This document shows, one piece after another, positions 1-33,279 of a stretch of DNA of 33,279 bases. The translations under genes and the position numbers were made by a program. Position 1 is the first letter of the stretch, and each line of letters starts with the position of its first letter. Source of the stretch: Prasinococcaceae sp. CCMP 1430 (lineage: Eukaryota > Plantae > Prasinodermophyta); contig RQSC01001009.1 of NCBI GenBank assembly GCA_013416795.1, positions 4,500 through 37,778 on the forward strand, read 5' to 3'. The notes beneath the pieces are model-generated. The model was not told where the DNA came from and made no database searches. It was given only the letters and a program-made list of their open reading frames with translations.

Positions 1-87
1 GGCGGGGGTCGCCGGCACTCGCTGTTCGGGGCGCACGGGGCGGCGGCTGCCACGGGGCGGTGCGTGCGCGCCCCGCGCCGGACTCCG

Positions 88-1646
88 ATGGCGTCCGCGG
101 GGTGCCTGTGCTGCTGTGCGGCGGGATGCTGCGCGCGTGGGGTGTGCGCGGGATGCGCGCAGGTGGCGGTCGTCGGCGTGCGCACGCGTGGATGCTGGAC
201 GCGCGTCGCCCACGCCCTGCTCTTCGCGGTGGCTGTGGTCCTCGAGTGGGTCTTCCGGTGCGCCGCGCGCCCCAGCCGCGTCCTCGCCGCGGGCCTAGAG
301 GTGTCTGTGCAACCGCGAGAGCGTCGAACGCTCCCACCTGCCCATCGAATACGCACTCGGCTGACCCGGCCGCGAGCGCCCACGCACCCACGACGCACAT
401 CTCACAGGGACTATGCCTACGGCGCGACGCAGCACCTGTCCGCGCTGACGGACCAGTGCCTGCTGGGAGATCAGGCATGCGTCGGCACGGAGGCGATGCT
501 GCGCATCTCCCTTGGCGCCTTCGTCGTGTTCGGCATCCTCGCGCTGCTAACGGCGCGGGTGCTCGACGCAGAGTCCCCGCGCGCGTTGATCCACCGCGGG
601 TGCTGGCACCTCAAGCTGCTGCTCATGTGCGGAGCCATGGCGGGCTTCCTGTTCGTGCCGGGCGACGGCGTGCGAAATGGCTACGGCTGGTTGGCGCGTG
701 TATGCTCCGGGCTATTCCTCTGCGCGCAAGTCGTCATCCTCCTCGACGCGGTGTACAGATGGAACCAGTGGTGGGTGGATGAGTTTGACAGGTGGAAGTG
801 GGCCTTGGTCACTTCGTCGCTGGTCCTGTTCGGCTGCGGCATAGCGCTGACGGCCGTGAGCTACGTCTACTACGTGCCGAACAGTAGGTGCTCCACCAAT
901 CTCGCTGTTGTCACGGTGTCCCTCGTGCTTAGCCTTGTCCTGACTTTGATCTCGGTCGCTTTCGAGAATAACAGCGCAGGGCTGCTGACATCGGCGGCCT
1001 TCTTCGCGTATACCATGTTCTTGGTGTGGAGTGCGCTGGGCTCTCAGCCCCCCGAGGAGCCCTGCAACACACTCGGCTTGGAGGCCGGTTCCACGTGGGT
1101 CCAAATTATCTCATTCGCGCTGGTGTTCGCGTCCCTGGTCGTGAACGCCTTCAGCAGCACGGGGTCGAGCGATGCGTTCGCCGTCGCAAAAGTCGACGCC
1201 GCCGTCGAAAAGCTAGGCGCGGAAGACACCAAAAGCAGGGAAGCGAGTCTGTACGGCGAAGACAACAAGCGGCCGCTATGGAAGTATTGCTACTCGCACG
1301 TGCTCATCGCGCTCGCAGTGGCGTACAGCGCCATGTTGCTGACGGGCTGGGAGCTCAGCGACACCGACGGCGACACCCAAGAGTTGCTCGACACAGGCTG
1401 GGCACCTTTCTGGATCAAGGTGAGCGGAGCTAGGACTCGAGCGTGTGTTGGTGTGCTGCTGTGCTCGGCGAAAGAGCGCGCGCGCGTTCCATCCATCTCC
1501 CTTTTCTCGCGCAGGTGCGCGAGCGCTGCTGACGGAGCGGACCGATGCGCGCGCTTCAGGTTGCCACAGCCTGGGTCGGGCTAGCGCTTTACGGGTGGAC
1601 TCTGGTCGCCCCAGCTCTCTTCCCTTCCAGAGACTTTGGGCCGTGA
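88..1646 (+). CDS. Serine incorporator (Serinc/TDE/TMS1) multi-pass membrane protein; exons 88-257, 408-1419, 1560-1646
   Basis: Cys-rich N-terminus (MASAGCLCCCAAGCC). Family motifs PRALIHRGCWHLK, FLCAQVVILLD, GLLTSAAFFAYTMFLVWSAL, YSAMLLTGW. The spliced C-terminus WIK|VATAWVGLALYGWTLVAPALFPSRDF matches the Serinc WVK..W....Y.WTLVAP...RDF ending. Introns 258-407 and 1420-1559 are GT..CTGAC..CAG and keep the frame. Confidence 0.93.
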
Positions 1647-1785
1647 GTGGCATCGCATGCACGGCGAGTGGGTCCTCGTTCGCCGCGCATTGCATCCCTG
1701 TGGATCTTTTCTAACCGTGTACTATTATTATTCTCCCTCGCGCGACGGTGCGCAAGGCGCACCGCCAATGAGGGCGCGCACGAAG

Positions 1786-4368
1786 CTACTGCAACTTTTG
1801 CGTCGTAGTGAGGCGCGTTTTGCTCCTGTTCAGCATGGAGTTGCTCTTGCTCAGCTTCCTGCGTGCTCGGGGAGGAGACTGCGGCACTGCTCCTTGCACG
1901 CGCGTGATCTCCTCCAGCTCGTCCAGCGTCTCGCTCTTGTGGCCCATGCAACACAGCCAACCCATGCGGCTGAGCACTGCCCGAGAGCGTGCACGCATCT
2001 GCTTGCGGCTGAGTATCTTGAAGAGCCTGCTGCTGCCATGCTCCATGGCCAGCCGCAGGCGCCGCACCTCGTCGTCGTCCGTGCGCACGTCCTCGAAGTC
2101 GATGCGCGTTGTCTCCTCCTCCGTGATGATGGGGAAAACGAAGAGGTTCACGTGCAGCGTGCCGCACGACGCCTCCCCCCTGCGGCAGTGCCGAATCGGG
2201 AACTCGGTGTGGCGGTACATGCCGTGGCCGCGTAGGTCAGTGAGATCAATTTGCACCGACCCAAGGCTGTCGTCTGCGCCCAAGGCGTCCAAGTCAAACA
2301 GCTGGGAGCGCGGGGCGCAGCAGGCGCGCGCGTGTCGAGTCGGCCGCGCGTGAGCGACGCGTCAGGCACCGGACAGGCACACATGGCGCGCGTGCGCGTC
2401 GCAACGCGCTGTGCCTCCGAGCGCGCCCGCACATCGAAGCTCAGCTTGCTGTGGCCGACGTCCAAGATGTTGAGAGGAATCAAGAACTGCTCGTTCCACA
2501 CCGGGTTGCGTGTTGAGTAGATGGTCTTGCTGCGAAGCGTCTCCTTCCCGATTGAGATGATGCAGTAGGGATCCGAGAAGCCCTGAGGGCGCGGGTGCGG
2601 CGAACGTGCGCGTGTCGAGTCGGGCGCGCGTGGACGACGCGTCAGCAATCGGGCAGGCAGACACGGCGCATGCGCGCGTCCTCAAGCGCAGCGCATTCAA
2701 GCGCGCCCGCACACTGTAGTCACCGATAATGACGCCTTCGGCCCTCTCGAGCTCAACGAGCATCACCATGGGGTCCTCGAGTGGGTTGAACTCGCGCAGG
2801 CGCTGCAGCGCCGTCATTGATGCGCCCGAGAGCATGACTTGATCGGGACTGAATGCCGGACCGGCGCTCGCATCCACAGCCCCGGCCGTCGCCCCGCCTC
2901 TCGTGCGCTCGGCGACAACAGTGGGACTTCCTATTGTCGCCGCCGGCCCGGCCGCTGCAGCCACGCTCTTCGTCCCTCCATTGCCCATCCCGGGGCCTTT
3001 CGCCTCCGCGGTCCCACTGATAGCATCCGCCTCGGCCTTCCGCGCCCGAGCGATCACCTCCTCGCTAGCGGGCTCGTCGAGCTCATGCGCGAGGTGCCCC
3101 CTGCAGAGGTGCTCGCTGGGATAGAAGGCCATCTCCACGCGCGCGTTGAAGTCCTCGCCCGCCAGCCACAAGGTGTGCGTGAGCAACCAGCCAATTGACT
3201 CCAGCGGCGCGGTCAGCTGCGTGTACACCAGCCGCGCGCCGTGATGGCGCGCGGCCACACTCCCGTCGGCACTCTGCATCCCCTTGGCGGCGTGCGGGAT
3301 CACCACGCGAAGAGTGACGGTACGCTGCCACTCGTGCTGCACCACCAGCGTGTTGGAGGCGCGCACACCGGGCTTGTCGAAGTTCGCGTGGCCGCTCTTG
3401 TCGACGCCGACCTCGTCGGTGGCGCAGACGCGGTCGCTGTGCTCGTCCAGGAGCACCTCCACCTCGATGCTTTCGTTCGCGAGCCCCTCGGGCAGGCCGC
3501 GGAGCTCGCGGACCTTGACGTATAGAATGCCGCGGACTTTGGTGGAGTCTGCTTTGGTGCGCATGACGTCGATGTGCAGCGCCTTGGGCGCGAGCATGAG
3601 GTTGCACAACGCGCGATTGATGCCCCTCTCGATGACGGGCATGACGCCCAAATGGCTTGCGAGGCTGCTGCCGATGAGCTCCAGGTTGAGGTCGAGCTGC
3701 GGCGCGCGTAGCATGGAGATCTCGAGCGCCTCGAACAGCGGAAACCGACCAGTCAGGGGGCCGAAGGTCACCCTGAACGGTGCGCGCAAGGTCACCCTAT
3801 CCAGGCGGACGGGGACCGTCGTCAGGCGCCCCTTGAAGAACTGCACGCCTATGCGTGCCACCAGCTGGCTGGGCCATACGAGATCAATGTCAAGCATCGC
3901 CGCGTTCTCGACGTCCGAGCCCTTGATGGCCGCTAGCGTTGGTGCCCTTTCGCCGAGGTCGATCTCGTTGAAGACGATGTCGGTGATGCCTGCCTTTCCG
4001 GACACGATGCGGCGCAGCTGTGCCTCAACGCCCGTGCGCAGGATGCGGCAGATGGCGTCGTTCAGGTGTGGCCACAGCTGCTGCAAGATCGCGTTGAGCC
4101 AAACGGAGCGCCCGGCGTCGGGCGTGGTCATCCACATGGGCAGATTGCCGAGGATCTCCTTCAGGTCGTCCACCTTGAGCTGGGTGATCTGGTGCGCGCG
4201 TGCTCGTCGGCCTTCGAGCTTCTTCAGGCGGCGCAGCACCGCGAAGCCGCCAACGTGGGCGCCAATGACGCCCGTGATTGCCAGCCCGCTGCCGCGCAGA
4301 AAGAGGCGCGCCACCCTGCCCACGGCGCGACTGGCTACGCCTGCAGCTGGGAGCACAGCGCGAACCAT
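1786..4368 (-). CDS. Synaptotagmin/extended-synaptotagmin-like protein (N-terminal hydrophobic anchor, SMP domain, C2 domains); exons 4368-2713, 2582-2433, 2301-1786; ~773 aa
   Basis: SMP signature LPMWM..PD..RSVWLNAILQQLWPHL and FNEIDLGERAP. Removing two phase-0 introns gives the C2 motif IIGDYS|GFSDPYC...RSKTIYSTRNPVWNEQF...SFD|LFDLDALGADDSLG. Confidence 0.9.
2302..2432 (-). mobile_element. Spliceosomal intron (131 nt), copy B of a repeated, introner-like intron pair
   Basis: GTGCGG...CCTGAC...CCCAG. Collinear with intron 2583-2712, about 101/131 identical by hand alignment. The repeat is seen directly; mobility is inferred. Confidence 0.6.
2583..2712 (-). mobile_element. Spliceosomal intron (130 nt), copy A of a repeated, introner-like intron pair
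   Basis: GTGCGG...GCTGAC...CTCAG. Shares blocks with intron 2302-2432, such as gtgcgggcgcgct, ctgacgcgtcg and ccgactcgacacgcgc. The flanking exon sequences are unrelated. Confidence 0.6.
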
Positions 4369-4970
4369 GGCGCTCGGCACGCGGGCGGTCGGCGGCGGCC
4401 GACCGCGTGCGACGCGCCGCAGCCGCGCGCTCTCCCGCGCGCGTCGGCCGCGCCGCACCCAACAACGGATCCAAAAGAGCGACGCGAACGCGCGCGCGCG
4501 CGGCGGCGCGTGCGCGCGCCGCTGGCTGCAGTCGAGTGTCTGGCGACGCCCGCCGTCAGTGGTCACCCACCACGGCACCAACGAGAAACGCCCTTCAAAA
4601 GTGCACATGCAACGCGCCGGCCAGCCGGCCAAAAAAAAAAAAAGAGGTGCCCCAAACGAGGTGTTTGTTGGTCGAAATCGATACAAAATCACAAAAATAA
4701 TCAAAATCAAAATCCTCGCCTGTGTGCGCTCGATGCGGCCATGTCACCGAACTCAACTCCAGCTGGGCTCCCCCGACATTTGGGGGGTGAGGACCTGTGT
4801 AGGGTCTATGACATGAAGCGACTTTAGTGCTAATTGATGTATATCAGCGGCGTGGGAACGGTTGGGGTTCGCGCGCCGGGCCGCGCGAGAATATCGCCGA
4901 TGGGTCCCGCTCGCCTCGGTCGGTATTAAGGTTTATACAAAAAGGGTTTATTGTGCCAAAAACGGATGTC

Positions 4971-5116
4971 ATGTGATGGCGGTGGGCGCCGGGCGCTCGT
5001 CGAAGGGTTTGGGTTGGCCGCGCCCCGGGCGCGAAGGCGGAGGGCAATCCGGCGCGAGGGATCGCGCCCGGCGCGCCCAACCCAAACCCTTCGACCGGCG
5101 CCCAGCGCCATCACAT
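4971..5116. repeat. Imperfect inverted repeat / long hairpin (arms 4971-5034 and 5062-5116)
   Basis: Left arm atgtgatggcggtgggcgccgg..tcgaagggtttgggttggccgcgccccgggcgcga. Reverse complement of the right arm atgtgatggcgctgggcgccggtcgaagggtttgggttgggcgcgccgggcgcga. Confidence 0.9.
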
Positions 5117-5418
5117 TCCATTCCATTCGCTCATTTATCAGACCCTTTGATCGCATGAACCCCAACGTTGATCTTATCCACGCGCGCGCGCCCGGATTTT
5201 TCCTCCGCGCGGCGGTCGGGGCCGTTTCGAGTGCGTTTTGATGTGGATTTCCCCGCGCGCACCCCGTTGGCCTCAAATGCGCGGGCGGGAGGGGGGGTGC
5301 GCCGTCGGGCTCGGCGCCATGCGGGCAGGACGGGGACCGAGGCCAAGATGGCCGTGGCGATCTCGAATGCCAAGCGCGGCCGCGGGGAGCGGCCGCGCGC
5401 GGCGCCGCCGCCGGCGCT

Positions 5419-5832
5419 TTACCAGTAGCCCTGCTTCTTGCCCTGCACGCCAATCACGCCGAGGGTGATGGTGAGGAACAGGCCGAGGTGCCACGCGATG
5501 GTGGGCAGCCACTGTGGGAGGTGGGGGAGAGGGGGGAAAGAGGGCGAGGCGGGCGGACCGCGCGCAGCGGAGGCACGGGCAGGCGCCGAGCGGGTAGCGC
5601 GGCGGTCAGCGCCAGTAGCATACCCTAGTGGCACCCGCGGGCACGTCCACGGCGGCGCACTCCGCGGCCGCCATCACACGTGGCACGTGCACGGCAGGGC
5701 GCGAGCGGGCCAGATCCGCGCGCGCGCGCGCGACACTCGCCCGGCCTCGCGCCGCGCCCGCGAGCGCGCGGCGCGCGCGCGGCGCGCCGGGGCCAGGCTC
5801 GGGCGCGCGGTGGACATCATCACGGCGGACAT
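5419..5832 (-). CDS. psaO: Photosystem I subunit O (PsaO), incomplete as assembled: transit-peptide exon from ATG 5832 and last exon 5511-5419; the middle of the mature protein is absent
   Basis: The last exon WLPTIAWHLGLFLTITLGVIGVQGKKQGYW* closely matches the green-algal PsaO C-terminal helix (WL...HLGLFLTITLGQIGVQGRKQGYW, from recall). It is preceded by a branch point, pyrimidine tract and CAG acceptor. MSAVMMSTARPSLAPARRA resembles a plastid transit peptide. Confidence 0.85.
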
Positions 5833-6402
5833 GGCTGCGGTGCGACGCGACGGGCGTTGCTTGTGGCGCGCGCACCCCCACACACACACACGCACCGGTC
5901 TCGCCCTTTCGGGCCCGCACCCCCCGGCGGTCGCCCGCGGCCACAAAAAAAAAGCACGCGCCTCGGAAACTTTCGGCCCGCTCCCGCCGAACCGCCCGGC
6001 CTGCCGCGATTCTCTCACCTCGGTCCGCATCCCGACCCCGCGCGGGAGCGCGGCCGTGCGCCGCCGAAAATGCTCCGTCCGTAAACCGCAAACGCAAGAA
6101 TTTGCCTATAAAAAAAAGGGCCCGCGAACCGCGCCAAATCTTTTTATTTCCGGCGTGTCGAACGAAAGCAGGCGGAGGCTGGCTGGCGGCACGAGCGCCG
6201 AGGACGAAGAATTGGTGGGGAAAGAAGTCCGGAAATGTGGGGAAGGCCGCAGCAGATTCTGTCGGACGCACTCACACAGTCGTCCCGCGCGACGTCTCTC
6301 CGCAGACTGATGATCGATGACAAGTCAATGAACGCCTCCGTCATCATGCAGAGGCAATGGTTTGGCGCTGTGTACAGTCCACAAGCGTGCATTACGAGGC
6401 CC

Positions 6403-8937
6403 TCACCCGAGCGCCGCGAGCTCCTGCGCGAGCAAGGGGGCTTGCAGGTGCTCGCAGTCGGCGACGTCGAAGGCGCGCAGCGCGCGGCCGTCGAACCCCA
6501 GGGCGAGCTCGGGGAGCGCGTCGGCGTCGCGCTGGTCCATCAGGCTGCTCTCGGCGGCGCTCTGCTTGAGCTCGTATCCGGAGGCGTCCAGGTCGAGCGA
6601 GGCGACCGATGGGTCGGCTCGCTCAAAAGCGTCCGCGTCGAACGCCTGCCCGGGCTCGGCAGAGCAGCTGAACGCGGCGATGGCGCGGGCGAGCCGCGCG
6701 AGGCGACGCATGCGCCTGCTAGCGAGCCGCAGCGCGGCAGGCTCGAGGAGGCCCGCCGAACCCACGCGATCGGCGGACGCGGCACACGCCGCCGGCGCGT
6801 GCAACGGGAATCCGAGCGACAGCGCGCAGGGCACCCACTCGCCGCTGGACGCATCCCTGTGCGCGGATATGGAGCCGGGCATCGCGTCGACCCCAATCGC
6901 ATTCGCCCACGCCGCCGCCGCGCCCGCGAGCTCGGTCGGGGGGTCGTCTGCCTCCTCGCCGCCATCGCCGCCTCTCCGCTCCCCCTCGGTCGCGAGAGGC
7001 AGCGCTATCTCCACGCTCCCCCCTTCTGCGACGTGCGCAAGCAGCGCGTGCTTGCAAACCTCGCCGTTGAGGGCGCTCAGGATGGCGGCTGCGTCACCAT
7101 GCACAGTGCTCTGTGACTGCGGCTTGCGCGCGCTGCCCCCCCCACCGCCGCCACCGCTCCCGCCACCACCGCCGCCGGACCCACCCCCGACGGAGCCGCT
7201 GTTGCCACCCTCGCTGGGCCACGGCACTATAGTCACGGAGCGAGCGCCCCGCAGCGCGCTCGGCAGGGAGGACAGCCGCGTGCCGCGCGGCAGCACGATA
7301 GAGCGTGGCCCGCGGCGTGATGCAACGAACAACGCGAGCTTCGCCCACGCGCTGGCGGCCACCGCCATTGGCGCCGCCAGCGCTGGCGGGGGTTTCACGC
7401 CGGCCACCGCGAGCAGCGGCACCGGGGCGCCGGTGGTGCACACGACTGCGTCGAAGCTGGCGAGCAGCCTCGCGGTGGCAGTAGCGCCCATCTGCGTCTG
7501 CAGCGCGTCCGAGCGGAACACCTCCACCACGCCCGCTCGCAGCAATGCGGAGAGCGTCACGCGCAGCGCCTCCGCCATCTCCACGCTCTCGCGCACGCCC
7601 CGCTCGAAGGAGCTGGGCGGCGGGAGCGCCTCGAGCTCTGACAGCAGGTTGCGAGAGGCGTCCGCCTGCAGCCGGCCAGCCTCGAGGAGAGTGACCGCAT
7701 GCATCATGAGCCCCGGCGAGAGATTCATCATGAGCAATCCCACCGCCTCGTTGTCTAGGACGAAGGCGAAGCATCGCCCACCATTAAGAGCGAGCGTGGG
7801 CGTGGCAAGCAAGGAATCGGTGCTCGTCGCTTCGTCATCGAGACCGGCCATGGCACCGTCACCCATGCTGCCGGAGACACAGTCCGCGCCACTGACGCTG
7901 CCGCTGATGCTCTGCCTGGCGCTGATCGCCTCCGACGCAGGAACGGCGAAGCCCAGCCTGCACGCCAACGAGAGCGCCCGCTGCATCATTCGCACGGGCG
8001 CATCCAGCAAGTCGGCGAGCTCCACCACCGCCACACGCTCGCTGGCCGCGAGCAGCACTGCATACACGAGCTGCTCGATGCTCAGCCTGTCGTCACCGGC
8101 GGCCGTGTTCTTGTTGGACACGAACCCTTCGAGCGGCGGCACCACGAAAGCATCCTCTGGCGCGACCGGCACGATGACGTAGGCGGCGCCGCGCCTGAGC
8201 AGCCTGCGCGCCGAGAGGAGCGCACCGCTGTGCAGGTCGCCGACGAGCACCCCTTCGCCGTCGTGGTCGCTCGCCGATGCACTGAGCAGCTGGAGCAGGT
8301 CGTGGTCGCGCGTGAGCGCCGCTGCTGCTGCGTTGTCGAGGGCGTCGGTCGCGCCCGCGATCATGTCGGCGGTCCTCGTCATCGCCGCAGACGCTGCGGG
8401 CCCCGTCGAACACACCCTCCACCATGGTTTCAGCGGCGGATCCTTCGGCTGGGCCGGCAGCTGCTTCGCCACGGCCTGGCGCCTATTAAGGCGCCACTGC
8501 ATCTTGAGCGCCTTCGCAGCATTCATCGCCGCGATGTATTCGTTTCGCCCGACGCCGAGGACGCGCACGACGTCGGCGGAGAGGATGTTGGGCAGCTGGT
8601 CGTACGAGCCCTCCTCGTACATGTAGCTCTGCAACATGTTCGTGTAGTACGAGAACGGCGTCACGCCGCGCGAGAGGAGTGGCCCTGCGAGATGGTAGGG
8701 GAAGAGCGAACGCATCGACACGTTCGTCTTAATCAGGCTCGCGTAGTACTCCCCTTCATCGATCGCGGCGCGTAGCTCTGGCGCATCTTCAAAGGCATCC
8801 GCGCGCCGCGCATGAAATGCCAGCGATCGACGCAGCCAGTCGTCCACAGGCACGCGCTCCTTCACCCTCGGAGGCAGCTCTGCGTATGGTCTGCAAGCCT
8901 CGATGTGCGCCACGAGCACCGACTCGGTCGTCGTCAT
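6403..8937 (-). CDS. FAM91A1: FAM91A1 homolog (endosome-to-Golgi tethering complex subunit), ~844 aa, no intron required
   Basis: Hallmark motifs LFPYHL, TPFSYY, SYDQLPN..ADVVRVLGVGRNEYI, VPPLEGFV.N, LMMNLSPGL..HAVTLLEAGRL and WVP..LSLGFPL. Confidence 0.9.
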   Translation of the reverse strand: MTTTESVLVAHIEACRPYAELPPRVKERVPVDDWLRRSLAFHARRADAFEDAPELRAAIDEGEYYASLIKTNVSMRSLFPYHLAGPLLSRGVTPFSYYTNMLQSYMYEEGSYDQLPNILSADVVRVLGVGRNEYIAAMNAAKALKMQWRLNRRQAVAKQLPAQPKDPPLKPWWRVCSTGPAASAAMTRTADMIAGATDALDNAAAAALTRDHDLLQLLSASASDHDGEGVLVGDLHSGALLSARRLLRRGAAYVIVPVAPEDAFVVPPLEGFVSNKNTAAGDDRLSIEQLVYAVLLAASERVAVVELADLLDAPVRMMQRALSLACRLGFAVPASEAISARQSISGSVSGADCVSGSMGDGAMAGLDDEATSTDSLLATPTLALNGGRCFAFVLDNEAVGLLMMNLSPGLMMHAVTLLEAGRLQADASRNLLSELEALPPPSSFERGVRESVEMAEALRVTLSALLRAGVVEVFRSDALQTQMGATATARLLASFDAVVCTTGAPVPLLAVAGVKPPPALAAPMAVAASAWAKLALFVASRRGPRSIVLPRGTRLSSLPSALRGARSVTIVPWPSEGGNSGSVGGGSGGGGGGSGGGGGGGSARKPQSQSTVHGDAAAILSALNGEVCKHALLAHVAEGGSVEIALPLATEGERRGGDGGEEADDPPTELAGAAAAWANAIGVDAMPGSISAHRDASSGEWVPCALSLGFPLHAPAACAASADRVGSAGLLEPAALRLASRRMRRLARLARAIAAFSCSAEPGQAFDADAFERADPSVASLDLDASGYELKQSAAESSLMDQRDADALPELALGFDGRALRAFDVADCEHLQAPLLAQELAALG

Positions 8938-9272
8938 CGCCGAGCGCGCAGGCGCGCGGCGCCGAGCTCTTGCTCTCTCCCTCACTCTGTCCTAACAGCA
9001 GCCCGCTGCTGGAGCGCCGAGCGGCGCCCGCGGCGCCCGCCGCCGCCGGCCGCAGGTAGTGGGCCCCGACTACTCGGACCTGCCGCACAAGCGCGCGAGG
9101 AGCGAAGGCACAAAAAGTTCTCGCGCAGTGAAAGCGCGTTCGGGTTTCGATGACATGTGCGGACGGGTGGGTGACCGCAGAATTTTCTTTAATTTTGATA
9201 CAGAGAAGCAGCTACTGTATGTGGGGTTTGAGGTACACCAATGATTCATATGGTAATATATGTACAATGATC

Positions 9273-9283
9273 TTTAGGGTTTA
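9273..9283. promoter_or_regulatory. Telo-box-like interstitial telomere motif TTTAGGGTTTA upstream of FAM91A1
   Basis: Perfect 11-nt TTTAGGG-register match in an AT-rich intergenic patch. Confidence 0.55.
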
Positions 9284-9478
9284 CAATGAGTACACAGTGC
9301 GCGGTGCGTCCAGGCCAGAGGCGGTGCGCGCCCACGACGTCGCCTCATCGCCACCGCGGCACGAGCACCGGGGGGCGCGGTACACGACCAAGAGGTGTCG
9401 AGGCATGTGCTGGGAGCGCAGGTGCCACGGGTGCGCCTGGTGCGCGCGCGCGAGCCTCGCGCGGGGAGGCCGCCCGCG

Positions 9479-10395
9479 CTACGCCGCGCGCGCACCTCCG
9501 CCGTCGCCGAACACAGGGCGCAGGATGCGGTCGTGGACGCTCCACACGGCGCCGCCGACGGCGCGGGAAGCAGCAGCTGCCTGCGCTCCTGCGTCGGCTC
9601 CAGCCGCCGCGGAGGCAGCGGAGGCCGAGAGCGCCGCAGTCACGCCGACAGGAAGCGCGAGTGCAGCCGTAACCAGAGCGCCCGCGACCGCCTGAGGACT
9701 CTGGCCTTGCTCGTACGTCGGCAGCGCGGCCAGGTACGTCTGCCACTCCTCCGAGAGCTTGTGATGCCGAGCACCTGCGCGGAGCAGACCAAGATAACGC
9801 TCAGATGGCAGCGCGCCCTCGATGCGGGCATCGTCAGGGTACGACAGCGTGCGTGCGGTGACGATCTCGCCAGAGGAAAGCACGCATTCGACTTCAATGG
9901 GCGTGTAGCCGGTCTCCGTGGCGAGCACGCGCTCCCAGCCCCCTGGGCGCGCGCGGAGGGAATCGAAGGCATGATGGTGCGTCAGCATCGCGGCGGACTC
10001 GTGCAACACTCGCGAGGGCTCGCCTATGAGCGTGCGCGCACCGTCCGCTCCGCACCTTCGCTCAGGCCGTAAACGACGCCGTGCGCGCTTGCGCCAGCGC
10101 ACTCGGCGACCGATGCGAAGGCCGGTTCGCTGTAGGGTAGGCCGGGCACGTCAAAGCGGAGCTCGTATCCTCGCAGCACAGAGGCATGCGCGCTCACGGC
10201 TTGGGCCTCGTCGCCCATGCGCCGCTCCAGCGTGGCGACGTCGACGTTGGCGCCATATGCAAAGTAAAATTCAGCGATCGGCGGCGGCGGCCGCAGCGCG
10301 CTCACCGCTGCGCGCGCGGGCGCGCGCCGGTGCGCGCACCGGAACCCGCCGTGCGCCGCCCCCCGCGTCGCCGCGCGTCGCCGCGGCGCCCGCAT
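9479..10395 (-). CDS. Gamma-glutamylcyclotransferase-like (GGCT/AIG2 fold) protein with Arg/Ala-rich putative organellar presequence; exons 10395-10056, 9942-9479
   Basis: YFAYGANV, LRGYELRFDVPG, HGVVYGLS, conserved E..Y (TETGY) and PSERYLGLLRAGA...L. Intron 9943-10055 (GTGCGG..GCTGAC..CCCAG) joins the two ORFs in frame. Confidence 0.87.
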
Positions 10396-10860
10396 GTTCG
10401 TTCGCCTGGGCACTGTCGCACCCACCACAAAAAAAGAAAGGCGCGCGTTTTTTTTTGTGGCTGGATCTCAAATCAATTCACATGCGCGCCGCCGCATTTT
10501 CGCCCGCATTTCTCCCAAACAATTCCGAGTTCCATCACTTTTTCACATGCGCTCTGATCGAGCTTGAAGCATACACACTGTACTGTACTGCAGTGCCCTC
10601 GGCCTCGAGATCGAGGCTGTGACAGCAGACCCTCTTTGTGGAACCTACCCTAATTCCGCTCCCGCCCCCCCCCCGTTTCGCGCTCCGCGGCGCCCCGCCG
10701 GCCGCGCGCTTCCGCCATCCCTTTTTCGCTGCCTTGCCGCGGCGGGCGCGCGTGGCGCGCCGTGGCCCACACGTGCGCGATCGCATCCCGCTTCCCCTCG
10801 TTAGGGTTCATACACGCCAGGGTTTACATCTATTTTACACACGCGCGCAGTCACGGCCTT

Positions 10861-10884
10861 CCCCCCCCCCCCCCCCCCCCCCCC
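10861..10884. repeat. Poly-C24 tract just downstream of the DCC1-like stop codon
   Basis: Homopolymer seen directly. Confidence 0.9.
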
Positions 10885-10900
10885 AACCCACCCCCATCCC

Positions 10901-11371
10901 CTATGTGGCCCTGCCGCCGTCCTCGGAGGGCTTCAGCCAGGGGACGGGGCGGTTGATTTGCTTCCTGAGCACGGCCGGCGGGAGCGCGCATGCCTCCTGC
11001 TTGCCGAAGAGCCGGTAGCGGTTGCGCGCGACGAGCATGTAGCAGAAGTCGCGCACGAACGCCGGGATGATGAGGAAGGCCGCGAGCAGCCACCAGAGGC
11101 CGCCGAGCACGCGCATCACTCGGAGCACGGCGGTGGACTTGACGAAAGACCGCGATTTGCCACCCCCGGTCGGGTACCGCTCTACGGTCACGATCGTAGT
11201 GAGGTCCATGGGCTGGCCGTGCGACGACAGCAGGTGCTGGCCGTCGTCGCTCTGCTGCGTCACGAAGTACACCTTGGAGTGCGCGTCTCGCGCGGCGACG
11301 AACTTGACGAAGCCCGAGCACAGCTTGCAGTCGCCGTCAACCAGCACCACGATGCTCTCCGGAGGTGCCAT
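10901..11371 (-). CDS. DCC1-like thiol-disulfide oxidoreductase (DUF393), ~156 aa
   Basis: DxxCxxC motif (DGDCKLC), KSTAVLRVMRVL and IPAFVRDFCYMLVARNRYRLFGKQEAC. Confidence 0.92.
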   Translation of the reverse strand: MAPPESIVVLVDGDCKLCSGFVKFVAARDAHSKVYFVTQQSDDGQHLLSSHGQPMDLTTIVTVERYPTGGGKSRSFVKSTAVLRVMRVLGGLWWLLAAFLIIPAFVRDFCYMLVARNRYRLFGKQEACALPPAVLRKQINRPVPWLKPSEDGGRAT

Positions 11372-11495
11372 CGCGCCTCCCCGGCGGGTGCCCTGCCCGC
11401 AGGGACGGCGCCGCGGGCGGCGCGCAAGCGCAAGCGCTGTGGCTCGACGCCCTGGTCGCGCTCGCTCATCACACCGCACCACCCGCTCGCTATTT

Positions 11496-11513
11496 GTTTA
11501 GGGTAACCTAAAC
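11496..11513. promoter_or_regulatory. Inverted telo-box pair GTTTAGG-gtaa-CCTAAAC in the divergent DCC1/MORN promoter
   Basis: 7-bp inverted arms with a 4-nt spacer; another AACCCTA at 11556-11562. Confidence 0.55.
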
Positions 11514-11750
11514 ATCTTCTTTTCCAATATGTTAAGTATATTGATATGTATTATGAACCCTATTCATGATTTCGTGTCAGAACGCATCTTGGCGCTTTGC
11601 GCGTGCGGGCGGCCGAAGCGCCAGCCGTGGCAGCCGAGCGCGGCGCGCCGCGCGCGGTCGCGGCAGAGCGCGCGCTGCGCGCTTGCACCTCGGGCGGGCG
11701 GGTGGGCGCGGGCAAGTGCCGGGCGGACGCTCGCGCCGCAGCACGTACGC

Positions 11751-14132
11751 ATGGTGCAGCTGGAGGAAGTGCCCACCGACGGCGGCGTGGCAGCTGCCGC
11801 TGCCGCCGCCGCCGCGACCGGTGTGTCCGCCGAAGACTTCGCCGAGGCGTACCGCAGGCTCCCCGAGGCAGTGCGCCAGGCCATGCCGCTGGTGACCTCG
11901 GACGTGTTGGAGACAAACGGCCCCGACGCCCTGCCCGAGGGTGCCATCCCCGTGATCGAACAGACGATCAAGTATGCCACTGGCGACACGTACACGGGTG
12001 AGACCATAGGCACGATTCGTCACGGCGTCGGTGTGCACCAGTGCGAAAACGGCGACGTGTACGAGGGCGAGTGGCGCGACGACCTCCGGCACGGTGAGGG
12101 CTGCATGACCTTCGCGCGTGGCCTGGAGTACAAGGGCTCGTGGGTGCGCGACAAGGCTGAGGGCGACGGCGTTTGCACGTACGAGAACGGCGATGTGTAC
12201 GACGGCGAGTGGAAGTCAGACCAGCGGTGGGGGTGGGGCGTGTTCGATATGGCCAGCGGCGACAGCTACGAGGGACAGTGGTTCGGCAACGCCATCGAGG
12301 GGAAGGGGCGCTACACGTACGCCGATGGCGCTTACTTCGAGGGCGAGTTCCGTGATGGGCGCCGGCTGCGCGGTACGTACGCGAGTGCCGACGGCCGCGT
12401 TGAGTACGTCGGCGCGTGGAAGGATGGCGCGCGCCACGGCCACGGCGTGTACCACGAGACGGGGCGGTACAAGTACATGGGCGAGTGGGCGGACGACATG
12501 CGCCACGGCGCAGGCAAGTGCGTCTTCGCCGACGGCGTCACATACGAGGGCTCGTGGGCTGACGACCGCTATGCTGGCCGCGGCAAGCTCACGACGCACG
12601 AGGAGACGCTCGAGTGCGAGTGGGTCGACGGCGTCGCCGAGGGCGCGGGCACGCTGGCCGCTACCAGCGGGGAGACGTACGCGGGCACCTTCAAGGGCGG
12701 CGTCTACCACGGCGTGGGGACATGGAAGGGGCCTGAGGGTGAGCGCTATGAGGGACACTTCGTGCAGGGCAAGCGTCACGGGAAGGGCCGCTGCGTGTGG
12801 GCAGACGGCTCGAGCTACACTGGCGACTGGACAAACGGCAGGCGGCATGGCTACGGCGTCTGCGTGTTTGCGGACGGCGTGAAGTACAAGGGCGAGTGGG
12901 AGGACGACGAGTGGGTGCAGAGCGGCGCAGAGCCGTCGCTTTGCACGATGTACGGGGCGGGGCTGGCGCGCGCGCGTGCCGGTGACACGGCGTCCTTCGT
13001 CGTCGAAGCGCGCGACGAGCTGGGCAACGCCAGGCTGTCGGGCGGCGACGGCTTCGTCGCGTATCTCGAGGAACGCGGCGAGGAGGAGGAGGGTGTCGGC
13101 CGCAGCGAGGATGGCGGCGCGCAGAAGGGCGCGCTCGTCGCGTACGGCGGGAGCGACCGTGTGTGGTGCACGGTGGACGACCGCGACGATGGCACGTACG
13201 GCGTGTCGTACATGTGCACGCGTGCGGGCCGCTACTCGTTGTATGTGATGCTCGGCGCGGAAGAGCTCGTCGGGGCGTCGCCATATGCGGTGACCGTCGT
13301 GCCCGCCAAGCCCGCGCCGCGGCGCTGCAGCGTGTCGGGTCACGGCCGTACGCAAGCGCTAGTCGGCGAGGAGGCGTCGTTTGCGGTGCAGGTGGTGGAC
13401 CGCTTCGGCAACGCCGTGCAGGTGGCGGCCGAGATCGATGTGGCCATCACCAGCTCGCAAAAGGTAGGCGAGGTTGTCGACGTGGCCATTGAGCACGAGG
13501 GAGAGGGGCGTATGCGGTGCACATACACCGCCGACGAGCCCGGCTTTTACCGCATTGATGTGAGCTCAGACGGCAGCCCAGTCGGTGCGTCGCCCTTTTC
13601 TCTTGCAGTGAGGAGAGAGGAGGTGCTCGCCGTCGAGGCGGCGAAGGGCTCGGAAGGCGGGCGGCCCGCGGTCGGCGCTGGCACCGCAATCGTAGCGTCG
13701 GTGCGCGCAGCTGTGCCGCTTCCGCAGGAGGTCGAGAGCGGCGACGCACGCGCGTTTGCCCCGGACGACCAGGTGACGCTCTGGGAGCGAATCGCCGAAA
13801 CAGAGTGGATGTTCGACGGCGTCGAGGACGGTTGGGACTCGGACGTGGAGCACGAGACCGCCGAGGAGAAGTACATGCGCGAGAACCCTGACGTCCCCGT
13901 CGTCACGGACCTACGGGACATCCACAAGGTAGGCAAATTGCAGAGGTTTCAGAAGGAGAAGGAGCTGAAAGCTCGCCAGGAACGCCTCGCTGAGCTCCGG
14001 AGGAAGCTCGAGGCTGAGGAGGGCCCTGCGCCCACACCGAGGCTCGCGCGCGGAGCTGGAACGAGCGCCGCGGCGGCAGAGCAGGGGACGGAGGAGGACA
14101 TCGGCGCGAGCATTTGCGACCTAGACCTCTGA
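11751..14132 (+). CDS. MORN-repeat protein with two filamin/ABP280 (Ig-like) repeats and a C-terminal coiled coil, ~793 aa
   Basis: More than 12 tandem YEGEW..D.RHG.G MORN units (~11970-12915). Two filamin repeats: G.GL..A.AG..ASF.V..RD..GN, DDGTY.VSY....AG.Y.L.V, and GASPY/F. Confidence 0.9.
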   Translation: MVQLEEVPTDGGVAAAAAAAAATGVSAEDFAEAYRRLPEAVRQAMPLVTSDVLETNGPDALPEGAIPVIEQTIKYATGDTYTGETIGTIRHGVGVHQCENGDVYEGEWRDDLRHGEGCMTFARGLEYKGSWVRDKAEGDGVCTYENGDVYDGEWKSDQRWGWGVFDMASGDSYEGQWFGNAIEGKGRYTYADGAYFEGEFRDGRRLRGTYASADGRVEYVGAWKDGARHGHGVYHETGRYKYMGEWADDMRHGAGKCVFADGVTYEGSWADDRYAGRGKLTTHEETLECEWVDGVAEGAGTLAATSGETYAGTFKGGVYHGVGTWKGPEGERYEGHFVQGKRHGKGRCVWADGSSYTGDWTNGRRHGYGVCVFADGVKYKGEWEDDEWVQSGAEPSLCTMYGAGLARARAGDTASFVVEARDELGNARLSGGDGFVAYLEERGEEEEGVGRSEDGGAQKGALVAYGGSDRVWCTVDDRDDGTYGVSYMCTRAGRYSLYVMLGAEELVGASPYAVTVVPAKPAPRRCSVSGHGRTQALVGEEASFAVQVVDRFGNAVQVAAEIDVAITSSQKVGEVVDVAIEHEGEGRMRCTYTADEPGFYRIDVSSDGSPVGASPFSLAVRREEVLAVEAAKGSEGGRPAVGAGTAIVASVRAAVPLPQEVESGDARAFAPDDQVTLWERIAETEWMFDGVEDGWDSDVEHETAEEKYMRENPDVPVVTDLRDIHKVGKLQRFQKEKELKARQERLAELRRKLEAEEGPAPTPRLARGAGTSAAAAEQGTEEDIGASICDLDL

Positions 14133-14176
14133 GGCGCCGCCATGCTACAAATGTTTACAAAAATTACAACAGGATC

Positions 14177-15931
14177 TCACTCAGCTGGTATGTCGACGAG
14201 CTCGACGCTGGCCACATCCTGTGCCTCCGCACCGCTGCCCTGCTCTGCGAGCGCGTTGTCGATGAGGCGCACATTTTCTGAGTCCATCCCTTGTGTGATC
14301 CCGGCGCCCTCCGGATCGCCGTCGCTATCGCCTCGGCCATCACCGCCATGGTCCACATCGATGGGGTCGTTGGGCGTGAGGTTCGGTACGAGCAGAGGGA
14401 TTAGGAGGATCGGAAGCATGCGGCACAGCGACTTCAGGGTGATTGCCGTTGACAGATTGTCGTAGTTGTCGCCACGCACTTTCAGGAATTCGAGGAGCGA
14501 CGTGCCGAGCAGCTCGGCCACAGTCGTGCCAAAGTTCGAGAGCGCCATCAGCATCGCGAACAACGTGGCCTCTACGTCGCGCGGGCAGACCTTGCTGGCG
14601 AGGACGAATGAGGGCATACTGAAGAAGCGACGGATGCACGCTGTCACAGCCGTGTCTCCGATGAGCATTGCGTGGTCCGGGATGCCGATGGCCAGGTTCC
14701 AGCGCATGACGAGAGCCAAATCCATCAGGTTGGACAAGCACAGCGCCACCTGCGCGAACGTGAAGATGCGTCTGTAGTTCACGTTCGTGAGCTTGGTGTT
14801 GTAGAGGACGACGCCGGCAAACAGGCCCAAGTTACCAAAGCAGTCAACGAAGCCGAGAAACGTGGCAGTGAATTTGGGTCCATCATCGGCCTTGGTCATC
14901 CACTGGAACAGAGCGTCAGAGACGTACGGCTGCAGGGCCTCGCGCGCGAAGAGAAAGAGCGCAACGCGCGCGAGGACCGGGTGAATCGTGCGCAGACAGA
15001 TCCGCACAGCGATCATGAGCGCGCCCGCGATGGCCAGCGTGACGCCCGCGCGCAGAGCCATCGACTCGCAGAAGACGTTCACGAAGGTCAGCGTGGACGC
15101 CGACGCAGCCATGAAAACCGCCAAGCCGCTCATCGCCCTGTTGTTCCTGAACCAGCTGAGGTCCGGCCGGCGTTTCTGCGGGGGCAGCCTCTTCTCCTCG
15201 AGCCAGCCGCGCAGGCCGCCGATGAGCACAGACAGCGCCGCGACATTTGTCGTCAGGAAGAGCACCTGGGGTCCGAACGCATCGGCGATCGCGCCGCTGG
15301 TCGTGCACGAGTACACGCCGCCCACCGCCAGCGCGCCCCAGCACAGGCTCTGCAGATCCGACGCGGCTTCCGGCACCTTGCGACTGAGCTCCGCGGTCGT
15401 CGCGTCAACCATGATGTCGGGGGTCGCCATGCTCACGTTCATCAGGATCAGAAAGGGCACCGCGCTCTGCGCCGTGAGCGGCAGCGTGCCGAGGCTTGTC
15501 CAGGCGATCACGCCCGACACGCCGGCGATCACCACATAGCTCGTCCTCCGGTAACCGAAGATGGGCAACGCATCGGACAGCATGCCGAACACCGGCTTCA
15601 TGTTCCAGGGGAGCTTCGCCGAGGCATAATAGCGCAGGGAGTCCGCGCCGTCGACGCCGAGCACCTGCGAGAAGTAGAGCTTGCGCGCGAGCTCGCCGGT
15701 GGGTTCGCCTATGCCTTGGTTCATGCCATACTGGGCGACGGCGAGCAGCACGAATCTGCCGAAGCGGGCGCGCAGCCTCTTCAGGAAGCGAGTGAGGTTG
15801 ACCGCGGGCGCCACAAGCGCGGCACCCGCCGCGCCGCAACGCCGGCCCATGCCCTCACCGCCCGCCTCGGTGCCAGCCAGGGCGTCCGCGTGCGGGTCGC
15901 CGACCATCCCCCAGCGGCCCCCCTCCGGCAT
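14177..15931 (-). CDS. Folate/biopterin transporter (BT1 family, MFS); start uncertain because of the adjacent gap
   Basis: LPWNMKPVFGMLSDALPIFGYRRTSY, PDIMVDA, SDLQSLCWG, RWNLAIGIPD and CPRDVEATLFAMLMALSNFG are BT1 signatures. Confidence 0.93.
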   Translation of the reverse strand: MPEGGRWGMVGDPHADALAGTEAGGEGMGRRCGAAGAALVAPAVNLTRFLKRLRARFGRFVLLAVAQYGMNQGIGEPTGELARKLYFSQVLGVDGADSLRYYASAKLPWNMKPVFGMLSDALPIFGYRRTSYVVIAGVSGVIAWTSLGTLPLTAQSAVPFLILMNVSMATPDIMVDATTAELSRKVPEAASDLQSLCWGALAVGGVYSCTTSGAIADAFGPQVLFLTTNVAALSVLIGGLRGWLEEKRLPPQKRRPDLSWFRNNRAMSGLAVFMAASASTLTFVNVFCESMALRAGVTLAIAGALMIAVRICLRTIHPVLARVALFLFAREALQPYVSDALFQWMTKADDGPKFTATFLGFVDCFGNLGLFAGVVLYNTKLTNVNYRRIFTFAQVALCLSNLMDLALVMRWNLAIGIPDHAMLIGDTAVTACIRRFFSMPSFVLASKVCPRDVEATLFAMLMALSNFGTTVAELLGTSLLEFLKVRGDNYDNLSTAITLKSLCRMLPILLIPLLVPNLTPNDPIDVDHGGDGRGDSDGDPEGAGITQGMDSENVRLIDNALAEQGSGAEAQDVASVELVDIPAE

Positions 15932-15954
15932 CCGCCAGTCGCGCGGCGGCCGCG

Positions 15955-16160
15955 NNNNNNNNNNNNNNNNNNNNNNNNNNNNNNNNNNNNNNNNNNNNNN
16001 NNNNNNNNNNNNNNNNNNNNNNNNNNNNNNNNNNNNNNNNNNNNNNNNNNNNNNNNNNNNNNNNNNNNNNNNNNNNNNNNNNNNNNNNNNNNNNNNNNNN
16101 NNNNNNNNNNNNNNNNNNNNNNNNNNNNNNNNNNNNNNNNNNNNNNNNNNNNNNNNNNNN
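15955..16160. other. Assembly gap (206 N)
   Basis: Run of N characters. Confidence 1.
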
Positions 16161-16903
16161 CGGCGGGCGTCGCCGCGGCGGGTGGCGGGCTCGCCCGCGC
16201 GCTCGCGCTCGCGTGCGCCGACCACTACGAGTGTGGCGACAGCAGCGGCTACCCGACGGTATCCATGGCGATGCGACACGAGCCCGGGCGCTCGCAGGCA
16301 CAGGCGTGCCTGATTCCCGCGGCGGTGTGCCTGGCGTCTGCCGACGCGGCCGTGTGCGCCGCGGTGCTCGCAGCGCGGACAGGCGCAGCAGTTGCGGCGC
16401 TCAGCGGCCTGTCAGCGGCGTGTGCTGTAGCCTCGGCGCCCGCTCTGGTATACGCCGTTATTGAGGACGCTCGATCCGATGCGCATGTGCACGCCATTGT
16501 CGCATGGACGGGGCTACGCCTCGCCGGGGGCTTGCTCCTGTTGCCGTGCCTGTGGGCTGCTGCGCTCGCGCGCCGGGCAGGCGCGCTCCTGCTCGCCCTG
16601 AACGGCGTCCGCACCGTGCTGGCGTTGGGCCTGCTCGTGTGTGGCGCCAAGCTGGCCTCGCGGGGGCCGAAAGGAGACATGCCGGGCAGACTGCAGTGGG
16701 GCACAGTCTTCGCGCTCCTGGTGTTCCTCCTGCTGCTGCTGCCAGAGGCGGCGGCAGTGCGCGTGCGGCGCTGCGGCGTCCAGGTAGTGGCGGCCGGCGG
16801 CCCACGCGCCGCCTACGGCAGCAGGCCTGCAGACGACGGCGATGGGGCCGGCGGCATAACCACCGCTCCGCCACGTGCCACGATAGGAGGATGGGCGACG
16901 TAG
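16161..16903 (+). CDS. Multi-pass membrane protein, probably Frag1/DRAM/Sfk1 (PGAP2-like) family; 5' end lost in the gap
   Basis: Open frame with ~5 hydrophobic helices. YPTVSMAMRHEP resembles the family P.IS...P motif, with H..A at a helix start (DAHVHAIVAW) and QW before the last helix. The family call is by resemblance only. Confidence 0.55.
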
Positions 16904-17845
16904 TGGTAGTGGGCGATCTCTCTTGAGATAGATAGCTAGTGCTGTACTGATGGACACATGTCTTTATCTCGAACTCTGTTGTCATGCTTGGCGGTTTGGC
17001 GGGAAATCGCACCGTGCCACCGTGCGTGGGTGGCGGCGCCCGCGGTGCAGCCAAGGGGCGCCCTCACTTCGCTCCCTCTCGTGTTGACGGCATGGGTCCC
17101 ACACACTCTTCGAGCGCACACGCTCGCTTCGGAGCTTCCTGCCACGGCCTGACACGTTGACGGCCCTTGCTCGGTCACTGCACCGGTGCGTGTCTGGCGC
17201 CGTGCATACAACAATGATGGCCGTGAGTTCCAATGGCGGGGGTGCCGCGGCGGCTCATCTTTTCACGTGCTCATCGCGCGGGCGCGTGCCCTCGGTGCCC
17301 TCGGCTCTCTGCCCTCCCCCATCTTCCCTCTCGCTCCCTCCGTCCCGGCCCGCCACGGTTGTAGAGGCGTGCGGCGCCTCCTTCGTGAGGACGGTGGGCG
17401 TGCTCGTGGGCATGCACACGTCCTTGGGTCCGCGTGCGCGACGCCCAGTCAGCGCGCCCGCGTGGCGCCTCGCCGCGAACCAAAGCGCGCGGCCACGATT
17501 GCGCGCGCGCGGACGTGCGTCGCACGCGCGCACTTGAGCAGGCGAATGATGGGCGGCGCGGGAGCGGGCGGGCGGCCGGCCGGCGGTGATTGCTATGGGC
17601 GCACGCGACAGGGGGGGAGCCGGCCCGGGGTGGGGAGCGCGCGGGTCGGGGCGAGCGTCCCCTGGCCGCGCGGGGGCGCGCGCGCATTTTTTTTGGAGTG
17701 TCAGTTTTTGCGCACGGCGGCGGCGGCGCCGCCGGGCGCGCGAAAATCTGCGAACAGCCCCTCGCCGGTGGGAGGGGGGCTGCTTCGCCGCCGGCTGAGG
17801 ACAGCTAGTGCCGATCGCCGCACGGCCCTTGCCCCCTCGCGCGCG

Positions 17846-20800
17846 ATGGCGGCCGGGCGCGCGTCGGCGTCGCTCTGGATGAACGCCGCGGCGGCGGTCC
17901 TCGTCGCCAGCATGCACGCACTGGCCTGGTCCGACGCAGCCTCGGCGCCGGCGACCAAGGCGCTGCTGTGGGGCTGGGGGGTCTCGGGCTGGCAGCCATC
18001 CAACGGCGGCGAGTACGGGTGCGGCCCCTCCGATCGCAAGGACTGCCAAGGTCGGTGCCTGGGCGCCTTTTACGTCGATTTCTGGACGGGCGACGGCGTC
18101 TGCGACGACGGCTGGTTCCTGCCGGGCGGGCTGGGCGCTGACCTGTCCTGCGAGCAGTTCGGCCGGGATGGCGGCGACTGCCCGGCGCCGAGCGACTTCG
18201 AGGCGAGCCTCCCGCAGGTTCCGTCGCCGTTCGTGCGCTTCCCGCTGCGCGAGGACAAGAACGCGCCACCGAACGCCATCTGGTCGTCCGAAGGGGCGGC
18301 GGGGACCTACAAGGGCACGCTTGCGAACGCCGAGTGGCAGTTCGACTACCTGCTTAATGCGAACGTCCTGCACTGCACCAAGGCGGAGGGCGACGAGGCC
18401 TTCCTCGACGACATCCCGTACGGCGGTGGCCAGGCCGGCTTCGCCATCTCCTTCTGGTTGCGTAACACGCCCGACAAGCCGGGCAGCTACTTCGAGTACC
18501 TGTTCTCGCACGGCCTCGAGCAGCCCGACCTGTGGGCGCCGAACAACATCAACATTTTCATGCCCGAGAACGGCCACCCCGCACGCGGCATCGTGCGCAC
18601 GATTCTCAAGGACTTCAACGACAATTCCTCCAGGTGGTACTATTTGGACACGGACGGCCTCGCCAACGTCAACACGCCCCGGGATCTGCATGGGCACCCC
18701 ACCCTGGATGACGGCCGCTGGCACCACTACGTGGTCGCCGTGACGGGGCCCCAGGGCTCCAAGGGCGACAAAAAGGGCTACCGCGTGTACCTGGATGGGA
18801 AGCTGTCAGCCGTCGCACGCGGCGGGCCCGGGCACGAGGCGTCCGGCGGCGACCCCGTTGACCCCAAGGGCCTGATCCACCTGTGCGGGAGAGCCGACAA
18901 CGACCCCTTCAGGCACTACGGAGGCTACCTGACGGAGATGGCGTTCTACAACCAGTACCTCAGCGGTAAGGAGGTGTACGCGCTGTGGAACGCGCAGTAC
19001 CAAGTCCTCTTCGCGTCGAGCTCGCCCGCCAAGAGCGCCGCCGAGGGCGCGGCCGGGAGCGGAGGCGACGTGCCGCCGCCGACCTGCGAGGAACTCATGA
19101 CTCAGACCGACTGCAACGGCGCGTGCTTCGGGGACGTGTACCTCGGCTGGGTTGAGGACAAGGTCTGCGACGATGGCTTCTACGGCCGCACGGACAACGG
19201 CGGTCTGGACATGTCGTGCCACGCGTGGCTATTCGACGGGGGCGACTGCAACGGCGAGGCCGACCCCATCGCGGGCCAGTTTGTGCCTGCGCCGAAGGCG
19301 AACTTCAAATTCAACGACGGCGCAGGCACCGAGGTGAAGAGCGCTGACGGCAAGCTCACGGGACACACCGACGGCGCACAGTGGGTCCACGACGACGCTT
19401 TCGGCGAGTACGTTCTGCAGTGTACAAAAGAGAAGAGCAACAGCATCACCCTTCCCGACATTGCGTATGGCAAGGATCACAACCACGGGGGCTTCACAGT
19501 GAGCTTCTGGTTCAAGAACCCGAGCTCGCCCGGCTTCCTCTTCGAGTACATCTACTCGCACGGCCAGGATGTGCAACGCTGGGCGAGAGATAATCTGCAC
19601 GTGTATCTTCCGGAGGAGTCGCACCCGGCCTCGGGCGTGGTGCGCACCATCATCAAGGACGAGGACGACGACAGCGAGTCCGAATACTACCTGGACAGCG
19701 ATGGCGAAATTAACAACAACTCGCCGCGTGCGCTGCCGGGACAGGTCGACGTGAACGATGGCGAGTGGCACCTGTACACGCTCAGCGCCGGGAAGAGCGT
19801 GCGCCCGCCCACCGGCGGCCCCAGCCTCCCGGGTGCCACGACCGGGGGGTTCAGCGTGTATATCGACGGGCGCTTTGCCGGTCACGGCGTCAACGGCGGC
19901 GACGATTTCAACCCGAGCGGCAACATTCACATCTGCGGGCGCTCCGACGACGCCCCCGAGCGCAACTTTGGAGGCATGGTCGCGGACGTCGCAATCTACG
20001 ACCAGCCGCTGACCGGCCTGCAGATCCTGGGTCTCATGGCGAAGAATTGCCCGACCACATCGTGGGGGCCGTGCTCGAAGCCATGTCAGGACGCCGACGG
20101 GCCGGGCACGCGCTCCCGCTCGTACGCGGACGGCGCCAGAGCGAACCTACCGTGGTGCAAGGGGGTGCCGCTCACGCAGACCTGCAACGCGCAGGTGTGC
20201 GGTGAAGGCCCCGGTCCCCAGCCCCAGCCCCAGCCCCAGCCCAAACCACAGCCCAAGCCGCAGCCCAAGCCGCAGCCCAAACCGCAGCCCAAGCCGCAGC
20301 CGAAACCAAAGCCCGCCACGCCCTCCCCGCCCGCGTCCAAGGGCGGCGGTGAAGCTGCCAGCGCGGAAAGCGAATCGCCGTCACTGCATGGCGGTCACAT
20401 TGCCGCAATCACTGCGACGGCTGTCGTCGTAGTGGCAGCGGTAGCTGCCGGCGTGTTCCTCTTCATGCGAGGTCGACCCGCCCCCGACCGGCGAACCGAC
20501 CTGTACAGGCGCGTGGCCGACCTGGAGGCCGAAGGCGAGTTGGACTTTGGCACCGACGCGGACACCCACACGCACGGCACCTACCGTGCGCCCGAAGAAC
20601 CGGATAGCCTCGACGACGCCGAGGAGGTGCTGGGGACCCCGGCGGCTGCGGGGCTGTCCCGGCTGCCCCACACCTCTTCCGCAGTTGCGGTGCGCATCGG
20701 CGGTGGCGACGCTGGCGCGCGCACTGCGGCCGTCGCTGGCAGCACTGCCGCCTCGCCCACTGAAATGCCCACCGAGTCGCCCACCCTGGCCAGCGTGACC

Positions 20801-20866
20801 CCCGTGGGATCCGCCGGCACCGACACGAGTGACGAGTCCCCACGCGACGACCACCCGTTGCTGTGA
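17846..20866 (+). CDS. Type I membrane protein: signal peptide, 2x[LNR/Notch-like Cys module + LamG/concanavalin A-like domain], TSP1 repeat, (PQ/PK)n stalk, TM helix, acidic cytoplasmic tail; ~1006 aa
   Basis: C...C.....W.GDGVCDDG...C....DGGDC occurs twice. LamG motifs F.ISFW, DDGRWHHYVV, YRVY.DG and F.G..D.A.Y...L occur twice. TSP1 WGPCSKPC...G.R.R...C....C. Hydrophobic helix IAAITATAVVVVAAVAAGVFLFM. Confidence 0.85.
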   Translation: MAAGRASASLWMNAAAAVLVASMHALAWSDAASAPATKALLWGWGVSGWQPSNGGEYGCGPSDRKDCQGRCLGAFYVDFWTGDGVCDDGWFLPGGLGADLSCEQFGRDGGDCPAPSDFEASLPQVPSPFVRFPLREDKNAPPNAIWSSEGAAGTYKGTLANAEWQFDYLLNANVLHCTKAEGDEAFLDDIPYGGGQAGFAISFWLRNTPDKPGSYFEYLFSHGLEQPDLWAPNNINIFMPENGHPARGIVRTILKDFNDNSSRWYYLDTDGLANVNTPRDLHGHPTLDDGRWHHYVVAVTGPQGSKGDKKGYRVYLDGKLSAVARGGPGHEASGGDPVDPKGLIHLCGRADNDPFRHYGGYLTEMAFYNQYLSGKEVYALWNAQYQVLFASSSPAKSAAEGAAGSGGDVPPPTCEELMTQTDCNGACFGDVYLGWVEDKVCDDGFYGRTDNGGLDMSCHAWLFDGGDCNGEADPIAGQFVPAPKANFKFNDGAGTEVKSADGKLTGHTDGAQWVHDDAFGEYVLQCTKEKSNSITLPDIAYGKDHNHGGFTVSFWFKNPSSPGFLFEYIYSHGQDVQRWARDNLHVYLPEESHPASGVVRTIIKDEDDDSESEYYLDSDGEINNNSPRALPGQVDVNDGEWHLYTLSAGKSVRPPTGGPSLPGATTGGFSVYIDGRFAGHGVNGGDDFNPSGNIHICGRSDDAPERNFGGMVADVAIYDQPLTGLQILGLMAKNCPTTSWGPCSKPCQDADGPGTRSRSYADGARANLPWCKGVPLTQTCNAQVCGEGPGPQPQPQPQPKPQPKPQPKPQPKPQPKPQPKPKPATPSPPASKGGGEAASAESESPSLHGGHIAAITATAVVVVAAVAAGVFLFMRGRPAPDRRTDLYRRVADLEAEGELDFGTDADTHTHGTYRAPEEPDSLDDAEEVLGTPAAAGLSRLPHTSSAVAVRIGGGDAGARTAAVAGSTAASPTEMPTESPTLASVTPVGSAGTDTSDESPRDDHPLL
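20216..20314 (+). repeat. Coding tandem repeat (PQ)n(PQPK)n, extensin-like stalk
   Basis: ccccag and ccgcagcccaag units repeated in frame. Confidence 0.95.
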
Positions 20867-20955
20867 CGACGCCACCAAACAAAGGTAGTCTAGTGGATGC
20901 GCTCGAACGCCAATTTCGCTGCAGGTTACAAGTTGCATGATCTAGAGGGCCGAAA

Positions 20956-20972
20956 AGAGAGAGAGAGAGAGA
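20956..20972. repeat. (GA)n microsatellite in a convergent 3' region
   Basis: agagagagagagagagag run. Confidence 0.85.
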
Positions 20973-21378
20973 GGGAAAGAGACGGCATACACGGGCAACA
21001 GCGAGCCCACCAGGAGAGAGCGCACCATGACGACCGCCAGTCGCTTTTTGACGCGACCGCGTGCCAATTCTGGCAGCGCGCGCCCACGACGGCACGCCCG
21101 ACGGGGAGGCCAACGTAGGATGAAATCTCAGGCCTCAATAGCGAGGCAAGACGAGGATGCCTGCACCTTATTGTCTATGGCACGCCTGTTACGGCGCGCA
21201 CAAAACAAGCACTCGCACGCCCACGCGTCGCACACAAGCTGCGCGCGCTGCTTCTTCACACACACGTCCGCTGCCGTGATCGGCGGCGATGGGTCGCCGT
21301 CACAGCATCGACGACGAGCCAAGAGGGAGGTAAGAATTTCTGTTTATTTGGCACACATGGCTCAAGGCGCCGAGGCGC

Positions 21379-22501
21379 TCAGGCAGAGTGGGGACGTGTC
21401 AAGAGCGACGCAAACGTGGGGCCATGACCACCTGATGCATCAGGCATGACCACCCACCCATGCTCTCGCCTCTCCGCCCGCAGCGCCTGGGCGAGAGCCT
21501 GCGGGAGCGGGCGCCGTGCGTCAGCGTGCGACAAGCACCCGCGCCTCACGTAGACGCGCACAGGCGGCAGAGCGCTCGCGCACCTGCGCATCATCGCCGA
21601 GCGTGTCGACAGCGCGCGCCCCGTCACGTCGACGCCGTCTGAGCAGTTTTGTGACCACCCCATCATTCTCCACATCATTGATTGAGCATGTGGAGTACAC
21701 CATTCTGCCGCCCGGCCGCAGCGCATCGAAAGCCGCAAGAGCCATCGACAGCTGCGTCTCCGCGTTTCTCCTTGCTCGGCTGGTGCTCCACTGATCCCTG
21801 CGCACGCGCGCGGCACCGCCCGCCTGCCGCACTACGTGGGCCTCGGACGAGCACGGCGCGTCGACCAGAACAGCGTCGAAGCCCGCGCCTGCGCGCTCGA
21901 AGCCGAAGTCCTCCGGCGAGGGCCGCCACCTCCGCGCGTCGCGTCGCGCGAACCTCACGTCCACGTCCACACCGTGGTCGGCGCGCGGTCCGTGCTCTAG
22001 CAGCACACGCCGCAAGCGCGCGGCGCGTGATGCGCTGACGTCGTTGCACACAAGCAGCTGCTGCTCGATCCCACCCACGCGCTCGTACTGCTCGCCCTGG
22101 GGCGCGCCTGCCCCGCGCTCCGCGAGCATGTGAGCGAGCACCAGCGACTTGCCTCCCGGTGCCGCGCACATGTCCAGAACAGCGCGGTCGGTGGAAGACA
22201 CACCCAGCAGCACCGGCGGGAGCAGCGAGGCGCCGTCGAGCAGATACGACTGCCTGCCGCTCTCGCCGGCGGCGCTGGCGCCCGACGCGGAGGCGGCAGG
22301 CTGCAGCGCGGCGAGCGGCTGCGGCAGTGGCAGCACAGACGCGCGCGCATCGCCCGCCGGACAGGCTGGCCCGCGCCGCGCGAGCTCCACCTTGCGCCCC
22401 GGCGCCTCGAGCGCCTCACGCAGCGCTGGCCAGCGCGCCCCGAACACCGCTGCGAAGTGCTCCTCGAGGCTCACCGCCATCCCCCTTCCCGCTGCCCGCA
22501 T
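21379..22501 (-). CDS. NOL1/NOP2/Sun (NSUN3/NSUN4-like) RNA m5C methyltransferase; exons 22501 (or 22480)-21584, 21498-21379
   Basis: HFAAVFGARWPALREAL, YLLDGASLLP, VLDMCAAPGGKS, FDAVLVDAPCS (motif IV Cys), VYSTCS..ENDGVV (motif VI Cys) and the spliced ending GWVVMPD..GHGPTF. Intron 21499-21583 is GTGCGC..GCTGAC..CGCAG. Confidence 0.9.
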
Positions 22502-22836
22502 CGCTCCTGAGGTGATGGAAGGGGCGCGCCGGCGCGGCGCGCGTGCCCGCGCGCGGCGCCTCCCCGCCAAGCGCGCGAAGGTGCTGGGACGCGCGACCCG
22601 CGCACGCGCGGCGGACACGGCGCGGCGACGGCGCGAGCGTGCACTCGAAGGGCTGTGAGCCTGTGGGGAGGCGCCCCCCCTCATCCCGAGCTCCCTCACA
22701 GGTGCGACCGTGTGGCGCCCACTCGCTCGCGCGCGCGAAAACACCCGCTGCACCACTCGCACGCACCGCGCGCGGCCGAAGCGGTGCCGGGAAAACGCGC
22801 GACTGTCAGAAAGGTGTGATTTGATCATGCGAATTC

Positions 22837-25800
22837 TCAGCCTTCTTTTTGGCCTGCCTCCGTAGCTATCGTCATATTGTGCGGCAGCAGCGCGATGCCA
22901 ACCACGCACTCCTGCCACGAGCTCTGCCTGTTGTGGATGGCCTTCTCCTCGCAGTACTGCGTGAGGTCGCAGCAGAGCGCGTAGCCATCAACAGCGATGA
23001 AGGGCGGCATGTAGCCCGTGCGCGCGCGCCCGACCATCTGGTAGTATGCGAGCCTGCCCACGGAGCTGCTCCCGGGCGAGCCCACGAACATGTCCGCACG
23101 CGCGAGAAGCTCAACGTCGGCGGCGATGGAGAGGCTCGCGTGCTGGTCCAGTGCTTCCACGTCCCGAAACTCCATCCACACGCCATCCTTTCGCGCGAGT
23201 TGCTCGCGAGGGAAATCCAGGTACGTCCACTCGAAGCGCGGGTCCGTGACGAGCTCCTCGAGCGCGGGCACGTCGTCCGTCGCAACGAACACACGGGTGA
23301 CGCCGTAGGCGGCCTGCAATTCGAGCAGCGCGTCGAGGTAGACCTGCACCGAGTAGCACTTGCGCCCATTCTTGCGCAGGCCATCGGCAAACATGTGGTT
23401 GCGCGGGCCGCGCTCGTCTCGCAGGTTGTCCTCGCCCTGGTCGCACGCATCGCCGCGGCGAATGTGCACGGACGCAGTCGGTCCGGCCCCGTCGCCACCA
23501 TCCGCGCTACTCCCGTCGCGACGCGGGATGCGCCGCAGGTGCTGCGCGGCGTACTCCATCACGCGCGCGTTGGGGCGCGCTACCAGCTCAGCAGACATGG
23601 CGGCAGCGGCATACATAGTGAGCTTGCCGTGCTCGGCCTCCCCCGCCGCAATGGCGTCGAACAGCTCCTGCGCGCGCTGTGCGGGCACGTCGAGCGCGCC
23701 CGGAGGTGCAGACAGCAGGGTCCGGTCCTCGTCTCGGACCGGCCGCTCCGGCGGGTCGTAGAAGCAGTAGTACCCCCATCGCTCCCCGTCGTGGGCTTTC
23801 GCAAACTCGAGCGCCTCGGGCGTGTTGCAGTCATCCATGCGCTCTGTCCAGCGCCACTGCTTCTCCTGGGCAGCCGCTGCGGGGACAGCACGCAGGCCGC
23901 GCTCGTGGGTGAGGCCCCACACACCGTGTGCCACAACGCGCAGCACCGTCTTGCCCATGGTGAGCTGCTCCCAGTTCACGATGTCAACGGAGGTACGCTT
24001 CTCGGGCCACCGGCCGCCGGGCACCGTGTCGCGAGCCAGCCTGCGCATCGACGCCCAGAAGCGCGCCTGGCAGCCGGTGCGCCGCTCGGCCCCGAGTTGC
24101 GACAGGAAGTTCTCCGCGGGCGGCAGATACGACAGGGAACTGTCGAGGCGCACTTCGCACGAGTCGCCCGTGTAGCCGTAGGGGCACCGACGCAGCGTCG
24201 TTGCGATGGGCACGTCATCGTCGCGGCACGTCGCACCGTCAGCGCCTTCTGGGATCGGCACGGACAGCGGGAACAAACGCCGACCGTCGGCCTGTTGATC
24301 CCCTGCATCGGTGCCACTGGCACCAGCACCCGCACTCGCTCCAAAGCTTCCTACTGCCTTGGTACTCTCGGCCCATGCCGGCCTCAACTGGTCGGCGGCG
24401 CCGTCGCCCTCCAGCTGCAGGTCGATGTGGTCCTCATGCAAGTTGAGGTTGTACCAGATGGCGAACTCAGAGAGCGCCGAGGAGCTCTTGAGCAGGAAGT
24501 CGCAATGAGATAGAACAAGCGCATCCACGAGCGCCTCGGCCGCTTTCGCCCGGGCGCCGGCGGCCGTGCCCAACACTCTCCGCCAGTCAACGTCTTTCTC
24601 GTCAGTGGAAGCGCCCTCCCGCAGGTGCATAGGAGTGTGCTCCTCGCGCTCACCGACGTTCGCGATGTTGGCCGACCCCACGGCGGCAATGAACTCACGG
24701 TACATGCTCGGGTCATCAGTCGCCACAAAGACCTTGGAGCCAGGGTGGGCGTTGAGGTACTTGGTCGCGAGCTCAGCAAAGGGCAGCACCTCCACCCGGG
24801 GATGCACGGTCTTGTCGGTGCCGCGCAGGTGCACTCCGAGCAGCTTCGCCCCCCGGTTTGCCTTGGTATCCACGCGCTCATACATCGCACGCACGCGCTG
24901 AGAGACGACCTCCAGCACCTCCGGACGAGGGCGGAGCCACTGGTGAACCAAGCGGTTGGCAAGTGCTCTCACACGAAGGCGATGCGCAGCGTCGTACGAG
25001 TGAAAGTCAAAGTACGCCGAAACAGGCGGCGAGAGCTCTCCATAGCTGTACAGGTCCATGACGTGCACCACTCGCACCTCGCGCACAGGAGCAATCACGC
25101 CACCGACAGCAACGGTCTCGTCGCCTAGACGGTACGTGCTGACGGGCTCGAAGAGATACTCCCACACCGATGGGCCGACGGCAGCCGAGTGATACGCGTT
25201 TGGGCCCACGTCGCAAGAATCGTGTGGAGCCCAGGCAAAGGCACCGAGGTGCACCGCGGGAACGTATCCCTTGGCCGCAGCGAAGCGCAGCTGGTTGAGC
25301 ACGCGCTCAATCTGTGCAAAGAGCCCATGGTTCGTGTGGTCGCTCACCGAGAGCAACACAGTCACCGGCTTGGCTTTCGGGGATGCAGGCGGCGCTCCGA
25401 TGTCGTGCTGGTCGCGGCGCAAGACTTGTTGACCCCCTCGCGCGTCGCACTGTAGCACGTTGTACGGGGCGTTCGGCGCCTCTGCAGGGCAGCGCGCGCA
25501 CTCCACGCTGGTCGCGGCGGCGAAGGCCTCGCGTGCGTTGCCTCTATAGCCGTCGCACAGCGCTAGAGGGGCACCCATGGCATCGACCGCGGCGTCCGGG
25601 GCGAGCTTGTTCACCATGCCCTCGTGTGGGCGCTCCGATGTCAGCGGATCCACACGATACCACACACACGAGCCTTCGCGCACGGCATCTGCCAACATGC
25701 GCGCTTCAGGCCGGGTGCGCGCGAACGAATCGGCGGCCGACATCTCAGCGGCCGACCTGACGCGATTGGCTATGTTTGACACGATGGGGCCAAAGGTGTC

Positions 25801-28800
25801 GGCACCTTCCCTGTCCTCGTGCTCGAGGCAGCGGCGAGGCCACAGCGAGCGCCAGAGCAGCGAGGGGCGCACGTGGCTCAGTAGCGCTCTGCGTGCGGCA
25901 CCGAGCTCGAGCTGGAGAAGGAGGAGGAAGGCAAAAGAGGGGGGTGGGGCAGCGGCGGAACGAGAGTGTGTCATGAACATGCGAGGGTCAGCCGCACGGC
26001 GCTTGGGCGCGCTTGCACGGCAGACAATCGGAATGCGCGGGCGACTTCCATGATCCAGTGAATTCGCACCTTGGTGTACGTGTCCATCACCGCCTCCAGC
26101 CACCGCACTGACGGCGGCGGCAAACGCACTGACGACGCACCCCACTGCAGCGAGGGGCGTAACGACTGATCGGCGACGAGGAACTTGGTGAAGACAGGCA
26201 GGCATCCAACTGCCGCAGATGGCACATCTCTCTGACCGTAGTTGCCCGTCTTGCCCAGCGGCACCATACAGAAGTCACTCTTCGACATCTCCGTCAGGGA
26301 GTCTATTGGCTCAGAGACCTCCCACTTGTGCACCATGCTGAGCTCCTTCTCCGTCTGCACCATTTTGAAGCCCGTCTTGTTGCGCAGGTGCATGTACGCT
26401 TCGTACCTGCTGGGCTCAATGTTGGCCTTGGTGTTGATTGCCCCTGAGAAGAACATGCGATTGGTCCTCGGAGCGCCCTCGAAGTATTCGTTTTGCGCCT
26501 CCATGTCCAGCTCAAGCTTTGGCAGCTTGCGCAAACACGGAATGCCCTCTTGCATCGCATGCTTCTCGGCACTGTACGGATTGACGCCGTCCTGGACTCC
26601 CACGAAAGCTGGCACCATCATGTCCACGCCTGGCCAGTACAGGACCCTGGCAACGGCACGATACGGCACGTCGCAAAAAACATATCATGCGCGTGTCAGT
26701 CGCTCGGCAAACACACGTGCACACTCACCCCCACACAGCCTCGTGCTCTGCTGGCAGCAGTCTACGCTGCACTCAGCGCCGCACGCACCTCGGATCGAAG
26801 GTCTGGTCGGGTTGGAACGGCATGAGGTGGTCCGCGACGCCCGACAGCTGGAGCGAGCCGAACGGGCGATACGGGCTCAGTGGATGCAACTCGTCCCAGC
26901 GCTCGGCCTCGGTCTCTCTGAGGCGTCCAGATTCGACGTCCAACCTGTGCGCCGCCGCGATCTTGTGCGCCCGCCATGGCAAGGTATCCGTCCCGAACCA
27001 CATGTGCATGGAAGATCGCCAGATGGACGACCAGCCGTCCTCGTTGGGCGTGAGGATGTAGTGATTTGGCGGTGCGCGCGGGGCGTACACATCGCCCGCA
27101 TGCGAGCTGTTGTTCGCTCGCGCCGCATCGACGTACGCGTTCCAGTGGGGGAATTCTGAGCGCACCCAGCGCATCGCGGGCAAAACGGTGTTTTCCTCTG
27201 TACAGCCGTACACCCAGAATGCCTGCGCCTTGGCCGGGTCGGCCACCACATACTTGCTGCGCATCAGGCGTTCGCCCAGGCGTTCGGGCAGCGACCACGA
27301 GTAGCACGCACGGCGCAGCAGAGGGGGGATCTCGTATACATATACGGAGAGTCGATGGCCTCCGTCGCCCTCCCGCGCCTCAGGGGGGTGGTTTTCGCTG
27401 AGCATACTGCCGTCGAGCCCGCAGTCGAGCCCCCACCTGCCAGGCGGGCACCGACAGAAACCGTAGCTGCAATAGCCGTGGCCCTGACAGTTGTTGGGGC
27501 ACGCATCCAAGGGTGGCTGGTGCCAGTGTCTGGATTCCAGAAGGTCCCTCCACAGGTCCGGGCCGAGGATATTGCCCGCGCCTCTCAACAGCTTTGCGTG
27601 CTGCACAGCGATGTCGACGCCGCTACGTACGTCCGGAACGGGGTGGTAGCCTTCCGCCTCGCGGTCGGCGATGATCTCAGATTCGACGACGTTGCGCGCG
27701 ACGGGAGATTCGGGGATGACGCACGTGGCCTCAGTGAAGCCATCGCGCGCGAGCATCGCGGAGAAACATCGGCACTCATATCCGAGCGAGGTCGAGCGCG
27801 GCTTCTCGCCGCTTGAATCACTGCGCTCGTCGGTCACGCGCGCGCACCATCCGCCTGAGCCACACCGGCCGTCGCACAGGTCTGCGCGCACGGCTGTGAT
27901 GGCAGCCACGCGCTCGGAGATGCCGCTGGGTGGTGCCGGGAGGCGCGCGAGCAGGTCACGCAGATCTCCCTCCCCCGCTCTGTCCATACCGCCGCCGCGC
28001 ACCCTCACACTCATTCTGCGGTTCACCCATTTGCCGCTCGCGATCGCCGCGTAGTCTTCGACCGAGAGCGCGCCGGGCGGCAGCAGCTCGGGCTGCGAAG
28101 TCGGACCGCCCTTGATCCAGCTCGCGAGCGGGACGTAGCGCAGCGCGGACAAGGGCGGGGAGCCGTCTCGTGAAATGGACGCCACAGTGAGGGTGTCCTC
28201 GCCCGCTGCGTCCACGTAACACAAAACGCCCTGTACCCTCACGAGGTGCGGCTCGATCTCCGGAGGCAGAGGCAAGAAGTACGGCTCGTCGGCACGGCTG
28301 AAGAGGCGCGCCGCCTGGGCAACGCAGGAGCATGGCAGCGCGCCGAGCCAACGTAGCGGCGGATGGTGACCGCCAGGGGCTGGCTCACCAACGCGCCCGT
28401 CCTCGGTGCCGAAGAGCTCCTGCAAGAGCAGGAAATTCACGCGGCCGTCGTTGGGCGACTCGTTGGCCTCCCACATCGCCATGGAAGCCAGCAGCGAGAG
28501 GTTGATGGGCTCGTCGGCGGCGCCTACCCCTGCAGGAGCTTCGCACGCGGGCAGCATGGGGACGTCACACGCGTTCCCACGCCACGGCGGCGAGCACGTG
28601 CACTTGCGGCGCAGTTCATCGCACGTGCCCCGCCCGCTGCACGCCGCGGGGCACGGTGACACATTCATGGCGGGCCCGGTGGGTGCTCGTTTGCGTTCAC
28701 GTTCGTTCTGCCGGTGCTGCCGGTGGTGCGCTTGGGTCTGCTCCTGCTTCCTGGGCGGCGGCAGCAGCCTTCTCGGAGCCGGCGCTGGGCTGCCGTCGCT

Positions 28801-29106
28801 CGTGGTATGATCGCTGCCCAACACGCCGGCAGGCAAGGGCGCTGCGCGGCGCGTGGCATCGAGCGTGGCGAATGCGGGCTGGCCCCGCGCCCGCTCCAGC
28901 TCCCCTACCGCCTTGCCGCTGCCAAGGCCCGCCACCATGACCTTCCCCCTCTCGAAGTGCCATCTCGCCGCCGCCACCGCGGACCCCCCCCCGATGCCGA
29001 GCTTCACGCGCCCAGCCTCGAGCGCCGCGAACAGGCACAGCAGCACCGCGGCCAGCGCGCCGCGCCGCGCGAGACCCCCCTGGTGCCTGCCCCCCTGGCC
29101 AGCCAT
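22837..29106 (-). CDS. Giant multi-domain glycosyltransferase: type II anchor, EGF-like repeats, GT47 (exostosin), GT23/NodZ-like, EGF-like, GT23/FUT8-like; exons 29106-26789, 26646-26070, 25911-22837; ~1989 aa
   Basis: GT47 motifs VYVYEIP, DPAKAQAFWV and FCMVPLG...GCLPV; the GT47 ending LLWRSLW...DTF..I lies in the same ORF as two fucosyltransferase motif sets: GVHLRGTDK/VFVATDD/DALVLSHCDFL and VHIRRGD/VFVATDD/DVELLARADMFVG..SS.VGRLAY. Introns 26647-26788 (phase 2) and 25912-26069 (phase 0) have GTGCG donors, CTGAC branch points and CAG acceptors. Exon lengths 2318+577+3075=5970 nt. Confidence 0.85.
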
Positions 29107-29178
29107 TCCATCGCCGCCCGCGCTGCCCGCGCCGCCGCGCACCCCTCTCCGTTAGGGTATCACCGCCTGCTCCACGCC

Positions 29179-29180
<2 letters not shown>

Positions 29181-29219
<39 letters not shown>
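29181..29219. repeat. Poly-G39 tract in a divergent promoter
   Basis: Homopolymer seen directly; its exact length may be a sequencing artefact. Confidence 0.9.
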
Positions 29220-29223
<4 letters not shown>

Positions 29224-29298
29224 CTGCGAGGGGCGCCCCGCTCGTGCGCGGTCTGGCGCCCCGGGCCTGCGAATTGTGCTGCAGCAGGGACATGCATA

Positions 29299-29337
29299 CT
29301 AAACCCTATTAAAACCCCAAACCCAAACCCGAAACCG
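29299..29337. promoter_or_regulatory. Telo-box CTAAACCCTA followed by degenerate AAACCC repeats in a divergent promoter
   Basis: ctaaacccta ttaaaaccccaaacccaaacccgaaaccg; a second TTAGGGT at 29152-29158. Confidence 0.55.
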
Positions 29338-29525
29338 CTGATGTGCGCCTGATGAGCGCAGCTCACCAGCGTGTCTGATGCGACATGCGGGCGCCACTGC
29401 GCGCGGGCGCAGCGCAGCAGTGGCGCGGGGCGGGCGCCCCCGCTCCCCCCTTGCATCCGGACGGCTCCACCCGCCCCCCCCTCCCCGAACTCGGCAGACA
29501 CGCGTCCGCGTTGACGGCAGCGGCG

Positions 29526-31278
29526 ATGGACGGCGGTGGCGGTGGCGGCGGGGGCCTTGAGGGCGGCGGCGCGGTCGGCGGCGGGGCGAGCCTCGAGGAC
29601 TTCTTCGGTCAGGCCTGCTGCTTCTGCGGCAGCGATGTCAGCGAGGACGACGGCAATGAGGGCAACGCCATCGTGGCGGTTTGCTCGGGGTGTGACATGT
29701 CAGCGGTGCACGCCGAATGCCTGTTCAACAAGGCGAAGGTGGGGGCGCGCGACCGCAGCCACTGATGTGCGCACGCTCGAGCACATTGCCTCGGCTACGT
29801 CGCTGACGCGCATCGAACCCGCCCCACGCTTGCCACTCGCTGCTGTCTTTCGCTCGCATTCGTTGCACCAGGGGGCTGTGACCAACTCGATGAAGATGAA
29901 AAAGCTTGAGGCCTGTTTCAAGGCGCAGGCGCGTGGCTCGACGCTGCGCTGGTTCATCCGGACGTACAAGACGCCGTGCTGCAAGGCGCTGGCGCCCGCG
30001 CTGGGTGGCCTCACCGACGCGCAGCGATCATCATGCGACCCGACGCGCGTGTGCTCAGGCCACCTGATTGCCATCGAAAATCTGCGAGACGTGCTCAAGA
30101 AACGGGAGCTTATGTCTGCCGCGAGCGGCAGCGGCGCAACTTCACAGTCGGCACAGCCGGTGCCCCGTCCCCACGTGCGCAGCGGCCTCAAGACCAAGTC
30201 GGCGATAGCGCGTGCCGACCCTGCCGTGCTGGCGAACGCCGCGCGTCAGCGCGAGGCTGCGAAGCGGCAGAGCGACGCGCTGGATGCACAGCGGCGGCGT
30301 GCCGGAGCTCGCCAGCGTGCCGAGCAGATGGTGCCAACTGCAATTGGGGGCGTTGGGCTCGCGGAGTCAATGACCGCGGCTGTTGGGCACACGCTCGCCG
30401 ACGATCAGCGAGCTGCGCACAAGCGCACCAAAATTAACACGAACGCGCGCAAGCATGCGAAGCGTGCAGCAAAGCGCGCCGAGGCGCGCGCGATCAAGGA
30501 GCGAGAGGAGCGCGTGGAAGAGGCAACGCGACAAGCGATCGAGGCGAGCATGGCAGAGCAGAGCACGCGAGAGGAGGAAGAGATGCATGCCGCACTTGCG
30601 GAGGTCGAGGCGGCCAAGCGTGAGGCGCAGGCCCTCGGATACGAGGTTGTCACGTCCGTCATGCGCGCCGTGGGCGCCTGCAAAATCGGGGCGCACGTGC
30701 GCGCCCTTGGGCTCACAAGTATGGGGTACAGCACGGAGCGCTGCTGCGCCGCACTGCAGGCCTGTGGCCTGGAGGCCGACGTGAGCGCCCTCGCGACATG
30801 GCTGATCGACGTGCCCGAGGAGGAGGGGCCTGGCGTCTCAGTCGATGTGCTCGCGGGCGATGTCGACGTGAGTGAGGAGATGATGGAACTGCAGGACTTT
30901 GCCGAGAACATGAACATAGCACGCGAGGTTGTGGACGCGGCGGTCGTGGCAGCCTACGGGGACATCAGCGTCGCGATGCAGGGCATCTGCCAGCGACTCT
31001 TTGCCGCGGAGGACGACCTCGTTGAGGAGCCGTCGACGGACAACTTTTACTACGAGCAAGGCGACTACGAAGGTGGCGGTGGAAGTGGCGAAGAAGGGGA
31101 GGACGGCGATCCCTGGGGCGCACTCAGCGACGCCGCTGAGATGGCCGCCCCGGCTTCTGATTGGGGTGCTGCGCCCGCCTCGGATACGCCACAGGCATCA
31201 AGGTGGGGGGCCTCGCCCGCGGTTGAAGCCGATGTGCTGGGCGACATGGTCAGCAGGTTGCCAGCCGATCTCATCTGA
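29526..31278 (+). CDS. Protein with an N-terminal Cys/His zinc-finger-like region, basic coiled coil, UIM-like helices and two UBA-like domains; exons 29526-29738, 29872-31278; ~539 aa
   Basis: CxxC..CxxC...HxxC in exon 1; EEATRQAIEASM (UIM-like); LTSMGYS..C..AL and VDVSEE....VDAAVVAAYGDI (UBA-like). Intron 29739-29871 is GT..GCTGAC..CAG, phase 0. Confidence 0.75.
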
Positions 31279-31290
31279 GTGATGTGATGG

Positions 31291-31302
31291 TACTGTACAG
31301 TA
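31291..31302. terminator. Perfect palindrome TACTGTACAGTA between convergent genes; candidate bidirectional 3'-end signal
   Basis: 12-bp palindrome located 12 nt after the UBA-gene stop and ~90 nt after the coilin-like stop; contains TGTAC on both strands. Function is inferred. Confidence 0.4.
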
Positions 31303-31391
31303 TTAATTTATTAGTCACTAGGTGGAGTACAGTACTCGTGCTCGAGTGAGCTGCACGCAGAGCCGCGCACTGCGCACCGGCTCGCGCAGCT

Positions 31392-32792
31392 TCAACGCGC
31401 GTCTGGGCTTCGTAGGCGCTTCAGCAGACCAGCGACGCCGGTAGGGCCCTGAAATCGCCGCTTGCCTGGCTGCTTCCGCGCGGTCTTGGTTTTGGGAGCG
31501 GGTGCTGCAGCGGTCTGCGGCAGCGCCACGCCCTCCTCTGCATGAACGCATGGTGACGAATCGAAGCGCTCGGCGTCAGTGGAGCGCAGCTCGCTCAGTC
31601 TGGGCCACCAGGGCCGCGAAGTCGAGGGCCCGTCTGTGTCCACGCTCGTGGTCGCACCGACGACACCGTCAACGCTCTGCGACGCCAACATGGCAGCAGC
31701 GCGGGCGGCACTCAGGGGCTTGGCGACGTTCTCGGCGAACGCGTCCCACGGTGAGCCTGGGGTGACAGCGACAGCGAAGGCCGTAGCACAGACTTGCGCG
31801 CGCGGGAGCGCAGCTTCGCGATTAGGCTCGAACGCCAGCGCATCGGCACCAAGTGCAGTCCCCTCCCCTTGGACCGTCACCGGCGTTGCCGCTGCGACCT
31901 CAGCTACGACTTGGTGCGTGTAGCTGCGCACGGCAGAGTCGAGCGCACTGATCTGCTTTCCGCCCTCGTGAACGGCCAGGGCCGGCGCCGGCGTCGAGGC
32001 ATCGCGAGCGAGTGCTGCCGCCACGGTCGCCGCCCGCGCGTCCGCGCTTTGCGGGGATGCGTCCTCCGTGGCCTTCATGGCATCGAGCTTTTCGAGTCGC
32101 TTTTTCAGGCGCTTCGCCCGCTTGCGCTGCGTGCTGCGGCTCGGCGCCCCCGCTGCTCGTCGCGCCCCTGGTTGCTGCTGCTGCGGCTGGGGATGCTGCT
32201 GCATTGGCATTTGCTGCTGCTGCTGCTGCTGCTCTTGCTGCTGCTGCTGCTGCTGCTCTTGCTGCGGCTGCGGCGCGGGCTGCTGCCGCTCCATCGCAGC
32301 GGCACCGTTCCGCGCCTGCTGCATTCCCTCGGCAGCGGGCGAACGGCCATCCCTCAGCGCATGCGCGTCGCGCGGGTGACGCGCTCTGAACGCCGCCTCG
32401 TCCAGGGCCGCTGCCAGCTGCGCTGCCTCTCCCTCGAGCGTCCTGACGTAGAGGACGTCGCCCTCTCGCAGAGCACGTATCGGCGTGCCGTGCGCGACCA
32501 CCGTGCGGTCGCAGCCCGGCGCACCTGGGTTGTCGCTCGGCCGCAGATGCACGCTCGCGAGCCCCTCGGCGCCCACAGCCTGCGCGGCGAGCGCGTGCAC
32601 CGTGGGCGGCCTGCCCGCCGCGCGCAGCCCGCGAGGCCGCAGCGGCACACTCGGCCTTCCCACTTTCCCCCCTTCCCCCCCTCCTCCTCCGCCATCCTCG
32701 CCACCACCGCGCGCTGTGGCGGGCGCCGCGGCCGCTCCGCGCTCGCCCGCGCTCCCGAGGACCGACACCGCAACCTGAACCTGAGCCGCCAT
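31392..32792 (-). CDS. Coilin-like protein with poly-Q tract, ~466 aa
   Basis: The N-terminal domain ends in PIRALREGDVLYV, similar to the coilin NTD LR..D.I.V. PSRSTQRKRAKR resembles plant coilin PSRSARRKKAKR, and SPW and a basic C-terminal GP motif are present. No clear Tudor-like domain is seen. Confidence 0.55.
   Translation of the reverse strand: MAAQVQVAVSVLGSAGERGAAAAPATARGGGEDGGGGGGEGGKVGRPSVPLRPRGLRAAGRPPTVHALAAQAVGAEGLASVHLRPSDNPGAPGCDRTVVAHGTPIRALREGDVLYVRTLEGEAAQLAAALDEAAFRARHPRDAHALRDGRSPAAEGMQQARNGAAAMERQQPAPQPQQEQQQQQQQEQQQQQQQMPMQQHPQPQQQQPGARRAAGAPSRSTQRKRAKRLKKRLEKLDAMKATEDASPQSADARAATVAAALARDASTPAPALAVHEGGKQISALDSAVRSYTHQVVAEVAAATPVTVQGEGTALGADALAFEPNREAALPRAQVCATAFAVAVTPGSPWDAFAENVAKPLSAARAAAMLASQSVDGVVGATTSVDTDGPSTSRPWWPRLSELRSTDAERFDSSPCVHAEEGVALPQTAAAPAPKTKTARKQPGKRRFQGPTGVAGLLKRLRSPDAR
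32174..32286 (-). repeat. Imperfect CAG trinucleotide repeat encoding poly-Gln
   Basis: (ctg)n runs on the + strand; QQEQQQQQQQEQQQQQQQ in the translation. Confidence 0.95.
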
Positions 32793-32793
32793 G

Positions 32794-32802
32794 TTAGGGT
32801 TT
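32794..32802 (-). promoter_or_regulatory. Canonical telo-box AAACCCTAA one base upstream of the coilin-like ATG
   Basis: The minus strand reads AAACCCTAAC-ATG. Confidence 0.6.
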
Positions 32803-33279
32803 TGTACAGGGTATCCGTGTTGGGGGTTTTCGGCCACCTTCTCGCCTGCCGCACAGTAAGATTCTAACCGTATTGTTGATATCGATCTCGCATTGAAAAA
32901 GTGACCTTGAGGTGACTTCGATGGGAATGAGCAGATGTGGATGAAAAGGGGTGCGAACGAGCACAGGAGGCGGCTGGCCGCGGCGGCCCGCAGCCGCTCG
33001 CGCCGAAACCGCAGCCGAAACCGAAACCGCGAGCGCGAGCGCCGCCTCGTTGGTCGCGAGATGCGCAATCGTACCGGGTCACTTGAAGGCGTGTGTACCG
33101 GGGACGAAAGGGGGATGCGCGCTGATAGACCGTGGATGTGAGGGAGGACCGGGTGGAGCGTGGGGGGCGCCCGCCGCGGACAAAAACGCGGTTGGGCGCG
33201 GCGAAATTGGAGAGGCGCGCGTTGCCGCGGCGCGCGCAGCGGCGGCCGTCTCCGCCGGCGACTCGCCCCTCGCCGCGGC

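Follow-up and report, generated by a model that had tools for sequence, protein, structure and literature searches.

A transcribed green-algal gene joins a putative GT47 domain to two GT23-like domains

Do three neighbouring open reading frames (ORFs) on the minus strand of Prasinococcaceae sp. CCMP 1430 encode one protein, and what could such a protein make? The ORFs, at 26773-29142, 25971-26669 and 22837-26205 by the ORF list and its translations, lie in a window of 33,279 nucleotides, which is the whole stretch of DNA that was analysed (the G+C content here is about 67%, against about 57% in the genome of Pseudoscourfieldia marina, which was set aside as the source for this reason). An earlier sequence-only reading had proposed that two introns join them into one gene for EGF-like modules, an exostosin-type (GT47) domain and two tandem GT23-type fucosyltransferase domains. 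The locus is one genuine nuclear gene of a marine green alga rich in G+C, and it is transcribed. The identity of its domains, and the chemistry that they may perform, are considered step by step below.

One gene in three exons

All features described here are on the minus strand. Coding exon 1 (26789..29106) is an ORF whose 3' end is set by an RNA joint, and it comprises 772 codons plus two bases. The third base of the split codon comes from exon 2 (26070..26646; one base plus 192 codons), which meets exon 3 in phase 0. Exon 3 (22837..25911) is an uninterrupted ORF of 1024 codons plus stop with collinear RNA contigs. The spliced coding sequence has 1989 codons (772 + 1 + 192 + 1024). Both intron 1 (26647..26788; 142 nt) and intron 2 (25912..26069; 158 nt) are of the GT..AG type with the donor AG/GTGCG, and intron 2 has a pyrimidine-rich acceptor. 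The RNA joint from 26645 to 26788, which skips 142 nt, was found in an X1 contig, and the joint from 25911 to 26070, which skips 158 nt and reads CT..AC on the plus strand, was found in X1 and X4 contigs (X1 and X4 are transcript-derived contigs from the same organism; X2 is a marine metatranscriptome). In X2 and X4, unaligned contig ends are exactly the sequence of the adjoining exon. The joints thus lie where the sequence-only reading had placed them, with the matching phases that it had noted. No further splice joint was found in the RNA contigs between 22926 and 27875. Retention of either intron leads to an in-frame stop. The spliced frame has no stop codon at any position, including the junction of the GT47 and GT23 parts, where the earlier reading had named a stop as an argument against a single gene. 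Prokaryote-style gene callers split this long gene into fragments.

The RNA contigs span nearly all of 22837-27875 and are collinear in exon 3 (for example over 24030-25380). Cover is thin above 27900, and the listed pieces leave 18 nt uncovered at 25686-25703. The start codon is probably the ATG at 29106. The frame itself also carries a coding signal. In-frame differences from an environmental strain are synonymous in 15 cases and non-synonymous in 11, while the same differences give synonymous to non-synonymous ratios of 4:22 and 3:23 in the other two frames. This synonymous excess is confined to the coding frame, reaches across the linkers and holds in the second GT23-like domain (B) as in the first (A). 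GC3 exceeds GC1 and GC2 in all 300-nt blocks, and the chance of 1024 stop-free codons at the given composition is about 6e-11. The coding potential of the frame exceeds chance along its whole length. Antisense ORFs at 22849-24513, 26242-27159 and 28714-29352 have no Pfam match; they were set aside as genes and regarded as shadows of the GC-rich coding sequence.

A search for the same domain order elsewhere, as proposed with the original reading, found two orthologues in metagenomes, which represent two further algal lineages known from uncultured material. One (P0001/P0152; L001:8001-13562) comes from a eukaryote-like scaffold of 21.6 kb in a metagenome; its 1853 aa end at a scaffold gap. The other (P0151; L002:587-6913) comes from metagenomic DNA and has 2108 aa. 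Each is one ORF that is colinear with exons 1, 2 and 3 and has the identical domain order; exon 1 is colinear with residues 183-827 of P0151 and exon 2 with its residues 842-1051. A full-length search with P0001, which scored the 8000 candidates sharing most words (candidates of 1019-3243 aa), found P0001 and P0151 only. Since each of two orthologues repeats this order within one ORF, the fusion is not an artefact of the gene model. Could two or three adjacent genes nevertheless have been misread as one, or could the assembly be mis-joined? The Logan contigs are short pieces, and no single one covers the gene from end to end; by themselves they do not prove a molecule with all three domains, and they would fit such an artefact. 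Against this, the spliced frame is stop-free, one RNA contig runs through both introns into exon 3, every sampled word of the stretch is present in three DNA runs, the two independent orthologues agree, and the frame-specific synonymous excess crosses the linkers. An artefact is extremely improbable. The neighbouring genes are housekeeping genes and unrelated, so the gene context gives no clue to a glycan pathway. One neighbour encodes EGF- or TSP-like modules.

The N-terminal region and a putative, divergent GT47 domain

Exon 1 encodes a predicted signal anchor, a stem, two EGF-like modules with a conserved region containing Cys between them, and the first half of the putative GT47 domain. 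The hydrophobic segment (29005..29061; about residues 16-34, ...GALAAVLLCLFAALEAG...) is preceded by Arg residues and is predicted to be a type II signal anchor or a signal peptide. In a Kyte-Doolittle scan, no other hydrophobic 19-residue window above 1.5 was found in any exon, and P0151 has an equivalent N-terminal segment, likewise its sole one. This lone segment is consistent with the type II anchor proposed in the sequence-only reading. We infer that the 1989-residue product enters the secretory pathway, held in the membrane by one anchor at its N-terminus and with its body in the lumen.

For the EGF-like and GT47 domains, the Pfam cut-off served as one threshold of membership. By this measure exon 1 carries a predicted EGF-like domain, since EGF_Teneurin scores 28.9 bits in two stretches (cut-off 24.3). 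EGF-like module 1 (28558..28653; CPAACSGRG...NACDVP) is the best Pfam stretch, at ORF residues 164-195. Pfam coordinates are given for this stretch only, and module 2 (27418..27501; CPNNCQGHGYCSYGFCRCPPGRWGLDC) was taken as the second. Module 2 stands directly before GT47 and is kept in P0001 and P0151. A further EGF-like fragment, CPYGYTGDSC, had been read between the two GT23-type domains. That assignment did not survive: the exon-3 ORF has no EGF match in Pfam, and the segment forms the N-terminal border of the domain-B family, where it is conserved (RRCPYGYTGDSCEV; 24151..24215), in P0001 too.

The putative GT47 domain is split by intron 1. Its N-terminal half (26789..27357; LSVYVYEIPPLLRRAC...) aligns with the orthologues and covers positions 3-111 of PF03016 (Exostosin_GT47), and its C-terminal half in exon 2 (26070..26646; SDFCMVPLGKTGNYGQRDV...GCLPVF) covers positions 159-286 of 293. 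The conserved C-terminal segment of GT47 had earlier been located in exon 3. Exon 3 does begin with a conserved GT47 tail, but the Pfam profile is essentially complete in exon 2. The two exon pieces were scored separately, each as its own piece, and both fall below the 33.4-bit cut-off (exon 1, 14.7 bits, E 0.019; exon 2, 30.7 bits, E 2.6e-7); the GT47 pieces of the orthologues score 13.6-14.5 bits. With the orthologue GT47 region as query, three relatives were retrieved (P0159, P0160 and P0161; E 3.6e-36 to 5e-24), and two of these pass the cut-off (P0159, 41.4 bits; P0161, 41.3 bits). A profile of the three orthologues alone (A3) had no exostosin match in the PDB. After addition of the three relatives (A4), the best match was EXT2, at a marginal E of 0.033; A4 aligns SDFCMVP.GK.G..G.R...GC.P with EXT2 residues 262-349, which hold the motif FCxxPxG...GCxPV. 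Membership in GT47 is suggested by these sub-threshold scores on separate exons, the above-threshold relatives and the marginal EXT2 match. The domain would be a divergent one, putatively of the exostosin type, GT-B and inverting.

Two GT23-like domains in tandem

Exon 3 continues from the GT47 tail through a linker to domain A (NodZ/FUT8-like; 24406..25374), a second linker and domain B (FUT8-like; 22840..24150). FUT8 and NodZ are alpha-1,6-fucosyltransferases of CAZy family GT23. The donor-site residues of FUT8 are given as His363, Arg365, Asp368, Lys369 and Ser469 (PMC11468063); Asp409/410 (motif II) and Asp453 (motif III) of FUT8 were used in addition. In domain A, motif I (GVHLRGTDK, 24811-24837), motif II (FVATDD, about 24712-24729) and motif III (LVDAL...SSSALSEF) align to FUT8. 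Domain B has motif I in VHIRRGDACD (about 23440-23469, with VHIRRGD at 23449-23469), motif II in FVATDD (about 23272-23289) and motif III in AADVE...GSSSVGRLAY. Both motif I elements are thus where the sequence-only reading had seen them. The stand-alone domain-A relatives P0003, P0006, P0007 and P0010 align with a module that starts at an N-terminal extension (25375..25683), which contains Cys, is modelled with pLDDT below 50 and is kept in these proteins. For P0011 and P0012, B-type relatives that stand alone, the alignment begins at the RRCPYGYTGDSCEV segment.

Single-sequence searches of the PDB with A or B alone gave nothing useful. Domain A itself has no Pfam match, and domain B scores 13.8 bits on FUT8_N_cat, below the cut-off of 27.6, which its orthologue in P0001 passes (30.7 bits). 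The assignment to GT23 therefore needs family profiles and folds. The profile of domain A (A1; 46 sequences) matches FUT8 at E 3e-17 and NodZ at E 1.5e-14, ahead of POFUTs at 0.012, and H, R, G, D and K of its motif I are at least 90% conserved. The profile of domain B (A2; 38 sequences) matches FUT8 at E 6e-8, with POFUT1 next at 0.037. The AlphaFold model of domain A has pLDDT above 90 for most of the domain, and that of domain B has pLDDT 83.4 and pTM 0.89. With Foldseek, the model of A matches FUT8 at E 1.5e-10, and all of the top 26 matches of B are FUT8. In VIA, domain A reaches Z 18.3 to FUT8 (250 residues, rmsd 3.6), 15.4 to NodZ over the whole NodZ length, 13-14 to POFUTs and 12 to AtFUT1. 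For domain B, Z is 18.6 to FUT8 (278 residues, rmsd 4.1), with a clear gap down to AtFUT1 (11.6), NodZ (10.6) and POFUTs (about 10). The earlier expectation of HMM support for GT23 and NodZ was thus disappointed in Pfam and borne out by family profiles and folds; of the three GT-B folds that it foresaw, the models of A and B match FUT8. Domain A is related to GT23 in sequence, donor-site motifs and closest fold, and domain B in sequence and closest fold.

The GDP-sugar motifs I-III are retained in the alignments of both domains, with a different residue at the Lys369 position in B. Motif I His, Arg and Asp, ATDD, and motif III Asp and Ser are all present in B, and in its family of 38 members the R, G and D of motif I are kept with few exceptions or none, and motifs I-III are largely retained. 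Two positions depart from FUT8. The column of the catalytic Glu373 holds Pro in domain A (K-T-V-H-P in the window), as judged from the profile alignment only. An equivalent base appears to be absent from A by alignment, and a shifted base is possible. Domain B has Ala-Cys at the Lys369-Val370 position, with a family-invariant Cys, and no Glu373 equivalent. Because these positions differ, the FUT8 mechanism is not simply transferable and one domain could be inactive.

Might one GT23-like domain, most likely B, be a pseudo-enzyme that keeps its fold and its nucleotide-sugar or glycan binding and serves as a scaffold, an acceptor-binding part or a chaperone? There is precedent in the GT47 domain of EXT2, which is catalytically silent within the EXT1-EXT2 complex. 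The altered positions in B, its weak Pfam score and the family's own invariant Cys and Arg outside the GT23 motifs fit this idea. It is at odds with the retained motifs I (H-x-R-x-G-D), II (ATDD) and III (D...S), with the prevalence of synonymous changes in B as in A, and with the stand-alone B-type proteins, which would suit an autonomous enzyme. Loss of activity in one domain is unlikely, if worth keeping in mind. A different chemistry is also conceivable, in which A, B or both use another GDP-sugar such as GDP-L-galactose, or O-fucosylate protein modules instead of extending a polysaccharide. POFUT1/2 O-fucosylate EGF- or TSR-like repeats, and EGF- or TSP-like modules occur in the protein itself and in the neighbouring gene. 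In the fold comparison, POFUT1/2 and AtFUT1 come next (Z 10-14), and O-FucT clusters are found among the language-model neighbours. FUT8 and NodZ, however, lead the POFUTs both in the profiles, where the margin exceeds 10 orders of magnitude with A and is about 6 with B, and in Z by 18 to 10-14. Another chemistry is distinctly improbable.

A proposed glycan synthase and known systems

Spliced contigs, the two orthologues and the profile and fold matches all support one gene for EGF-like modules, GT47 and two GT23-type domains, as first proposed. Quite probably, the best explanation as a whole is a single secretory-pathway fusion of GT47, A and B that takes part in three consecutive glycan steps. 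The protein would be a type II membrane protein of the Golgi. Its GT47 domain would add a sugar from a UDP-donor, and A and B would attach L-fucose in alpha linkage (or use a closely related GDP-sugar), each at its own position on one shared glycan. The fusion would hold three consecutive steps in the synthesis of one glycan together. Alternatively, a precursor could be cleaved in its linkers, with the GT47 and GT23 enzymes used separately and the fusion acting as a device for co-expression or co-targeting. In favour of this, exon 3 has two long linkers of low complexity (residues about 50-180 and 500-590), which are modelled poorly, A and B are known as stand-alone proteins elsewhere, and the membrane anchor would stay with the first domain only. 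On the other hand, A and B, once freed without an anchor, would be secreted, which speaks against cleavage. So does the conservation of linker length and order among the three orthologues, and cleavage is considered very unlikely.

Other combinations of these domains occur in metagenomes. Relatives above the FUT8_N_cat and/or NodZ cut-offs include P0024, P0030, P0039 and P0060. Tandem GT23-GT23 proteins (P0039, P0060, P0082 and P0107) have A before B, as here, and further domain-A fusions are found in P0071, P0074, P0094 and P0065; among relatives, the domain-A family is fused to sulfotransferase, GT10, GH16 and GT1-like domains. No GT47 was found in the tandem GT23 and domain-A fusion relatives that were scanned, and among these sequences GT47 and the A-B pair are combined only in the window's gene, P0001 and P0151. 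The GT23 subfamily is thus a modular building block, and its fusions may serve as pointers to glycan pathways of algae.

The extracellular glycans of marine algae that contain fucose make up a carbon pool which is both large and persistent. To our knowledge, none of the fucosyltransferases that assemble them has been identified. In the papers considered, GT23 proteins are candidates for this role (PMC11468063; PMC13213038). A conserved and expressed fusion of GT47 with two distinct GT23-like domains tells which three activities would act together, and so offers three soluble domains for assays, singly and combined. A bolder idea is that GT47-A-B is a self-contained synthase of a fucose-rich extracellular glycan in marine picoalgae, in which GT47 lays uronic acid or galactose and the two GT23-like domains add fucose in two linkages. 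Such a synthase might make, for instance, the repeat of a polysaccharide that contains fucose and may be sulfated, or a glycan of the surface coat or of scales. Fairly improbable as it is, this idea would make divergent algal GT23 proteins genuine polysaccharide fucosyltransferases, so far hypothesised only for brown-algal fucan synthesis. Should the domains prove to be ordinary glycoprotein-trimming enzymes, the result is a long gene correctly annotated, with nothing remarkable about it.

How does the protein compare with known systems? Human and mouse FUT8 and Bradyrhizobium NodZ are the best profile and fold matches for both C-terminal domains, and their motifs I (H-x-R-x-x-D), II (ATDD) and III (D...S) of the GDP-fucose site are kept. 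Identity is just 14-20%, and the algal protein has two such domains in tandem behind GT47. In contrast to FUT8, it has no SH3 domain and no N-terminal coiled coil, and by alignment the equivalent of Glu373 is missing in both domains and that of Lys369 in B. An N-glycan core or a Nod factor is unlikely as acceptor. EXT1 and EXT2, the heparan-sulfate co-polymerases, are Golgi type II proteins with a GT47 and a GT64 domain. Like the algal protein, they are anchored at the N-terminus and have, in a single chain, another glycosyltransferase domain after GT47. The partners here are GT23-like rather than GT64 and two in number, EGF-like modules precede GT47, and the EXT2 match has no more than a marginal E of 0.033.

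The sequence-only reading knew of no characterised enzyme with this architecture, and no description of a GT47-GT23-GT23 protein was found in the literature. The principle of an assembly line is not new, since chains with three activities have already been characterised. In chlorovirus PBCV-1, the single protein A111/114R has three glycosyltransferase activities including a fucosyltransferase (PMC7826918). Compared by description, it differs in domain families and order, is viral and cytoplasmic, and has no signal anchor; it resembles the algal protein in having three glycosyltransferase domains in one chain for one glycan, and both belong to the world of green algae and their viruses. GT23 proteins of brown algae have been proposed as fucan synthases, and GT23 genes of prasinophytes have been proposed for scale assembly (PMC11468063; PMC13213038). 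There, these candidates are described as single-domain, with no mention of a GT47 fusion or a tandem GT23 in the passages considered. What they would share with the protein described here is a divergent algal GT23 with a conserved donor site and a non-animal acceptor, proposed for fucose-containing extracellular glycans.

A single spliced and transcribed gene

The sequence-only reading had proposed that three minus-strand ORFs (26773-29142, 25971-26669 and 22837-26205 in the ORF track and by translation) are joined across two introns into one gene of about 1989 codons. Both introns (26647-26788 and 25912-26069) were found to carry their signals at exactly the proposed positions, with AG acceptors and a common donor context, AG|GTGCG (26782-26790 and 26063-26071, minus strand), and their joints are present in transcript contigs. 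On the minus strand, the spliced coding sequence comprises exon 1 (29106-26789, from a predicted start codon), exon 2 (26646-26070) and exon 3, which covers 25911-22840 and is closed by the stop codon; its length of 1989 codons agrees with the original count. Translation through either retained intron meets in-frame stops.

Public sequencing runs, among them marine metatranscriptomes and transcript-like assemblies from the organism itself, contain the gene in whole or in part (11 of the 13 listed for it). Contigs of four runs (X1 to X4; assembled contigs, not raw reads) were aligned to 22700-28699. The 25911->26070 joint was observed in X1 and X4, and the 26645->26788 joint in X1; at the latter, the loose ends of X2 and X4 contigs are the exact sequence of the adjoining exon. 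Since spliced forms are present in both, X1 and X4 are derived from cDNA. No further splice joints were seen in the contigs of the four runs over this interval. Contigs cover 22837-27875 almost without a break, and a single contig is collinear with the genome across 24030-25380. The match of a contig from X2, a marine metatranscriptome holding a 95-99% similar strain, ends exactly at 22837, the final base of the stop codon. This end point fits a coding sequence that is conserved in that strain and a 3' UTR that has apparently diverged.

The gene frame has coding character along its whole length. At 26 listed positions, spread over exon 2, the two linkers and the two C-terminal domains, the environmental strain of X2 and X3 differs from the window; 15 of these differences are synonymous and 11 non-synonymous in the gene frame, compared with ratios of 4:22 and 3:23 in the two other frames. 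GC3 (0.72-0.88) exceeds GC1 and GC2 in each 300-nt block of all exons, a pattern absent from the introns. At the base composition found here, the probability of 1024 stop-free codons is about 6e-11. Long antisense ORFs of up to 554 aa also lie over the gene (22849-24513, 26242-27159 and 28714-29352, plus strand). A Pfam search of these three returned no matches, and they are the antisense shadows usual for coding DNA rich in G+C.

The window has a G+C content of about 67%, and its other genes are ordinary eukaryotic ones, encoding Serinc, an SMP-domain protein, FAM91, a MORN/filamin protein, a BT1 transporter and an RsmB/F-type methyltransferase. The last is the downstream ORF (21521-22918, minus strand), whose residues 337-431 form the RsmB/F-type RNA methyltransferase domain. 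Extended mechanically at the 5' end, this ORF runs in a different frame into the final 82 nt of the glycosyltransferase gene, and its true start is therefore probably further downstream. For the two adjoining long ORFs (29536-31278, plus strand, 580 aa; 31392-33068, minus strand, 558 aa), a Pfam search returned nothing at E <= 0.001.

Orthologues and the wider family

Exon 3 was used as query in an exhaustive HMMER search, which recovered 841 relatives. The top one, P0001, is a protein of 1853 aa matched in both C-terminal domains and identical to P0152; each is encoded by one uninterrupted ORF, on a 21.6-kb metagenome scaffold whose neighbouring genes are eukaryotic (Sec6, Mpv17/PMP22 and RCC1). 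The P0001 ORF extends in frame a further 172 codons upstream across a scaffold gap (L001:7485-8000), where the first EGF-like module is located; the catalogued 1853-aa protein is therefore shortened by assembly only. With P0001 as query, a second orthologue was recovered, P0151, whose 2108 aa are encoded by one ORF of a 9.8-kb contig. It is colinear with exon 1 (exon residues 141-764 to P0151 183-827), exon 2 (exon residues 5-185 to P0151 842-1051) and exon 3. In alignment, the exon junctions of the window gene map inside continuous sequence of these intron-less orthologues, and both splice joins are therefore validated at the protein level. The order anchor, EGF-like, conserved Cys region, EGF-like, GT47, domain A, domain B is kept in three lineages with G+C of 54%, 67% and 67%. 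As an explanation of this architecture, an artefact is practically excluded.

A 98% identical protein of 412 aa (P0002) stems from a prokaryote-style gene call on the contig of a near-identical strain. Its reading frame takes in exon 2 sequence, part of intron 2 and exon 3 sequence, and it illustrates the fragmentation of the gene in public protein sets.

Domains A and B belong to different subfamilies. Their order, A then B, is found without GT47 in four metagenomic proteins (P0039, P0060, P0082 and P0107); GT47 therefore appears to have been added to an A-B cassette that is older. Among the proteins examined, GT47 is combined with the A-B pair in the window gene, P0001 and P0151 only. The fusion partners found for domain A relatives are a sulfotransferase (PF03567; P0071), a GT10 fucosyltransferase (P0074), GH16 (P0094), and a GT1-like domain with WSC (P0065). 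The domain A family acts as a modular unit of multi-enzyme glycan proteins. One member of the wider family is of haptophyte origin.

The three glycosyltransferase domains

The exon pieces of the first domain were scored separately against PF03016 (cut-off 33.4 bits), and both fell under the cut-off: exon 1 matched profile positions 3-111 at 14.7 bits, and exon 2 matched positions 159-286 of 293 at 30.7 bits (E 2.6e-7). When the orthologue region was used as query, three relatives were recovered (E 3.6e-36 to 5e-24), two of them above the Pfam cut-off and two with weak EGF matches. A profile of these sequences found EXT2 as its best PDB match, at the FCxxPxG...GCxPV motif, with an E of only 0.033. 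From these sequence comparisons, the region is accepted as a putative, divergent GT47 domain. An exon-3 segment earlier taken for the GT47 C-terminus is instead a conserved tail, as exon 2 already reaches almost to the end of the Pfam profile.

Domain A occupies 24406-25374 on the minus strand; a Cys-containing extension, poorly resolved in the AlphaFold model, continues to 25683. Searched alone, it had no Pfam match and no PDB match by sequence. Its language-model neighbours are the FUT8_N_cat, NodZ, O-FucT and XG_FTase clusters. A 46-sequence profile matched the characterised fucosyltransferases FUT8 (E 3e-17) and NodZ (E 1.5e-14), and the POFUTs at just 0.012. The model has pLDDT >90 across most of the catalytic part, and it superposes on FUT8 (Foldseek E 1.5e-10; VIA Z 18.3 over 250 residues, rmsd 3.6) and on the whole length of NodZ (VIA Z 15.4). 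Across the family alignment, conservation reaches 90% or more at H, R, G, D and K of GVHLRGTDK, and motifs II (FVATDD) and III align with FUT8. In the profile alignment, the column of FUT8 Glu373 is Pro in domain A. Rival readings for A, B or both are that the donors are other than assumed, or that the activity is protein O-fucosylation.

Domain B (22840-24150, minus strand) scored only 13.8 bits with Pfam FUT8_N_cat, compared with 30.7 bits, above the cut-off, for orthologue P0001. A 38-sequence profile matched FUT8 at E 6e-8, with POFUT1 next at 0.037. The top 26 Foldseek hits of the model (pLDDT 83.4, pTM 0.89) are all FUT8, and its VIA Z is 18.6 for FUT8 compared with 11.6 for the fucosyltransferase AtFUT1 and 10.6 for NodZ. 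CPYGYTGDSC, previously read as EGF-like, has no Pfam EGF match and is the conserved N-terminal edge of the domain B family. An inactive domain B is a rival explanation: at the position of FUT8 Lys369, the profile alignment has Ala and then a Cys that is invariant in the family. The His, Arg, Gly and Asp of motif I (VHIRRGDACD) are conserved, and ATDD and the motif III Asp and Ser are retained. One transcribed gene, its conserved domain order, the homology of its domains, the fold of A and B, and a GDP-sugar site that is retained in A and for the most part in B have been shown.

Topology, proposed function and known systems

The sole hydrophobic segment in any exon lies at residues about 16-34, with arginines just before it, and P0151 has an equivalent segment. 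This fits a predicted signal peptide or type II signal anchor, which would place every catalytic domain in the lumen. GT47 enzymes are inverting GT-B enzymes using UDP-sugar donors, and GT23 enzymes are inverting and transfer from GDP-fucose to form an alpha-fucoside. By analogy with both families, the protein would reside in the Golgi lumen and could perform three steps on one glycan, namely a single transfer from a UDP-sugar and fucosylation at two separate positions. The fusion would enforce the stoichiometry and proximity of these activities; proteolytic separation of the domains is the rival to such a joined enzyme.

Algal glycosyltransferase papers handle GT23 and GT47 as separate families and put GT23 forward as a biochemically unproven candidate for fucan or scale synthesis (PMC11468063; PMC13213038; PMC3797821). 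No mention of a GT47-GT23-GT23 fusion was found in the parts of this literature that were consulted. The gene is a sound, useful annotation and a good experimental handle, and not a new principle. The closest characterised enzymes are the exostosins for its first catalytic domain and FUT8 and NodZ for domains A and B. In architecture, its nearest counterparts are EXT1/2 (GT47-GT64) and chlorovirus A111/114R, one protein with three activities (PMC7826918).
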